Shown: piece after piece, positions 1-64,000 of the stretch
Numbering within the stretch: position 1 is the first letter of the stretch
How the letters are laid out: the number at the start of each line of letters is the position of its first letter
Assembly (NCBI GenBank): GCA_038214715.1
Contig: JBBQRP010000001.1
Location: forward strand, 131,646-195,645
Direction of reading: 5' to 3'
DNA: 64,000 nucleotides
Source: Thermoanaerobaculia bacterium
GTDB lineage: Bacteria; Acidobacteriota; Thermoanaerobaculia; UBA5066
Made by a program: the position numbers and the translations under genes
Notes under the pieces: model-generated
The model's database searches: none
What the model was told of the DNA's origin: nothing
What the model saw: only the letters and a program-made list of their open reading frames with translations

Positions 1-21
1 GCGGCGCGCGCCGACGTCCAG

Positions 22-1320
22 ATGGAGATCCTCGACGCGATGGGCCGCCTCGCGGTCGCGGAGTCCTCCGTGCAGCCGCAGATCGCGACGATCTGCTCGC
101 GCGTCTCCCAGATGGCCCAGCTGGATCCGGCCGTGAGGGAGCGCGCCCGCCGGCTCGTCGGAAAGCTTTCCGGCGACGAGGCCCGCGACGCTCTCCCGGA
201 CATCGAGCCCGAGATGGAGACGGTGAATCTCGCGGGCAACATGGGCGCGCGGCTCGTGGAATTCCTCGCGGACACGGTCAAGCGCGGCGCGTCGGACCTC
301 CATCTCGCCACGGGATTCGTGCCCCACCGGAGAGTGCAGGGTCTCCTCGAGCCCGTGGATGCGCCGCCCATGACGCGCGCGCGCGCGACGCAGCTCATCC
401 GCGAGGTTCTCGACGAGTCCGAATGGAAGCGCCTCGAGCGCGAACGCCAGATCGACGTGTGCCTGAAGCTGCCCGGACTCGGCCGCTTCCGCGCGAACTT
501 CTACTCGCAGCGCGGTGGCTTCGACGCGTGCTTCCGCATCGTTCCGAAGACGATCCCGACGATCGAGGAGATCGGGCTCCCGGGCTCCCTCTCGGACGTC
601 CTGAAATTCACGCAAGGCCTCGTCCTCGTCACGGGCCCGTCGGGGTGCGGAAAGTCCACGACGCTCGCCGCGCTCATCGACCGGATCAACGAGACCCGCC
701 CGTGCCACATCATCACAGTCGAGGACCCGGTCGAGTTCGTCCACCAGAACAAAGAAGCGCTCGTGAACCAGCGCCAGGTGCCCCACCACACGGCGTCCTT
801 CGCGCGGGCGCTCAAGGCCGCCCTCCGCGAGGACCCGGACGTGATCCTCGTCGGAGAAATGCGCGACCTCGACACGATCTCCCTCGCGATCACGGCCTCG
901 GAGACGGGCCACCTCGTGCTCGGGACGTTGCACACGACAAACGCGCCCGCGACGATCGACCGCATCATCAGCTCGTTTCCGCCCGGCCAGCAGGGCCAGA
1001 TCCGCGTGATGCTCGCGGACTCCCTCAAGGCCGTCATCTCGCAGGCGCTCCTCCCGCGCCGCGGGTTCGCGGGACGCGTCGCGGCCTTCGAGATCCTGAG
1101 ATCCACGTCCGCCGTGGCCGCGCTCATCCGCGAAGGCAAGACGCACCAGCTCCCGTCGCAGCTCCAGACGGGCCAGAACGCCGGCATGATCACGATGGAC
1201 CAGTCGCTGATGAAGCTCTGCGAGGAGGGAAAGGTCGATCCCGAGCGGGCGCTCGAGAAGGCGCTCAAGAAGGAGCCGTTCGAGAAGCTCATGGCCGACG
1301 AGAGGCAGGCGCTCGAGTGA
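22..1320 (+). CDS. pilT: PilT/PilU-family type IV pilus retraction ATPase, paralog 1. It has a ~70-aa N-terminal extension, and the frame is open to the window start, so the true start may lie upstream.
   Basis: Walker A GPSGCGKST. Conserved PilT core: ITVEDPVEF, DPDVILVGEMRD, GHLVLGTLHT, LIREGK. Its stop TGA overlaps the GTG start of the next paralog. Confidence 0.85.
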   Translation: MEILDAMGRLAVAESSVQPQIATICSRVSQMAQLDPAVRERARRLVGKLSGDEARDALPDIEPEMETVNLAGNMGARLVEFLADTVKRGASDLHLATGFVPHRRVQGLLEPVDAPPMTRARATQLIREVLDESEWKRLERERQIDVCLKLPGLGRFRANFYSQRGGFDACFRIVPKTIPTIEEIGLPGSLSDVLKFTQGLVLVTGPSGCGKSTTLAALIDRINETRPCHIITVEDPVEFVHQNKEALVNQRQVPHHTASFARALKAALREDPDVILVGEMRDLDTISLAITASETGHLVLGTLHTTNAPATIDRIISSFPPGQQGQIRVMLADSLKAVISQALLPRRGFAGRVAAFEILRSTSAVAALIREGKTHQLPSQLQTGQNAGMITMDQSLMKLCEEGKVDPERALEKALKKEPFEKLMADERQALE

Positions 1321-2465
1321 GCACGACGCCTCCCGTCTCGATCGCGGACCGCGGGGCGAACCGGATCGACACGCTCCTCCGGATCGTCGTCGACAAGAAA
1401 GCCTCGGATCTCCACCTCGCCGTCGGCTCGCCGCCCATGATCCGCGTGGACGGCGACCTCACGCGCCTGAAGTGGAGGACCCTGACGGAGGAGGAATACG
1501 AAAGCCTCATCGCGCCGATCGCGCCCGAGAGGCCCTTCAAGGACTGGAAGGAAACGGGCGACGCGGACTTCGGGTACTCGATGGGCAAGATCGCGCGCTT
1601 CCGCGTGAACCTGTTCCGCCAGGAGCACGGCTCCGGCGCGGTCCTCCGGATGATTCCGCCGAAGGTGCTCTCGATCGAGGAGCTCGGCCTGCCTCCGATC
1701 GTCTCGAACGTCGCGCGCGTCTCGCGCGGGCTCGTCCTCGTCACGGGGCCGACGGGATCGGGCAAGTCGACGACGCTCGCGGCACTCCTCGACTGGATCA
1801 ACCGGACGCGCGCGTCGCACATCGTCACGATCGAAGACCCCGTCGAGTTTCTCCACACGCCCCAGAAGTCCCTGATTTCCCATCGCGAGCTGGGCTTCGA
1901 CACGCCGACGTTCGCGGGCGCGCTCAAGGCCGCTCTGCGCGAGGATCCCGACGTCGTGCTCGTCGGAGAGCTTCGCGACCTCGAGACGATGTCGATGGCG
2001 CTCCAGGCGGCGGAGACGGGGCTCCTCGTGTTCGGGACGCTGCACACGAACTCGGCCTCCAAAGCCGTCGATCGGCTCATCGACAGCTTCCCCGCCGAGG
2101 AGCAGGAACAGGTCCGCACCGTGCTCGCGGAGGTCCTGAAAGCCGTCGTCGCGCAGGTGCTCCTGAAGAAGAAGGGCGGCGGACGCGCGCCGTCGTTCGA
2201 GGTCCTCAGGGGATCCTCCGCGCTCTCGAACAGCATCCGGGAAGGCAAGACGAACATGATCTCGACGCTGATCCAGACGGGTCGGTCCGCGGGGATGATC
2301 GGCATGGACCAGTACCTCGCGGACCTCGTCGTCGGGGGTACGGTGGACTCCGAAGAGGCGTTCGAGAAGGCCCTCGACAAGGATCAGTTCCGGAGCCTGA
2401 TCGAGAAGCGGAAGACCGCTACCGCCCGCCCCGCTGCTCCCGGAGCGGGCGCCCTCGAACCCTGA
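1317..2465 (+). CDS. pilT: PilT/PilU-family type IV pilus ATPase, paralog 2. It has a short C-terminal tail and looks PilU-like.
   Basis: In-frame GTG at 1317 overlaps the upstream stop (GTGA). Translation reads VSTTPP...DLHLAVGSPPMIRVDG, then GPTGSGKSTT, IVTIEDPVEF, DPDVVLVGELRD, GTLHTNSA, SIREGK. The upstream part of the track ORF 423..2465 is out-of-gene frame noise. Confidence 0.85.
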   Translation: MSTTPPVSIADRGANRIDTLLRIVVDKKASDLHLAVGSPPMIRVDGDLTRLKWRTLTEEEYESLIAPIAPERPFKDWKETGDADFGYSMGKIARFRVNLFRQEHGSGAVLRMIPPKVLSIEELGLPPIVSNVARVSRGLVLVTGPTGSGKSTTLAALLDWINRTRASHIVTIEDPVEFLHTPQKSLISHRELGFDTPTFAGALKAALREDPDVVLVGELRDLETMSMALQAAETGLLVFGTLHTNSASKAVDRLIDSFPAEEQEQVRTVLAEVLKAVVAQVLLKKKGGGRAPSFEVLRGSSALSNSIREGKTNMISTLIQTGRSAGMIGMDQYLADLVVGGTVDSEEAFEKALDKDQFRSLIEKRKTATARPAAPGAGALEP

Positions 2466-2481
2466 GAGAGGGCGCGCCCGC

Positions 2482-4254
2482 TCAGTCGACGGACGGTAGC
2501 GTGAGGACGAACCGGGCGCCGAGGAGGCCGGGCGAGCGCTCGACCGTGACGGCGCCGCCATGGAGGAGCGCGATCTTCGCGACGAGGGCGAGACCGAGGC
2601 CCGTCCCGGTGTCCTTCGTCGAGTAGAAGGGGACGAAGAGCTTTCCGACGTCTGCCTCCGGAACGCCCGGCCCGTCGTCCTCGACCGCGATCCTCGCGAA
2701 GCCACCCGCGGCGCCTTCGCCGAGGAGAAGAACTCGGCCCGCCCGGCCGCCCGCGGCCGCGGCCTCGCAGGCGTTCTTCACGAGGTTCACGAGCGCGCGC
2801 CTCACGAGGGCCCCGTCGGCGACCGCGGGCTCGAACGCCCCGGAGGCTTCCACGCGGACGCCGGGAGTCAGGGCGCGCTGCTCCTCCGCGATCTCACGGG
2901 CGAGGGCGCCGAGGTCACAGGAGCCCGCCTCGAACGCCTCGGGCCGCGCGAAGAAGAGGAAATCTCCCGTCACGCGCGCCACGTGCTCGGCTTCGGCCTG
3001 GATCGCGTCGAGCTGGCGGCCGCGGGCCGCGGGGTCGGCCGTCTTCGCCGCCAGGCGCGCCCAGCCGAGAATCGTCCCGGTCGCGTTCCGGAACTCGTGC
3101 GCGATACCGGCCGACATCTCGCCGAGCGCCGCAAGCTCGCGGCGGGACGAGAGCTCCCGCTCGAGGCGCCGCGTATTCGTGCGGTCCTCGAGGAACAGAA
3201 GGACGCCCAGGACCGTCTTCCCGGAGTCGAGAATCGGGACGGCGGTCAGCTCGAGAAGCCGCGTGTCGGGGCCGGCTCCGATCGCGACCTCCCGCGAAAG
3301 AGTCGGCGTGCCGCGGCGCGCCGACTCCACGGCGGCGCGAACAGCTGGAATCGGAGAGAGCGTCGAGTCGGCGTCCGCGTCGACATCCCATTCCCGGAGG
3401 GCCAGGAGCTCGCGAGCGGGCCCGTTCGCCTGGGTGAGACGGCCGGCGGCGTTCACGACGACGAGGCCGCCCGGATGCGACCGGACGAGCGTCTCGGCCG
3501 TCACGGCGAGGTCGTCCGCGCGGCGCTGTTCGGAACGGCGGAGGTCCTCGAGCTCGGCGGTGCGTTTCTTGAGCTCCTCGACCGTCCGCTGGAACGTCGC
3601 GATCGCGGTCTCCGCCTCGTCACCGCCCCCGTGCCCGGCCGGCACGAGGCCGCCCGCGCCTCGGGCCGTCTCCGTGAGCGCGTCGATCGGCTCAGCGAGG
3701 CGTTTGAGAAAAGGCACCACGAGAAGGATGAGAACGCCGGCGGCAACCGGAAGGGCGACCGAGAGGATGCGCGCGTTGCGCCGCGCTTCCGCGATGGGGG
3801 TCCCGTCCCACGTGATTCTGAGAATCGCCGTGCCCCCGGGCAGGGCCACGAGAACCGAGGGAGCTCCGCTCTCGGCTCCCGCCACGACGGGCTCCTCCGC
3901 GGGCCGCTCCGCCGGCGGCAGGTTGAGGGGGGCGAGGCCCGCGTCCGGAAGGAACGGCGCGTCCGCGAGGCGCGCGAACCGCATGTCGTACAGGGCGGCC
4001 CCGCGCGCGTTCCGGTCTCGGAGCAGGCGCGAGACGCGCGCGTCCGCGACGAGCGCCCCCGCGGGATCCGGCTCGCGCGCGAGACGTTCCCCCACCTCTC
4101 CCGTCTCCGCCGTCAGGCGGCGGAGCGTCTCGCCGGCGCCCCACGCCGCGGTGTTCCGGAGCACGACGACCGCGGCCCCCGCGAGGAAGAGGAGCGTCGC
4201 GAGGCCGCCCACGATCACGAGGCGGACCTCGCGCTCGAACGGGCGCCCCGTCAC
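2482..4254 (-). CDS. Sensor histidine kinase: TM1, a ~150-aa periplasmic domain, TM2, HAMP, PAS, HisKA and HATPase_c. No cognate response regulator is adjacent.
   Basis: H-box IAHEFRNA. N/G1/F/G2 boxes: NLVKNACEA, DDGPGV, FVPFYSTK, GTGLGLALV. Two hydrophobic helices sit near the N-terminus. GTG start at 4254 overlaps the pilD stop. The 1050-aa track ORF is an artefact upstream of residue ~455. Confidence 0.85.
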   Translation of the reverse strand: MTGRPFEREVRLVIVGGLATLLFLAGAAVVVLRNTAAWGAGETLRRLTAETGEVGERLAREPDPAGALVADARVSRLLRDRNARGAALYDMRFARLADAPFLPDAGLAPLNLPPAERPAEEPVVAGAESGAPSVLVALPGGTAILRITWDGTPIAEARRNARILSVALPVAAGVLILLVVPFLKRLAEPIDALTETARGAGGLVPAGHGGGDEAETAIATFQRTVEELKKRTAELEDLRRSEQRRADDLAVTAETLVRSHPGGLVVVNAAGRLTQANGPARELLALREWDVDADADSTLSPIPAVRAAVESARRGTPTLSREVAIGAGPDTRLLELTAVPILDSGKTVLGVLLFLEDRTNTRRLERELSSRRELAALGEMSAGIAHEFRNATGTILGWARLAAKTADPAARGRQLDAIQAEAEHVARVTGDFLFFARPEAFEAGSCDLGALAREIAEEQRALTPGVRVEASGAFEPAVADGALVRRALVNLVKNACEAAAAGGRAGRVLLLGEGAAGGFARIAVEDDGPGVPEADVGKLFVPFYSTKDTGTGLGLALVAKIALLHGGAVTVERSPGLLGARFVLTLPSVD

Positions 4255-5429
4255 GGCAGGAGCCTCGGTGCCCAGGGGATTCCGCCCGCGATCGCTTCCC
4301 AGGCGCCGCGCCCGAGAACGAACGCCACGAGGGCGCCGCACGCGAGAAACAAGCCGAAAGGCACGTCGACCCGCGCGAGAAGGACGAGCAGCCCCCCGGG
4401 CGTGGGCACGGCGCGCACCGAGAGAACTCGGAAGAAATCGCCGCCGTCGTCCAGCACGAGCCGGCCGTACGCGGTCCCCTTCCCAAGACGGGCCCGCGAT
4501 CGCGCGAGCCTCACGAACGCGAGGAGGCGTCCGGCCGTCGGGACGTCCGCGCGGAGGCCGACGCCTTCGGGCGCCGCCCCCGGAATTTCCCGGTAGCGCG
4601 CCGAGGCGGAAAGCACGCGGCCGTCGTCGCCCACGAGAATGCCGGCGCGGGCCCCCGCCGCCCGGGCGGCACCGGACGACGCCCGCGCGCGCCGCGTCTC
4701 GACCGACCAGCGAAGGAGCCTCACGAGAGTCGCCCCGCCAGCGATGATCGTGCCCGCCAGCGAGGCGAAGAAGAGCGTCAGAAAAACGCCCGCGGGTCCC
4801 GTGAACGCTCCCGCCATCGCGAGCATCTTCACGTCTCCCCCGCCCATGCCCTCGATCCCGCGCACACGGGCGTACGCCCGCCGGACCGCTTCCAGGAAAA
4901 CCGCTCCGACGAGGGCTCCGACGCAGGCTTCGGCGAGGTGGCTCGTGAGGAGGCGGTGCACGAGGTCCGGGTCCTCTGACGCCGCGGCGCGGTCGCGGAG
5001 AGCCGCAAGGACGAGTCCGATGGCGAGCGTTCCGAGCGTCACCTCGTCGGGCAGCGTGCGCGACTCGAGATCGGCGGCCGCGAGGATCACGCAGGCAGCC
5101 CCGAGAAGGGCCGCCGAGGCCGCGACGAGAGAAGGCCCGTAAAGGATTCCCGCGGCGAGGAAGAGCAGCGCGACGAGAAGCTCGACGAGCGGATACCGGA
5201 CGCGGATGGGAGTCGCGCAGCGGCGGCAGCGGCCGCGGAGAAGGAGCCATGAAAGGATGGGAACGTTGTCGTAGAACGCGATCGGCGCCGCGCAGCCCGG
5301 ACAGCGCGAGCCCGGATGGACCACCGAGAGCCCGCGCGGCAGGCGGTGAATACAGACGTTCGCGAAGGAGCCCACGACGGCGCCGGTCACGAAGAAGAAG
5401 CTCAGGAGGAGGCCGTCCACGGCGCTCAC
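4251..5429 (-). CDS. pilD: Prepilin peptidase / N-methyltransferase (A24 family PilD) carrying an unusual ~150-aa C-terminal extension that ends in an extra TM helix.
   Basis: N-terminal Zn tetracysteine (CPGC...CRRC). Catalytic Asp motifs DLESRTLPD and GMGGGDVKM. The polytopic TM pattern is as expected. 392 aa versus a typical ~250-290. GTG start overlaps the stop of the upstream YfhO-like gene. Confidence 0.85.
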   Translation of the reverse strand: MSAVDGLLLSFFFVTGAVVGSFANVCIHRLPRGLSVVHPGSRCPGCAAPIAFYDNVPILSWLLLRGRCRRCATPIRVRYPLVELLVALLFLAAGILYGPSLVAASAALLGAACVILAAADLESRTLPDEVTLGTLAIGLVLAALRDRAAASEDPDLVHRLLTSHLAEACVGALVGAVFLEAVRRAYARVRGIEGMGGGDVKMLAMAGAFTGPAGVFLTLFFASLAGTIIAGGATLVRLLRWSVETRRARASSGAARAAGARAGILVGDDGRVLSASARYREIPGAAPEGVGLRADVPTAGRLLAFVRLARSRARLGKGTAYGRLVLDDGGDFFRVLSVRAVPTPGGLLVLLARVDVPFGLFLACGALVAFVLGRGAWEAIAGGIPWAPRLLP

Positions 5430-7720
5430 GGGCGGCTCCGTCCCGCGAGCGCCACGCCCGCGAGGAGGACGACCGCCGCGATCGAGATCCCCGCTCCGAC
5501 GCGGAAGGCGGCGGGTCGATACGCGAGATCGAGCCGATGGGCCCCCGCGGGAAGGAGAATCGCCGAGAGAGCGAGGTCCGCGCGGAGGAGAGGAACGCGG
5601 GTCCCGTCGAGGCGCGCTTCCCAGCCGCGCGCATGCGTGCGGGTGAGAACGAGGTAGCCCGGTTCGGAGGACTCCGCGTCGACGGTCAGGTGCTCCGGAA
5701 CGTCCAGGGCGATACGAGCGACCGAGAACGTTCGCACCGGGCGGGCCGGAGGCATTGGGCCCGCCGGAGGCGCGAGAAACACGACCGCCTCGGGGTCGAG
5801 GTCCGGCTGCGCGAGGGCCCGAAAGGCCGTGTCGTCGTCCGCTTCCCGCGCCGATCGTGCGAAGAACACGCGCCCTAGCGCGCGCGGCAGGCCATAGAGG
5901 GAGACTCCCCCTTCCCGCCGTTCGAGCCGGGCGCCTCCAAGCGACAACGGGAAGGGCGACACGACGTGCCGCACGTCCGCGAGCGAGAGGATCGTCTCGG
6001 CGTTTCCTCCCGCGAGAGCCGCGCCGAGGAAACGCGTGAGCCGCGGATTACCGATGGGGGACGGACTGCTCGCGGAAGCGAGACCGAACGGCAGATTCGT
6101 GTAACCGGACAGCGCCGCGCGGGCGCGAGCGGAGGCCGCTCCTCCCCATTCGCCTCCCGTGGCGCGCGAAAGAGCGGCGAGCGCCTCACCGTCGGACGCG
6201 ATCGGAAAGAAACGTCCGGGAACGCCGGCGAGCGCGGCCGCAGCCGGAGGGGGACTGCCGGACGCCGAGGGGGTGAAGAGGGACGCGTTCGCGGCGAGGA
6301 GCGGAACGGTCACGAGGGCGAGGAGAAGCACACCCGACACCGCGGGGCCGGGCCGGCCGGTCCATCTCAGGGAGGCGAGGACGAGCAGCCCCGCCGCCGA
6401 CGCGAGAAGAGCCGCGAGGGCCGGCGCTCCCGATGCTCTCCCCCCGGCGATGCCGAGGGCCAGGAGGGCGACCGCCACCGACCCGAGGACGAAGAGCGGA
6501 CCCGTCCGCGCCGCCGCCGCCGCGGGCACGCGCGCGTCGGTTTCGGCGTCGAAACCCCGCGGCCACGCGAACAGCCTTCCGTATCGCCAGCCGTCCAGGC
6601 CGGCGCCCGCGAGAGCCGCGAGCGCAAAGAGCGTGAGGACGAACCACCGCGCGGGAAACCGCACGCCGCGGGCGATCCCGAGGTCCCAGAGGACCGGTAG
6701 GATTCCGCCGGCCGAACCCGCTGCAAGGAGGAACCCCAGCACCGCGAGGAGCGCGAGGGAGAGCAGGAGGCGCGGGCGCGACGCGAGGCCCGCGCCCGCC
6801 CCCGCCGCGAGAACGAGCGCGAGCGGCGAAAGCGCGAGCGTCGCGAGGTATCCGCCACGTCCGGAAGAAGGGTGTCTCGTACGGGCGTCTTCGGGCGGGA
6901 GGACGAGGTCGACGAGGTCCGACGATCCGACGGGCCGCGCGAGCGCTTCGGCGCGCGTGACACCCGTGAGGCGGCCGGACGATGCGACGTAGTCGAGAAA
7001 CGGAAGCGCCGCGGCGGCCACGAGAGCCACACCGAGGAGAAGCCCTCCTCCGACGCGCAGCCAGGGCCGCCGCGATCGGCCCGCCGCGAACTCCTCGCGC
7101 CGGCCGGTGAGCGCGAACAGGCAGGCACACCCGGCGCCCGCGACCGCGAGCGCGGGCTCGCCGCCGAGGAAGGACAGGGCGAAGGCGGCCGCGAACCCCG
7201 CAACGGTCCCGCCTCCCACCGTGGTCCGCGCGGCCGCGAAGAGCCACGGGAGGAACGCGGCCGTCTCGAAATTGTTGTAGACGAGGACGAGGGAGAGGAA
7301 GGCGCCGCCGGTCGCGTACGTCGCCGCCCCGAGAAGCGCGCCGGCCCGCGACGTTCCGACGCCGAAGAGCCACGCCGCCATTCCGGAAGCCGCGACGACG
7401 AGGTGGAGCGCGATGCTCGCGAGGGGGCCCCAGGCTCCCGGGAGCTGGAAAACGAGATCCAGAGGGTAGAAGACGCCGCTCTGGAGCTGTGCGAGCCAGG
7501 GCTCCCCGCACCCCGAGAGCGGATTCCACAGCGGAACGCCGGAATGCCAGCGCGCGGCCGTGTAGGCCTTCATCGGCCAGAAAAAATCTGCGAGGTCGCC
7601 GCGAGCCGGAACGCCGGAGGAAAGGACACTCGGGAAAAGGAAAACCGCCGCGCAAAAGAGCCCAAGGGCGCCGCCGAGGAGCGCCGTCCGTCCCGTCGTC
7701 CCGCGGCCTTGCACCGTCAC
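5426..7720 (-). CDS. Large polytopic membrane protein, YfhO-like, a putative GT-C-fold glycosyltransferase. This is paralog 1 of 3-4 in the window.
   Basis: N-terminal TM helix followed by the first-loop motif GDLADFFWPMKAY (compare DLPFFFYPLKAH in the 60899..62989 paralog). More than 12 TM helices. The C-terminal ~150 aa are homologous to the C-termini of the other paralogs (W.ARLDG..VPL.RAD...A). Start 7720 (GTG) is uncertain because a terminator lies only ~13 nt upstream. Confidence 0.7.
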   Translation of the reverse strand: MTVQGRGTTGRTALLGGALGLFCAAVFLFPSVLSSGVPARGDLADFFWPMKAYTAARWHSGVPLWNPLSGCGEPWLAQLQSGVFYPLDLVFQLPGAWGPLASIALHLVVAASGMAAWLFGVGTSRAGALLGAATYATGGAFLSLVLVYNNFETAAFLPWLFAAARTTVGGGTVAGFAAAFALSFLGGEPALAVAGAGCACLFALTGRREEFAAGRSRRPWLRVGGGLLLGVALVAAAALPFLDYVASSGRLTGVTRAEALARPVGSSDLVDLVLPPEDARTRHPSSGRGGYLATLALSPLALVLAAGAGAGLASRPRLLLSLALLAVLGFLLAAGSAGGILPVLWDLGIARGVRFPARWFVLTLFALAALAGAGLDGWRYGRLFAWPRGFDAETDARVPAAAAARTGPLFVLGSVAVALLALGIAGGRASGAPALAALLASAAGLLVLASLRWTGRPGPAVSGVLLLALVTVPLLAANASLFTPSASGSPPPAAAALAGVPGRFFPIASDGEALAALSRATGGEWGGAASARARAALSGYTNLPFGLASASSPSPIGNPRLTRFLGAALAGGNAETILSLADVRHVVSPFPLSLGGARLERREGGVSLYGLPRALGRVFFARSAREADDDTAFRALAQPDLDPEAVVFLAPPAGPMPPARPVRTFSVARIALDVPEHLTVDAESSEPGYLVLTRTHARGWEARLDGTRVPLLRADLALSAILLPAGAHRLDLAYRPAAFRVGAGISIAAVVLLAGVALAGRSRP

Positions 7721-7732
7721 GATTCTAGGCCC

Positions 7733-7764
7733 GGAAAAGAAAAGAGCCCCCGTGAGGGGGCTCT
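7733..7764 (-). terminator. Rho-independent terminator downstream of the major pilin gene
   Basis: Perfect 9-bp GC stem AGAGCCCCC-GTGA-GGGGGCTCT, followed on the minus strand by CTTTTCTTTTC. Confidence 0.6.
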
Positions 7765-7790
7765 CGAAACGGGACTCAGAGGGAGGACGG

Positions 7791-8300
7791 TTACCGCTGA
7801 GCGCCCGCGGGGTACTGAAGGAACTGGCCGTTGACGAAGATGATGTCGTCGTTGAAGTCCGTCGTCTCGCCGCCGTTGTTCGTTCCGACGGCTCCGTTCT
7901 TCCCGTTGGACACGATGGCGTAGGCCTGCTGGTTGCTGCCGCCCGTTCCGTAGAGGAAGTAGGAACTCCACCCGTCGACGAGGGGGAGGAGACGGATGTA
8001 CGTCGGAGCGACCTGCTTGTTGAAGCCCGCGCCCGCGGCGCCGAAGGTGGATCCGGCGCCGGGAATCGTGAGACCCGAGGGGAGGGTCAGCGCGGCCGCG
8101 GCGGGATAGTGGTTGAAGTCGACGGCATACGCTTCGGCGGCGGTACCGGCGGAGCGCATGTCGGCCATCGTGCGCTTCTGCTTGGCACGCTGGATGGCAT
8201 TGAGCAGGTTGGGAATGGCGATCGCGACGATGATGCCGATGATCGCGACGACGATCAGCAGCTCGATCAGCGTGAAGCCTTTGCTGTTCCTCTTCTTCAT
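7791..8300 (-). CDS. pilA: Type IVa pilin (major pilin candidate)
   Basis: Class III leader MKKRNSKG|FTLIELLIVVAIIGI (G-1, F+1, E+5). 169 aa. Gly/Thr/Ser-rich C-terminal half. Strong SD AGGAGG 8 nt upstream. Dedicated terminator downstream. Confidence 0.9.
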   Translation of the reverse strand: MKKRNSKGFTLIELLIVVAIIGIIVAIAIPNLLNAIQRAKQKRTMADMRSAGTAAEAYAVDFNHYPAAAALTLPSGLTIPGAGSTFGAAGAGFNKQVAPTYIRLLPLVDGWSSYFLYGTGGSNQQAYAIVSNGKNGAVGTNNGGETTDFNDDIIFVNGQFLQYPAGAQR

Positions 8301-8333
8301 GAACGAAACCTCCTATGTTTCGGGGCGTTGCTT

Positions 8334-8347
8334 TCAAGACGCGTGCC
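8334..8347 (-). promoter_or_regulatory. Candidate sigma54-type -24/-12 promoter for pilA. The -12 element is imperfect (TTGA instead of TTGC).
   Basis: Minus-strand sequence is cGGCACgcgtcTTGAaa, ~37 nt upstream of the ATG. The same motif and spacing recur upstream of the second pilin. Confidence 0.35.
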
Positions 8348-8418
8348 GCTTTCCCCCGAGCCCGATTCCGGCTGGTTCAGGCAGAAATCGGGCCGAAACG
8401 GCGGTGGCGGGACGAATT

Positions 8419-8461
8419 TTTGTCGGGCGGCGCGGGACGCTCCGGCCATCGTTTGTCGGGC
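8419..8461. promoter_or_regulatory. 10-bp direct repeat TTTGTCGGGC (x2, 33 bp start-to-start), a candidate upstream activator site for the pilA promoter
   Basis: Exact copies at 8419..8428 and 8452..8461, each followed by a GC.GCG-like extension. They lie ~75-115 bp upstream of the -24 element, the usual position of bEBP (PilR-like) sites. Confidence 0.35.
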
Positions 8462-8475
8462 CGCTGCGGGGGTCC

Positions 8476-8964
8476 TCATCGCTGTGCGCCTTCCGGAAAC
8501 TGCACGAAAGTCCCGTCCACGAGGATGATGTCGGCGTTGAACGTCGTCGTCGCTCCGCCCGCGGGACTCGAATCCGGAATCCCGTCCGCTCCGGCCGAGC
8601 GCAGGGCGTAGTCCCTCTTCAAGGCGCTACCTCCGTAGAGATAGAACGAACTCCAGCCGTCGACGAGGGGAACGAGCCGGATGTAGGTGGGCTCGAGGGA
8701 GCCGGAGATCGCCCCGATCGGGGCCGTCGGAAGCGAAAGCCCGGACGGAAACGCGATGGCGGCCGAGGCCGGGTAGTTGTTCTGGTCCGCCGCATACGCC
8801 TCGACAGCCGTCGAGATCGTCTTCATGTCGGCCATCGTCCGCTTCTGTTTCGCGCGCTGGATCGCGTTGATCATGTTCACGATCGAGATCGCGACGATGA
8901 TTCCGATGATCGCGACCACGATCAGAAGCTCGATGAGCGTGAATCCCTTTCGACTTCTCGGCAT
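8476..8964 (-). CDS. Type IVa pilin, paralog 2
   Basis: MPRSRKG|FTLIELLIVVAIIGIIVAISIVNMINAIQRAKQKRTMADM. The N-terminal ~50 aa are near-identical to pilA and the C-terminus has diverged. SD GAGGGAG. The remaining 8965..10797 of the 773-aa track ORF is an artefact. Confidence 0.9.
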   Translation of the reverse strand: MPRSRKGFTLIELLIVVAIIGIIVAISIVNMINAIQRAKQKRTMADMKTISTAVEAYAADQNNYPASAAIAFPSGLSLPTAPIGAISGSLEPTYIRLVPLVDGWSSFYLYGGSALKRDYALRSAGADGIPDSSPAGGATTTFNADIILVDGTFVQFPEGAQR

Positions 8965-8997
8965 GCTCCCTCGTGACCCTGATTCCGAGGAACGGTA

Positions 8998-9012
8998 CTC
9001 AAGAAACGTGCC
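8998..9012 (-). promoter_or_regulatory. Candidate sigma54-type promoter for pilin paralog 2, with the same imperfect -12
   Basis: Minus-strand sequence is aGGCACgtttcTTGAg, ~37 nt upstream of the ATG. It parallels the pilA element. Confidence 0.3.
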
Positions 9013-9054
9013 TCGTCCGGGCGGGTCCGCGCGGGCCTTTAGAATGGGTCCAAC

Positions 9055-10590
9055 GTGATCCCCCGTCCGCCCTTCGCCTCGGCCCTCACTCTGGAGCAGG
9101 AACTCGCCGAATTCGAGATCCTGAAGCCGAGGCTCGCCGAAGTCTGGGATTCGATCTCCGGACGGGACGATCAGCCCCACACGTCGGTCGTCGTGCCCTC
9201 GCTCACTCTCGATCAGGCGGAGATGAGGAAGCTCGACGGCGCGAGCTTCTACGAGGAGAGGCTCCTCTTCCTCCTCATCCGCCTGCGCAACCCGCGGGCG
9301 CGCGTGGTGTTCGTGACGTCCCAGCCCGTTCACCCCCTCGTCCTCGAGTACTACTTCCAGCTCCTCGTCGGAATTCCCGCGAGCCACGCGCGCAGCCGGC
9401 TCACGCTGCTCTGCGCCCACGACGCCTCGCCCCGCTCGCTCACCGAAAAGATTCTCGAGCGGCCGCGCCTCATCGAGCGGATCCGGCAGGGGATCACCGA
9501 CCGGACGCGCGCGTATCTGACCGTCTTCAACTCGACGCCTCTCGAGCGGAAGCTCGCCGTCCTCCTCGGCATCCCTCTGAACGGCGTCGACCCCGCCCTC
9601 AACTCGAACGGGACGAAGTCCGGAAGCCGCCGGATCTTCCGCGATGCCGGCGTCGCGATGCCGGACGGATTCGAGGACCTGAGGGACGACGCGGACATCG
9701 AGGGCGCGCTCGTGGCGCTGAAGGAGCGGAAACCACATCTCCGCCGCGCCGTCGTGAAGCTGAACGACAGCTTCTCGGGCGAGGGAAACGCCGTGTTCCG
9801 TTATCCCGAAACCGGTCGCCTCGAAGAGGCCGTGCATGCGACGCTCCCGAACGTCGAGTTCTCGGTCCCCTGGGAGACCTGGGAGGACTACCACGGGAAG
9901 TTCCGGCGCATGGGCGGGATCGTGGAGGAATTCATCGAGGCTCCCTGCAAGATGTCGCCGAGCGTCCAGCTCCGCAGCGACCCTCACGGCAACGTCATCC
10001 CGATCTCGACCCACGACCAGCTCCTCGGCGGACCGAGCGGGCAGGTCTTCCTGGGCTGCCTCTTCCCGGCCGACGACGAGTACCGGATGCTCATCCACGA
10101 CGCCGCGATGCGCATCGGATCGGTCCTTGCGGGCAAGGGCGTCGTGAGCCGGTTCGCCGTGGACTTCCTCGTGACCCGCGAGGACTCCGCCTCTCCGTGG
10201 AAGGCGTGGGCCCTCGAGATCAACCTCCGGATGGGAGGCACGACGCACCCGTACCTCGCGCTGCAGTTCCTCACGGGCGGCCAGCTCGACGCGGCGACGG
10301 GTCTTTTCCACTCGCCTCGCGGATCGCCGAAGTTCTACCGCGCGACCGACAATCTCCGTTCCGACACGCTCCGCGGGCTCATTCCGGAGGACCTGATCGA
10401 GATCGTGACGATCAATTCCCTCCACTACAGCCACAACTCCGAGTCGGGCGTGCTGTTCCATCTCGTCGGCGCGCTCTCCGAGTACGGCAAGCTCGGACTG
10501 ACGGCCATCGGGAACACCCGCGAGGAGGTCGAGGCAATCTACGGCAAGACCCTGCGGATTCTCGATCACGAGGCCGGCAGGGGCCACTGA
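9055..10590 (+). CDS. ATP-grasp-fold protein of unknown specificity (putative carboxylate-amine / peptide ligase)
   Basis: 511 aa. C-terminal ATP-grasp hallmark WALEINLRMGG (E-x-N-x-R). A preceding Gly-rich and K/R-containing region is consistent with an ATP-grasp core. Ends 32 nt upstream of malQ on the same strand. Confidence 0.5.
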   Translation: MIPRPPFASALTLEQELAEFEILKPRLAEVWDSISGRDDQPHTSVVVPSLTLDQAEMRKLDGASFYEERLLFLLIRLRNPRARVVFVTSQPVHPLVLEYYFQLLVGIPASHARSRLTLLCAHDASPRSLTEKILERPRLIERIRQGITDRTRAYLTVFNSTPLERKLAVLLGIPLNGVDPALNSNGTKSGSRRIFRDAGVAMPDGFEDLRDDADIEGALVALKERKPHLRRAVVKLNDSFSGEGNAVFRYPETGRLEEAVHATLPNVEFSVPWETWEDYHGKFRRMGGIVEEFIEAPCKMSPSVQLRSDPHGNVIPISTHDQLLGGPSGQVFLGCLFPADDEYRMLIHDAAMRIGSVLAGKGVVSRFAVDFLVTREDSASPWKAWALEINLRMGGTTHPYLALQFLTGGQLDAATGLFHSPRGSPKFYRATDNLRSDTLRGLIPEDLIEIVTINSLHYSHNSESGVLFHLVGALSEYGKLGLTAIGNTREEVEAIYGKTLRILDHEAGRGH

Positions 10591-10622
10591 GCGGCGCTCC
10601 GGGCGCGGGATAGCATTCCCGG

Positions 10623-12143
10623 ATGGTCCGTACCGCCCGCCAAGCCGGCGTGCTCCTGCACCCGACCTCGCTGCCTTCCCAGTTCGGCGTCGGCGATCTC
10701 GGCCCGGCCGCCGACGCGTTCCTCGACTGGGCGTCCGAGGCGGGACTCGCGCTCTGGCAAGTCCTGCCGGCGGGCCCGACGGGCCCGCACCATTCACCCT
10801 ACGACGGCCTCTCCGCGTTCGCGGGAAACCCTCTCCTGATCTCTCCCGAGTGGCTCGTCGAGGAGGGCCTCCTTCCGGCGGGAGCCCTCGACGGCGCCCC
10901 GGACTTTCCAGTGGGGCGCGTGGACTGGGAGCGCGTCCTTCCGTTCCGGCGGCGCCTTCTCGAAGAATCCTTTCGCCACGCGCGCTCCCTCGGCGCGAAG
11001 ATCGAAGGCGAGATCGCGCGCTTCGCGGGGGCGCCTTCGCAGGCCGCGTGGCTTCCGGATTGGGTGCTCTTCGCGGCCCTGCGTGAAAAGAACGAATCCC
11101 GCGCCTTCATGGAATGGGATCCGGCGCTCGCGCTCCGCGAGGAAACCGCCCTCGCGGCGGCACGGGTCGATCTCGCCGAGGCGATCGCGTTCCACACGTA
11201 CACGCAGTTCCTCTTCTTCCGACAGTGGCAGCGCGTGAAGGCCGCGGCGAACGCGCGCGGCATCTCCATACTCGGAGACGTACCCATTTACGTCGCCGGG
11301 GACAGCGCCGACGTCTGGGCTCACCGGCGGCTCTTCGCGCTCTCCGAGGACGGGCGGCCCACCGTCGTGGCCGGCGTTCCGCCCGACGACTTCAGCGCGG
11401 ATGGCCAGCGGTGGGGCCACCCCCTGTACCGGTGGGACGTCCTCGCCGAGGAGGGCTACGACTGGTGGATCGAGCGCATCCGGCTGAATCTCCGGCTCGC
11501 GGACGCCGTTCGGCTCGATCATTTCCGCGGATTCTCCACCTACTGGGAGGTGCCCGCGTCGGCGGCGACGGCCCGCGAGGGGCGGTGGGTGAACGGACCG
11601 GGGCTGATGCTCTTCATGGCCATCCAGCACGCGCTCGGCGACGTCGGCCTCGTGGCCGAGGACCTCGGCGTCCTCACGGACGACGTGAGGAGGCTCCTCG
11701 AGGTTCTCGGCCTCCCGGGCATGAAGGTCCTCCAGTTCGCCTTCGGCGAGCTCGACAGCGAACACCTTCCGCACCACCACGTTTCCAACAGCGTCGTCTA
11801 TACGGGCACACACGACAACGACACGACCCGCGCCTGGTTCGCGGCACTTCCCGAAGACGCGAGGGCGCGCTTTTGCGACTATCTCGGGACGCCCGGCGAG
11901 GACGCCGCCTGGGACCTCATCCGCGCGGCGTACGCGTCCGTAGCCGACCGCGCAGTCGTTCCGATGCAGGACATCCTCAATCTCGGCGCGGAAGGCCGGA
12001 TGAACGTGCCCGGCCGCACGGGCCAGAACTGGGACTGGCGCGCCGCGAAGGACGCGTTCTCGCCCGAGGTCGCGGGCCGCCTCCGGCGCCTCGCGACGCT
12101 GACGGGACGCGCGGCCTCTCCGGAGAGCGCTTCGAGGCCCTAG
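10623..12143 (+). CDS. malQ: 4-alpha-glucanotransferase (amylomaltase, GH77)
   Basis: N-terminal signature GVLLHPTSLPSQFGVGDLG, ~500 aa, with typical GH77 spacing of conserved Asp/Glu regions. Confidence 0.9.
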   Translation: MVRTARQAGVLLHPTSLPSQFGVGDLGPAADAFLDWASEAGLALWQVLPAGPTGPHHSPYDGLSAFAGNPLLISPEWLVEEGLLPAGALDGAPDFPVGRVDWERVLPFRRRLLEESFRHARSLGAKIEGEIARFAGAPSQAAWLPDWVLFAALREKNESRAFMEWDPALALREETALAAARVDLAEAIAFHTYTQFLFFRQWQRVKAAANARGISILGDVPIYVAGDSADVWAHRRLFALSEDGRPTVVAGVPPDDFSADGQRWGHPLYRWDVLAEEGYDWWIERIRLNLRLADAVRLDHFRGFSTYWEVPASAATAREGRWVNGPGLMLFMAIQHALGDVGLVAEDLGVLTDDVRRLLEVLGLPGMKVLQFAFGELDSEHLPHHHVSNSVVYTGTHDNDTTRAWFAALPEDARARFCDYLGTPGEDAAWDLIRAAYASVADRAVVPMQDILNLGAEGRMNVPGRTGQNWDWRAAKDAFSPEVAGRLRRLATLTGRAASPESASRP

Positions 12144-12233
12144 AGAGGCGAGTCCGAAGCGTTGGTCTGGGCGCGCCAAAACGTCGGACAATTCCCATTG
12201 CACCCCCGCAACTGCAACGAGGGTTGCCGCAAC

Positions 12234-13973
12234 TCAGGGGGACGGGGGTCGCTTCTCCATCGCGATGTACGCGCCGTCGCCCGTCCTCTGACCCGGGCCC
12301 GCACCATCGTTGATGATGCCGTAAGCTGCCCACGAGTGTCCAAACACATCCTTTGGGTGATTGATCTTCACCCACCCGTTCCGGACTCCCTTGAGGGCGA
12401 GGATGTTGTTGACCTGCTTCCACTCGAACGGGTTCACCGTGACGATCTCCGGCGTTCCCGCCGGCGCGCCGCCGGCGTCCCCGTCGTAGACCTGCAGCTG
12501 AAGCTCGGACGGCCCATCCAGCGTCCGGGCGTCGTCGGTGAAGTTTAAGACCGCCACGTTGGAGCGGTTGTTCTCGTCGGCCCGGAGTCCGAAGATGTAG
12601 CCGTCGTCGCCGAAGGCGGCCTGGTTCGCCACGAGCTCGGGAGTGAAGAGCCCGAACTGGCCCCCCTGCGCCGCGGGAGACTGCGATGCGGTTCTGGCGC
12701 CGGCGTACGTCTCGCGGACGTCGGAGTCCGGGATCTCGACGTAGACGCTTCCGACGAAGCTGCCGGAGCCCGCCGGGGCGAGGGACGCGCCGTTGTCGCG
12801 AAGGAACTGAATGGCATTGGGGATGATCCGTTGCTCCGCCGGGCCGAGAGTCAAGGCAACGACTCCCGACCCGCCGGCCGGATTTACCGACTCGTGGTAG
12901 TTCAGGCGGAAGACCTGCGAGTGGTTTGCGCTGTTGGAGAGGAGCAGCTCGCTGCGAAACGCCCCGGCTTCCACGATGACGGGGATGTTCACAAAGCCGC
13001 CGACGGTGAAGTCACCGCTCACCGGGTTGATATACGAACCGTCGTTGGTGATGTTGTCGTTGATGACCCCATAGGCACGCCCGGGGCAGCCGTCCGCCCC
13101 GAGACACGGGGCAGTCACCTCGACCCAGCCGTTCGAGAAGCCGCTCTCGCCGAAGGAGACCTGCGCCCAACCGAGGGGACCCACGGTGAGCGCCTCGCGA
13201 AGCACCTTCGACTGCCCGTCGCCGCTTCCGGAGAACGCGATGATATTGAAGTCTACCGGGGTCGACGGGCTCGAATTGAACACGGCCACGTTCGAACGGT
13301 CGGTCGCGTTCGCGCGGAGTCCGAAGATCCTGGGAATGCCCGGGGAGACCTGCTCCGTCGGATTCAGGCCGCGATATGCCAGGCCGGCGCTCCCGACGGG
13401 TTGGGGCGCGCCGGTCGCGGTCGTCGTTCGGGCGGTCGCGGAGATCAGCTCCTGAGGCGAGACGCCCTCGAAGGTGACGAGGAGCGTGCCCCCCTGCTGG
13501 CCCGAGCTTCCGGCCGGGATCGGCAGCCCCTTCCCACGGAGGTAGGCGAGGACGTCGGGGATGACGAGCTGCCGTCCCCGCACGAGCGTGTCGGGGACGG
13601 TGCCGGAGCCGGTCCCGAGCGAGGCGGTGTAGCGGAGCGTGACACCCACGGTGTTCGGCTCCGCGTTCGTCAGGGATAGCTCCGTCGTGAAGTGGGCAGT
13701 GCCGGAGAAGACATCCAGCACGATGGGCACGAGGCGAGAGGTAGTGTCGGCGACGAGAGGATGGTTCAGGAGGATCAGGCACGCGAGGAGCGCGAGTGCG
13801 AGGAACCGGCTACGCCGAAAGGCCGAGAAGCTTCCTGATCCGCCCGGGATCTGGGTCGCCGAGTCCGCAGCGAGGGGCGTGCCCGCCGAGGCGTTTCGAG
13901 CCGCCGGAATCGCGACGGCACGAAACGCGAGAGGGAACGGGCGGATCGAACAGACGGTCGCGCGGATACGCAT
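12234..13973 (-). CDS. Secreted protein made of two tandem copies of an unrecognised ~230-aa domain. It is a paralog of the C-terminal module of the 19913..23425 protein.
   Basis: Signal-like region FRRSRFLALALLACLILLNHPLVA (possibly Tat-type, with a long n-region). Internal repeats share ARTTTAT/ARTASQS, GLRA(N/D)..(D/N)RSNVAV(F/L)N, GWV(E/K)(V/I), AYG(V/I)IND. The start at ATG 13973 is the only in-frame start upstream and is uncertain. Confidence 0.75.
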   Translation of the reverse strand: MRIRATVCSIRPFPLAFRAVAIPAARNASAGTPLAADSATQIPGGSGSFSAFRRSRFLALALLACLILLNHPLVADTTSRLVPIVLDVFSGTAHFTTELSLTNAEPNTVGVTLRYTASLGTGSGTVPDTLVRGRQLVIPDVLAYLRGKGLPIPAGSSGQQGGTLLVTFEGVSPQELISATARTTTATGAPQPVGSAGLAYRGLNPTEQVSPGIPRIFGLRANATDRSNVAVFNSSPSTPVDFNIIAFSGSGDGQSKVLREALTVGPLGWAQVSFGESGFSNGWVEVTAPCLGADGCPGRAYGVINDNITNDGSYINPVSGDFTVGGFVNIPVIVEAGAFRSELLLSNSANHSQVFRLNYHESVNPAGGSGVVALTLGPAEQRIIPNAIQFLRDNGASLAPAGSGSFVGSVYVEIPDSDVRETYAGARTASQSPAAQGGQFGLFTPELVANQAAFGDDGYIFGLRADENNRSNVAVLNFTDDARTLDGPSELQLQVYDGDAGGAPAGTPEIVTVNPFEWKQVNNILALKGVRNGWVKINHPKDVFGHSWAAYGIINDGAGPGQRTGDGAYIAMEKRPPSP

Positions 13974-14207
13974 CACGGGATCTCCTCGCTGAAGCGGCTC
14001 GCTCGTCCGCGGCCGGGCATTTGAAGGTGAGGTCACAGCCCCAAGCGGGATCCGTGGAGCCTGAAGGGATCGTACCCTTACACAAAGACTCAATCTCAAT
14101 TATTCCCGCTCCTGTAGGGGGCGTTCTCCGCCGCGGCGCACCGCGAGCTTCTCGGGCCGGAATGAAGCTCTGACGCTCGCGCACGGAATTCCCGCCGGGT
14201 CGACTCC

Positions 14208-14831
14208 GTGAAATCATGTGGGAGAGACGCTCCGGGAGGTCGTCCTCACTTGGTTCGAACGATTCGCGAAGCTCCTCGGGACGGGACCGCCGCGAGCGGG
14301 GCGTATCCCGCCGTCGACGAGCGGGATATCGTCCTGAAGGACGGAACGTCGATTCACCTCAGGCCGATCCGGGAGGGAGACGAGGCGGGCCTCTTCGGGC
14401 TCTACGACCGGCTCTCGGAGGAGAGCCTCTATTTTCGCTTCTTCGCGGTGCCCGACAAGGACGTCGGCAAGGCCGCCTATCTGACCCACGTGGACTACAG
14501 AAAACGGTACGCGATCGTGGCCGAGACGGCCGGCGCCATCGTGGGGGTCGCCCGGTGGGAGACCCTGGCGGAGCGGCCGGGTCACGCGGAAGTGGCGTTC
14601 ACCGTCGCCGACGATCACCAGGGGCGCGGCCTCGGCAGCCTCCTCTTCCGGCGTCTCGCCGAGCTCGCGCGCGAGCGCGGCTTCACGGTCTTCGAGGCCG
14701 AAGTCCTGAAGAACAACGAGCGCATGCTGCGAGTCTTCGAGCGCACCGGACTCCCGACGGGGACGCGGGACCAGGGGACCATCCTCACGATCCTCATGGC
14801 GCTCGATCCTCTCGCCGCTCCACCGGCCTGA
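14208..14831 (+). CDS. GNAT-family N-acetyltransferase
   Basis: Acetyl-CoA motif QGRGLGSLLFRRLAELARERGF. The ~200-aa fold pattern fits. The true start may be ~30 aa downstream of 14208. Confidence 0.8.
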   Translation: MKSCGRDAPGGRPHLVRTIREAPRDGTAASGAYPAVDERDIVLKDGTSIHLRPIREGDEAGLFGLYDRLSEESLYFRFFAVPDKDVGKAAYLTHVDYRKRYAIVAETAGAIVGVARWETLAERPGHAEVAFTVADDHQGRGLGSLLFRRLAELARERGFTVFEAEVLKNNERMLRVFERTGLPTGTRDQGTILTILMALDPLAAPPA

Positions 14832-14863
14832 TCCTCGGCCGGTATCCCTATACTTGCCGCGCG

Positions 14864-16003
14864 GTGGCCGCGGAACCACTTCCGAAACGCGTCGGCCGGT
14901 ACGAGATCGTCCGCTTGCTCGGCCGGGGCGGGATGGGCGAGGTCTACCTCGCGTCGGACTCGGCGCTCGGCCGCCGCGTCGCGATCAAGATCCTCCCCGC
15001 GGCGCTCCAGAGCGACGCGAAGATGCGCGGGCGTTTCATGAACGAGGCGCGCGCCGTCGCGGCCCTGAACCACCCGAACGTGATCACGATCCACGATCTC
15101 GCGACGACGGACGCGCGCGACACGGGATTCCCGTCCGAGGCGCTCTACCTCGTGCTCGAGTATCTCGAGGGAGAGGGCCTCGACGAGATCATGGACCGGC
15201 GCCGGCTCTCGACCACGGAATGCCTGGACATCGTCATCCAGGCGCTCGAGGGCCTGCGGGTCGCGCACCAGAACCGGATCCTCCACCGCGACGTCACGCC
15301 GTCGAACATCATGCTCGCCCCGAGCGGCCACGTGAAGGTGCTCGACTTCGGGCTGAGCAAGATCCTCGCGGAGGGAGCCCGCGACACATCGCGCTCCCAT
15401 CGCCAGACGGGCGAGGGAATGATCGTAGGCACGCTCGACTATCTCTCTCCCGAGCAGGCTCTCGGGAACCCTCTCGACGAGCGGTCGGACCTGTTCTCCG
15501 TCGGCATCGTCTTCTATCAGATGCTGGCGGGCGTGCACCCGTTCTCCGGAGCGAGCGTGACCCAGATGGTCGCGAAGATGATGACGAAGGAGGCGGACCC
15601 CTGGCCGGAGCCCGACCTCATCCCCGACTCCCTGAAACAGATCGTCGCGCGCGCCCTCCGCAAGGAGCCCGCGGACCGTTACGGCAGCGCCGGCCAGATG
15701 ATCCTCGACCTCGTCGTCGCGCGCCGCGAGCTCCACGCGAGGCCCGCCCGCGGCGTCGTGACCCGCGAAGTCCCCGCGGCCGCTCCGCCGCCTCCCACCG
15801 CCGTCGCCGATTCCACGGCGCCGCTCCGGCGGCCGCGCTCTTCGGCCGCGGCGGTCACGAGCGAGATGCGCGCGCCGCGGAAAGGTCCTCTCCTTCTCCT
15901 CCTCGGCGCGAGCCTCGTCCTGATCGCCGGAACCGCGCTCTTCGCGACCCGGGGCTGCGGCCGTTTCCAGACGCTCGCGCCCCCTTCCGCGCCCGCCCGC
16001 TGA
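14864..16003 (+). CDS. Hanks-type Ser/Thr protein kinase with a C-terminal Pro-rich linker and a single TM anchor
   Basis: GRGGMGEVY, VAIK, HRDVTPSNIM, DFGLSK, GTLDYLSPE. TM segment LLLLLGASLVLIAGTALFA near the C-terminus. A GTG start at 14864 follows the GNAT stop. The 5-prime part of track ORF 14216..16003 is an artefact. Confidence 0.8.
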   Translation: MAAEPLPKRVGRYEIVRLLGRGGMGEVYLASDSALGRRVAIKILPAALQSDAKMRGRFMNEARAVAALNHPNVITIHDLATTDARDTGFPSEALYLVLEYLEGEGLDEIMDRRRLSTTECLDIVIQALEGLRVAHQNRILHRDVTPSNIMLAPSGHVKVLDFGLSKILAEGARDTSRSHRQTGEGMIVGTLDYLSPEQALGNPLDERSDLFSVGIVFYQMLAGVHPFSGASVTQMVAKMMTKEADPWPEPDLIPDSLKQIVARALRKEPADRYGSAGQMILDLVVARRELHARPARGVVTREVPAAAPPPPTAVADSTAPLRRPRSSAAAVTSEMRAPRKGPLLLLLGASLVLIAGTALFATRGCGRFQTLAPPSAPAR

Positions 16004-16138
16004 CCCGGCGACGGGCCGGAGTCCGGCGGGTTCCCGGGCAAACGGGATCGTCGATCTTGAGATAGGCTTCGCACGAACTTCACATCTCGCGCGCCAACCG
16101 GTTCCGATCATTCCGACTGTTCGAAGGAGGATTCTCGA

Positions 16139-19093
16139 ATGTCTCGATCGTCCCGCTCTCTCCTGGTTCTCACCGCGGTCCTTGCCGTGGCCCTCGCGTG
16201 GCCCGTCGCCCCGCTCCTCGCGCAGAGCAGCGCGGGCTCCATCTCGGGCACCGTGTCGGACGCCGCCGGCGGACCTCTTCCCGGGGCCAGCATGACCGCT
16301 AAAAACGTGAAGACGGGCGCCTCGAGAACGACCGTTTCGAACGCGGCGGGAGCGTTCAACTTCCCCATCCTGGCCGTCGGCGTCTACACCGTCACGGCGG
16401 ACCTCTCCGGATTCGGCTCGGCCGCCAAGAACAGCGTCGAGCTGAACGTCGGAGGAGACGTCTCGCTCAGGTTCGTGCTCGCGCTCTCGAGCGTGAAGTC
16501 GGCCGTCACCGTCACCGAAGAAGCGCCCCTCATCGAGACGACGCGCACGCAGCAGAGCGACGTCGTGAACGAGCACTTCATCGCGAATCTCCCCACGAAC
16601 GGACGCAACTTCATCGACTTCGTCCTCACGACTCCCGGCGTCACGAAAGACCCGCGCCTCGGGGACATCAGCTTCGCCGGCCAGCGCGGCACACTGAACA
16701 GCCTCGTCATCGACGGCGCCGACAACAACAACACGTTCTTCGGGCAGGCTCTCGGCCGCACCGGCTCCGGCCGCGCGCCGTACCAGTTCAGCCAGGACGC
16801 CGTCAAGGAGTTCCAGGTCAATCGCAACGCCTACACGGCGGAGTACGGCCGCGCGGGCGGCGCGGTCATCAACGTCGTCACGAAGTCGGGCACGAACGAG
16901 TTCCACGGGAGCGCGTTCGAGTTCTTCCGTGACAAGGGCATGAACGCGAACGACTACATCAACGTGATCAACGGACGCGACAAGAGCAACTACCACTACA
17001 ACCAGTTCGGCGCGAGCCTCGGAGGCCCGATCCTCCGCGACCGGCTCTTCTTCTTCGCGAACTACGACGGACAGCGCAACACGAACGGGCAGCCCGTGAT
17101 CCTCTCGACGGGGGCGCTGCCGACGGACGCGAACACGGTCGCCGGCCTCGCGAAGCTCACCGCCGTCGCGGGTCCGTACGACCGCGGCCAGAACCAGGAC
17201 GTCTTCCTCCTGAAGGCCGACTACGACGCCGGCTCGTCCGCGCACGTGTCGGTCCGCTACAACCGCCAGGACTTCACGGGCGTCAACAACGAGAACGGCG
17301 GCACGACCCAGTCCGTCACGCACTCGGGCAACTCGCTCGTCAAGACCGACACGGTCACGGCCTCCGTCACGAACTCCTTCACGCCGACGCTGTTCAACGA
17401 GCTCCGTGGCCAGTACGCGAAGGACTCCGAGCCCGGCCTCGCGAACAGCGCCGACCCCGAGGCGCTCATCCAGGACGTCGGCAACTTCGCCTTCACGATC
17501 GGACGGAACAACTTCAGCCCGCGCGAGACGACGATCACGCGCTACCAGATCGCCGACGCCGCGACCGTTCTGTTCGGCAACCACGCGCTCAAGGGTGGGG
17601 TCGACTTCAACCGCGACCTCATCCTGAACTGGTTCCCGGGCAATTTCTCGGGCAGCTACACCTTCAATTCGATCGCGTCCTACAACCTCGGACAGCCCAT
17701 CCGGTTCGTGCAGGCCTTCGGCGGGCCCGGCACGAGCGGCCCGTACACGAACCCCGACCTCTCCGAGATCGGCCTCTTCCTGCAGGACGAGTGGCGCCCG
17801 ATCCCGAACGTCACGGTCAACCTCGGCGTGCGCTACGACAAGCAGGGCATCGCGCAGCCCACGGTGAGGAACCCGGACGCGCAGCTCCTCGCGGCCGGCA
17901 TCGACACGAGCGTCGTTCCCGAGGACACGAACAACGTCGGCGTCCGGCTCGGATTTGCCTGGACCCCGAAGGGGCACGACGGAACGGTCGTGCGAGGCGG
18001 GTACGGCATGTTCTACGGCCGGACGCCGTCGATCATGATCGGAACGGCCATGTCGAACAACGGCGTGAACGTCCAGACGCTCACGTTCACGGGCGCGCAG
18101 ATGCCCGCCTATCCGAACATCTTTCCCTCGATTCCGACGGGCGTCGTGCTGCCGAAGCCCACGATCTTCGTCTTCGATCCGAACTTCGAGAACCCGCTCG
18201 TCCATCAGGCGAGTCTCGGGATCGAGCACGCGCTGTCGAACGACTACTCGGTCGGCTTCTCGTACCTGTACGTCAAGGGCACGAAGCTCCAGCGCTCGAC
18301 GGACGTCAATGTCGGGTCGCCCTCGACCGTCAACTTCACGGACATCGCCGGCAACGTCTATCCGATCACCCGCTACGGCGTCGACCGCCCCTTCGCGAAC
18401 TTCGCGCGCGTGATCCAGTTCCAGAGCACGGCCGAGTCCAACTACAACGGCGTGACTCTCGAGCTCAACAAGCGCTTCTCGAACAACTGGCAGGCGCGGA
18501 TCGCTTACACGTTCGGCAAGGTCCTCGACACGAAGCCCGACGCCACCTCGGTCGTCCCGGGCGGCGGCGACGACGCGAAGCAGGCCTCCGACCCGAAGAA
18601 CTTCCAGGCGGACTACGCCCCGGGAGACGCCGACCAGCGCCACCGCCTCGTCCTCTCGGCCTACTGGAGCCTTCCCTACTACCGGAACGCCGGCGGCCTC
18701 GAGCAGGCGCTCTTCGGCGGATGGTCGCTGTCGGGGATCGTGACGCTCGCGAGCGGCCAGCCCTACTCGCCGATCCTCTCGCCGCTCTCGGACCTCAACA
18801 ACGACGGAAACAACCGCAACGACCGCGCTCCTGGGTTCTCGCGCAACTCGTTCAACTACCCGACGTTCTTCTCGATCGACCCGCGCCTCACGAAAGACGT
18901 GCCCATCGGCTCCGTGACGCTCCAGGTCATCCTCGAGGCCTTCAACGTCTTCAACCGCTCGAACGTCGTGAGCGTGAACCAGGGCTACTACGGCGTGAAC
19001 GGGACCGCGCTCACGCCGCTCGCGAGCTTCGGCGCGCCGACGACGTCGTTCGGGCCCCGTATCCTCCAACTCGCCGCGAAGGTGATCTTCTGA
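16139..19093 (+). CDS. Outer-membrane TonB-dependent-receptor-like beta-barrel protein with an N-terminal carboxypeptidase-regulatory-like (CarboxypepD_reg) domain
   Basis: Signal peptide. GTVSDAAGGPLPGASMTAKNVKTGA....TVSNAAGAFNF is a CarboxypepD_reg-like beta-sandwich. Long beta-strand-rich body. C-terminal ...AAKVIF ends in an aromatic residue. Strong SD GAAGGAGG. Confidence 0.85.
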   Translation: MSRSSRSLLVLTAVLAVALAWPVAPLLAQSSAGSISGTVSDAAGGPLPGASMTAKNVKTGASRTTVSNAAGAFNFPILAVGVYTVTADLSGFGSAAKNSVELNVGGDVSLRFVLALSSVKSAVTVTEEAPLIETTRTQQSDVVNEHFIANLPTNGRNFIDFVLTTPGVTKDPRLGDISFAGQRGTLNSLVIDGADNNNTFFGQALGRTGSGRAPYQFSQDAVKEFQVNRNAYTAEYGRAGGAVINVVTKSGTNEFHGSAFEFFRDKGMNANDYINVINGRDKSNYHYNQFGASLGGPILRDRLFFFANYDGQRNTNGQPVILSTGALPTDANTVAGLAKLTAVAGPYDRGQNQDVFLLKADYDAGSSAHVSVRYNRQDFTGVNNENGGTTQSVTHSGNSLVKTDTVTASVTNSFTPTLFNELRGQYAKDSEPGLANSADPEALIQDVGNFAFTIGRNNFSPRETTITRYQIADAATVLFGNHALKGGVDFNRDLILNWFPGNFSGSYTFNSIASYNLGQPIRFVQAFGGPGTSGPYTNPDLSEIGLFLQDEWRPIPNVTVNLGVRYDKQGIAQPTVRNPDAQLLAAGIDTSVVPEDTNNVGVRLGFAWTPKGHDGTVVRGGYGMFYGRTPSIMIGTAMSNNGVNVQTLTFTGAQMPAYPNIFPSIPTGVVLPKPTIFVFDPNFENPLVHQASLGIEHALSNDYSVGFSYLYVKGTKLQRSTDVNVGSPSTVNFTDIAGNVYPITRYGVDRPFANFARVIQFQSTAESNYNGVTLELNKRFSNNWQARIAYTFGKVLDTKPDATSVVPGGGDDAKQASDPKNFQADYAPGDADQRHRLVLSAYWSLPYYRNAGGLEQALFGGWSLSGIVTLASGQPYSPILSPLSDLNNDGNNRNDRAPGFSRNSFNYPTFFSIDPRLTKDVPIGSVTLQVILEAFNVFNRSNVVSVNQGYYGVNGTALTPLASFGAPTTSFGPRILQLAAKVIF

Positions 19094-19097
19094 GCCT

Positions 19098-19787
19098 TCA
19101 ACGCCCCAGGATCGCCAGGATCTCCTCGTAGTCTCCCGGGAGATGGGCCTCGACCTCGAGGCCCATCTCCGGGATTTCGACGCGCAGGGCGTGTAGCAAC
19201 GGGCGTGTCAGCCGCGCGAGCGCTTCGCGCAGCGGACGGTCGCGGACGCCATGCCAGCGCGTCGCGCCTCCGTAGAAGTCGTCGCCGGCGATCGGATGGC
19301 CCATCGCGGAAAGGTGGACCCGGATCTGGTGCGTGCGGCCCGTCTCGGGGTGGAGCGAGAGGTCGGCGAGCGACGCATACCGCCGGAGAGTCTCGTACCG
19401 GGTGACGGAAGGCTTCCCGGCGGCCTCGACGCGCATCTTGCGTCCGTCCTTCGGGTCGCGCGCGAGGGGACGATCGATCCTGCCGTTCGCGGGCGCGGGA
19501 TGGCCCCAGACGAGCGCGCGATACGTCTTGCGGGCGCGGCGCTCCTGGAAGGCGAGACTGAGCGTCCGGTGAGCGGCGGTCGACTTCGCGAGAAGGACGA
19601 CGCCCGAGGTTCCGGCGTCGAGCCGATGCACGAGGAGCGGAAGAGCCTGCGGGAGGGACTCGCCACAGGAGGCGTAAAGCCGCCGCACGGCGTCCTCCGC
19701 CGACTTGCCTTCCTTCGAGGACGTCGCCATCGAGACACCCGCGGGTTTGTCGAGGGCGACGACGTCGGCGTTTTCGAAGAGGCCCAC
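19098..19787 (-). CDS. rluA: RluA-family 23S rRNA/tRNA pseudouridine synthase (no S4 domain)
   Basis: Catalytic HRLDAGTSGVVLLAKS and THQIRVH motifs. 229 aa. Confidence 0.85.
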   Translation of the reverse strand: MGLFENADVVALDKPAGVSMATSSKEGKSAEDAVRRLYASCGESLPQALPLLVHRLDAGTSGVVLLAKSTAAHRTLSLAFQERRARKTYRALVWGHPAPANGRIDRPLARDPKDGRKMRVEAAGKPSVTRYETLRRYASLADLSLHPETGRTHQIRVHLSAMGHPIAGDDFYGGATRWHGVRDRPLREALARLTRPLLHALRVEIPEMGLEVEAHLPGDYEEILAILGR

Positions 19788-19912
19788 GCCGCTTTATGTC
19801 ACAAGCGCCGTCGCGAGAACGTCACGACGACATCCCGGCGGGATCTCTTTTCCCACTGCGAGAGAGTCTCATGTGAAACGATATCCCGTATACCCGAGCA
19901 CACCCGAGGAGG

Positions 19913-22900
19913 ATGCGCATGTCGTTCAGACGCAGGCTGATCAGCACGGCCGTCGCCGCGACCTTGCCACTCTTTCTCGCGGGCCCGGGATGCCCGCCGC
20001 CGGCAGCCGACCCCTGCTCGAACGCAAGTGGAGATCTTCCCTGCGGCCAGGAGACCGGGGACGTAGCCGTCGTCTACCACGACCCGGACGATCCCGACAA
20101 TCCGGATGGCGTCGCCTTCAATGGGTCGAACCCGGGCTCCGAGTTCTACGTTTCGACGGGTGAAGACGGGAATGGGGAGGTCGAAGTAGTAATCACCGAC
20201 GTGGAGGATTTCGGCGTGGACGCCGTCCTCAAGGCATTCACGTCCTTCGGGACCGGGTTTGTCGCGGTCGGCGGCAAGATCGAATTCGTCGACCTGCGAG
20301 ACGGCTCCCACAGGGAACTGTCCTGCCCGGAGACCGGCTTCGGGAACCAGGCGACGTGCGTCAGTCCCGTCGACGATGACATGTGTTTCGTCGGGGTCCA
20401 GAGCACGACAGGCATTCCAACGGCAGGCGGTTACCTGTGCAGCGTGAGCGCCGGCGTCTGCTCGAGCGTGAACGGTCTCGCCGCCAGCGGCGGGTTCGGC
20501 GATGGGTCGACTTCCTGCACGACCGCCGACGCCGCGCCGACGGGGAATATCCGCACCGCCCTCGTCTTGCATCAGGTTCTCCTTGCCGGGACCGCAGCGA
20601 ACGGCGTCTACAAGAGCACGGACGCGGGCCGAAACTGGACGCGCATCACGGCGGGCCTCCCGGGCTTTCTGGGCGTGTATCGGTTCGCCCGCTCCGGAAA
20701 TTCGTTCGTGATCGGCACGGGCTCGGGGATCTACCGGAGCACCGATCAAGGCTCGTCCTGGACAAAAATCACGTCCGGCGTGCCCTCGGTCGCCGTCCCC
20801 GACGTCCGCGCCGCCGGCGGGGCTCTCTACGCGGTCGTCAGCGCGATCACACCGAACGTGTACAAGAGCACGGACGGGGGCGCGTCGTGGCAACCCACGG
20901 GCCCAGGCATCTCGGCGACTCGCGTGTATGGTCTGACATCGAATCGCAGAGCCATCTTCGCCGCCACGAACGGAGGGGTCTTCAAGAGCAAGGACGCCGG
21001 GGCATCGTGGCAGCTCTGGGGGAAGGGTATCGCGGCCGCGAGCATCACCCGGATGTACGTCTCGGGCAGCACGATCTTCGCGGGCGCGTTCGGCTCGAAG
21101 AGCGGCGTGAGCCGCTCGACCGATTTCGGCCAGACGTGGACGCCCTCCACCGGGCCGATCGCGTACAAGATCATCCGGGCTCTCTGGGCGTCGGGCAATA
21201 CGGTGCTCGCAGCCGGAGAGGGCGGGTACTTCAAGAGCACCGACAACGGCGTCAGCTTCACCTCGACGGTCCCCGTCGGGCTGCCGACGAACGGCACGTA
21301 CGTCTACGCCTTCACGCCGGTCGGCGCGACGCTCCTCGCCACGATGAGCACAGGCGGCGTATACAGGAGCACGAACGGCGGCGACTCGTGGGCGCCCTCC
21401 AGCTCCGGCCTCCCGCCCGACGTGAATGCTTTCTCGATGGCCGTGAGCGGAAGCACGGTGATCCTGGGATCGAGGAACCTCGTCTATCGGAGCGTCGACG
21501 GCGGCGCGACGTGGACCGCGGCGGGCGCACCCGCGCCTTCACAGACCTTCCTCGTTTACACGCTCCTCTATGACGGGAGCACCCTTTACGCCGGAACCTA
21601 TGGGACGGGCGGCACGGCGACACAAGGTCTCTTCCGCAGCAACGACAACGGCTCCACGTGGACCCGGGTCTCAAACGGCATTCCCTCCAACACGGATGTC
21701 TGGTCCCTCGCGGCCGCGGAGGGACGTCTCTTCGCGGGGACGCGGAACGGCCTCTTCGTTTCGAACGACGGCGGGGGCTCGTGGCAGAGCTTCGGCGGCC
21801 GTCTCGCGAAGCACTCAATCTTCGCCCTTGCGGCGGGGCCGTCAGGCGTCTCCGCCGTCGATTCGCCCGGCGACAGAGGCGCAGCCGAGCTCGGCGCCTC
21901 CGCGACCCGCCTTTACGTCGGGACCGACAGCTCGGGCATCTTCAAGCCCCTCGTTTCGACGCGAACCCAGCGCCTCGTGCCGATCGTTCTCGACGTCGAC
22001 AACGGGAGCGGCGCGCACTTCACGACCGAACTCGATCTCACGAACCGGGGCACGACGCCGGCGGCCCTCACATACCTCTACACGGGCTCGATCGGCTCGG
22101 GCTCGGGCTCGGGAAGTGAGGCACTGGCACCCGGCCAGCAGCTCGTCGTGGCCGATGCGATTTCCTACCTGCGCGGGAAGGGAGTCCCGATTCCCTCGGG
22201 CAACGTCGGCGGAACGCTCCTCGTCACGTTCGACGGCGTTTCGGACCCGAGCGTCGCCTCGGTGACCGCGCGGACCACCACCGCCACGTCCGCGCCCCAG
22301 CCCGCGGGCGCCGCAGGCCTTGCGTACGCGGCTCTCGATCCCAACACCGAGGGTGCCCGGGGTCTTCTTTCACTCTACGGATTGCGTTCGAATTCCCAGG
22401 ATCGCTCGAATGTCGCCGTCTTCAACACGTCCGGGCAGCCGGTCACCCTCAGGGTCACCGCCTCGAACGGAAACGGGACGGGTGCGACCGCCGTCATCGA
22501 TGCGTCCACGACGCTTCCGCCCTACGGATGGAAGCAGTACACGCGGATCCTCGAGGGTCCGGCCTATTCGACCGGCTGGGTCAGCGTCGAGCGATTGTCG
22601 GGCGTGGGCGCTTTCGGCGCATACGGCGTGATCAACGACAACGGAACGAGCGACGGGTCGTACGTCCTGCCGGTGGGGGGCTCCGGCCTGGGAGACTATT
22701 TGAACGTCCCGGTTCTCGTCGAAACGCCTTCGTTCGTGTCGGAGCTCGTCCTGACGAACGCGAGCGCGGTCGCGGCGACGTTCGCACTCACGTACGCCGA
22801 GTCGCTTGCGCCCGGGGGCGGAGTCGGCGGGACCGCGAGTATCGCCGTCCCGGCGAGAACCCAGCTCATTTTCCCCGGCGCCATCGCGGAGCTTCGCGGG

Positions 22901-23425
22901 CGCGGGGTGTCGATCGGCGCCGCCGGCGCGGCGAGTTACGCCGGCTCGCTCCACGTCGTCCCGACGGGCGCCCCCGTCGCGCAGCTCTTTGCGGGAGCCC
23001 GCACCGCTTCGCAGTCGCCCGCGGGAGGGCAATTCGGCCTGTTCACACCCGCGTTCTATCCGGGCTCGGAGGCGAACGGCTCGGCGTACGTCTACGGCTT
23101 GCGCGCCGACCCCACAAACCGGTCGAACGTCGCCGTCATCAACACCGCGCAAGGCTCGCCGGTCGGCCCGATCACGCTGCAGCTCCAGGCCTACGACGGT
23201 GATACGGGCGGAAATACTTCGGGCGCTGCGGACTCCGTGACGCTGCAGCCGGGTCAGTGGAGTCAGGTCTCCGGCTTCCTCGGAAACAAGGGCGTGAAAA
23301 ACGGCTGGGTCAAGATCACGCGGACGAGTGGCACGGCGCCATGGATCGCCTACGGCGTCGTGAACGACGGCGGCGGCCCGGGCCAGCGCACGGGCGACGG
23401 GGCCTACGTTCCCATGACGCGCTGA
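19913..23425 (+). CDS. Large secreted protein: signal peptide, Cys-rich N-terminal region, ~10 BNR/Asp-box repeats (beta-propeller), then a C-terminal tandemly duplicated unknown ~230-aa module
   Basis: S-x-D-x-G-x-(T/S)-W repeats (YKSTDAGRNWTRI, YRSTDQGSSWTKI, FRSNDNGSTWTRV and others). The C-terminal 21955..23425 is paralogous to 12234..13700 (RLVPIVLDV, ARTTTATSAPQP, GLRSNSQDRSNVAVFN, GARTASQSP.GGQFGLFTP, GLRADPTNRSNVAVIN, GWVKIT, AYGVVNDGGGPGQRTGDGAYVPM). Confidence 0.85.
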   Translation: MRMSFRRRLISTAVAATLPLFLAGPGCPPPAADPCSNASGDLPCGQETGDVAVVYHDPDDPDNPDGVAFNGSNPGSEFYVSTGEDGNGEVEVVITDVEDFGVDAVLKAFTSFGTGFVAVGGKIEFVDLRDGSHRELSCPETGFGNQATCVSPVDDDMCFVGVQSTTGIPTAGGYLCSVSAGVCSSVNGLAASGGFGDGSTSCTTADAAPTGNIRTALVLHQVLLAGTAANGVYKSTDAGRNWTRITAGLPGFLGVYRFARSGNSFVIGTGSGIYRSTDQGSSWTKITSGVPSVAVPDVRAAGGALYAVVSAITPNVYKSTDGGASWQPTGPGISATRVYGLTSNRRAIFAATNGGVFKSKDAGASWQLWGKGIAAASITRMYVSGSTIFAGAFGSKSGVSRSTDFGQTWTPSTGPIAYKIIRALWASGNTVLAAGEGGYFKSTDNGVSFTSTVPVGLPTNGTYVYAFTPVGATLLATMSTGGVYRSTNGGDSWAPSSSGLPPDVNAFSMAVSGSTVILGSRNLVYRSVDGGATWTAAGAPAPSQTFLVYTLLYDGSTLYAGTYGTGGTATQGLFRSNDNGSTWTRVSNGIPSNTDVWSLAAAEGRLFAGTRNGLFVSNDGGGSWQSFGGRLAKHSIFALAAGPSGVSAVDSPGDRGAAELGASATRLYVGTDSSGIFKPLVSTRTQRLVPIVLDVDNGSGAHFTTELDLTNRGTTPAALTYLYTGSIGSGSGSGSEALAPGQQLVVADAISYLRGKGVPIPSGNVGGTLLVTFDGVSDPSVASVTARTTTATSAPQPAGAAGLAYAALDPNTEGARGLLSLYGLRSNSQDRSNVAVFNTSGQPVTLRVTASNGNGTGATAVIDASTTLPPYGWKQYTRILEGPAYSTGWVSVERLSGVGAFGAYGVINDNGTSDGSYVLPVGGSGLGDYLNVPVLVETPSFVSELVLTNASAVAATFALTYAESLAPGGGVGGTASIAVPARTQLIFPGAIAELRGRGVSIGAAGAASYAGSLHVVPTGAPVAQLFAGARTASQSPAGGQFGLFTPAFYPGSEANGSAYVYGLRADPTNRSNVAVINTAQGSPVGPITLQLQAYDGDTGGNTSGAADSVTLQPGQWSQVSGFLGNKGVKNGWVKITRTSGTAPWIAYGVVNDGGGPGQRTGDGAYVPMTR

Positions 23426-23431
23426 GCCGGA

Positions 23432-23905
23432 TCAGTTCACGTTCGACATGACGACGCGGGATTCCGCGTACGTGACGCGCGACGCGATGCGGCGCTTCTT
23501 CACCGTCCTCGTCTCGAGGAGAACGGTGCGGCCCGCCGACAGGTCCTCCGGGACGGACGAGTCTTTTGCGAGACGGAATTTCACGAGGTGTCCCGCGGGC
23601 GTCTTCACCGTGATCGATCTCCCTTTCTCGTATCCCGTCACCGTGGACGCGGCCGGCCGCGAGAGCGAGACCGTCCCGCCCCGGGCGATCCCGGACTTCA
23701 GGTGCGCGTGCCCCGCGGCGGGCGAGGCGGCGAGCGGCGGCGCGGAGACCGTCGGCCCCTCCTCCTGCGGCGCCGCCGGGGCCGGAGCAGCCATCTCGAC
23801 CGGGGCAACAGGCGGACGGAAATTCTCCGCGCAGAGGGGCGCCGCGGCCATCGCCAGTACCGCCGCCGCGATCAGGAACACGAGCAGTCCCGACGGTTGC
23901 CGCAT
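23432..23905 (-). CDS. Small secreted protein: signal peptide, Ala/Pro-rich linker and a conserved C-terminal ~60-aa domain
   Basis: Signal peptide MRQPSGLLVFLIAAAVLAMAAA. The C-terminus EKGRSITVKTPAGHLVKFRLAKD..AGRTVLLE is homologous to the adjacent gene. Confidence 0.6.
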   Translation of the reverse strand: MRQPSGLLVFLIAAAVLAMAAAPLCAENFRPPVAPVEMAAPAPAAPQEEGPTVSAPPLAASPAAGHAHLKSGIARGGTVSLSRPAASTVTGYEKGRSITVKTPAGHLVKFRLAKDSSVPEDLSAGRTVLLETRTVKKRRIASRVTYAESRVVMSNVN

Positions 23906-23917
23906 CGGCCGCGTCCC

Positions 23918-24565
23918 TCAGCGGACCGGGGACTCTGCGGCGGAGAACTTGGATTTCCGCGGGGCTTTCGGCCGGCGAGCCTTCGTCACGCGGTCGGCGC
24001 TCATTCCGTTCGAGGGCGCGCGCAGGGGGATCCGCAGCACGACCTTGTCGCCCGCGGCCAGCCCGCCATAAACGAACGCGTCTTTCGCGAGCGCCACCGT
24101 GCGCTCGACTCCGGCCTTCTCGACGATCGTGACGGAGACTCCCTTCTCGAATCTCTTCACGGTTCCCCGCAAAGATAGATAAGCCGCCTTCACCTCCGCG
24201 GGACCCGTGGGTCCCGAGGGGGCCTGCGCGGCGGGCACCGCGATGCCGGGGCCCGCCGCCGGGGACGCTCCCGGCGTCGCGCCCGCCGCGGACGGAGTCG
24301 GCGCCGACGGATCCACGGCGCCCCGGTTCGTCCGCACGTACCCTTCCGAGTCCGTCGGCATCGAGCCGCTGGGCCTTGCGACGCCTTCCTTGTTCGGCTG
24401 GTCGGGCAGCGACGGCGCGACGACGTGTTCCTCGGCCGGCGACGGCGCGAGCGAGGGACGGTCTGGCGTCGGAGCCGGCGTCTGCGCCCGCGCGGGAGTG
24501 GCGACGGCCGCGGCGGCGGCGGCGGCGGCCGCGAATACCAGAACGGCGGCGCGGTACAACTTCAT
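23918..24565 (-). CDS. Small secreted protein, tandem paralog of 23432..23905
   Basis: Internal ATG 24565 gives MKLYRAAVLVFAAAAAAAAAVATPARA (signal peptide). C-terminal EKGVSVTIVEKAGVERTVALAKD..AGDKVVLR. The upstream part of the track ORF is an artefact. Confidence 0.6.
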   Translation of the reverse strand: MKLYRAAVLVFAAAAAAAAAVATPARAQTPAPTPDRPSLAPSPAEEHVVAPSLPDQPNKEGVARPSGSMPTDSEGYVRTNRGAVDPSAPTPSAAGATPGASPAAGPGIAVPAAQAPSGPTGPAEVKAAYLSLRGTVKRFEKGVSVTIVEKAGVERTVALAKDAFVYGGLAAGDKVVLRIPLRAPSNGMSADRVTKARRPKAPRKSKFSAAESPVR

Positions 24566-24742
24566 GTGCGAATTGTAGTCTTCGGCGCGCGTTCTGGTCA
24601 CTGCGTGGCACAGATCCCCTCGCGCCCGGGTCAGGGGTTCCTGAGCGAGAACGTCACGACGACGTTCAGCGCCACGGCGGATGCGCGCGCGCCGTTCAAA
24701 AGGGGTGCGCATCGGCGCAGTCGGTTCCCGGGGAGCCTCCGC

Positions 24743-26470
24743 TCAGATCGCTTCGTGCGAGATGGAGTCGCTGCTGATCGTGCACAGCGCTTCCCCCTGG
24801 ATCGGACCCTCCGCGACGGTGACGCAGTTTCGGCCGGCCTCCTTCGCTCGGTACAGCGCCGCGTCGGCGGCCCGGAGGAGAGCCGCGGCCCCCGGTGTCT
24901 GATGGGGTCCCGGTTCGTGAACGGCGAGCCCGATCGAGACCGTCGTCCCGCACTCGACGCCCGGAATGCGTATGTCCGCGACGGCCGCACGGGTCCTTTC
25001 GCAGCAGCGGTAGGCCTCTTCGCGCGAGATCTCCGGCAGAAGCAGGACGAACTCTTCCCCACCGAATCGCACGGCGAGGTCGGTCGCGCGCACGCACTCA
25101 CAAAGGCGCTCCCCCATCGCGATGAGCAGCCGGTCGCCCGCAAGATGCCCGAATCGGTCGTTGAAGTCCTTGAACCGGTCGAGATCCAGCACGGCGAGGG
25201 CGACCGCGCGTTTCGAGCGCCGGCTCCGGGCGAGCTCGAGCGCGATCCGGTCGAAGAGGCCGGTGCGATTTGGAAGGCCTGTCAGGGGGTCCGTGGCCGC
25301 GGCCGCGCGCAGGCGCGCCATCCGGTCCGCGACGACCGACAGGAACAGGACGGAGAACACGAGGAACGAGAGCCCGACGTATCGCGTCCTCACGCCCCAT
25401 GGAATGATCCCGAAGTCCTGTGTCATGTCGCGGAGAGCCGCGACGAAGATGCACCCGAACCCCACGAGAACGATCACCGCGTAGGGCGCCCGCCGGCGCA
25501 CCTTCCGGCCGAGAACCTGGATCACACGGACTCCGGACGCGATCACGGTCGCGTAGCAAAGCGGCAGGAGATGGTAGAGGTCGTCCACGCGCGGGAGCAC
25601 GAAGGCGACGACCATCCCGGCAAACTGGAGAGCGAGAAGGGCCCGGATCCAGCGCGGCAGCTTCAGGACGAAAAAATAGTGGAAGAAAAGGGTGAAGAGC
25701 ATGGACAGCGCGAACACGAGAGCGACGTTCGCGCGGAATATGAACGAGAGTGATACGCCGAACCGCGACCAGACCGAGAGCCACGAGACGACGTACGCGG
25801 CAACGCCCGCGGTCAGGAGGAAGAACAGCAGGAATTCACGCTGCCGGCGGTCCCTCAGGTAGACGAAGAGCGCGAAGAGTCCGAGCGAGAAGATGGCCGC
25901 CGCCACGAGGGCGAGCGGCGCCTCGAACATCGTGCGGTCCCAGCACGCTTCGGAAACCGTGTCGATTGCGGGAGCGGCGGTCAATCCTCCGCCGCGGGGG
26001 CCCGCGTTGAAGACGCGGATCGCGAGCACGTGTTCCCCCGGGACGATCGTGATCGCGGGCGGTAGCTCGTAAAGTCGCGCCTGAAGCGTCCCTTTGTCGT
26101 ACGCGGGAGGGAACGCGCCGGTGCCGCCCACTCTCACGCCGTCGAGAAACGTCTCGTCGACGTCGCGGATCTGGGAGCAGGTGAAGGCGAGCGAGTGCGC
26201 ACGTACCGCGGGCGACAGGGAGAACCGGAACCGGTACCAGGCGTAGCCGTGCGGGGCGACGCCGGCCTCCTGCCAGGATCCCGGGACCCGGATCGGACGG
26301 AAGGAAAGGGCGTCGAGGCCCGCGACTCCGCCCGGAGCGTCTCCGGTCGCGAACTCGGCAGCCGACGACAGGTCCGCGCGCAAGCCGTCCACGAGGAGCG
26401 GCGGGGAGCCCGCGCATAAGGGCAGCGAGGCGCCGAGCGCCAGCACGAGACTCCCAATGCACGCGCGCAT
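24743..26470 (-). CDS. Diguanylate cyclase with an N-terminal 7TMR-DISM sensor (extracellular DISMED2-like domain plus 7 TM) and a C-terminal GGDEF domain
   Basis: Signal peptide, a ~170-aa extracytoplasmic domain, seven hydrophobic helices, then RFGGEEFVLLLP (active GGEEF) with the rest of the GGDEF core. Confidence 0.9.
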   Translation of the reverse strand: MRACIGSLVLALGASLPLCAGSPPLLVDGLRADLSSAAEFATGDAPGGVAGLDALSFRPIRVPGSWQEAGVAPHGYAWYRFRFSLSPAVRAHSLAFTCSQIRDVDETFLDGVRVGGTGAFPPAYDKGTLQARLYELPPAITIVPGEHVLAIRVFNAGPRGGGLTAAPAIDTVSEACWDRTMFEAPLALVAAAIFSLGLFALFVYLRDRRQREFLLFFLLTAGVAAYVVSWLSVWSRFGVSLSFIFRANVALVFALSMLFTLFFHYFFVLKLPRWIRALLALQFAGMVVAFVLPRVDDLYHLLPLCYATVIASGVRVIQVLGRKVRRRAPYAVIVLVGFGCIFVAALRDMTQDFGIIPWGVRTRYVGLSFLVFSVLFLSVVADRMARLRAAAATDPLTGLPNRTGLFDRIALELARSRRSKRAVALAVLDLDRFKDFNDRFGHLAGDRLLIAMGERLCECVRATDLAVRFGGEEFVLLLPEISREEAYRCCERTRAAVADIRIPGVECGTTVSIGLAVHEPGPHQTPGAAALLRAADAALYRAKEAGRNCVTVAEGPIQGEALCTISSDSISHEAI

Positions 26471-26526
26471 TTGCGCGATCTTCTCGCGAAAGGCAACGGC
26501 GGATCAACCCGGGAAAGACCCGAGCC

Positions 26527-28002
26527 TCAGGCGGTCTCCGGCTCCCGCGGCGCGCCGCGCCGATCGGGGAACCTCTGCGTCACGGCGAGGTTGACGAGCG
26601 CGAGGACAAGGAGCACCGCGAAGACGGGGAGAAGCGACTGCTCGAGCGCGAGCCGCATCTCGCGGGGAACATGCCCCTCCGTCAGGAGGGAGCCGGCCGA
26701 GTCGGCCGCGGCTCCCATCCGGTGCGTCAGGCCAGTCGCCAGGATTCCGCCGAGGGCTCCGACGCCGAGCGACCCTCCGACCGTGCGGAAGAACGGAACG
26801 AGGCTCGTCGCGACTCCCCGGCGACGCTCGTCGACGACGTTCTGGATCGCGAGGACCTGTGAGAGGGAGGACGGGCCGAGTCCGGCCCCGATGAGGCCGC
26901 AGGCCGCGCTGATCGCCGCCACGGGGGCGTCGAACCGAGCGGCCACGAGGAGCCCCACGAAGCCCACGAGAATCAGGAGGGCGCCCGCGCGCGCCGTCTT
27001 CCGGAAACCGAAGCGGACGATGATCCGCGCCGCGATCGCCGCCGAGATCGCCCAGAAGAGAACGAGCGGGGTGATGACCGCGCCGGCCGCTCCCGCCGTA
27101 CCCCCGCGCGCGCCCTGCACGAAGAGAGGTACGAACGTGTCGACTCCGTAAATCGTCGTTCCGAGAAGGATCCCGCCGACGTAAGGAGCCGCGGTGTCCG
27201 CGTGCCGGAAGAGCTCCGGAGGAATGAGAGGGTGCGTTCTCCGGGACTGCAGCCTCGCGAAGAGTCCGAGCAGCGCGAAGCCCGCGAAACCGAGGGCGAC
27301 CCGCGCCAGGCTCCCGAGGGCGCCCGCTCCCGCCTTCTCGAGCACGGCGAAAAGGAGAGCGACGATGCCGAGCGCGAGCGTCAGGGCACCCGCGACGTCG
27401 ATGGGGTCGGTTCCCGGCTTGCGCGATTCGATCATTTTCGTCCCGACGAGGAAGAGGGCGACGATGCCGAGCGGGACGTTGATCGTGAAGATCGAGCGCC
27501 ATCCGAAGGAGACCGTCAGGAACGCGCCGAGGAGCGGGCCCACGAGGCTCGCGAAGCCCCATACACCGCTGAAGAACGCCTGCACCCGCGCCCGCTCTTC
27601 CAAGGAATAGAGATCGCCGGACACGGTGAGCGCGATCGGCACGAGGCCGCCCGCCCCGAGCCCCTGGAGGCCGCGGGCGACGATGAGCTGCGGCATCGAC
27701 CGGGCGAGCGCGCACGCCACCGCCCCGACGAGGAACACGATCGTCGCGCCCATCAGGATGCGCCGCCGGCCGTAGATGTCCGCGAGCCGCCCGTAGATCG
27801 GCATCGTGATCGTGGAGGCGAGGAGGTAGATCGAGAACACCCAGGAGTAAAGAGGCAGACCGTGGAGCTCTCCGATGATCGTCGGCATGGCCGTCGACAC
27901 CACCGTCGACTCGAACGACGAAAGAGCCGTCACGAGAAGGAGGGCGAGCGTGACCGCGCGGCGGCGCGCGGGGTCGAAGCGGGGCGCCACGGCGGACGAC
28001 AT
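26527..28002 (-). CDS. MFS transporter (14-TM drug:H+ antiporter type)
   Basis: Motif A-like GRLADIYGRRRIL. GLQGLGAGGL. About 14 predicted helices. Confidence 0.9.
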   Translation of the reverse strand: MSSAVAPRFDPARRRAVTLALLLVTALSSFESTVVSTAMPTIIGELHGLPLYSWVFSIYLLASTITMPIYGRLADIYGRRRILMGATIVFLVGAVACALARSMPQLIVARGLQGLGAGGLVPIALTVSGDLYSLEERARVQAFFSGVWGFASLVGPLLGAFLTVSFGWRSIFTINVPLGIVALFLVGTKMIESRKPGTDPIDVAGALTLALGIVALLFAVLEKAGAGALGSLARVALGFAGFALLGLFARLQSRRTHPLIPPELFRHADTAAPYVGGILLGTTIYGVDTFVPLFVQGARGGTAGAAGAVITPLVLFWAISAAIAARIIVRFGFRKTARAGALLILVGFVGLLVAARFDAPVAAISAACGLIGAGLGPSSLSQVLAIQNVVDERRRGVATSLVPFFRTVGGSLGVGALGGILATGLTHRMGAAADSAGSLLTEGHVPREMRLALEQSLLPVFAVLLVLALVNLAVTQRFPDRRGAPREPETA

Positions 28003-28237
28003 GGGCGCGCGAGAGTAGCAGGCGACCTTCGTTATGAGGGTCGGCGGCCGGTTCTGGTCCGTCTACATTCCTGGGCCGGCGGCCGGCGACGGTGTAGAGG
28101 ACGACGCTCGCAAGAACCAGGAGGGCGCGCCGCGGTCGCGAGCCTTTCGTCGACGGAGAAGTCCATCGGTGCGGGGAAAGCTACCATTTCCGCACGGGAC
28201 CGTCCGGGGCTCTAGAATCCCCCGCGCGGAGGGGCGC

Positions 28238-28948
28238 ATGGAGCTCAAGGGACGGGTCGTCCTCATCACGGGCGCGGGGCGCGGAATCGGACGCGCGATG
28301 GCGCACGCTTTCGCGGCGGCGGGGGCAAAAGTAGCTCTGCTCGGCAAGACGAAGAAGAACCTCCTCGAGGTCCAGAAGGAGCTCAAGGACTCGGACGTCC
28401 CGACCGTCGTCCTCGCGGCGGACGTCTCCGACGAGGGCGCGGTCTCGCGGGCCGTCGCGGCCGCCGAGCAGCAGCTCGGACCCGTGGATGTCCTCGTGAA
28501 CAACGCGGGGATCTTCGTGATGGCGCCGGTCGAGAAGATGGATACGCTCGCCTTCGAGCGAACGCTCGCCGTCAACCTGCGCGGCCCGTTCCTCATGTCG
28601 CGCGCCCTGCTGCCCGGTATGAAGGCGCGCAAGCGGGGCCACATCGTGAACATCTCCTCGACCGCGGGGCGGCGCGGATTCGCGGGTGGCAGCGCGTATT
28701 GCGCGTCGAAATTCGGGCTCGCGGGCCTCACGGAGGCGATGCGGTACGAAGTCCGCACCTCCAACGTCCGGGTCACCTGCGTCTACCCGTCCACAGTGAA
28801 CACGGACCTCGCGAAGAAGGGCGGGTTGGATTTCGCGGAGGATCGCGTGATCCAGCCCGAGGACGTCGCGGCGGCGGTCGTCGCGCTCGTCGCGATGGAC
28901 GACCGCGCAATGCCGACGAGCCTCGAGATCTGGCAGACGAATCCGTGA
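28238..28948 (+). CDS. Short-chain dehydrogenase/reductase (SDR)
   Basis: TGAGRGIGRA Rossmann motif, NNAG, S...YCASK catalytic triad/tetrad spacing. Start at ATG 28238. The upstream part of the track ORF is not coding. Confidence 0.85.
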   Translation: MELKGRVVLITGAGRGIGRAMAHAFAAAGAKVALLGKTKKNLLEVQKELKDSDVPTVVLAADVSDEGAVSRAVAAAEQQLGPVDVLVNNAGIFVMAPVEKMDTLAFERTLAVNLRGPFLMSRALLPGMKARKRGHIVNISSTAGRRGFAGGSAYCASKFGLAGLTEAMRYEVRTSNVRVTCVYPSTVNTDLAKKGGLDFAEDRVIQPEDVAAAVVALVAMDDRAMPTSLEIWQTNP

Positions 28949-29718
28949 CGCGCCCCGCCGCGGGGGCGAGGCCGCACACGGCCGGCGCGGCGCCCCACGC
29001 GAAGGGCACGTCGCGCCCCCGTCCCCGCCACCACCACGTCGAGGCGCACTTCTCGGGCTCGGAAACGGTACGCGACGTGGTCCTCGGGATGTCCGACGGC
29101 CTCACGGTTCCCTTCGCGCTCGCGGCAGGCCTCTCGGGCGCGGTCGCGAGCTCCCGCGTGATCCTCGTGGCGGGCGTGGCCGAGCTGGCCGCGGGAGCAA
29201 TCGCGATGGGTCTCGGCGGATACCTCGCCGCCAAGAGCGAGACGGACACCTGGCACAGCGAGCTCAAACGGGAATACGACGAAGTGAAGGACGTCCCCAC
29301 CGAGGAGCAGGAAGAGGTCCGCAAGGTCTTCCGCGGATGGGGCCTCGAAGGAAGCACTCTCGAGGCGGCGACACACGCCGTCTGCGCCGATCACGACCGC
29401 TGGGTGGACTTCATGATGCGCGAGGAGCTCAACCTCTCGGAGCCCGACCCGAAGAGGGCCCGCGTGTCGGCGCTCACGATCGGGGGGTCGTACGTCGTCG
29501 GCGGCGCGATCCCGCTCGCGCCCTACCTCCTCGGGATGCCCGTCACCCGGGCGCTCGCCGTGTCCGTCGTCGTCACGCTCATCGCGCTCGCCATTTTCGG
29601 GGCGTTCAAGGGGAAGCTGACGGGGCGCCCGCTCGTGAGCGAAGCGCTCCGGACCGTCCTCGTCGGCGCGCTCGCGTCGGGAGCGGCGTACACTCTGGCG
29701 CGCCTGATTTCGGGCTGA
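28945..29718 (+). CDS. VIT1/CCC1-family (DUF125) membrane transporter (Fe/Mn)
   Basis: SETVRDVVLGMSDGLTVPFALAAGLSGA and a C-terminal 3-TM block. GTG start overlaps the SDR stop. Start is uncertain. Confidence 0.75.
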   Translation: MTRPAAGARPHTAGAAPHAKGTSRPRPRHHHVEAHFSGSETVRDVVLGMSDGLTVPFALAAGLSGAVASSRVILVAGVAELAAGAIAMGLGGYLAAKSETDTWHSELKREYDEVKDVPTEEQEEVRKVFRGWGLEGSTLEAATHAVCADHDRWVDFMMREELNLSEPDPKRARVSALTIGGSYVVGGAIPLAPYLLGMPVTRALAVSVVVTLIALAIFGAFKGKLTGRPLVSEALRTVLVGALASGAAYTLARLISG

Positions 29719-29875
29719 CCGCGCCTCGCGGACCATCGGGTTGAGACGCAGCCTCAAGAGGGTGATCCGTTTGCACCATTGAGGAAGCGGGCGCCTCCCC
29801 GCACTCTCCAGCGCACCCGAAGGACCGGTCCCGGGAGCGGACTCCCCGCCCGGCCCGCGGAGAAGCGAGGCCACG

Positions 29876-31648
29876 ATGCCGAAACGAGAGATCACGATCG
29901 CCATGGTCGGCGCCGGCGGTGACGGAATCGTCACGATGGGCGACGTCCTGTCGCAGGCCGCCGCGCGCGACGGCCTGAACGTCCTGAAGACCGAAGCCTA
30001 CGGACCCCAGATCCGGGGCGGAGAGTCCTCGTGTGTCGTCAGGATCAGCGCGGACCCCATCTACGAGTCGGGGGACGGCGCGGACGTCCTCGTCGTCTTC
30101 AGCTGGGCCGACTTCAGCCGCTTCAAGGGAGAGTGCACGCCCGCGAAGAACGCGGTCGTCCTCTCGGACGATGCCGATCCCGTCGCCCGCACCCGCGAGG
30201 ATCTCGGCCTCTCCGCCGACGCGGTCTTCCTCAAGCTGCCGTTCGGAAAGCTCTCGACGGAGTCGGGCGCGAAGGGCTCGAAGAATCTCGTCGGCATGGG
30301 CGTCCTCACGGCGCTCTTCGGGCTCCCCGTCGACACACTCCGCCGGGCGGTCGTGTCCCGATTCGGGCGGAAAAAGGCGGCCGTGGGAGAAGGCGCGCTG
30401 AAGGCGTTCGAGGCCGGACTCCTCCTCGGCCAGTCGCTGCCGCAGATGCCGGAGCGGCGCCTTGGATTCACCCCGGGACCGGCGAAGCTCATCATGTCGG
30501 GCAACGAGGCGACGGCGATCGGCGCGCTGCACGCGGGCTGCCGTTACTTCGCGGGCTACCCCATCACACCCTCGACCGAGATCCTCATGTTCCTGGACGA
30601 GTGGCTCCCGAAGATGGGCGGTTCCCTCGTGCAGACCGAAGACGAGCTCTCCGCGATCGGCGCGGTCCTCGGCGCGTCCTTCGCGGGCGAGAAGGCGATG
30701 ACGGCGACGTCCGGCCCCGGCCTCTCCCTCATGACCGAGATGCTCGGCCTCGCTTCCATGGCCGAGCTTCCCTGCGTCGTCGTGAACGTGCAGCGCGGGG
30801 GTCCATCCACCGGACTCCCCACGAAGAGCGAGCAGTCGGACCTTTTCCAGGCGGTCTACGCGGGGCACGGCGACATGCCGCGCGTCGTCCTCGCCTGCTC
30901 GGACGTCGAGGACTCCTTCCACACGACGGTCGACGCGTTCAATATCGCCGAGGAGTACCAGATCCCCGTCATCGTCCTCTCGGACCAGCTCGTCGCGGGA
31001 AGGCGCGAGACGTTCGATCCGGCGTCCCTCGTCCACGAGGTCCGCGAGCGGCGGCTTCCGTCCGCCGGGGATCTGGCCGATTACAAGAGGTACCGCGAGA
31101 CGGCCGACGGCGTCTCGCCGATCGCGCGCCCGGGCGTCAAGGGCGGGATCTACCAGACGAACGGGCTCGAGCACGACGAATCGGGCAGCCCCGGATCCGG
31201 TTACGACCTTCACGAGGAGATGAACGCGAAGCGCTATCGCAAGCTCGGCCCCATCCGCGACGCCTACACATTCCACCGCCGGTACGGCCCGCCCCACGCG
31301 GACGTCGGTATCGTGTGCTGGGGATCGTCGAAGGGCGCGGTGCGCGAGGCGGTCCGGCGCGCGAACGAGCGGGGAGAGAAGGTCGCCGCGTTCGTGCCCC
31401 AGATGATCTATCCGTTCCCGAAGAAGGAGTTCGAGGCCTTCCTGGAATCCGTCGAGCAGGTCCTCGTCGTCGAGCTCTCGTATTCCGCGCAGTTCTACAA
31501 GTACCTGCGCTCGTTTCTCGATTTCCCGAAAGGACGCACGCGCGTCTACAAGAGGTCGGGCGGAAAGAACCTGACCGTTGCCGAAGTGGACGCGGAGATC
31601 GTCGCGCTCCTCGCGTCTGGTCGCGCCACTGAAAAGGTGTCCGCATGA
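29876..31648 (+). CDS. korA: 2-oxoacid (2-oxoglutarate-type):ferredoxin oxidoreductase, alpha subunit (fused gamma+alpha)
   Basis: MVGAGGDGIVTMG...EAYGPQIRGGES (gamma-type N-terminus) followed by alpha-type domains. 590 aa. ATGA overlap with the beta subunit. Confidence 0.9.
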   Translation: MPKREITIAMVGAGGDGIVTMGDVLSQAAARDGLNVLKTEAYGPQIRGGESSCVVRISADPIYESGDGADVLVVFSWADFSRFKGECTPAKNAVVLSDDADPVARTREDLGLSADAVFLKLPFGKLSTESGAKGSKNLVGMGVLTALFGLPVDTLRRAVVSRFGRKKAAVGEGALKAFEAGLLLGQSLPQMPERRLGFTPGPAKLIMSGNEATAIGALHAGCRYFAGYPITPSTEILMFLDEWLPKMGGSLVQTEDELSAIGAVLGASFAGEKAMTATSGPGLSLMTEMLGLASMAELPCVVVNVQRGGPSTGLPTKSEQSDLFQAVYAGHGDMPRVVLACSDVEDSFHTTVDAFNIAEEYQIPVIVLSDQLVAGRRETFDPASLVHEVRERRLPSAGDLADYKRYRETADGVSPIARPGVKGGIYQTNGLEHDESGSPGSGYDLHEEMNAKRYRKLGPIRDAYTFHRRYGPPHADVGIVCWGSSKGAVREAVRRANERGEKVAAFVPQMIYPFPKKEFEAFLESVEQVLVVELSYSAQFYKYLRSFLDFPKGRTRVYKRSGGKNLTVAEVDAEIVALLASGRATEKVSA

Positions 31649-32538
31649 GCGAAGCCGTGACCCTCCCCGAACCGATGCCCCTGGAATTCAAGCCCGCCGA
31701 TTACAAGACCGATCTCAAGCCCGTCTGGTGCGCCGGTTGCGGCGACTTCGGCGTCCTGACCGGTCTCTATCGCGCGCTCACCGAAATGCAGGTCAAGCCG
31801 TGGGAGACCGTCGTCGTCTCGGGGATCGGCTGCTCCTCGCGCCTCCCGGGCTACGTCGACACGTACGGCGTGAACAGTCTGCACGGCCGGGCGCTTCCGC
31901 TCGCGGCGGGCGTCAAGGTCGCGCGTCCCGACCTCACGGTCATCGCGGTGGGTGGAGACGGCGACGGAATCGCGATCGGCGGCAACCACTTCATGCACGC
32001 CGCGCGGCGGAACCTCGACGTCACGTACCTCATCATGGACAACGAGATCTACGGGCTGACGAAGGGGCAGGCGGCTCCGACGACTCCCGCGGGCGACAAG
32101 ACGAAGTCGACTCACTACGGCAATCCGGAGCCTTCGGTCGACCCGTGCGAGTTCGCGATCTCGTTCGGCGCGACGTGGGTCGGGCGGGCATTCTCGGGAG
32201 ACCTCAAGGGAACCGTCGAGCTCATGGTGAGCGCCCTCTCCCACAAGGGATTCGCGTTCCTGAACATCATGTCCCCCTGCGTCACGTGGCGCGGCGACGA
32301 CCAGTTCAAGGCGCTCAAGGCGAAGCAGCGGCGAATTCCCGAAGGCCACGACGCCTCGTCACGGGCCGCGGCGCTCGCCTACACGCGCGAGACGGAGTTC
32401 GTCACGACCGGAATCCTCTACGCCGTCTCTCAGCCCACTCTTCTCGACCGCCTCGCGACCGTCAAGAAGAGCGCGCTCGCGGGCAAACCGCAGTCGACGG
32501 TCGCCGACATCATCAAGAGCTTTCAGCCGTCGTTCTGA
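31645..32538 (+). CDS. korB: 2-oxoacid:ferredoxin oxidoreductase, beta subunit (TPP-binding)
   Basis: CAGCGDFGVL, GIGCSSR, the TPP-binding motif GDGDGIAIGGNHF, and NEIYGLTKGQ. Confidence 0.9.
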   Translation: MSEAVTLPEPMPLEFKPADYKTDLKPVWCAGCGDFGVLTGLYRALTEMQVKPWETVVVSGIGCSSRLPGYVDTYGVNSLHGRALPLAAGVKVARPDLTVIAVGGDGDGIAIGGNHFMHAARRNLDVTYLIMDNEIYGLTKGQAAPTTPAGDKTKSTHYGNPEPSVDPCEFAISFGATWVGRAFSGDLKGTVELMVSALSHKGFAFLNIMSPCVTWRGDDQFKALKAKQRRIPEGHDASSRAAALAYTRETEFVTTGILYAVSQPTLLDRLATVKKSALAGKPQSTVADIIKSFQPSF

Positions 32539-32559
32539 CGGCGCTTCGCCACGGGGCTT

Positions 32560-32593
32560 GGGCCGCGAATCGCGCGGCCCTTTTCTTTTCTCC
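32560..32593 (+). terminator. Rho-independent terminator after korB
   Basis: GGGCCGCG-aatc-gCGCGGCCC stem followed by TTTTCTTTTCTCC. Confidence 0.6.
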
Positions 32594-32611
32594 TATCCGT
32601 TCATGCCGGGA

Positions 32612-33346
32612 TCACTTCGCCGTCCATTCCCGGAGCCGTGCCGGGGGCGTCGGTGTCGGAGCGAGGACATTCACGCTGGTCGTCGCTTTCCGGAGCGACG
32701 TTACGACCGCAAGCACCTGGACGGTCCTGGTTTGGGAAACCCCGTGCTCGTTGCGGATCTGCACACCGAACGAACCGATCTTGCGGAGACCAGCGGGCCA
32801 CGTGAACGGCTGCCTGCCGTAGTTGAAGACCCCGCCGACCTGGACGCCGTCAACCCAGATCGTCGACTTCGTGACCCAGTTGTCGCCGGTCAGCCAGAGA
32901 TTCCAGCGCGCCTCGTCCGCTCCCTGAATCCGGATCTGGTCAGGCTGCACGGGATTGAGGGTCGGAGGGTCGGAGGTGACCTTCACGGAGAAGACGTTCG
33001 AGGCGATGCCGTCGCGTTTGATCATGAACTCGAGTGCGCCCGGTGAATTGAGAAGCGGAAGCGAGTCCATCCAGGCCTCGATGTGCGTGCCGGCGATGCC
33101 GCCGATCAGGACCGTCTGGAACGGGAGGTTCTGCCGACGCACGTAAAGGGACCAGCGACCGGGATCCATGGGTCCGGAGGGCCAGAAGTCCCGGCCGTAG
33201 ACAATCACGCCGACAGACTTCTGCGTCGAGAACGTCGAGAGCTGGGCCGGGTTCAGTCCCGTGATGACGGGGGGCGCGGCCAGGAGGGAAGCCGGAAAGA
33301 CCAGGAGCGACACGAGCGCCACTCCGCACGTGACGACGCACTTCAT
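32612..33346 (-). CDS. Secreted hypothetical protein with IPT/TIG-like beta-sandwich repeats
   Basis: Signal peptide MKCVVTCGVALVSLLVFPASLLAAP. PVITGLNP.Q... and PTLNPVQPDQIRIQG resemble IPT/TIG starts. Confidence 0.6.
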   Translation of the reverse strand: MKCVVTCGVALVSLLVFPASLLAAPPVITGLNPAQLSTFSTQKSVGVIVYGRDFWPSGPMDPGRWSLYVRRQNLPFQTVLIGGIAGTHIEAWMDSLPLLNSPGALEFMIKRDGIASNVFSVKVTSDPPTLNPVQPDQIRIQGADEARWNLWLTGDNWVTKSTIWVDGVQVGGVFNYGRQPFTWPAGLRKIGSFGVQIRNEHGVSQTRTVQVLAVVTSLRKATTSVNVLAPTPTPPARLREWTAK

Positions 33347-33474
33347 CTGGGTCCCTCGTTTCTCTATCTCGTTCGAGTTGAGGTCATGTCACAAGCTCCC
33401 GGCGGCTCGTCCTCCTGTCGGATAATTACGAGATCAACTCGCCTGTTCCGCTCAATGGCTTCTAGAGTGATGCC

Positions 33475-34926
33475 TCAGCGCCCCCGCATCTCGTAGACGA
33501 AGCCCATGCCGGGGGTCTTCTTCGCCTCGAGCTCGGCACGGAATGCGCGCGCGGCGACCACGTCCGGGAATTCGCCCGCGACGACGCGATACCAGACGCC
33601 TTTGTCTCCGAGGTCGACCTCGACGGCGCGCGCGGTCGTCCTGAGCGCCGCTCCGAGCTTCTGCGCCTCCTTCGCGGCGCTCGCGCGGTCCTTCGTCGAC
33701 GAGAAATGGATGACGTAAACGGTGGGCTTTCCGCTCCAGTCCGGCGTCAGGAGAACGGCCGCCTTCCCGCGCGGCACGACGGGCGCGGGCTTCGCCGAAG
33801 GAGCCCCTGGCTTCGCCGAAGGAGCCGCCGGTTTCGCGACAACCGGAGCGGCGGTCGGGATCGCGGCGGGTACGGCCGTCGGCACTGGAGTTGGCTCGGC
33901 ACTCCTCGCCGCGACGGCTGGAGCAGGCTTCACGATCGCGTTCCGGAAAACGAATTCCCTCACGGCCCATGCGAGGAAGGCCCCGACCAGGGCGACGAGC
34001 GCGATCGCAACGATCCACCCTCTCAGTCCCGACCGGACGGCCGGAGGAGGAGGCTCATCGGCCGCCTTGAAGTGGAATTCCTCGATCGCCGGCTGTTCGG
34101 CGTCGTCCTCGAACACTTCGTCGAGAGGCGGGATCTCCGAGAAGGAGAGGGCCGCCGGCTCGTCGTGCACGTCGGGAGTCGCCGGAGCTTCCGGCTCCCG
34201 CGGATGCACGAGCGGAATCGAGGGAGCGGAGGCGACCGCCGGCCGCTCGAGCGGCGTCGGGGCGTCCTCCGGAAAATCGAACGAGAGCTCCGGTGCCGAA
34301 GGTGTCGCGTCGGGTATGTACGTGACCGGCGCGGGCGCGCCCGGAACCGGCACGGACTGCGGACGCGGCGGCACGAACGCGCCTGGCGCGAACGTGAGCG
34401 GTCGGAGAGGCTGTCCGCGCTCCCGCACGGATTCGATCGGCGCCGAGATCTCGGCGGGACCGCGCGACCGATGCGGGATCGGCAGGATCGCCGACCGGAA
34501 CGGCGCGTCCTCGGGCTGGATCGGGAGATCCTTCTCCCAGTTGAGATCCGAGCGGGACGCGAGATCCTGAAAAGGATCGTCGACGCCCGCGGCTTTCGGC
34601 GGCCCCGCCGGCGCGTCGCGCGCCGGAATCGGGCGCGCGGGGAAAACGGGCATCGGCGGCGGCGGAGCCTCCGAAACGGGAGTCCCGCTCCCATCTCTTT
34701 CGAGCTGCAGGCGCGCCCGTTTCACGAGAACGTCCAGCGGTGCGGCCTCGAATCCCTGCTTCACCTTCGCGAGCTCTTCGCCAACGACACCGCGCGCCGC
34801 CTTGAAGAGGACGGCCGGGTCCGCCGAGACGACCTTCGCGAGCTCCCGTACGACGTCCGTGACGGACGGCAGCATCCTCTTCCTCGGCCCGGGGTCGCGC
34901 GGAAAACCCGTGTCGAGCGGACTCAT
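33475..34926 (-). CDS. SPOR-domain protein: cytoplasmic N-terminal region, long Pro-rich linker, single TM, C-terminal peptidoglycan-binding SPOR domain
   Basis: TM helix GWIVAIALVALVGAFLAWAV. C-terminal YVIHFSSTKDRASAAKEAQKLGAAL...GVWYRVVAGEFPDVVAARAFRAEL fits the SPOR fold pattern. ATG start overlaps the upstream actin-like gene stop (ATGA). The upstream part of track ORF 33475..35307 is an artefact. Confidence 0.75.
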   Translation of the reverse strand: MSPLDTGFPRDPGPRKRMLPSVTDVVRELAKVVSADPAVLFKAARGVVGEELAKVKQGFEAAPLDVLVKRARLQLERDGSGTPVSEAPPPPMPVFPARPIPARDAPAGPPKAAGVDDPFQDLASRSDLNWEKDLPIQPEDAPFRSAILPIPHRSRGPAEISAPIESVRERGQPLRPLTFAPGAFVPPRPQSVPVPGAPAPVTYIPDATPSAPELSFDFPEDAPTPLERPAVASAPSIPLVHPREPEAPATPDVHDEPAALSFSEIPPLDEVFEDDAEQPAIEEFHFKAADEPPPPAVRSGLRGWIVAIALVALVGAFLAWAVREFVFRNAIVKPAPAVAARSAEPTPVPTAVPAAIPTAAPVVAKPAAPSAKPGAPSAKPAPVVPRGKAAVLLTPDWSGKPTVYVIHFSSTKDRASAAKEAQKLGAALRTTARAVEVDLGDKGVWYRVVAGEFPDVVAARAFRAELEAKKTPGMGFVYEMRGR

Positions 34927-35942
34927 GAGGAAAGGGGCTCCCAGTCTCCCTCGGGCGCGTCGAGCGCGATCGCGAGGCCCCCGTTCGAACCGGCGAAGAC
35001 GGGATCGTCGACGGTGCGGACCCGCCCGCCGCCGAGCTCGCCGAGCGTCTTCTCGAGCGCGGTCGCGAGGCCAGGGAGCTGCGAGCCCCCTCCCGCGAGA
35101 ACGATGTTGCGCTGCACCTTTTCCTGGTACTCGGGCTCGACCTTCGAGAGGAGGTCGAGCATCGTCTCGGCGATGGGGCCGACGACGCTCTCGCAGGCTT
35201 TCTTCATCTCTGCCGTGATGTCGACGTCCGCCGGCTTTCCCTTCACGGGGAACCGCACGACGACCGGGCCGGGCGGATTCCCGACGAAGCTGTGCTTTTC
35301 CTTCCACTCCCGGACCATGTGGATCGAGAAGCGACCGTCGGGATTCTTCGCCTTCACGAGCGTCATGAGCTGCTCGTCGATCGAATCGCCCGCGTGCGTG
35401 AGCGTGCGCTGGTCTTCGTCCGTCGGATAGCGTCCGTTCATCACGCAGAAATCCGTCGTTCCGGCGCCGATGTCGATGACCATCGTGTGGAGGAGCGCGT
35501 CCATCCCGTACGCGACCGCGAATGGCTCGGACACGATGAGGAGGGCGTCCGCGATTCCCTTCACGGCCGTCCTCAGGTGCTGCCGCGACACGCGCAGGGC
35601 CTCGGCGGGAACCCCGACGACGGCGTGCACGGCCTGGCCTTCCTTGCGGCCCGCGAGGGAGATGAGGTGTTTCAGGAGCTCGTGAACGGCTTCTTCGTCC
35701 TTCGCGGAGCCCTGCTTGATGAGACCGCGCTCGAGCGGCCGGTGCAGGTCGAGCATCGGGCGGTTCTCGAGAGCCTCGGCGCCGAACAGGATCGGCTTTT
35801 TCACGACCTTGCGGGCCACCATGTCGAGGGGCCAGCCTACGTAGCTCTCCACGACGTGGTGCGCGCCGTTCGAGGCCGTGATCGAGCTCCGCGAAGTGCC
35901 GAGATCGATCCCGACGTGGAGAACGTCTTTCTTCCCGCTCAT
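34923..35942 (-). CDS. Actin-like ATPase of the MamK-like branch (MreB/ParM superfamily)
   Basis: Phosphate-1 VGIDLGTS, phosphate-2/connect IDIGAGTTDFC, adenosine motif NIVLAGGGSQLPGL. Blocks YVGWPLDM, IVSEPFAVAYGMD, KEKHSFVGNP, VKGKPADVDITAEMKKACE, EPEYQEKVQRN and DDPVFAGSNGGLAIAL match my recollection of MamK better than MreB or FtsA. 339 aa. Confidence 0.8.
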   Translation of the reverse strand: MSGKKDVLHVGIDLGTSRSSITASNGAHHVVESYVGWPLDMVARKVVKKPILFGAEALENRPMLDLHRPLERGLIKQGSAKDEEAVHELLKHLISLAGRKEGQAVHAVVGVPAEALRVSRQHLRTAVKGIADALLIVSEPFAVAYGMDALLHTMVIDIGAGTTDFCVMNGRYPTDEDQRTLTHAGDSIDEQLMTLVKAKNPDGRFSIHMVREWKEKHSFVGNPPGPVVVRFPVKGKPADVDITAEMKKACESVVGPIAETMLDLLSKVEPEYQEKVQRNIVLAGGGSQLPGLATALEKTLGELGGGRVRTVDDPVFAGSNGGLAIALDAPEGDWEPLSS

Positions 35943-35943
35943 G

Positions 35944-36936
35944 TCAACTCCGTCTGGAGGGCGGATGGTTCCGCGCCTCCGCGTACGCGAGGATTCCGTT
36001 CGAAAGGGCCTGCGCGATCTGCTGACGATAACCGGAATCCTTCAAGTGTCTCGCTTCATCGTCGTTCGACACGGTCGAGACCTCCGCGAGAATGCCGGGC
36101 ATTTCCGTCGCGATGAGGACGACGAAGGGCGCGCTCCTCACGCCGCGGTCCTTCAGCCGGGGGACGACGGGCCTGAGAAAAGTCACGAGCCCGCCCTGCA
36201 CGGACTCCGCGAACTTCCGGGACTCTCCCTGCCGGGAGTCCGCGAGGACCCCCTCCAAAAGGCGCCGGAAGTCCGCCATCGTGTAGCCGGAGGAGCGGTT
36301 CTCGTCGCCCGCGAGCTGCTGCACGTGCGGGTCGGTGGTGGTCCCGAGGAAGTACGTCTCGACGCCGCGCGTCTCTTTCACCGACGGGAGCGAGTTCACG
36401 TGGATCGAGACGAAGAGGTCGGACTTCCGCGCGTTCGCGAAGAGGACCCGGTCCTTCAGGGAGAGCGTCGCGTCGACCTCGCGCGTCAGCGACACGGCGA
36501 CGTTCTCGGCGACGAGAAGGTCCCTGAGGCGGCGCGCGACGTCCAGCGTCACGTCCTTTTCCTTCACGCCGCACGCGATCGCGCCGGGGTCCGCCCCGCC
36601 GTGTCCGGGATCGATCACGACGGACCGCACTTCGAGCCGGAAGAGGGAAGGTTCGAGGCCGTCCGGTGCATTGATGACGCTCACGGGCGCCGCGGGCGCC
36701 GCGGACGGAGACGACACGACGAGAAAGTCCGTTCGTTCGCCCCGTCCCGTCGTCAGGGCGTTGATCGAAAGGAAGAGCGCGAGCGGCACGACGATGAAGA
36801 CGGACGTGCGGAACAGCGCGCGGCGGAACCTGTCCGAACGCCTCAGGCCCTTCGGGAGCCGGCCCTCGATGACGTCCCGGTTCTCGCGGATCGCGTCCTT
36901 GAGGATTGACTGCCGGAGCCGGTTCGCTTTCGTCAT
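35944..36936 (-). CDS. N-acetylmuramoyl-L-alanine amidase (Amidase_3, AmiC-like) with an N-terminal TM anchor
   Basis: Zn ligands in VIDPGHGGADPGA and SIHVNS. Followed by ETYF, then the catalytic Glu region. N-terminal helix VFIVVPLALFLSINAL. Confidence 0.85.
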   Translation of the reverse strand: MTKANRLRQSILKDAIRENRDVIEGRLPKGLRRSDRFRRALFRTSVFIVVPLALFLSINALTTGRGERTDFLVVSSPSAAPAAPVSVINAPDGLEPSLFRLEVRSVVIDPGHGGADPGAIACGVKEKDVTLDVARRLRDLLVAENVAVSLTREVDATLSLKDRVLFANARKSDLFVSIHVNSLPSVKETRGVETYFLGTTTDPHVQQLAGDENRSSGYTMADFRRLLEGVLADSRQGESRKFAESVQGGLVTFLRPVVPRLKDRGVRSAPFVVLIATEMPGILAEVSTVSNDDEARHLKDSGYRQQIAQALSNGILAYAEARNHPPSRRS

Positions 36937-36986
36937 GGAGCTCCCAAAAAGGGTAGCACCTGCACCCCGGAGCCGCCCCTAAAGGC

Positions 36987-37793
36987 TCAGAAGAGAGGGG
37001 CTTTCCCGATCGGGACGCGCAGGGACCGGGTCGCATCGGGGCGCGGCGCGACGGGCGGCCCCTTCGACTGGAGGAGAAACCGGGTCGCGGGCTGTGCCGG
37101 GCTCTTCAGGACCGTCTCGGGAGCGCCCTCCTCGGCGACGACACCGTCGGCGAGAACGACGACGTGCGTCGCGAAGTCGAGCACGAAATCCACGTCGTGC
37201 GTCGCCACGACGAGCGTCCTTCCCTCCGCGATGAGCCCCTCGAGCGAGCGCCCGAGCTCGTTGCGTCGCGCCGGATCGAGGGACGCCGTGGGCTCGTCCA
37301 TGAGGAGGAGCGGCGGCTCCATCGCGAGCGCTCGCGCGATGGCGACCCGCTGGGCTTCTCCGCCGGACATCTCGCGGGGGAACGCCTTCGCGAGATGGGG
37401 CACGCCGAGCGTGCCGAAGAGCTCGAGGGCGCGCGCGTCCGCGGCCTCCCTCGGTCGCCTCGCGACGTAGACGGGCGCAAGCGCGACGTTCTCGAGAGCC
37501 GTCAGATGCTCGAAGAGCCCATGGTACTGGAACACCATCCCGACCCGCGACCGGAGGGCCCGGAGCGCGGCTCCCGGCGGCAGCGCGCCCGCCGCGAGAG
37601 GCACGCCCGATACGTCGATGGCTCCTTCGTCGAACGCCTCGAGGCCGACGACCGTGCGGAGGATCGTCGTCTTGCCGCAGCCCGAGAGGCCCATGAGCGC
37701 AACGAGCTGGCCCGTGGGGACGGTCAGGTCGACTCCCTTGAGGACGCGCGTCGCCCCGCGCGAAAGCGTGAGGCCGCGAATCGTGAGCGCGGG
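36987..37793 (-). CDS. Polar amino-acid ABC transporter ATP-binding protein
   Basis: Walker A GLSGCGKTT, signature LSGGEAQRVAIARAL, Walker B LLLMDEPTASLD, H-loop. 268 aa. Confidence 0.9.
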   Translation of the reverse strand, partial: PALTIRGLTLSRGATRVLKGVDLTVPTGQLVALMGLSGCGKTTILRTVVGLEAFDEGAIDVSGVPLAAGALPPGAALRALRSRVGMVFQYHGLFEHLTALENVALAPVYVARRPREAADARALELFGTLGVPHLAKAFPREMSGGEAQRVAIARALAMEPPLLLMDEPTASLDPARRNELGRSLEGLIAEGRTLVVATHDVDFVLDFATHVVVLADGVVAEEGAPETVLKSPAQPATRFLLQSKGPPVAPRPDATRSLRVPIGKAPLF

Positions 37794-37798
37794 AGCCG

Positions 37799-39274
37799 TC
37801 ATGCCGAAGGCGCCCTCCAGCGCCCCTCGAGCCGCCGAGCGAGGCGCGACAGCGGCAGCGACATCGCGAGATAAAGCGCAGCGCAGAGCGCACCCGGAAG
37901 CGCCCAGCTCGCGATGTTCGTGGCGAAGATGGCCGTCTGCTTCGTGAGCTCGACGACGGTCACGACCGAGACGAGCGAGGAGTCCTTCAGGAGCGCGACG
38001 AAGTCGTTCGTCATGGGGGCGAGCGCGAGCCGGAACGCCTGCGGCCCGCGCACGAGTCTCAGGACCTGCCCTTCCGTCAGACCCAGCGTGCGCGCCGCCT
38101 CGAGCTGCGACCTCGGCACCGCCTCGAGGGCGCCGCGGTAGATCTCGCTCTCGTACGCGGCGTAGTTCAAGCCGAGGCCCAGGAGCGCCGCGACGAAGGC
38201 AGGAAGCCTGACGAATTCGGAAAGGCCGTAGTAGAGGACGAAGAGCTGGAGCAGGACCGGCGTCCCGCGCATGAGCTCGACGTACACGGTGAGGAGGAAC
38301 CTCACCGGAGCATTGCCGTACACCCGCCCGCTCGCGATGGCGATCCCCATCACCACCGCGAGCGCCATCGAGAGGCAGGACAGCACGATGGTGACGAGCG
38401 ACGCTTTCAGGAGCGACGGGAGATAGAGGAGAACGAGAGAGAAAGATTTCCGAGAGGGAGAAGAAGGGAGGGGCGTCAAAGCAATTCGCTTTTCTTCGTT
38501 TGCCTCGAACGCAGCCTGCTCGTCGTCCCAGACGTTCCACTTCTCGAAGATCTTCCGCAGCGTGCCGTCGCGCATCCTCTCCATCAGGATCGCGTCGACG
38601 CGGTCCCTCAGCGCTGCGCTCTCCCGCGCGAGAACGCCGACGTAGCGCCCCGTCGTGACGGCCCCTGGCTGGATCGCGAGACCCGGCACGCGCTTCACCG
38701 ACCGGGCCGCGAGGACGTGGTCGAGGAGAACGGCGTCCAAGCGGCCACCCGCGAGATCCTCGTACGGATGGACGTCGTCGTCGTAGGAGACGGGCTCGAG
38801 CCCCTGCGCCGTGGCCGCCGCGACGAGCGTGTCGTAGGCGATCGTGCCCGAGAGCGTGCCGACCTTCCGGCCCCTGAGGTCCGAGAGCGTGCGAAAGCGC
38901 GAGGCGTCTCCCGCGCGCACCGTCAGTACCTCGCGGAACTCGAAGTAGGGCCGCGTCACCGAGAGGGCCTTCCGGCGCTGGGGCGTGTCCTCGACGCCCG
39001 AAAAGCCGATCTCGAAGTCGCCGCGGGCGACGGACTGGTCGATCGTCTGGTACGCCACCTGAACGAAGAGCGGCTTTTTCCCGACGCCGAGCGCGAGGGC
39101 GGACGCGATCTCGACGTCGAAGCCGCGCACCTTCGAAGGATCGGCCGGGTCGGCCTCGACGAAGGGCGCACCGCCCTCCGCGTCGCCGCCCCATCGGAGA
39201 ACGCCCGGGTCCGGTTGCGCCGCGCGTGCCGCGCCCGCGAGCAGAAGGATCGCGGCGGCGACGGCCCGGGTCAC
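37799..39274 (-). CDS. Fused periplasmic substrate-binding domain (SBP_bac_3-like) plus ABC permease (polar amino-acid type)
   Basis: Signal peptide VTRAVAAAILLLAGAARA, then a ~230-aa SBP-like domain, then a TM block with the EAA loop EAARTLGLTEGQVLRLV. GTG 39274 overlaps the psd stop. The alternative ATG 39337 would overlap psd by 66 nt. Confidence 0.8.
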   Translation of the reverse strand: MTRAVAAAILLLAGAARAAQPDPGVLRWGGDAEGGAPFVEADPADPSKVRGFDVEIASALALGVGKKPLFVQVAYQTIDQSVARGDFEIGFSGVEDTPQRRKALSVTRPYFEFREVLTVRAGDASRFRTLSDLRGRKVGTLSGTIAYDTLVAAATAQGLEPVSYDDDVHPYEDLAGGRLDAVLLDHVLAARSVKRVPGLAIQPGAVTTGRYVGVLARESAALRDRVDAILMERMRDGTLRKIFEKWNVWDDEQAAFEANEEKRIALTPLPSSPSRKSFSLVLLYLPSLLKASLVTIVLSCLSMALAVVMGIAIASGRVYGNAPVRFLLTVYVELMRGTPVLLQLFVLYYGLSEFVRLPAFVAALLGLGLNYAAYESEIYRGALEAVPRSQLEAARTLGLTEGQVLRLVRGPQAFRLALAPMTNDFVALLKDSSLVSVVTVVELTKQTAIFATNIASWALPGALCAALYLAMSLPLSRLARRLEGRWRAPSA

Positions 39275-40128
39275 GGCCGGAAGGCTCCGAGGCGCTCCCC
39301 CGTCTTCACGGGTCCGAGGCCGCGGGAAGGCTCCCACTCCGGCGCCCTCTCTCCCCCCACGAGGAGGACGACCGTCGACCCGAGCTCGAACGCGCCGAGG
39401 TCGTCACCGGGCGCGCACGCAAGATCCGCGACGGGAAGACGCCCGCGCTTCGGCAGCGCCCGGCCCCCCAGCCAGCGCGGATCGACGACGACGCCCCCGA
39501 CGTGGGTCGCGGCGACCATGACCGCGGCGACGAGAAGGCCCTCGGCCTCGCGCACCCCTCGCGCGATCCAGTAGGCCCGCCGGTTCCGCACGTAGAGCCG
39601 CGGCGTCGCGGCCGTGGACGCCGCGTTGACCGGCCAGAGCTCCCCTTCCACGCGCCCGACGGCGACGCACGCGCCGGAGACCGGGACGTGGATGCGGTGA
39701 TAGTCCCGGGGCGCGAGATAGAGCGTCTGATAGTGAGCGGAGGAAAGCTCCGCGGCGAGGGGATCGCCGTCGAGAAGGTCGAGGAGCCCGTACGAAAGGC
39801 CCTTCGCCTGGAGGAGAGCACCCTCCGCGACCCGGCCGGACGCGATGACGCTCCCGTCGACGGGAGAGTTGATGCCCCCGGCGGCGGCGGGCGCCTGCGG
39901 CCGCAGATCCGGCCGGAGCCGTCGCGTGAAAAAATCGAGAATCGACTCGTATTCGGTGACGTCCTTTTCGGCCTCGCCGAGGTCCGCGCCGACGGCGGCG
40001 GCGAACCGGCCCAGAAGGGGGTGGCGCAGGGCTTTCGGAAGGCGCAGCCGGGCGAGTGCGCCGACGGCCGCGGAACCTGCCTTCTTCGGGTAAAGGAACA
40101 GGAGGTTCAGCGAGAGCGGCACGGGCAT
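39271..40128 (-). CDS. psd: Phosphatidylserine decarboxylase proenzyme
   Basis: N-terminal MPVPLSLNLLFLYPKK (compare E. coli LSLQYILPK). Self-cleavage motif FELGSTVVLL (LGST). The upstream 29 aa of the track ORF overlap the pckG leader and were rejected. Confidence 0.85.
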   Translation of the reverse strand: MPVPLSLNLLFLYPKKAGSAAVGALARLRLPKALRHPLLGRFAAAVGADLGEAEKDVTEYESILDFFTRRLRPDLRPQAPAAAGGINSPVDGSVIASGRVAEGALLQAKGLSYGLLDLLDGDPLAAELSSAHYQTLYLAPRDYHRIHVPVSGACVAVGRVEGELWPVNAASTAATPRLYVRNRRAYWIARGVREAEGLLVAAVMVAATHVGGVVVDPRWLGGRALPKRGRLPVADLACAPGDDLGAFELGSTVVLLVGGERAPEWEPSRGLGPVKTGERLGAFRP

Positions 40129-40213
40129 GTCCCAACCGTACCAGACGCAAGCCCCTGTGCTAACTTCCGCTACAGAAATCGTCGGCCGACGCGGCGCGCC
40201 GAAAGGAACTCCC

Positions 40214-42028
40214 ATGAGCTCACTTCTGACGCAAGCCTCGCTCAGCGGCCCCCTTTCGAAGAATCCTCATCTCCTCGCCTGGATCGAAGAATGCGTCCGC
40301 CTCACGAAACCCGACCGCGTCGTCTGGTGCGACGGCTCCGTCGCCGAGAAGGACGCGCTGACGAAAGAGGCTGTCGCTCTCGGAATTCTGATTCCCCTGA
40401 ACCAGGAGAAGCTGCCGGGCTGCTACCTCCACCGCTCGAATCCGAACGACGTCGCGCGCGTCGAGCACCTCACCTTCATCTGCACGAAGTCGAAGAACGA
40501 GGCGGGCCCGACGAACAACTGGATGGAGCCGGGTGACGCGTACCGCAAGCTCGGAGCCCTCTTCGACGGCTCGATGCGCGGCCGCACGCTGTACGTCGTG
40601 CCCTACGTCATGGGACCGATCGGCTCGCCGCTCGCGAAGATCGGCGTCGAGCTCACCGACAGCATCTACGTCGTCCTGAACATGCGCATCATGACGCGGA
40701 TGGGGCAGCCGGCCCTCGAAATGCTCGGCGCGTCGGACGACTTCAACCGAGGCCTCCACTCCACGCTCGACGTGAACCCGGAGCGCCGGTTCATCTGCCA
40801 TTTCCCCGAAGACAACACGATCTGGTCGATCGGGAGCGGCTACGGCGGGAACGTCCTCCTGGGAAAGAAATGCCTCGCGCTGCGCATCGGGTCCTACCTC
40901 GGCAGCCGCGAGGGCTGGATGGCCGAGCACATGCTCCTCATGGGCGTCGAAGACCCGCGCGGCGAGACGACCTACGTCGCCGCCGCGTTTCCGAGTGCGT
41001 GCGGCAAGACGAACTTCGCGATGCTCATTCCCCCGCGGCGGTTCCACGGCTGGAAGGTCTGGACCGTCGGCGACGACATCGTGTGGATGCGTCCGGGCAC
41101 CGACGGACGGCTCTGGGCGATCAACCCCGAGAACGGCTACTTCGGCGTGGCCCCCGGGACGAACGACGCGACGAATCCCACGGCGATGCGCACGATCAGC
41201 CGAGACACTCTCTACACGAACGTCGCGATGACGAAAGACGGCGACGTGTGGTGGGAGGGAAAGACCGCTGAGGCTCCCGACGAGCTCATCGACTGGCAAG
41301 GACGCCCGTGGAAAAAGGGCTCGACCGAGAAAGCCGCTCACCCGAACAGCCGTTTCACGGCCCCGATGGCGAACAACCCCGCGCTCTCGCCCCGCGCAAA
41401 CGACCTGCAGGGCGTGCCCGTCTCGGCGCTCGTGTTCGGGGGCCGGCGCAGCGACACGGTGCCGCTCGTCATGCAGTCTTTCAACTGGGCGCACGGCGTC
41501 TACCTCGGTGCGACGATGGGCTCCGAGACGACCGCCGCCGCGACCGGCAAGGTCGGCGTCGTCCGCCGAGACCCGATGGCGATGCTCCCCTTCTGCGGTT
41601 ACGACATGGGGAACTACTTCGGCCACTGGCTGGACATGGCGACCCGCATCCATCTCCTCCCGAAGATCTTCCAGGTGAACTGGTTCCGCAAAGGCGCGGA
41701 CGGACGATTCCTCTGGCCGGGCTTCGGCGACAACATGCGCGTCCTCAAGTGGATCATCGACCGCGCGCACGGACGCTCCGGGGCGCGGGAGACGGAATTC
41801 GGCTGGGTGCCGAAACAGGACGACTTCGACCTCTCAGGCCTCAATGTCCCGCTCGAGGACGTCGAGGAGGCCGAGTCGATCGACCGGGCCGCGTGGAAGC
41901 GCGAGCTCGTCGACCAGGAGGAGTTTTTCCGGAAGCTCGCGGCCACGATGCCGAAGGAGCTCGTCCTTCAGCGGGACCTCCTGATCGCGCGCCTCGAGCG
42001 CTACGAAAGGCTCAACCCGGGGATCTGA
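40214..42028 (+). CDS. pckG: Phosphoenolpyruvate carboxykinase (GTP)
   Basis: Kinase-1a FPSACGKTN. PEPCK-GTP blocks: YVVPYVMGPIGSP, SIGSGYGGN, WMAEHMLLMG. 604 aa from ATG 40214. Confidence 0.9.
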   Translation: MSSLLTQASLSGPLSKNPHLLAWIEECVRLTKPDRVVWCDGSVAEKDALTKEAVALGILIPLNQEKLPGCYLHRSNPNDVARVEHLTFICTKSKNEAGPTNNWMEPGDAYRKLGALFDGSMRGRTLYVVPYVMGPIGSPLAKIGVELTDSIYVVLNMRIMTRMGQPALEMLGASDDFNRGLHSTLDVNPERRFICHFPEDNTIWSIGSGYGGNVLLGKKCLALRIGSYLGSREGWMAEHMLLMGVEDPRGETTYVAAAFPSACGKTNFAMLIPPRRFHGWKVWTVGDDIVWMRPGTDGRLWAINPENGYFGVAPGTNDATNPTAMRTISRDTLYTNVAMTKDGDVWWEGKTAEAPDELIDWQGRPWKKGSTEKAAHPNSRFTAPMANNPALSPRANDLQGVPVSALVFGGRRSDTVPLVMQSFNWAHGVYLGATMGSETTAAATGKVGVVRRDPMAMLPFCGYDMGNYFGHWLDMATRIHLLPKIFQVNWFRKGADGRFLWPGFGDNMRVLKWIIDRAHGRSGARETEFGWVPKQDDFDLSGLNVPLEDVEEAESIDRAAWKRELVDQEEFFRKLAATMPKELVLQRDLLIARLERYERLNPGI

Positions 42029-43289
42029 CCGCGCCGGTTCGGAGCTCGTCGGTCGCGAGGAGCTCCGCGATCACGCGCATACGCGGATAGTGACCGAGCC
42101 CCAGCTTTTTCGTGAAGAACGCGAGGGGCTCGGGCTCCGGTTCGCGTGCGAGAACGAGGCCGTACGCGCGTCGGACCGCCTCGCGGTCGCTCAAGCCCCG
42201 CAGGTGATCCGCCATTCCCCGCATCACGGCCCCGAGATCTCCTCGCGCGAGGTCCCCGAGGCGGGCCCGGAGCCGCTCTTCCGCGGCCGCGGACAGCCGG
42301 GGTACCGCCGGTGTAAGGCGCGCGCGGAGCTCCCCGCTCGACGCGATGGTGTCGATCCAGTCCCGCGCGCTCTCGAGCCCGCGTTCGACCACTCCCCGGT
42401 TGTACTCGAGCTCCTCGGCGAGCGGCTCGCGTGCGAGGACGGCCCGGAATGTCTCCCTCACGAACGCGTCGGCTCCGCGCGGCGCCCACCATTCGACGAA
42501 GGGCTCGAGGGAGAGCCGAAGCGCCGGGAGGTCCACGCGGATCGTCTCGCGAGAGGCCGCCGTGAGCCTCTCGTTCAACCCTTCGAGCTCGATCCTGTCC
42601 ACGAATCGAGGGACGACTCGGACGGCCGGGGACGTGCCGGGCGCCGCCGAGGTCGTCCAGAGATAGTGGGTGCCGTCGCCCCATTGCCGCGCGACCTCGA
42701 GCCCCGCGCCTTCCACGAGCGCTCGGACCTCGCCCGAATCCAGCGTGAGTCCCTCGTAGGTGCCGGGCGCGTATCGCCCGCGCCGCCTCACGCGGCCATC
42801 CACCTGAAAGTGGAAGACGCCCCCCGGCCTGAGGACGCGGGCTGCTTCCCGGACGTAGGTCTCGATCGCTTCGAGCTCCGGGATGTGCTGAAAGACGATG
42901 TACGAGAAGACGAAATCCCGGCTGGTGTCCGCGATTCCCGACAGTGTTCCTTCGACCTCCTCGAAGCGCGCGTTGGGGAGGTCCGCGCACGCCCGCCGTG
43001 CCTCCCCGACCATTCGCGGCGAGATGTCGACGCCGACCACGCTCCTCACGCGTGCCGCGAGCGGCCGGGCGAGCCGGCCGATCCCGGACCCGATCTCGAG
43101 CGCATCGGCGTCCGGTTGAAGCTCCACCTCGGAGAGGATCAGCGCCTCGAGCTCCTCCGCGCCGGACCGCCAGAAGCTCCCCGCGTCCGCCGTCCCGCTC
43201 GCGATGAAAAAGCGCGCGTCCTCCTCGGCCCGCAGGTCCCAGTCCCGTCGCATCCGTTCCGCAAGCGACATCGCCGTTCCGGTCTTCAC
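42012..43289 (-). CDS. Class I SAM-dependent methyltransferase with two C-terminal DUF4214-like repeats
   Basis: Motif I LEIGSGIGRLARPLA and the post-I VVGVDISPRMV. Two ~45-aa repeats resembling DUF4214 (FVRETFRAVLAREP...GELR and AVRRAYGLVLAREP...DELR). Its 3-prime end overlaps the pckG 3-prime end by 17 nt. Confidence 0.75.
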   Translation of the reverse strand: MKTGTAMSLAERMRRDWDLRAEEDARFFIASGTADAGSFWRSGAEELEALILSEVELQPDADALEIGSGIGRLARPLAARVRSVVGVDISPRMVGEARRACADLPNARFEEVEGTLSGIADTSRDFVFSYIVFQHIPELEAIETYVREAARVLRPGGVFHFQVDGRVRRRGRYAPGTYEGLTLDSGEVRALVEGAGLEVARQWGDGTHYLWTTSAAPGTSPAVRVVPRFVDRIELEGLNERLTAASRETIRVDLPALRLSLEPFVEWWAPRGADAFVRETFRAVLAREPLAEELEYNRGVVERGLESARDWIDTIASSGELRARLTPAVPRLSAAAEERLRARLGDLARGDLGAVMRGMADHLRGLSDREAVRRAYGLVLAREPEPEPLAFFTKKLGLGHYPRMRVIAELLATDELRTGAVRSPG

Positions 43290-43678
43290 GCCCGCGGTCC
43301 GGCGGGAACCGCCGCGATCGCGGCGATCTCGACCTGCCAGCCGCCGTGGAACTCGTTCACCGGAACGATCGCGCGGGCGGGGCGGCTCTCGCCAAGGACG
43401 CGCGCGTAGACTTCGTTGACGCGTCCCCAGAACGTGGCGTCCGACACGTAGACGGTCATCTGGAGAATCTGCGAGAGGTCGCTTCCCGCGGCTTCGACGA
43501 TGGCCTTCACATTCAGGAGGGCCCGCTCGGTCTGTTCCTCCACGGTGCCCGGCGGCTCTTCCGGCCGCGCGGGGTCCTTGCCCAGCTGTCCCGCGACGAA
43601 CACGAGGCCCCCGTGGACGACGCCCTGGGAATAGTGGCCCGCCGGCGCGGGCGCGCCTTTCGTGAAGACGACGTCCAC
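43286..43678 (-). CDS. ridA: RidA/YjgF/TdcF-family reactive-intermediate deaminase
   Basis: VVFTKGAPAPAGHYSQGVVHGGLVFVAGQLG, ~130 aa. GTG start 2 nt after the pip stop. The upstream part of the track ORF is an artefact. Confidence 0.8.
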   Translation of the reverse strand: MDVVFTKGAPAPAGHYSQGVVHGGLVFVAGQLGKDPARPEEPPGTVEEQTERALLNVKAIVEAAGSDLSQILQMTVYVSDATFWGRVNEVYARVLGESRPARAIVPVNEFHGGWQVEIAAIAAVPAGPRA

Positions 43679-43679
43679 G

Positions 43680-44627
43680 TCAGAGCCGCTTCTTGAACGC
43701 TTCCGTCGCGTCCACGAGCGCGCTCGAAATCCCGGGCTCGTCCGCCGCGTGGCCCGCCGCGGGCACCACGACGAGCCGGGCCTCGGGCCAGGCGGCCGCG
43801 AGGTCCCACGCGGCTTGCATCGGGCAGACGAGGTCGTAGCGGCCCTGCACGATGACACCCGGCAGCGCGTGCAAGCGTGGCGCGTCCTTCAGGAGCTGAT
43901 CGTCGTTCGTGAGGAAGGATCCGTTGATGAAGTAATGGGCCTCGATCCGCGCGAGCGCGATTTCTTTCGGAAGCTCCTCCGGATCCGGACGCTTCGTATC
44001 GGGCAGCACGTAGCTCGCGACCCCCTCGAACGCGTTCCAGGAGAGTGCCGCGGCGGCCTGCTCGGCCTCGTCGTCGGACGTGAGCCGCCTGTAGTACGCC
44101 CGCAAGAGAGATCCACGCTCCCGCATCGTCAGCGGCTCGACGAACGCGTCCCAGGCGTCCGGCCAGATACGGCGCACGCCGTCCACGAAACTCCAGTCAA
44201 GCTCGGATTTCCGGCCGAGGAAGATCCCACGGAGGATGAGGCCCGTGACGCGCTCGGGGTGGCGCTCGGCGTAGGCGAGGCCGAGCGTCGAGCCCCACGA
44301 GCCACCGAACACGAGCCACTTTGAAATGCCGAGGTGCGTGCGGATCCGCTCGGTGTCCGCGACGAGATCCCACGTCGTGTTCTCCCGCAACTCTCCGAGC
44401 GGCGTCGACTTCCCCGACCCCCGCTGGTCGAAGAGAACGACCCGCCAGAACGACGGGTCGAAGAAACGCCGGTGCATCGGGGAGACGCCGGCCCCCGGTC
44501 CGCCGTGGAAGAAGACGACCGGAGGACCCGCGGGGTTTCCAGCCTCCTCGACGTGCAACTCGTGGAGGTCCGACACGCGCAGCCGGAACGTCCGGAAAGG
44601 CTCGAGCTCCGGAAACAACGTCGTCAT
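43680..44627 (-). CDS. pip: Proline iminopeptidase (S33 alpha/beta hydrolase)
   Basis: VVFFHGGPG and nucleophile elbow GGSWGS. Prolyl-aminopeptidase N-terminus MTTLFPELEPF. 315 aa from ATG 44627. Confidence 0.85.
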   Translation of the reverse strand: MTTLFPELEPFRTFRLRVSDLHELHVEEAGNPAGPPVVFFHGGPGAGVSPMHRRFFDPSFWRVVLFDQRGSGKSTPLGELRENTTWDLVADTERIRTHLGISKWLVFGGSWGSTLGLAYAERHPERVTGLILRGIFLGRKSELDWSFVDGVRRIWPDAWDAFVEPLTMRERGSLLRAYYRRLTSDDEAEQAAAALSWNAFEGVASYVLPDTKRPDPEELPKEIALARIEAHYFINGSFLTNDDQLLKDAPRLHALPGVIVQGRYDLVCPMQAAWDLAAAWPEARLVVVPAAGHAADEPGISSALVDATEAFKKRL

Positions 44628-44661
44628 GGCCCGATTATGCCGGGGCCCCGACGCTCTTCCG

Positions 44662-46179
44662 TCATTCGATCCCGAAGAACGTGCGGATCGCCGCGAGCGT
44701 GAGCGGCTGCGACTTTTCGACCCTCTGGCGCTGCGTTTCCTCTGAGAGTCCCTCGCGGACCGCGGAAAGTGCGACGTCCCTCTGGGAGACCAGCTTCGAG
44801 ATGGCCTCGGCAACCGCGGGCCGCTTCTCGAGAATCTCCCGGAAGTGGCTCTTCTCGACGCGCCAGGCCTCGGTATCCGTGAGAGCGACGACCGCCGCCG
44901 TCCGTGGCTGCCCCGTGAGGAGGCCCATCTCGCCGAAGAAGTCGGGCGCGGCGAGAGTCGCCACGGCGCGCGGCTCCGATCCGTCCACGGACACCCGGAC
45001 CTCGACCCGGCCCTTCGTGAGCACGTAGAGATGGTGGCCCTCCGCACCTTGCATGACGAGCGATTCCCCCGCCGCGAACGGCGTGAAGGAGATCGTGGCC
45101 GCGAGGTGCTCCCTCTCTTCCGGCGTCAGGGGCGAGAAGATCGACACGCGTTCGAGCAGGACGCGTCGGGCCTCCTTCTCGGCCTCGGCGGCGCGGGCGC
45201 GGCTTCCGGCGTCATCGGGTGTGAGCAGGACGTGGCGCACCGGGAACGAGATCGCAATGTCGGCTCGGCGCAACGCGAACCAGATCCGCGTCCTCACGAT
45301 GGAATCGGTCGGGTCGGCGTGGAACATGTCCGTCAGCCAGTAGCGCACCGCGAAGCGCGATGAGCTCTCGGCGAAGTCGACGAAGACGCAGTCGGGCCGC
45401 GGCTCGTCGTCGACGCCGGGGATGTCGTCGCGCCGCAGCACTTCCTCGATCCGGGCGATGACCTGCGTCGGCGCCGCGTTCGAGTCGACGTTGACGTAGA
45501 CCCAGCGGCGCTCGGTGTCGACGGCGCCCATGCCGCGGCCGCGCACGACGACCACGCCCTTCATGAAGAGCGCGTTGGGCACGACGACCAGGTCGCGATT
45601 GCGCGTCTCGATCGACGTCTGCCTCCAGCCGATCTCCCGGACGAGGCCCGTGGTCTCGCCGAAGGTGACCCAGTCACCGGCGCGCACGGACCCGTCGAGC
45701 TGCAGCGCCAGCCCTCCCATGACGTTTCCGAGCGTGTCCTGAAGGGCCCATCCGAGGATCGCCGTGAGGACCGCCGACGTCGCGACGATCCCGACGACCT
45801 CGACGTGGCCGGAAGACAGCACGCCTAGAGTCGCCGCGATGCTGCCGGCGGCGATCGCGAGGTCGCGCAGGATGCGCGGCGGGCGCATCCTCACGAGCGG
45901 AAGGAGAACGTCGAAAAGGAGCGTCCCGAAGAGCGCGACCGCGGCGATGGCGGCGATCGCCCGACCTGTGAGATCGAGTCCCGCGGCGGATCCCACGAGA
46001 CCGAGCTCGGGGGCGAGGTGAGCGGCTCCGTGCACGCCGAATCCGAGCGTCCCGAGAAGCAGGACCCGGAGCACCCGGCGCCTCTCGCGGCGATCGGCGA
46101 TCGCCACGAACAGCGCGGCCGCGCCGAACGCGAGAGCATCCCGAAGAACGGCGTGCGAAAGGAACGGCTCGGAGGGCAA
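44662..46179 (-). CDS. MscS-family mechanosensitive channel fused to a C-terminal cyclic-nucleotide-binding domain
   Basis: Four N-terminal TM helices. MscS pore helix region GNVMGGLALQLDGSVRAGDWV. C-terminal cNMP-binding FGEMGLL with the beta-roll pattern. Confidence 0.85.
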   Translation of the reverse strand: MPSEPFLSHAVLRDALAFGAAALFVAIADRRERRRVLRVLLLGTLGFGVHGAAHLAPELGLVGSAAGLDLTGRAIAAIAAVALFGTLLFDVLLPLVRMRPPRILRDLAIAAGSIAATLGVLSSGHVEVVGIVATSAVLTAILGWALQDTLGNVMGGLALQLDGSVRAGDWVTFGETTGLVREIGWRQTSIETRNRDLVVVPNALFMKGVVVVRGRGMGAVDTERRWVYVNVDSNAAPTQVIARIEEVLRRDDIPGVDDEPRPDCVFVDFAESSSRFAVRYWLTDMFHADPTDSIVRTRIWFALRRADIAISFPVRHVLLTPDDAGSRARAAEAEKEARRVLLERVSIFSPLTPEEREHLAATISFTPFAAGESLVMQGAEGHHLYVLTKGRVEVRVSVDGSEPRAVATLAAPDFFGEMGLLTGQPRTAAVVALTDTEAWRVEKSHFREILEKRPAVAEAISKLVSQRDVALSAVREGLSEETQRQRVEKSQPLTLAAIRTFFGIE

Positions 46180-46209
46180 GAGACCGCGATTATGCCCGGA
46201 GACCGGACG

Positions 46210-47358
46210 TTAAGCCTCGCGCGCGACGCTCACCATCGGCCGGCCCGAAAGGTTGATCGCGGGAACGAGCGAAGAGGCGACGGCGACCAGGAGCGCGAGA
46301 GACGCGACGACCGCGATCATCGTCGTGTCCGCCCTCAGGAGAGCGCCAATGCCCGCGAACTGCGAGTCGGAGATCGCTCTCTCGACGAGCCGCGCGAAAA
46401 GGCTCATGAACCCCACCGCGAGAATCCCGCCTGCCGCCCCGAAGAACGCCCCCTCGAGGACGAGGAGCTGGAGCACGGTCTTCCGCGGAAACCCGAGGAT
46501 GCGCAGGAGAGCGGCCTCACCCCGCCTCTCGCGGGCCGACATCGCGAGCGTGTTGCTCGTGATGAGGAAGAGAGTGAAGGCCGTCGCGAGGCCGATTCCG
46601 CCCAGGAGCGTTTGGACGTTGCCGAGCATGTCCATGAACATGAGCTGCCACTGCTTCTCGCTCATTGCCCGGATCGGCACGGGCGCGCTGTCGAACCGGC
46701 GCTCGATCTCGGCCGTCACGCGCGAGACGTCGGGGCGCGACTTCGCGAGAATCCAGTACATCCCGACCTGTCCCGCGTCGCCCGTGACGTTTTCGAAGTA
46801 CTTCCGGTGGACGTAAAGCCCGTTGTCGAGCTTGTACGTCATGACACCGCGGATCGTGGTCTCGAGAACGCCGCCGGGCACGGGCGCCTTGAGGACGATC
46901 CGGTCGCCGATCTTCCAGCCGTGCTGCTTTGCGAGGATCGGACCGATGACGGAGCCGGTCGGGTCGGCTTTCCACGCGGCGACCTGGTCGGGCGGAATCT
47001 TCGCTTCCTTGTAGACCTCGAGGAACGCGTCCGCGGGGGCCGACGAGAGCGGCACCTGGTTCTCCGGGCGGTCGTTCTGCCAGAACGCCATCAGGAAATC
47101 GAAGGGACAGACGCGCTGGATGCCGGGCACGTCCTCGAGCTTCGCGAGGTACGCCATCGGGAGCTTCTCGAACATCGACGTCTTCGCCATGACCATCGCG
47201 CGGCTGCCCATGTTCTCGGACCAGTCTTTCTTGAGCGCCCCGTTCACGAGGTAAAGGAAACCGACGAGGCCGGCGGAGAGCCCGATCGCAACCGCCGTGA
47301 GCGCGCTCCTTAGCGGGCGGCTCGTGACGTGACGGAACGCGAGTCGGACGGGCGTCAT
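46210..47358 (-). CDS. FtsX/MacB-type ABC transporter permease. It has an N-terminal TM, a ~230-aa periplasmic domain and a C-terminal 3-TM FtsX block. No partner ATPase is adjacent.
   Basis: Topology and C-terminal FtsX-like helices (LLGGIGLATAFTLFLI ... ILGF). ATG 47358 overlaps the upstream stop. The track ORF 46210..48150 is a composite. Confidence 0.8.
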   Translation of the reverse strand: MTPVRLAFRHVTSRPLRSALTAVAIGLSAGLVGFLYLVNGALKKDWSENMGSRAMVMAKTSMFEKLPMAYLAKLEDVPGIQRVCPFDFLMAFWQNDRPENQVPLSSAPADAFLEVYKEAKIPPDQVAAWKADPTGSVIGPILAKQHGWKIGDRIVLKAPVPGGVLETTIRGVMTYKLDNGLYVHRKYFENVTGDAGQVGMYWILAKSRPDVSRVTAEIERRFDSAPVPIRAMSEKQWQLMFMDMLGNVQTLLGGIGLATAFTLFLITSNTLAMSARERRGEAALLRILGFPRKTVLQLLVLEGAFFGAAGGILAVGFMSLFARLVERAISDSQFAGIGALLRADTTMIAVVASLALLVAVASSLVPAINLSGRPMVSVAREA

Positions 47359-48419
47359 GCGGGTACCGAGAGCCTGGACCCGGAGATCGTTTCGATGAAC
47401 CCGGAGCCAAACGCCTGGGACGGCGTCTTCACGCCGGGCCCGACGTCCCCCGCGAGAACGCGCTTCGCGATCGCCACGGAGGTCTCTGCGGTCAGCGCGT
47501 AACCCTCGAGCGTCTCGAGGGTGCCCGTGACGGCGGTCTCGCCGGCCGGGCCGCCCCTCGTGACCCGTCCCCACAGGAACGAGCGCTCGCGGGCGCGCTC
47601 TTCCACCGTCGGACCCTTCACGCGCCGTTCGATGCGTTTCATCAGGAAGGACTGGACGAACGGGAGACCGAGGAGCGGCGCGAGAGGCCGCATGCGCCTC
47701 GCGGTCGCGACCGCCGAGGACGGGACCGCCATGTAGACCTCGATATTGGGAATGCCGGTCGAGCGCCACGCGGTCGCGAGGTCGCCCCAGGGGATCGTCA
47801 TAGCGAGGCGCGGGCCGGGAAGCGGAGCCTCCATCGTCTTCCAGGCCGAGGGCACGGCGACGAGCTTCCCGCCCTGGCGCACGAGCCCACCCTTGTGCGC
47901 GCCCTCGACCATCGTCTTCATCGTCCCCGCGCTCGGCTTGAAGCCGCGAAAGGCGAGCGTGAGGCTCTCCGCTCCCGGGAGCGCCTTCGAGAGCGCCGCC
48001 GCCAGGCAGTCCGAAGGCACGACGTCGAACCCCGTGCCCGGAAGAACGGGAATCCCCGCGGCCTTCGCGTCCGCGTCCCGCGCGAATGCCGCCTCGAAGA
48101 CGGCGACTTCTCCCGTGATGTCGAGATAGGCTGTCTTTGCGGTGAGGCACGCCTCGAGGACCGGCGGACTCGTCTTCGAGAACGGACCCGCGGCGAGGAG
48201 CAAGGCAGAGAAGGGTTCGAGAAGGCGTGCGACGGTACCCGGATCCTCGAGGCCGAAGCAGAGGCTCGGGAGCCCGTGCTCTTTCGCGAGCGGCTCGACG
48301 GCTTCCGCGCGGCGGCCCGCGAGGACGGGCCGGAGCCCTTCGCGAAGGGCGACCTCGAGGATGAGCCGGCCCGTATAGCCATTCGCTCCGTAGAGGAGGA
48401 GCCCCGCCTTGGCGGTCAT
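47355..48419 (-). CDS. Saccharopine-dehydrogenase-like NAD(P)-binding protein
   Basis: Rossmann N-terminus LLLYGANGYTGRLI and a ~350-aa Sacchrp_dh-like layout. ATG start overlaps the COG0523 stop. Confidence 0.8.
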   Translation of the reverse strand: MTAKAGLLLYGANGYTGRLILEVALREGLRPVLAGRRAEAVEPLAKEHGLPSLCFGLEDPGTVARLLEPFSALLLAAGPFSKTSPPVLEACLTAKTAYLDITGEVAVFEAAFARDADAKAAGIPVLPGTGFDVVPSDCLAAALSKALPGAESLTLAFRGFKPSAGTMKTMVEGAHKGGLVRQGGKLVAVPSAWKTMEAPLPGPRLAMTIPWGDLATAWRSTGIPNIEVYMAVPSSAVATARRMRPLAPLLGLPFVQSFLMKRIERRVKGPTVEERARERSFLWGRVTRGGPAGETAVTGTLETLEGYALTAETSVAIAKRVLAGDVGPGVKTPSQAFGSGFIETISGSRLSVPA

Positions 48420-49804
48420 GCGGGATCGCCTTCGGCGGCGCCCGGCGCGTCCGCCAGCTTCACGCCGCAGACGTTCGTCAGGTCGCGGCAGGCGTCGACC
48501 TCGTCCTCGGCGCCGAGGGCGCCTTCGTCGGGGAGGACGTACCGGAAGGCGCCCTCGGAGGGAAAGACGATTCCGTTCTCGAGGACGCGGCGGGGGCCGC
48601 CGACGCCGAAGAGTCCGGCGTCCATCACCAGCCACATCCAGTCCGCTTCGCGCGTGAGGCCAGCGTGCGCCAGCACGTCGCCGAGGCGAAACGCGGGGAT
48701 GGAAGCGTCTACTGTGAAAGAGGGAGAAGAGAGAGAAGACTGCTTAGAAAGGGACCGGGCGAGAGCCTCGAAGCCGCGCGGGTCGAATGCCCGCGTCTGG
48801 CCGGCTCCGTCCTCGAGCATCAAGAGCGGCGCGTCCGCGGGTACGAGCGCATCGGCCAGCGCTCTTTCCCATTCGAAAAAGTCTTTTTCTTCCGGGTCCT
48901 TGAGGATGACGTCCACCCGGCTGTCCCGCCGCCAGGACGTCTCCGCCTCTGTCAGCCGCCCTCCGGCGATCTCGAAGACGCGCCAGCCCGCCGTCGTGTG
49001 AAAGAGACCCTTCGCACGCGCGACGCGGCCAACGGTGAGCGTTCCCTCGCGGAGCGCCCCGAGCGCGGCGAAGAGGCGGTCCGTGTCGAAGATCCTCTCC
49101 GGCGGGTGCGATATGCCTCTGCCGACGTGTCCTTCGGAGGAATCCGGACCTCCATGAGAGTGGTGTGTCGCCGACGCCTCGAGGAGGGTGGGAGCGGCGG
49201 AGGTGGCGGGTCGCTCGAGATCCCAGACTTCGTCCGGGAGCACCCCGTGAGAAGCTCGCACGATCAGCAGCTTCGGCGGTGCCAAGGAGCGAGCGAACTC
49301 TTCACTTCTGAGAATCTCTTCCTCCGAAGCGAGGTCGCACCGATTGATCACGAGGATGTCTCCGGTGTCGACCTGATCCCGGAAGACGGAGCTCTCCGCA
49401 TACGCTTTCGCGAGATCCTGCTGCGGGTCGAGCATCGTGATGACCGGGCGGACGTCGAAGCGGTTCGCCCAACGCGGGCCGCGCAGGAGGTCGACGAGCT
49501 CGGAGGGTCTCGCGAGGCCGGTGGGCTCGAGGACGAAGCGCGTCGGGGCGACGAGGTCCGAGACCTCCTCCAGAGACGCCTCGAGGTCCGCCATCGCCGT
49601 GCAGCAGACGCAGCCGCCCGGCACCTCCTTGAGTACACAGCTCGCGCAGTCCGAGAGGAGGGCGCCGTCCACGCCGAGCGTCCCGAACTCGTTCACGACG
49701 ACCGCGATCCGCTCCCGGTCGGCCCGCCTCTCGAGGAGATCCTTCAACGCGGTCGTCTTCCCGGCGCCCAGAAAGCCCGAGAGGACGTGTACGGGTATCT
49801 TCAC
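48416..49804 (-). CDS. COG0523-family (CobW/YjiA/ZigA-like) metallochaperone GTPase with a ~140-aa C-terminal extension
   Basis: P-loop GFLGAGKTT and the metal-binding GGCVCC (CxCC). 462 aa. Confidence 0.8.
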   Translation of the reverse strand: MKIPVHVLSGFLGAGKTTALKDLLERRADRERIAVVVNEFGTLGVDGALLSDCASCVLKEVPGGCVCCTAMADLEASLEEVSDLVAPTRFVLEPTGLARPSELVDLLRGPRWANRFDVRPVITMLDPQQDLAKAYAESSVFRDQVDTGDILVINRCDLASEEEILRSEEFARSLAPPKLLIVRASHGVLPDEVWDLERPATSAAPTLLEASATHHSHGGPDSSEGHVGRGISHPPERIFDTDRLFAALGALREGTLTVGRVARAKGLFHTTAGWRVFEIAGGRLTEAETSWRRDSRVDVILKDPEEKDFFEWERALADALVPADAPLLMLEDGAGQTRAFDPRGFEALARSLSKQSSLSSPSFTVDASIPAFRLGDVLAHAGLTREADWMWLVMDAGLFGVGGPRRVLENGIVFPSEGAFRYVLPDEGALGAEDEVDACRDLTNVCGVKLADAPGAAEGDPA

Positions 49805-49868
49805 GGGATCATCCTACCGCCGAAGTTTTCGGCCCGGACGGACCGCTCCTTCCCTTAAGATTCGCGCG

Positions 49869-51824
49869 ATGTCGACAGGCGCCGCCGTCTCCAGGAGCCC
49901 GCGGGTTCCGAAACCCTCACGCGTCCGCGTTCCCGAGAAGTTTCCCGATGCCGAGAAAGTCTATGGCATCGAGAACTGGGGCAAGGGATTCTTCTCCGTC
50001 TCGGACGACGGCAACCTCCTCGTCCACCCCACCCGCGAGAACCACCGATTCGTGGACCTCAAGGGCGTCATCGACGACGTCGCGCTCCGCGGAATCTCGA
50101 CTCCGGTCGTCGTGCGGTTCCCGCAGATCCTCGATCAGGCCGTCAAGGAGCTGAACGAGGCGTTCCTCCACGCGATCAAGGAGTACGAGTACGACGGCGT
50201 CTTCCGCGGCGTCTTCCCGATCAAGGTGAATCAGAAGAAGGTCGTCGTGCGCGAAATCATCCAGTCGGGCCGCAAGTACGGCTACGGGCTGGAGGCGGGC
50301 AGCAAGCCGGAGCTCCTCGCGGCGCTCTCGCAGGACCTCGGACCGGACTGCCTCATCACGACGAACGGATACAAGGACGACGCCTTCATCAAGCTCGCGC
50401 TGAACGGTCTCCGGATGGGCAAGACGGTCGTCCTGATCCTCGAAAAGGTGTCGGAGCTCGAGCGCATCCTCGACGTCGCGAAGAAACGCGGCGTCAAGCC
50501 GCTCATCGGCATGCGCAGCAAGCTGTACGCGCGCGGTTCCGGCAAGTGGGCGAAGTCGGGCGGCGAAGCCGCGAAATTCGGCCTCACGACGACCGAGATG
50601 CTCGAGGCCGTCGAGATCCTCCGCCACCGGAAGATGCTCGACAGCCTCGTCATGATCCACTTTCACATCGGCTCGCAGATCACGGACATCCGCAAGGTCA
50701 AAAACGCGATCAAGGAAGCGGGCCGGGTCTACGCGAAGCTCTACCGCTCAGGCGTCGAGGTGAAATTCCTGAATCTCGGCGGCGGCCTCGGGGTCGACTA
50801 CGACGGAAGCAAGACCGCGTTCGACTCCTCCATGAACTACACCGTGCAGGAATACGCGAACGACATCGTCTACACGATCAAGTCGATCTGCGACGAGGAG
50901 AAGGTCCCCGTCCCGACGCTCGTCACGGAGTCGGGACGCGCGATCACGGCGTACCACTCGGTCCTCGTCACGAACGTCCTCGACGTGGCCGACCGGATCG
51001 AGCAGGGCCGCACCGTGAAGCTCGACGGCGACGAGAACCACGTCGTGCGCGAACTCTACGACGTGTGGCAGGGCATCACGGCGAAGACCATGCGCGAGAG
51101 CTACCACGACGCGCTCCAGTACAAGGAAGAGCTCTTCACGCTCTTCAACCTCGGCTATGTGTCCCTCGAGGACCGGAGCAAGGGCGAGATCCTCTACTGG
51201 AACATCTGCGACCGGATCCGCCGGCACCTCCACACCCTCAAGGACGTTCCGGAGGAGTTCGAGCAGCTCGAGGTCATGCTCGCGGACAAATACGTCATGA
51301 ACTTCTCCGTGTTCCAGTCCCTGCCGGACGTCTGGGCGATCGACCAGCTCTTCCCGATCCTCCCGATCCATCGTCTCCGGGAGCGGCCCACCGAGCACGG
51401 CACGCTCGCAGACATCACCTGCGACTCGGACGGAAAGATCGAGAAGTTCATCGACCTCCGCGACATCAAGGAGGCGCTGCCGCTTCACGTCTTCCACAAG
51501 GGCACTCCGTACTACATCGGGTTCTGCCTCGTCGGGGCCTATCAGGACGTCCTCGGCGATCTGCACAACCTGTTCGGCGAGGTGCACGAGGTGCTCGCGA
51601 GCGTCGACGACGACGGGCGGACGCGCATCCAGGACGTCCTCCCGGGAGAGTCGTGCGAGCGCGTGCTCTCCTACATGAATTACGACAAGGATGAGATCCT
51701 CGACGGCATCTGGCGGCAGCTCCGGCGCGCGACCGAGCGCAAGAGGGTCAAGGAGCCCGAGGCGAAGGCGATCGCGAAGGACTTCGAGCAGGTTCTGGCG
51801 CAATACACATACCTCGAGGACTAG
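49869..51824 (+). CDS. speA: Biosynthetic arginine decarboxylase (PLP-dependent)
   Basis: WGKGFFSV..., FPIKVNQ (PLP Lys), GLEAGSKPEL, and C-terminal SpeA-specific blocks. ATG 49869 is in frame. The track ORF start 49437 lies in the divergent intergenic region. Confidence 0.9.
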   Translation: MSTGAAVSRSPRVPKPSRVRVPEKFPDAEKVYGIENWGKGFFSVSDDGNLLVHPTRENHRFVDLKGVIDDVALRGISTPVVVRFPQILDQAVKELNEAFLHAIKEYEYDGVFRGVFPIKVNQKKVVVREIIQSGRKYGYGLEAGSKPELLAALSQDLGPDCLITTNGYKDDAFIKLALNGLRMGKTVVLILEKVSELERILDVAKKRGVKPLIGMRSKLYARGSGKWAKSGGEAAKFGLTTTEMLEAVEILRHRKMLDSLVMIHFHIGSQITDIRKVKNAIKEAGRVYAKLYRSGVEVKFLNLGGGLGVDYDGSKTAFDSSMNYTVQEYANDIVYTIKSICDEEKVPVPTLVTESGRAITAYHSVLVTNVLDVADRIEQGRTVKLDGDENHVVRELYDVWQGITAKTMRESYHDALQYKEELFTLFNLGYVSLEDRSKGEILYWNICDRIRRHLHTLKDVPEEFEQLEVMLADKYVMNFSVFQSLPDVWAIDQLFPILPIHRLRERPTEHGTLADITCDSDGKIEKFIDLRDIKEALPLHVFHKGTPYYIGFCLVGAYQDVLGDLHNLFGEVHEVLASVDDDGRTRIQDVLPGESCERVLSYMNYDKDEILDGIWRQLRRATERKRVKEPEAKAIAKDFEQVLAQYTYLED

Positions 51825-51961
51825 GCTGGGCGTCTCCGATTCGCGCCGAGTTTTTTCGAAATGCAGCAAACACCTTTCGTTCGGCCGCGCATCGCGCGGA
51901 AGTCTCCCGGCATCGTTCTTGATATTCCCCTTCTAAGAAACCTGTCTTAGGAGGTATCGAC

Positions 51962-52876
51962 TTGAATCTCTCTCTCCTTCTTGCGCTCGCCGCCCTCGCC
52001 ACTGCCGTCCCGGAACACGCGCCCGATCCCGCTACGGCTGCCGTCGTCGCCGCCGCCCGTTCGGCGGAGGGAACCTCGGGTGCCGTCGTCGGTCTTTCCG
52101 TCCTTCACCTCGAGACCGGCCGGCGGGCGTCCGCGCACGGGGCCGAGCCTTTCCAGATGGCGAGCGTCTTCAAGATTCCCGTCGCGATCGCGGCTCTCTC
52201 TGCGGTCGAGAAGGGCACTCTGAAACTCGAAGACGAGGTGGAGATCCGGCCGGCGGACCGACGCCGCGTGGGGCCGATCGACGACGGATGGACGCCGGGA
52301 ATGAAGGTCTCCGTGTCGCGCATGGTCGACGTCATGCTCGTCGACAGCGACAACACGGCCGCCGACAAGCTCATCGCGCTCCTCGGCGGCCCGGCCGCGG
52401 TCGAGAAGGCCCTCACGGCGCGAGGCGTGACGGGCATCAGGATTTCCCTCGACGAGAAGGGCATGGGCATCGCGATGAAGAGGAATCGTGCGGCGTTCGA
52501 AAGGGGCTCCCGGAACGGGGCGAGCCCCGACGCGATCGCCGTGCTCCTCGCGCGTCTCTTCAAGGGCGAGCTCCTGACACGTCGGGCGACGGACCGGATC
52601 CTCGACGCGATGCGCCGGTGCGCGACGAGCGCCCGGCGCCTCCGGGCGGGCCTGCCGCGGGGCGCCGAGCTTCGCGACAAGACAGGGACGGTCGGCTCGT
52701 GCGCGAACGACGCGGGGATCCTGACGCTCCCGGACGGCACGCACCTCGTCCTCGCGGTCTTCACGCGGGGCGGGACGGACGCCGCGACCCGCGAAGCGGC
52801 CATCGCGTCGGTCGCGCGCGCGGCCTGGGAAACCTTCGCCGCGGGCGGGAAGCCGGCCGCGGTCACGCTCCGGTAA
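51962..52876 (+). CDS. Class A beta-lactamase-like serine hydrolase (secreted)
   Basis: S-x-x-K SVFK, SDN (DSDNTAAD), KTG (DKTGT). Signal peptide. TTG start with AGGAGG SD in an AT-rich patch. The omega-loop ExxLN is not canonical. Confidence 0.8.
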   Translation: MNLSLLLALAALATAVPEHAPDPATAAVVAAARSAEGTSGAVVGLSVLHLETGRRASAHGAEPFQMASVFKIPVAIAALSAVEKGTLKLEDEVEIRPADRRRVGPIDDGWTPGMKVSVSRMVDVMLVDSDNTAADKLIALLGGPAAVEKALTARGVTGIRISLDEKGMGIAMKRNRAAFERGSRNGASPDAIAVLLARLFKGELLTRRATDRILDAMRRCATSARRLRAGLPRGAELRDKTGTVGSCANDAGILTLPDGTHLVLAVFTRGGTDAATREAAIASVARAAWETFAAGGKPAAVTLR

Positions 52877-52913
52877 ACGGAACGACCCGCGTCGCCTGTA
52901 TTACGATCAGGGG

Positions 52914-53558
52914 GTGGAGCCCCTCGCCGTCACCGTGCTGTGGCGCCACCCCCTCGTCGTGGCCGAGATCCGGAAATGCCTCGAGGGACCGAAGTTCGAC
53001 GTGAGGGACATCCGGATCGTGGCGGGCGCCCCCGCCCTGCCCGATGCGGCCCCTCGTGCCGAATCGCAGCTCGTCATCGTCGACGCGGACGACGACGTGG
53101 CGTCCGCTCTTCCCGTCCTCGAGCGGCTCGCGGAGCTTCACGCCGCGGCGCGAACGCTCGTCCTCGCGGAAGCGTTCGAGGACGAACCGCAAGCGTTTCA
53201 TCTGCTTCGCGCGGGCGTGAAGGGCTTCCTCGCGTACGCGGAGATGACGGAGCGCCTGCCCCAGGCGCTCGATGCCGTCGCGCGGGGAGGCTTCTGGGTT
53301 CCCCGGTCTCTTCTGTCGCGGTTCGTCGAGTCCACCGTGAAGGCCGGCAGCCGCGCGCGTCCGGCGCGGAGGGCCGATCTCACACCGAGGGAGAGCGAGA
53401 TCCTCGAGGACCTGCTGCTCAATCTCGCGAACAAGGAGATCGCGAAGCGGCGGAACCTCTCGAGCCGGACGATCAAGTTCCACGTGTCGAACGTCCTCGC
53501 GAAATACGGCGTCAAGCGGCGCGCAGACCTGCTCCTCCTCTCGTTTCCGGGGCGCTGA
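52914..53558 (+). CDS. LuxR/FixJ-type transcriptional regulator with a degenerate receiver-like N-terminal domain
   Basis: C-terminal HTH LTPRESEILEDLLLNLANKEIAKRRNLSSRTIKFHVSNVLAKYGV. The N-terminal domain lacks the acidic pocket and MP..G motif of a canonical REC. Confidence 0.75.
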   Translation: MEPLAVTVLWRHPLVVAEIRKCLEGPKFDVRDIRIVAGAPALPDAAPRAESQLVIVDADDDVASALPVLERLAELHAAARTLVLAEAFEDEPQAFHLLRAGVKGFLAYAEMTERLPQALDAVARGGFWVPRSLLSRFVESTVKAGSRARPARRADLTPRESEILEDLLLNLANKEIAKRRNLSSRTIKFHVSNVLAKYGVKRRADLLLLSFPGR

Positions 53559-53639
53559 ACTCTTCGCTCTCCGCTCGCGGGCGCGCGATTGTCCTCGATC
53601 GTACGCGCCGCCAGCGGGCGGTTGCGGTAGATTCCGCGC

Positions 53640-54200
53640 GTGGTCGAATCCCTGACGACGCCCTACCTCCTGCTCGCTGCCCCCGTGATGCTGGATCCGA
53701 ATTTCTCGAAGACCGTCGTGGTCATGGGTCATCACACGCGGGAGGGAGCGCTGGGATGGATCGTCAATCGCCTGCTCGGCGAGCCTGCCGTCAAGCTTCT
53801 CGCGCCTCCCCTCGACGTCGCCGTCCACCCGGAGACCCCTCTTCGCCTGGGCGGGCCCGTCCTCACGAACGGGCTCGTCGCCCTTTTCGAGCACGCCGTC
53901 GCGGGCGTCGAATCCGTGGAGATGGCTCCGGGTCTGCGCGTGTCGGCTGCCGCCGAGATCCTTCCGAAACTCTTCACCGCGCCGCCGTCGTCGGGCACGC
54001 CCGGACTCCTCGTCATGGGGTATTCCGGCTGGGACGCCGATCAGCTCGAGAACGAAATGGAGCTCGGCTCCTGGCTCGTCCTCCCCTGGGAGCCGGAGCT
54101 CGTCTTCACGAACGACGTGAACAACCTCTGGGAGCGCGCTCTCGCGCGCCTCGGCGTCGACCCCGCGTCCGTCTCGTCGTCGTCCACGGGCGTGAGCTGA
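53640..54200 (+). CDS. YqgE/AlgH-family (UPF0301) protein
   Basis: DPNFSKTVVVMGHHTREGALGWIVNR matches the family N-terminus. 186 aa. Confidence 0.8.
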   Translation: MVESLTTPYLLLAAPVMLDPNFSKTVVVMGHHTREGALGWIVNRLLGEPAVKLLAPPLDVAVHPETPLRLGGPVLTNGLVALFEHAVAGVESVEMAPGLRVSAAAEILPKLFTAPPSSGTPGLLVMGYSGWDADQLENEMELGSWLVLPWEPELVFTNDVNNLWERALARLGVDPASVSSSSTGVS

Positions 54201-54201
54201 C

Positions 54202-55008
54202 GTGAACGAGCTCACGGAGCTCGTCCTGCGCCACGGCGTCGGATTCGTCTTCCTGAACGTGCTCCTTCAGCAGCTCGGGATCCCCGTCCCGGCGGTCCCG
54301 ACGCTCCTCGTTGCCGGTGCGCTCGCGGCCGACGGAAAGCTGCCCTTCGGGATGCTCCTCGCCGCGGCGTTTTTCGCGACCGTCGCGGCGGACACGGTGT
54401 GGTTCCTGCTCGGCCGGCGCTACGGGCAGAGAGTCCTCAAGACGCTGTGCCGGATGTCCCTCTCTCCCGATTCATGCGTGCGTCAGACCGAGGGGCTGTT
54501 CGACAGCTGGGGTCTGACCTCGCTCCTGTTCGCGAAGTTCGTGCCGGGCTATTCCACGGTCGCGCCCCCCCTCGCGGGAGCCGCCGGCGCGACGCTGCCG
54601 AGGTTCCTCCTGTTCACGTCCGGCGGAACCTTCCTGTGGGCCGGGAGCGCGCTGACGCTCGGCCTCTTGTTCCATGGCACGATCGATCGCGTCCTGTCGT
54701 TCCTCGCGAGTCTCGGCAGCGGCGCCCTTTCGATCGTCGCCGGGGCGCTCGCCCTCTACATCGGCCTCAAGTGGGCGCAGCGCCGCCGCTTCTACCGGTT
54801 CCTCCGGATGGCGCGCATCCGGGTCGGAGATCTCCGGCGTCTCATGGACGAAGGCCAGTCGCCCCTGATCGTGGACGTGCGCTCGAGCAACGCGCGGGCG
54901 CGCGACACGCGTCGGATTCCTGGGGCGATCGTCGTGAACATCACGGAGCTGGACGAGAAGATCTCGCACCTGCCCACGGAGCGGGAGATCGTTCTCTACT
55001 GTACGTGA
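54202..55008 (+). CDS. DedA-family membrane protein fused to a rhodanese-like domain. The ORF stops at an in-frame TGA inside the rhodanese active-site loop (YCT*). See the continuation feature below.
   Basis: DedA core LLQQLGIPVPAVPTLLVAGALA. C-terminal rhodanese N-half PLIVDVRSSNARARDTRRIPGAIVVNI...EREIVLYC, then the TGA. Confidence 0.8.
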   Translation: MNELTELVLRHGVGFVFLNVLLQQLGIPVPAVPTLLVAGALAADGKLPFGMLLAAAFFATVAADTVWFLLGRRYGQRVLKTLCRMSLSPDSCVRQTEGLFDSWGLTSLLFAKFVPGYSTVAPPLAGAAGATLPRFLLFTSGGTFLWAGSALTLGLLFHGTIDRVLSFLASLGSGALSIVAGALALYIGLKWAQRRRFYRFLRMARIRVGDLRRLMDEGQSPLIVDVRSSNARARDTRRIPGAIVVNITELDEKISHLPTEREIVLYCT

Positions 55009-55176
55009 CCCAATGAAGCCTCGGCGGCCCGTGTGGCACGCCTTCTCATGGATCGCGGGTTCACCCTCGTGAGGCCTCTCGAGGGCGGTCTCGACGCGTG
55101 GGAGGAGGCCGGTTACGAAATCGAGGCGGACCGGATCCCGATCAGCCCCTCGGGATCATTCCCGCCCGCGCCCTGA
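55009..55176 (+). other. In-frame continuation of the rhodanese domain after the TGA (PNEASAARVARLLMDRGFTLVRPLEGGLDAWEEAGYEIE...). This is either read-through by selenocysteine, or a pseudogene remnant.
   Basis: Same frame as 54202..55008. The sequence aligns with the rhodanese C-half (..AA..L...GF.V..L.GG..AW...G) and loop length is preserved if TGA is decoded. A GC hairpin lies 15 nt downstream. Confidence 0.6.
55023..55042 (+). other. SECIS-like hairpin candidate immediately downstream of the in-frame TGA
   Basis: GGCGGCC-cgugu-GGC(A)CGCC. A 7-bp stem with a bulged A and a GU-containing apical loop, centred ~25 nt 3-prime of the UGA. Confidence 0.3.
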
Positions 55177-55199
55177 TTCACTCGAGGTGGATCTGGCCC

Positions 55200-55610
55200 T
55201 CAGGCCCGTTCCCAGATCTCGTCCACGACGACGTCCGGATGCAACGAGCGCCTCACGGGGCAGGTCTTCCCCGCGTGGACGAGTCTCTCGAAGTCGGCGT
55301 CGCCGCAGGGAGAGGAAATCCGGTACCGCGCGACGAGCCTCGCGATGCGACGGGGTGGGTCCTGCGTCATCTGCTTCTCGATCTCGAACGTCACGCCCGT
55401 CACGGGGATGCCGCAGCGCACCGCGTACAGGCTCAGAGTCGTCGTCGCGCACGCGCCAAGAGAGGCGGCGCAAAGATCCGTCGGAGAGAACCGGCTTCCA
55501 TCGCCGCCGTTGTCCTTCGGCGCCGTCGTGTCGATCAGCGCGCCGGAGGGGCCGTGCCGGAGTTCAGTGCCGGTCGGGGAGGAAAGTCTGCCGGAGATGA
55601 GGACGCTCAT
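55200..55610 (-). CDS. OsmC/Ohr-family peroxiredoxin-like protein
   Basis: Cys-pair region LCAASLGACATTTL and ...CGDADF. 136 aa. Confidence 0.85.
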   Translation of the reverse strand: MSVLISGRLSSPTGTELRHGPSGALIDTTAPKDNGGDGSRFSPTDLCAASLGACATTTLSLYAVRCGIPVTGVTFEIEKQMTQDPPRRIARLVARYRISSPCGDADFERLVHAGKTCPVRRSLHPDVVVDEIWERA

Positions 55611-55624
55611 GGAAAGAGTCTAGT

Positions 55625-56506
55625 TCAGGGAGCCGCTCCGGCGGGCGGCAGCGGCCACACCGGCAGGGCGAGGAGATCCTCGGGGTTCACACGCGCCGCC
55701 CGCAGCTTCGCGCCCCAGTGAAGATGTGGGCCCGTGACGCGGCCCGTGTGCCCGGCCGCGCCCAGCCGGCTGCCCTTCTCCACGTCGGCACCTTCTTTCA
55801 CGTCGATCCGCGACAGGTGGAAGTACTGGGTGAAGAGTCCCGCCCCGTGGTCGATGAGAACGGTCCCGCCGCTGAAGTAAAAGTCCCCCGCGAGCGCGAC
55901 ACGGCCGTTCCCCGCCGCAAAGACGGGCGTCCCTTCGGCCGCGGCGAGGTCGAGGCCGGCGTGGACGCTTTTCGTCTTGCCGTTGTATACGCGGCGGGCT
56001 CCGAAGTTTCCGTTCGAGATCGCCTTAACGGGCCGCGAAAACGACGTGAAGAGGCGCGTGGGCGCTCCGCGCCGGTAGGCTTCGGCGATCCGCGCCTGCT
56101 CGGCCTTCACGCGCTCGATCTCCTCTTTCGGGACTTCCACGAACCGCGGATCGACGGACAGCTTCTGGACCCGGAAGATTCCGGCTCGGATCTCGAGCTT
56201 CCACGGGAACCGGATCGATTCATCCGGCGATTCGAACGAAAGAGGGCGTGGGCCGGTCGGCGCGGCCAGGTCCACGGGGAGGAGTCCCCGGAAGACCGTC
56301 CCCGAGGCCGCGCGCTCGAGCGCCGTTCGTATTTCCCCGTCGACCATGACGAGGGCCGCGAGAGGGCGCTCGCTCGCGACGGTGACGAGAACGACGTCAC
56401 CCTGCCGCGGGGACGCGATGGACGCGGTCACCGTGATCCCCGGGGAGGGGGCGGGGCCAGCGCCGGAGGCGATGAGCGCCGCGAGGAGCAGGGAAGCGAG
56501 GCTCAC
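55625..56506 (-). CDS. M23-family (LytM-type) metallopeptidase, secreted
   Basis: HAGLDLAAAEGTPV (HxxxD), ...GHTGRVTGPHLHW (HxH). Signal peptide VSLASLLLAALIASGAG. GTG 56506 overlaps the acylase stop. The track ORF 55625..57118 is a composite. Confidence 0.85.
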   Translation of the reverse strand: MSLASLLLAALIASGAGPAPSPGITVTASIASPRQGDVVLVTVASERPLAALVMVDGEIRTALERAASGTVFRGLLPVDLAAPTGPRPLSFESPDESIRFPWKLEIRAGIFRVQKLSVDPRFVEVPKEEIERVKAEQARIAEAYRRGAPTRLFTSFSRPVKAISNGNFGARRVYNGKTKSVHAGLDLAAAEGTPVFAAGNGRVALAGDFYFSGGTVLIDHGAGLFTQYFHLSRIDVKEGADVEKGSRLGAAGHTGRVTGPHLHWGAKLRAARVNPEDLLALPVWPLPPAGAAP

Positions 56507-58779
56507 GGGACGAAGGTCCCGGTCTCGCGGGCGGACCTCGCGAGACGCGTCGCCGCCCCGGACGAATCGCCGTCCCGCCAGTAGCGCAGCTGGTCGAAGC
56601 GGTGCCGGGAGCCCACGTGCCCCGAGACGCCGAACGGGACGACGAGCGTCGTGTCGCCCGGCGCGCCCCAGTCCACGATGAAGCGCATCGACTGCCCGAA
56701 CGTCGGGGAGGCGACGCGCACGACGCCCGTCGCGCCCTGCTGTGCGAAGGAGGGCGGATCGAAGAGCCACGAGAGTCCGGGAACGCGGCCGAGCGGATGG
56801 CGCACGCGGAGGCGGTTCGCCTCGCCCCACCGGAGTCGTCCCTCGTCCTTCCCGTACTTCGCTTCGAGCTCGCGGGTGGCGGCGTCCCATGCGCCCTTCA
56901 CGAACGATCCCTTCGGGCCGAGGCCGGCGCGGACGTACGCCGCGTCGTCCGCGCGCGCGAGATCGAGAGCGCGATACTCGGGGAGCCCGAAATCGGGAGC
57001 GACGCGCCAGGCACGGAGAGCCCGCTCTCCGAGAGCCCGGCGGAACACGCGCGCGACGAGGAATGTTGCGGACCCTTCCTCGGCGCGCCCGTCCCACCCA
57101 CGGAAGCGCGCGCTCCAATCGCCCGGAAGAAGCGGCGCAAGAGCCTCCATCGTGGCCGCGAGCGTGGGCGAGGCCGTATCGAGCTGGATGGCCTCGATCG
57201 CCGCGCGGTCCAGCTTGCGTCCCGCACGCGCCGACTCCTCGAGCAGCGTTGCGATCCGGCGCGCGCGCGTGGGCGACGGCCAGTCCGCGCCGAGGGAGTG
57301 CGGCCAGCTCGTCCCCGCCACGCGCTGGTTCGCCGTCGCGATAAAACCCTCACGCGGATTCACGGTGCGGGGCATCTCGCCCTGAGGCACGAACCCGCGC
57401 CAGTCGTTCCCGGCGTCCGACCCGTCGTAGGGAATGCTGCCGTCCGTGCCGGGTCGACGGATCGGAACGAGCCCGGTCGCGCGCCAGCCGATGTTTCCGC
57501 TGGCGTCGGCCCAGACGACGTTCTGTCCCGGGCCCAGGAAACCGTCGAGCGCGCGCTCGACTCCCGCCGGATCGCCGGCTCTCATCACGTTCGAGGACGG
57601 GAGCCTCAGGTTCGCGGGATCGAGGGCGACCCACTTCAGCGCGAGGTTTCCCGTCACGAGCGGGCCGTGCGAGGTGGTTCTCACGACGAGCCGCTCGGGC
57701 GCGCGCCCCCGGATCCGGATCGTCTCCTCGCGCTCCACGAGCTTTTCCCAACCCGCGCCGCGCCGCGCCTTGCCGTCCACGATCGTTTCCCGGTAGAGGT
57801 CCTGGACGTCCGAGCCGAGGCTCGTGAACGCCCACGCGACGCGCTCGTTCCGTCCGATCGTCACGCCCGGCAGACCGGGCAGAGTGACTCCCTCGACGGC
57901 GTGTCCCCCGACGACGAAGCGCATCGGGAGCCAGATGCCCGGCGCGTTGAGCCCGAGATGCGGGTCGTTCGCGAGAATCGGCTTTCCGCTCTTCGTGAGC
58001 GCTCCCGAGACGGCCCAGTTGTTCGACCCCGCCCGCTCGTCCCGGTCGTCCGACCCCCAAAAGCCGAGCGCCGGAGACGCAGCGGCGACGAGATCCGGCA
58101 GCGCGGGGAGCTCGGGCTTTTCGCCATCCGGTACGAGCAGGACGTCGTCCGCCGTGTAGGGAGACGTGAGAAAACGGCGGATCGAGGGCGGCCGCGCGAG
58201 AAGGCGTTCGGTGGCGGCCTCTCGCTTCCACGTCGTGGAGAGCTCCTCGCACATCATGAGGAGCACGCGTATCGAGTCGGCCTCCGTGTAGCGCCCGGGG
58301 GTCAGCCGGAGAAGCGCGAACTCGAGCCCCCAGCGGCCCTTGTGCGAGTCGAGAAACGCGTTGATGCCGTCGGTCAGGGCGAGCACGTCCGCCCTCTCGT
58401 CCACGGGGAGGAGCGGGACGGCGGCGTCCGCGACGCGCGCGAACCCGTATGTCCGATGGAGGCGGTCCGACGCGAGGGCGGCGGATCCAAACACCTCGGA
58501 CAGCTCACCGCCCGCGAGACGCCGCTGCAGCTCCATCTGGAAGAGCCGCTCCCGGGCCGTGAGATAGCCCTGCACCCGGTACGCATCCCCGGCATCGGCC
58601 GCGGTGATCGTCGCGACGCCGCGGTCGTCGAACGCGACGGAGACTGTTCCGTGCAATCCCGGAATTTTCGGGAATGCGAGATCCGGGAGGCTGCGGAAGA
58701 CTAAAACACCGAGAGTCGCGCCGGCGACGAGAAGAAGGGCGAGGATCGCCGCGAAGGCGCCCGCGAGCGCACGCTTCAT
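56503..58779 (-). CDS. Penicillin-acylase-family Ntn hydrolase (S45). An AHL-acylase-type function is possible.
   Basis: Signal peptide. Nucleophile motif GSNNWAVSG. ~750 aa with the typical alpha-spacer-beta layout. Confidence 0.85.
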   Translation of the reverse strand: MKRALAGAFAAILALLLVAGATLGVLVFRSLPDLAFPKIPGLHGTVSVAFDDRGVATITAADAGDAYRVQGYLTARERLFQMELQRRLAGGELSEVFGSAALASDRLHRTYGFARVADAAVPLLPVDERADVLALTDGINAFLDSHKGRWGLEFALLRLTPGRYTEADSIRVLLMMCEELSTTWKREAATERLLARPPSIRRFLTSPYTADDVLLVPDGEKPELPALPDLVAAASPALGFWGSDDRDERAGSNNWAVSGALTKSGKPILANDPHLGLNAPGIWLPMRFVVGGHAVEGVTLPGLPGVTIGRNERVAWAFTSLGSDVQDLYRETIVDGKARRGAGWEKLVEREETIRIRGRAPERLVVRTTSHGPLVTGNLALKWVALDPANLRLPSSNVMRAGDPAGVERALDGFLGPGQNVVWADASGNIGWRATGLVPIRRPGTDGSIPYDGSDAGNDWRGFVPQGEMPRTVNPREGFIATANQRVAGTSWPHSLGADWPSPTRARRIATLLEESARAGRKLDRAAIEAIQLDTASPTLAATMEALAPLLPGDWSARFRGWDGRAEEGSATFLVARVFRRALGERALRAWRVAPDFGLPEYRALDLARADDAAYVRAGLGPKGSFVKGAWDAATRELEAKYGKDEGRLRWGEANRLRVRHPLGRVPGLSWLFDPPSFAQQGATGVVRVASPTFGQSMRFIVDWGAPGDTTLVVPFGVSGHVGSRHRFDQLRYWRDGDSSGAATRLARSARETGTFVP

Positions 58780-58804
58780 GCGGCGGCGGGGACCATCGAC
58801 GGCA

Positions 58805-59371
58805 TCAGCCCTTCTTCTTCGGGGCGCCCTGTTTCGCGAGGGGCTCGACCCACATCTCTTCGACGCGGCGCTGCTGGTTCTCGGACATTCCCATACGGTA
58901 GCGAAGCCGGATGCCGCACTGGGGTACCAGCCAGGACGACACGCCCGGATCGGACGCCACGGGAGTTCCCTTGCCGTAACGTTCGAGAATGCCCTCGTAG
59001 AGCCCCGACGGCGGGTCGAGAAGATAGTGAAGGGCCACGACCTTCGCGTCCATCGCCTCCGACGAATAGGTGACGTCCACCGTCCACGGGCGGCCCTCGG
59101 GAGTGTGGTGCACCTTCAGGTCACGAACGACCGTCTTCCTGGAGGGCTCGTGCAGCGCCATACGCTCGAAGGAGAACGCGCGGGTCTGCCCGACCTCGAG
59201 GCCGGCGAGCCCGGGACAGGGGGGCGGCGTCGGTTGTGCCGCCGGGGCACTGGACGGCGCGGCGGAACCGGGCCCCGTCTCTTTCGTCTGGACCTGGATC
59301 TGCGCGGCGGCCGGAAGCGACGCGAACGCCGCCAGCGAAAGGCTCGTGAAAAGGACAAGGGAAGCTTTCAT
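58805..59371 (-). CDS. Small secreted hypothetical protein
   Basis: Internal ATG 59371 gives MKASLVLFTSLSLAAFASLPAAAQ (signal peptide) followed by a Pro-rich linker. The upstream part of the track ORF is an artefact. Confidence 0.55.
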   Translation of the reverse strand: MKASLVLFTSLSLAAFASLPAAAQIQVQTKETGPGSAAPSSAPAAQPTPPPCPGLAGLEVGQTRAFSFERMALHEPSRKTVVRDLKVHHTPEGRPWTVDVTYSSEAMDAKVVALHYLLDPPSGLYEGILERYGKGTPVASDPGVSSWLVPQCGIRLRYRMGMSENQQRRVEEMWVEPLAKQGAPKKKG

Positions 59372-59471
59372 CGAAACTCCTGAACGGGATGCCCGGCCGT
59401 GCCGGCACCGGATCCCTCGAAGACGCGAGGAGCGTGCCAGATCGAAAATCAAAGTGTACCAGCCGGCTCCG

Positions 59472-60902
59472 TCAGGGGGTCGTCGCGAACTCGAGGAGGA
59501 CGCGTCTCATCCGTTCGATCCCGTCCATGAAGTAGGGCAGGAGGATGTACTCGTTCTCGTGGTGAATCGTCGACGCCTCGTAGATGCTCACCGCGAACGG
59601 AGAAACTCCGTAGACCCTGAGTCCCCGATCGCGGATGAAGGCCGCGGACGTGGCCTGTCCGCTGAGGATGTAGGGCCCGACCGGCGCGTTCTCGGGATCG
59701 AGACCGAACACGTCCGCGACGGCACGGTAGGCCTTTCCCTCGGTGGGGCTCGCGACGCAGTCGTGGGTCTCGAGAACGCGGTGGAGCGTGAAGCCCCTCG
59801 CGCGGATCCAGCCCTCGAGTTCGGCACGGGCGGACGCGACGGAGCTCCCGGGGAGGAGCGTCCGCACGGCCCGAATCGTGAAACCCTCCGGCGTCTTCTG
59901 GATGGAGCCCACGTAAATGCTGTCCTTGAGGAGGGACCTGTAGACCTCCGGAACGTCCTTCCAGGCATCCGCCCCGGGTGCGAGCTTCTCGGCGCCGTCC
60001 ATCATGTAGCGCCCCCAGACGTCGGAGCGGGACGGCGCGATGAACTTCAGGAACTCGCGAACGGCCGGGACCAGCCGGACGGCCTGCTCGGAATCGCGCA
60101 GCTTCAGGAACTCGCGAAAATCCTCGAGCGGCTTCGAGTCCCTCGACACCACATCGACGGACAACACAGCTTTCTGCATCGTCTCGATACCGAAGCGCTC
60201 GATGTGGCCGGACTTCACCTCGTTCACGCCCCCTTCGTTGAAGACGTCCGTGACGCCGGCGATGAGGTCCGGACGGTGATCGAGAAGCCATCCGACGCCG
60301 AGGTCGTCCCGAAAGGTCTCCTCGCCGGACTCGGCGATGAAGACGACGTCCCGGAGCGGAACGAGCCCGGCACGCGCGAGCGACGCCATCGCGAGGAGAT
60401 TCGCGACCGTCTGACCCTTCATGTCGAGCGTCCCGCGCCCGTACAGGCGGTCTCGCTCGATGCCGGTCCCGCGCTCAGCGGCGAACGGGGGCTTCGTCCA
60501 CGCGGCGGCGTTGCCCGCTGGAACGACGTCCACGTGATTGAGGAGCGCGAGCGCGCCGCCGGGCATCCGTCCCCGAAGGCGCGCCACGAGGATCGGGCGC
60601 TCCGGGTCGTCACCGGTGATCGTCACGGGAATCCCCTCGCACGCCAGCGTGCGCGCGAGAAATTCGACCGCGGGGCGGGTGATTCCCGGCGGGTTCGAGG
60701 TGTCGAAGCGCACGTACTCGGAGAGAAGCCTCACGGCCTCGGTCTTCATCGCGGCGTCCGATTCGATATCGAGACGGCGGATTGCGAGCGGCGCCGAGAG
60801 CCGCGAGACGAGGAAGGGGATCGCCCAAAGTGCGAGACCCGCGAAGACGACCGCACCGCCATACAGCGAAAGCCTTCGCTTCGCGTTCCGAGAGATCGTC
60901 AT
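59472..60902 (-). CDS. M20-family metallopeptidase (ArgE/DapE/CPG2-like) with an N-terminal TM anchor
   Basis: HVDVVP, GTLDMKG, ESGEE metal-binding motifs. N-terminal helix LYGGAVVFAGLALWAIPFLV. ATG 60902 overlaps the upstream stop. The track ORF 59472..61496 is a composite. Confidence 0.85.
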   Translation of the reverse strand: MTISRNAKRRLSLYGGAVVFAGLALWAIPFLVSRLSAPLAIRRLDIESDAAMKTEAVRLLSEYVRFDTSNPPGITRPAVEFLARTLACEGIPVTITGDDPERPILVARLRGRMPGGALALLNHVDVVPAGNAAAWTKPPFAAERGTGIERDRLYGRGTLDMKGQTVANLLAMASLARAGLVPLRDVVFIAESGEETFRDDLGVGWLLDHRPDLIAGVTDVFNEGGVNEVKSGHIERFGIETMQKAVLSVDVVSRDSKPLEDFREFLKLRDSEQAVRLVPAVREFLKFIAPSRSDVWGRYMMDGAEKLAPGADAWKDVPEVYRSLLKDSIYVGSIQKTPEGFTIRAVRTLLPGSSVASARAELEGWIRARGFTLHRVLETHDCVASPTEGKAYRAVADVFGLDPENAPVGPYILSGQATSAAFIRDRGLRVYGVSPFAVSIYEASTIHHENEYILLPYFMDGIERMRRVLLEFATTP

Positions 60903-62989
60903 GGAATCCGTCGCCGCGCGACGAGGATACCCGCCAGAGAGAGAGCAGCGAGCAGGGAGATCACGGAACCGATCTTCACCCACCGCGTGTCGGGCCGCAA
61001 ACGCAGGGAATGGCGTCCGGGTGGGACGTCCACTCCCGCGAACCCGAACGCGAGGCGAAAGGCGCTGACCCTTCGGCCGTCGAGGGTCGCGTCCTCGACG
61101 GCGTCCCGCAGCCGGTAGAGCATGAGGAACCCGTGTTCGGGCCCCGGGACCTCGACTTCGAGAGTGAGAGCCGAAGGGCGGTCCGCAACCGAGAGAATGC
61201 GCCCGACCGAGGGCGCCTCGGAGAGCCCCGGCACCGGCTCGTCGACGTACGCCGTGTCGACGGGAAATCCGTCCTTCAGAAGCCTCCTGAAGACTTCCGG
61301 AGCGTTGTCGGACGCCACGAGGCGCGCCGCGAAACGGTACGGCGGCACCGCATCCACGATCCTTTCGAGCGTCGGACCGAAGCGTCCGTCCGCATCCGGG
61401 GCGGTGCGCACGACCGCCGCGACACCCGCACCCCGGACGAAGAGCCGCGCGAGCGCGGGTGACTCCGGAACGGCTCGGGCGAGCATCCGCTCCCACTCGT
61501 AGGCTTCCATCGGGAGCGAGAGGTCGTAGTCGACCTCGAACTGGTATCCGACGCCGAAGAGGGACGCGTAGGCGGGAAGGAGCGACTGCCGCGCGACGCG
61601 CCCCGACACGGCGAGATCGCGCGTGTCATAGACGGGGACCGGGGCGTACAAATCCTGATAAAAGAGGCGCGGCGGAGGCGCGCCTTCGGGTAGCGGAAGG
61701 AGCGGGGCGAGGAGCGCGGGGGCGCGCTCGAGCACCGCCGCGTCGTCCATCAGAACGAGGCCCCGCGCGATCCCTTCGCGGTCCGCGAGAACCGCAACCG
61801 CGAGAAGAGGCAGCACGATCCTGAGGCCGCGGGGCGAGAGGAAGCGGGTCAGCGCCGACAGGCCGAGTGCGGCGACCCACGCGAAACCGAAGCCGGCGAG
61901 GATCAGGTGCCGCTCGGGGTAACGGATCCAGGAGAGAGGCGGGACGAGCCGCGTCGCGATCCCGAAGGCCGGCGTCGCGTCGCCGAGCGCGAGGAGAACG
62001 CCGAAGAGAACGAGAATCCAGGCCGCGAACCGACCCGGCCCCCTGACGAAGAGGCCCGCGAGGACGAGAAGCCACGCGACGCGGCCCGGCGTCACCGACG
62101 GAAGCCACGGATAGTGCGGAACTCCCGGGGCCCGGGTGGCGACCGTCCAGTCGGCAACGCGGCCGTCCACCGCGAGATCCGGCAGACGCGCCATCTCGAA
62201 CGGGGTGAGTGCGCCCCCCGCGAACGACCGCCCGAGCTCCGGCGAGCGGCTGCTGCGTGCGGCGGCGACGAAACCCGGAACGACGGAGACCGCGGCGAGC
62301 GCGGCGGCCACGAGAGCGCTCGCGAGGAGCGCCCCGACAGGACGGAGCGTCTGGCGGACCCCGCCGCCTTTCTCGCGCGCCACGAAGACGATCGCGATCG
62401 CGAGGAAGGCGGCATAGAGGACGAATTCGGGAGCCGTCGCGAGCAGGATGAACGCCGCGACCACCGCCACGGCCGCCGCCGGCCGAATGCCGGGAGACCG
62501 CACGAGGTCGAACGTGAAAGCGGCGAACCAGGGCAGCAGCGAGAGAGCGGACAGCGTGGGCGGAAACGGGGCGACGGAAACTGCGATTCCGCCCAGGGTG
62601 AAGACGAGGCCCGCGACGGCGGCGGCCTCGCGGGACAGTCCGAGGCGGCGCGAGAACGCCGCGAAACCGGCGAGTGCGAGAGCGAGATGGAGGACGATCC
62701 ACGCCTTCATCGCGGCTCCGAGCGGAAGGATCAGGAAAAGAGCGTTCGCGGGGTCGAACGGAGCGGCCGAGGGACCGCCGAGGAGCGGGGCTCCTCCCCA
62801 CCGGAAGCGGTCGATCCACGGCAGCTCTCCCCGCAGGACCGCCTCGGCGAGGTGAGCCTTCAGAGGATAGAAAAAGAAAGGAAGGTCTCGTCCGACGGGA
62901 ACGCGCGAGCCGAGGAATTCCCGCAACGGAAAGAGCGCGAGGAAAAGCGCGCCGGCGAGAGGAAGCGAGCGGCGGAGCCGGTCGTTCAC
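60899..62989 (-). CDS. YfhO-like polytopic membrane protein (putative GT-C glycosyltransferase), paralog 2
   Basis: N-terminal TM, then GRDLPFFFYPLKAH. More than 12 TM. The C-terminal domain is related to paralogs 1 and 3. ATGA overlap with paralog 3. Confidence 0.7.
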   Translation of the reverse strand: MNDRLRRSLPLAGALFLALFPLREFLGSRVPVGRDLPFFFYPLKAHLAEAVLRGELPWIDRFRWGGAPLLGGPSAAPFDPANALFLILPLGAAMKAWIVLHLALALAGFAAFSRRLGLSREAAAVAGLVFTLGGIAVSVAPFPPTLSALSLLPWFAAFTFDLVRSPGIRPAAAVAVVAAFILLATAPEFVLYAAFLAIAIVFVAREKGGGVRQTLRPVGALLASALVAAALAAVSVVPGFVAAARSSRSPELGRSFAGGALTPFEMARLPDLAVDGRVADWTVATRAPGVPHYPWLPSVTPGRVAWLLVLAGLFVRGPGRFAAWILVLFGVLLALGDATPAFGIATRLVPPLSWIRYPERHLILAGFGFAWVAALGLSALTRFLSPRGLRIVLPLLAVAVLADREGIARGLVLMDDAAVLERAPALLAPLLPLPEGAPPPRLFYQDLYAPVPVYDTRDLAVSGRVARQSLLPAYASLFGVGYQFEVDYDLSLPMEAYEWERMLARAVPESPALARLFVRGAGVAAVVRTAPDADGRFGPTLERIVDAVPPYRFAARLVASDNAPEVFRRLLKDGFPVDTAYVDEPVPGLSEAPSVGRILSVADRPSALTLEVEVPGPEHGFLMLYRLRDAVEDATLDGRRVSAFRLAFGFAGVDVPPGRHSLRLRPDTRWVKIGSVISLLAALSLAGILVARRRIP

Positions 62990-64000
62990 GCGCGCGTCTC
63001 CCGGCGGAACAGGAATCCGAACGCGAGCACCGACGCGAGAGAGAGCGCGCCGCCCGCGAGGAACGCGGGGTTCCGGTAGAAGAAAAGGATCTCGTGGTCA
63101 CCCCGCGGCACGTCGACCGCCATCTGGAATGCGTCCGCGGGACGGACGGGGATCTCCCGTCCGTCGAGGCGGGCGTGCCAGTTCGGATCGAACGTGCGCC
63201 CCACGAAGAGAACGGCCGCGGGGAGATTCACCCGCGCCCGCAGCCTCAGGGCCGAGGAGCGGCGCTCTCCGACGTCGAGCACCCCGGCCCCCGCGGGAAG
63301 AAGGGAAAGCTCGCGGCGCGCACCCAGGAGACGCAGGATCCGGTCACCGCCGGATCGGCCGACCTCGACCGCTCCGGCGGGATCGGGAGCCGGAGCCGGC
63401 GTTCTCACGACGGTCACGCCGAGAACCCGGAGACGCGCGGCCTTTGCGTCTCCCCACGGGAGAGCGGCCAAAGAGCGCGCGAAGCGCACGGAGGGCGCCG
63501 CCGTCATTCGGTCGACGTCGTTCTCCCCTGCGTACCGGAGTCCGAACGCGACGCCGGCCGCCGGATGCAGGGAATCGAATCCTCCGGCCTCGCGGGTGCG
63601 CCGTGCGACCGTCGCGGGGTCGTCCGCACCGTCGTCGTAGAAACGACCGGCCCCGGCCTCGGCGCGCACCAGCGCGACCTCGGGAGTCACGCGCCGATAG
63701 AGATCGGGCGGGCCTGCGGGGCACGTCCCCGCGACGCGCCTCGCCGCATCCGCGAGGAAAAGAAGAGCAAGGATTGCCGCGAAGAGCGAGACGGGCAGCC
63801 GGTTCCGCGAGACGAGCCAGCCGAGTGCGACAACGAGGACGAGAGTCAGACTCCCCAGAAGGAAGAGGGGCCGGAGGAGCGAGGACACGGCCCCCGCCGG
63901 AGTGTCGCCCGCGCCCAGCCCCAGCGCCCACAGACCCCTTCTCAGAGAGTCCTCGGCGCCGATCGAAAGAGCGAGAAGCGCGCCGCAAAGGAGAGCCGTG
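62986..64000 (-). CDS. YfhO-like membrane protein, paralog 3. Only the C-terminal part lies in the window. The frame is open to the window end.
   Basis: Its C-terminus WHARLDGREIPVRPADAFQMAVDVPRGDHEILFFYRNPAF aligns with the paralog 1 C-terminus WEARLDGTRVPLLRADLALSAILLPAGAHRLDLAYRPAAF. No in-frame stop up to 64000. Confidence 0.6.
   Translation of the reverse strand, partial: TALLCGALLALSIGAEDSLRRGLWALGLGAGDTPAGAVSSLLRPLFLLGSLTLVLVVALGWLVSRNRLPVSLFAAILALLFLADAARRVAGTCPAGPPDLYRRVTPEVALVRAEAGAGRFYDDGADDPATVARRTREAGGFDSLHPAAGVAFGLRYAGENDVDRMTAAPSVRFARSLAALPWGDAKAARLRVLGVTVVRTPAPAPDPAGAVEVGRSGGDRILRLLGARRELSLLPAGAGVLDVGERRSSALRLRARVNLPAAVLFVGRTFDPNWHARLDGREIPVRPADAFQMAVDVPRGDHEILFFYRNPAFLAGGALSLASVLAFGFLFRRETRA

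Follow-up and report, generated by a model that had tools for sequence, protein, structure and literature searches.

Does the open reading frame that breaks off inside a rhodanese active site, at position 55008 of the 64,000-nucleotide stretch of DNA analysed here (the window), really end there? Read on the forward strand, on which all the features described below lie, this ORF (54202..55008) has 268 codons: it starts with a GTG at 54202, its product finishes in ...EREIVLYCT, and a TGA follows at 55006-55008. Past this TGA the frame is unbroken and reads PNEASAARVARLLMDRGFTLVRPLEGGLDAWEEAGYEIEADRIPISPSGSFPPAP up to another TGA at 55174-55176. The original prediction had pointed out that the ORF ends in LYCT-TGA and that the remainder of a rhodanese follows in the same frame; retranslation and a Pfam search across the TGA showed all of these statements on the sequence to be correct. 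Such an in-frame continuation is far beyond chance. We propose that the UGA at 55006-55008 very probably encodes selenocysteine (Sec) in a DedA-rhodanese protein, the candidate Sec codon being designated as such from the pattern of TGA and Cys codons in 79 loci. We are likewise highly confident, on the strength of the sequence comparisons given below, that positions 54202..55176 specify one 324-residue integral-membrane selenoprotein, in which a DedA/VTT domain at the N-terminus is joined by a basic linker to a single-domain rhodanese at the C-terminus. The recoded coding sequence, predicted by translation and by the Pfam VTT and Rhodanese matches of the joined protein, would thus comprise 324 codons (one of them the UGA, Sec269) and the terminal TGA at 55174..55176, which translation and a comparison of the stops of 63 TGA-bearing genes indicate to be the true stop.

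In the joined protein, the DedA/VTT membrane domain (PF09335) occupies residues 29-154 (54286..54663) and scores 39.8 bits against a gathering cutoff of 33.9, while the Rhodanese domain (PF00581), at residues 210-302 (54829..55107), spans the UGA and scores 51.3 bits against a cutoff of 22.2. The DedA domain carries in one of its loops a pair of cysteines, C83-x8-C92 (LCRMSLSPDSC, 54448..54477), which is invariant in our alignments A1, A4 and A5; it is specific to the DedA-rhodanese fusion subfamily and is missing from E. coli DedA. After the last membrane helix comes a strongly basic linker, KWAQRRRFYRFLRMARIRV (54769..54825), with a long helix (172-203) in the structural model, and by the positive-inside rule this linker suggests that the rhodanese domain is cytoplasmic. 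The model in question is the AlphaFold2 model of a homolog having Cys in the place of Sec (P0085, pLDDT 82.9). It is all-helical through residue 203, and around the active site it shows a strand (263-266), a loop (267-272) and a helix (273-284). The rhodanese assignment hence combines a Pfam score above the gathering threshold with the catalytic Cys, the six-residue loop and the following helix of this model. The TGT at 55000..55002 encodes Cys267, the canonical catalytic Cys of rhodaneses, located where the central beta strand ends; both Y266 and C267 are invariant. Single-domain rhodaneses were matched by Foldseek with target-normalised TM-scores of up to 0.87; sequence and fold searches of the PDB had no DedA structure among their matches, which were all generic, distantly related rhodaneses. 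A protein search with the domain alone retrieved mostly fragments, plus a few YCTCPNE rhodaneses which stand alone or are anchored by a single helix.

We then compared the codon at 55006-55008 with its counterparts in a set of 79 orthologous loci, that is 78 species-representative genomes and the window. It is TGA in 63 of the 79 loci (hereafter the Sec forms) and TGC or TGT in the other 16 (the Cys forms), and neither TAA nor TAG occurs in any of them; as the loci are interrelated, such counts of sequences exceed the number of independent events. This alignment of orthologs, which the original prediction had put forward as a check, therefore gives either Cys or TGA at the codon and never Arg. 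An origin of the TGA from a CGA codon for Arg was rejected on the same observation. Cys homologs of full length (310-335 aa) can be aligned over their whole extent with the joined protein of the window; they have LYCTCPNEASAA at the site of its LYCT-TGA-PNEASAA. Among the best 120 protein clusters, 86 are exactly 268 aa long and are 63-100% identical to the query, and the LYCT C-terminus is found in all seven of the 268-aa clusters that were aligned (7/7); an exact look-up of the window's own 268-aa product (P0001) gave no identical record. In the 3' tail beyond the hairpin described below, the entropy by codon position is 0.47/0.48/1.37, close to the 0.41/0.49/1.16 of the Cys forms, a profile by which we judge that the tail is under purifying selection. 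The TGA-bearing genome bins are labelled Thermoanaerobaculia, Rokubacteriota and betaproteobacteria, from soil.

These comparisons bear on two simpler explanations. In the first, the TGA would be confined to this one genome, either as a fresh nonsense mutation that makes the gene a pseudogene or as an error of sequencing or assembly. A single change from TGC or TGT to TGA would indeed suffice, and the closest relatives of the window suggest that it stems from a metagenome-assembled genome bin. However, the identical TGA is present in 62 other independently assembled loci, 86 protein clusters have the 268-aa length, and the downstream sequence is under purifying selection. Both the mutation and the error, which the original prediction had listed as alternatives, are excluded by the recurrence of the TGA in 63 of the 79 loci and by the conservation of the downstream protein, and we grant them hardly any credence. 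The second explanation takes the TGA for a genuine stop: the product would be a 268-residue DedA protein ending in a vestigial half rhodanese, and the 55-codon tail would be a small protein of its own (starting at GTG 55033) or would be reached by near-cognate read-through, with insertion of Trp or Cys. This is how gene callers and the public annotation see the locus, as a 268-aa "VTT domain-containing protein" followed by a 42-aa ORF, and UGA-C is a leaky termination context. But a genuine stop would be expected to drift among TGA, TAA and TAG, as happens at the far end of these 63 TGA-bearing genes, where the terminal stop is TGA in 42, TAA in 11 and TAG in 10, whereas the internal codon is TGA in 63 cases out of 63, always with a C as the next nucleotide. 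Moreover, the two pieces are always in one frame, without any gap, and jointly make one rhodanese fold of which neither half could fold alone, and homologs carry Cys exactly at the position of the TGA. We hold the genuine stop to be very unlikely on these grounds and on two others, drawn from the hairpin and from the neighborhood of selD.

The decoding of UGA as Sec in bacteria calls for a SECIS hairpin, and the GC-rich, bulged hairpin with a GU-containing loop that had been announced at 55023..55042 does exist there. It starts 14 nt past the UGA and consists of a 7-bp stem with a bulged A (A55038) on the 3' arm and an apical loop of 5 nt, CGUGU (55030-55034), which starts 21 nt past the UGA; its folding energy is -11.8 kcal/mol. 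The constraints published for bacterial SECIS elements are a loop of 3-9 nt, a G in the first two loop positions, an upper stem of 4-16 bp, and a distance from UGA to loop of 16-37 nt with a minimum free energy not above -7.5 kcal/mol. In all four respects (loop, G-U, stem, and spacing with energy) these values agree with the hairpin, which we regard as a predicted bacterial SECIS on the basis of its folding, of these constraints and of its covariation. Its stability is not exceptional for a sequence of 69% GC: relative to shuffled sequences, the z score is -0.04 over 71 nt, -0.22 over 45 nt and -1.57 over 24 nt. Since stability relative to shuffles is not significant, the argument for a SECIS rests on the conservation of the loop and on covariation. 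A scan of 54900-55200 against Rfam gave no match at E values up to 10.

As to the loop, its positions 2 and 3 are G and U, and the sole variant of position 3 is G (CGG, in 4 sequences), which fits the consensus G[G|U]. The Arg codon in the loop is CGT in 59 of the 63 Sec forms, even though CGT makes up only 5.5% of the Arg codons of the window; in the Cys forms, both the residue and the codon are variable at this place. As to the stem, the pair 27-33 of alignment A2, which in the window joins C55029 to G55035, is C-G in 56 sequences, G-C in six (mostly from genome bins labelled betaproteobacterial) and U-G in one, and the pair 24-36 of the same alignment is G-C in 23 sequences, C-G in 21 and G-U in 6, a C in column 24 being answered by a G in column 36 in 21 cases out of 21. 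In the Sec forms this covariation lies at synonymous third positions; pairing is seen in 84% of the cells overall, and the alignment attains a covariation score of 0.164, where shuffled alignments give 0.045 and not one of 500 shuffles comes up to 0.164. When the same structure is imposed on the 16 Cys forms, 50% are paired and there is no excess of covariation. Some of the Cys forms can also fold hairpins at the same place, because the codons for Ala-Ala...Val-Ala are self-complementary; it follows that the two central pairs of the stem are fixed by coding and are uninformative. If the TGA were a genuine stop, one would not expect a loop and a covarying stem that are retained only where the codon is TGA. 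Read-through as Sec directed by the hairpin at 55023-55042, as first supposed, is hence favoured by the pattern of TGA and Cys codons, by the fit to the bacterial SECIS constraints and by covariation. In one locus (L019) the codon is TGC and the SECIS sequence is retained, which looks like a recent conversion from Sec to Cys.

Codes in which UGA is reassigned genome-wide occur in some bacteria, and for this reason only was a reassignment to a standard amino acid such as Trp or Gly considered. In the window, however, TGA is the stop of 22 of the 24 gene-like ORFs, the upstream gene included, and in a composition-based scan of the 64 kb the TGA at 55006 is the sole one flanked on both sides by coding-like composition; the probability of such a reassignment is thus practically nil. 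Since TGA is a normal stop elsewhere in the window, the recoding must be site-specific. The same scan, which looks for a TGA with coding sequence on both sides, found no second selenoprotein gene in the 64-kb window.

The machinery for Sec was sought around the gene. None of selA, selB, selD and tRNA-Sec was found within the 64-kb window, an observation which would speak for a genuine stop. When the window and 80 related loci were searched by tblastn with E. coli SelA, SelB and SelD, the sole gene to turn up was selD, in two loci (L045 and L052), and the flanks of the other 78 had none of the three; ARAGORN detected no tRNA-Sec in the window or in 60 loci. In L045 as in L052, the distance from the ortholog to the downstream selD is about 1 kb, and this selD itself contains a TGA in frame (GG*ACK), which aligns with Cys17 of E. 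coli SelD. This Sec-type selD supports the use of Sec in the lineage, and its presence next to an ortholog in a related genome argues against the genuine stop; the adjacency is seen in only 2 of the 63 Sec-form loci.

How does a Sec-containing DedA-rhodanese compare with known systems? The original prediction had noted that rhodaneses are among the reported bacterial selenoprotein families, and two reviews do include a rhodanese with a CxU motif among the known predicted selenoproteins, under "rhodanese-like protein form 3 / COG0607 form 2". It had also called a Sec two residues after the conserved Cys unusual; this did not hold, as NF041203 (rhodanese_LYCAU, "rhodanese-related (seleno)protein") is documented with just this arrangement, its CxU motif. 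That family is the best NCBIfam match of the window protein (E = 1.9e-22, 105 of 126 model positions). The two share the fold, the L-Y-C-x-U motif (LYCT-UGA in the window) and the Sec two residues after the catalytic Cys, and both are computationally predicted bacterial selenoproteins with Cys-form homologs, NF041203 having been first predicted with bSECISearch. The window protein nevertheless scores 79.3 bits, under the 115-bit cutoff of the model; the Cys homolog P0085 scores 81.9, and two stand-alone YCTCPNE rhodaneses score 80.9 and 83.0. The window protein and the YCTCPNE rhodaneses being under the cutoff, we take them to form a sister subfamily. Unlike NF041203, which is soluble, stand-alone and of about 126 aa, the domain of the window forms the C-terminal end of a polytopic membrane protein of 324 aa, and its loop is C-T-U-P-N-E where that of NF041203 has LYCAU.

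The architecture itself, an N-terminal PF09335 and a C-terminal PF00581, is that of Cys-form DedA (COG0586)-rhodanese fusions such as PA1209 of P. aeruginosa, and the full-length Cys homologs (LYCTCPNEASAA) share it. The DedA literature describes the DedA-rhodanese fusion as uncharacterised. Published fusions are treated there as ordinary Cys proteins, with the Sec form unmentioned, PA1209 being likened to our protein by description and its orthology assumed. The PF09335 membrane domain is also that of the undecaprenyl-phosphate flippases of the DedA family (UptA, YghB/YqjA), and the conserved motifs GR..G and F.PG..T.AP..AG fall within the stretch that aligns with E. coli DedA. The scores against the UptA/DedA equivalog models are all under the cutoffs (27.6 against 250 for NF052604, 18.2 against 300 for NF052605 and 37.4 against 236 for NF008102), and the subfamily of the window differs from E. 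coli DedA by its invariant pair C83 and C92. The hairpin resembles a SECIS of the E. coli fdhF type in lying within the coding sequence directly 3' of the UGA and in exposing G-U in a small apical loop; it differs from it by having no sequence similarity and by its bulge on the 3' arm (A55038), and the binding of SelB is here a prediction.

The DedA-fused, membrane-bound Sec rhodanese appears to be new, and we did not find it in two selenoproteome reviews. The public annotation shortens the gene at the TGA, to a 268-aa protein. If our reading is right, it corrects a systematic annotation error: in no fewer than 86 protein clusters and 62 species-representative genomes, the gene is miscalled as a truncated 268-aa "VTT domain-containing/DedA" protein, with an orphan ORF of some 42 aa beside it. 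The known bacterial selenoproteins would gain an integral-membrane, DedA-fused form, and the use of Sec would be indicated in genome bins from soil that bear the labels Thermoanaerobaculia (Acidobacteriota), Rokubacteriota and betaproteobacteria. None of this challenges current understanding, since the recoding mechanism is the standard one.

We can sketch how the protein would be made and what it might do. The hairpin at 55023-55042 would recruit SelB carrying Sec-tRNA(Sec) to a ribosome paused at UGA-C, and the 55 codons after the UGA would complete the rhodanese fold. Should selenium or SelB be limiting, translation would stop at the UGA, and the resulting DedA protein of 268 residues would end in half a rhodanese, devoid of function. 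Sec269 would be position +2 of the six-residue active-site loop C267-T-U269-P-N-E, ahead of the helix ASAARVARLL, and would form with Cys267 a Cys-x-Sec pair able to carry or resolve a persulfide or a perselenide, or to cycle via a selenenylsulfide. The rhodanese domain would sit in the cytoplasm, adjoining the DedA-type transporter domain with its invariant C83 and C92. This loop has no basic residue and one Glu, and a redox or relay role is therefore favoured over classical thiosulfate binding. Whether the pair serves as a centre for redox or chalcogen-relay chemistry is, by pure inference, about an even bet. Such a centre at the active site of the unexplained DedA-rhodanese fusion would point to redox or chalcogen-transfer chemistry at the membrane, and U269, C267, C83 and C92 are handles for experimenters.

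A DedA protein has reportedly been linked to selenite resistance, in an older report which the DedA literature mentions. It may be imagined that the Sec-containing DedA-rhodanese is a dedicated module for selenium acquisition, in which selenite or a related chalcogen species would enter through the DedA domain, and the cytoplasmic Cys-x-Sec rhodanese, perhaps together with C83 and C92, would capture it, reduce it to a protein-bound perselenide and pass it to SelD. The position of selD, about 1 kb downstream in two genomes, is compatible with this idea, which we consider improbable. The report on selenite resistance is compatible with it too, and so is the statement of a review that prokaryotes are without a known specific high-affinity selenium transporter.

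Finally we must note that the gene neighborhood is conserved only within clades. An arrangement in which the gene stands between DUF179 and OsmC is shared by close relatives only, and in about 25 loci of another clade an ECF sigma/anti-sigma/HEAT operon lies upstream; neither arrangement gave a functional lead. In the window, the DUF179/AlgH-like gene (PF02622 by Pfam, 53640..54200) is outside the element and belongs to its context. Its stop lies 1 nt ahead of the GTG start at 54202, and because of this 1-nt gap the two genes are probably co-transcribed.

The gene for the DedA/VTT-rhodanese fusion (54202-55176, forward strand) starts with a GTG at 54202, one base past the TGA stop of an upstream DUF179/AlgH-like gene, and its frame runs for 268 codons, ending in ...TEREIVLYCT, before it meets a TGA at 55006-55008. 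Past this TGA the frame continues as PNEASAARVARLLMDRGFTLVRPLEGGLDAWEEAGYEIE... for 55 further codons, up to a stop TGA at 55174-55176. With a Cys put at the TGA, Pfam places a VTT/DedA domain at residues 29-154 and a rhodanese domain at residues 210-302, the latter match crossing the TGA uninterrupted: translation and domain match confirm the original prediction that an open frame ending in LYCT-TGA goes on as a rhodanese. TGA is the usual stop in the window (22 of the 24 gene-like ORFs end with it), and the one at 55006 alone, of all TGAs in the 64 kb, lies between two stretches of convincingly coding composition, which excludes a reassigned genetic code. Public gene calls break the gene in two: a 268-residue protein named "VTT domain-containing protein" and an ORF of 42-47 residues (55033-55176 in the window, 10847-10975 in the orthologous loci L083 and L084), which is the C-terminal third of the rhodanese domain.

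The 268-residue form, ending at the TGA, is found at exactly that length in 86 of the best 120 database clusters (identity 63-100%), and the seven clusters that were aligned all end in LYCT, while full-length relatives at a greater distance (310-335 residues) carry LYCTCPNEASAA at the site. We scanned one genome per species, which yielded 80 loci, and took the codon straight from their sequence and from that of the window. Among the 79 readable cases, the orthologs aligned at this position carry TGA in 63 (window included), TGC or TGT in 16, and TAA or TAG in none. A nonsense mutation or a sequence error, both left open by the original prediction, would have to account for a TGA that recurs in 63 of 79 cases. 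Downstream of the hairpin described below, the entropies of the three codon positions in the Sec (TGA) forms are 0.47, 0.48 and 1.37: the variation lies mostly at third positions, and the Cys (TGC/TGT) forms show the same pattern. Together with the recurrence of the TGA, this conserved coding pattern excludes both a private nonsense mutation and an assembly error. One could still take the TGA for a true conserved stop. However, these 63 genes end in a mixture of stops (42 TGA, 11 TAA, 10 TAG), which means that ordinary stops do drift in these genomes, whereas the internal codon is never TAA or TAG; the third-position variation beyond it, shared with the Cys forms, also speaks against a true stop, which is very unlikely. 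The UGA at 55006-55008 in all probability encodes selenocysteine (Sec269).

The hairpin which the original prediction placed at 55023-55042 was found as the minimum-energy structure: seven base pairs with a bulged A55038 and a CGUGU loop, at -11.8 kcal/mol. It agrees with all the consensus constraints on bacterial SECIS elements quoted in a 2026 review: an apical loop of 3-9 nt (here 5), a G within the first two positions of the loop, as a rule with G or U after it (here G then U, at positions 2-3), an upper stem of 4-16 bp (here 7), a UGA-to-loop distance of 16-37 nt (here 21) and a free energy of -7.5 kcal/mol or lower. Compared to shuffled sequence, the Z-scores of its stability are insignificant, and some Cys forms also fold at this site because of their Ala-Ala...Val-Ala codons. 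Here, stability by itself is no evidence for a SECIS, and the weight lies on the comparative signal.

The alignment of the 63 TGA sequences is gap-free, and RNAalifold retrieves the hairpin's upper stem from it. Two stem pairs, which fall on synonymous third positions, are informative, and each of them covaries: alignment columns 27-33 are C-G in 56 sequences, G-C in 6 and U-G in 1, and columns 24-36 are G-C in 23, C-G in 21 and G-U in 6, a C at column 24 being met by a G at column 36 in 21 of 21 sequences. In the remaining 13, window included, columns 24-36 do not pair, an alternative being G24-C37 with column 36 bulged. Stem cells are paired at 84% and the covariation score is 0.164 versus 0.045 in shuffles (0 of 500 reach it), although the loci are related and sequence counts overstate the independent events behind it; slid registers score much lower. 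Fitted to the same structure, the 16 Cys forms pair at 50% and show no excess. The loop Arg codon of the Sec forms is CGT in 59 and CGG in 4, the latter being the G[G/U] alternative permitted by the consensus; CGT makes up only 5.5% of the Arg codons in the window's genes, and in Cys forms both residue and codon vary at this position. Conservation of the TGA (63/79), Cys at the site in homologs and the covarying SECIS together support the reading of the codon as Sec.

One Cys form, locus L019 (6802-6867), has TGC at the Sec position and yet keeps the full SECIS-like sequence GCCGCCCGTGTGGCGCGC, identical to that of its TGA-bearing relatives L011 and L013; from its sequence, this looks like a recent Sec-to-Cys conversion. 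TGA forms also occur in L041, L044, L050, L067, L069 and L078; most of these genome bins bear a betaproteobacterial label, but L050 is labelled Streptomyces and L078 only "bacterium". In the 66-nt region around the codon, their SECIS is a variant with a G-C instead of a C-G loop-closing pair and with the Ser codon AGC, which suggests an old origin or a horizontal transfer of the Sec form.

No tRNA-Sec, selA, selB or selD gene lies within the 64-kb window. The orthologs in L045 (a 6.6-Mb chromosome) and L052, both from related Thermoanaerobaculia genomes, are followed about 1 kb downstream by selD (7911-8948 and 7913-8944, respectively). Both selD genes have an in-frame TGA (7938-7940 in L045) where E. 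coli SelD has Cys17 (GG*ACK), that is, they are of the Sec type; therefore Sec decoding operates in the window's lineage. Between ortholog and selD, L045 has a small ORF (about 7240-7440) that encodes a GGCDGC motif. On present evidence, the fusion is unlikely to act as a module that takes up selenium and delivers it to SelD.

Among curated families, NCBIfam NF041203 (rhodanese_LYCAU, "rhodanese-related (seleno)protein") comes nearest, with E = 1.9e-22 and 79 bits against a cutoff of 115. Stand-alone rhodaneses with the loop YCTCPNE score about 81-83 bits; judging from sequence, the window's domain is a sister subfamily of NF041203. A Sec two residues past the catalytic Cys, which the original prediction held to be unusual, is in fact the documented position: a CxU rhodanese (form 3, or COG0607 form 2) is listed in two selenoproteome reviews among predicted bacterial selenoproteins. 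The DedA-rhodanese architecture has been reported in its Cys form and described as unexplained, and the two reviews make no mention of a DedA, VTT or SNARE-associated selenoprotein. The gene is thus a predicted bacterial CxU rhodanese selenoprotein fused to a DedA membrane domain, apparently new, unannotated and widespread; mechanistically no surprise, it has its use in annotation and in the lead it gives on what DedA-rhodaneses do.

The Cys homolog P0085, numbered as the window protein, was modelled with AlphaFold2 (mean pLDDT 82.9). The model is helical to residue 203 and then adopts a rhodanese fold, with a strand at 263-266, a loop C267-E272 that is the canonical six-residue active-site loop, and a helix at 273-284; Foldseek matches it to generic single-domain rhodaneses only. 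The comparative evidence supports a site-specific recoding of the UGA through the coding-region SECIS, and Sec269 would form with the catalytic Cys267 a Cys-x-Sec centre. The loop around it has no basic residues (T, P, N, E), and would lend itself less to binding thiosulfate than to a persulfide/perselenide relay or to redox cycling through a selenenylsulfide. The basic linker KWAQRRRFYRFLRMARIR would place the rhodanese domain in the cytoplasm. By profile scores the DedA domain is far from undecaprenyl-phosphate flippase models. In a loop of this domain, a pair C83-x8-C92 (LCRMSLSPDSCVRQTE; 54448-54450 and 54475-54477) is invariant in every form of the fusion, Sec or Cys, and specific to the subfamily, E. 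coli DedA lacking it; model confidence is low between the two, at residues 87-91. The pair is suggestive of a thiol relay that links the DedA and rhodanese domains, and may be a second thiol centre cooperating with C267/U269.

The gene neighbourhood is conserved within clades only and identified no pathway. Downstream in the window, a convergent OsmC-like gene (55200-55610, reverse strand) adjoins the fusion, a synteny kept in close relatives only; it has ordinary Cys codons, OsmC-like proteins being a listed selenoprotein family in other organisms. One large Thermoanaerobaculia clade has, 0.1-2 kb upstream of the Sec-form gene, a divergent operon with genes for an ECF sigma factor, an anti-sigma factor and a HEAT-repeat protein (3229-6001 in L045, and about 25 other loci, e.g. 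L012, L021, L023, L028 and L040); the window does not have it.
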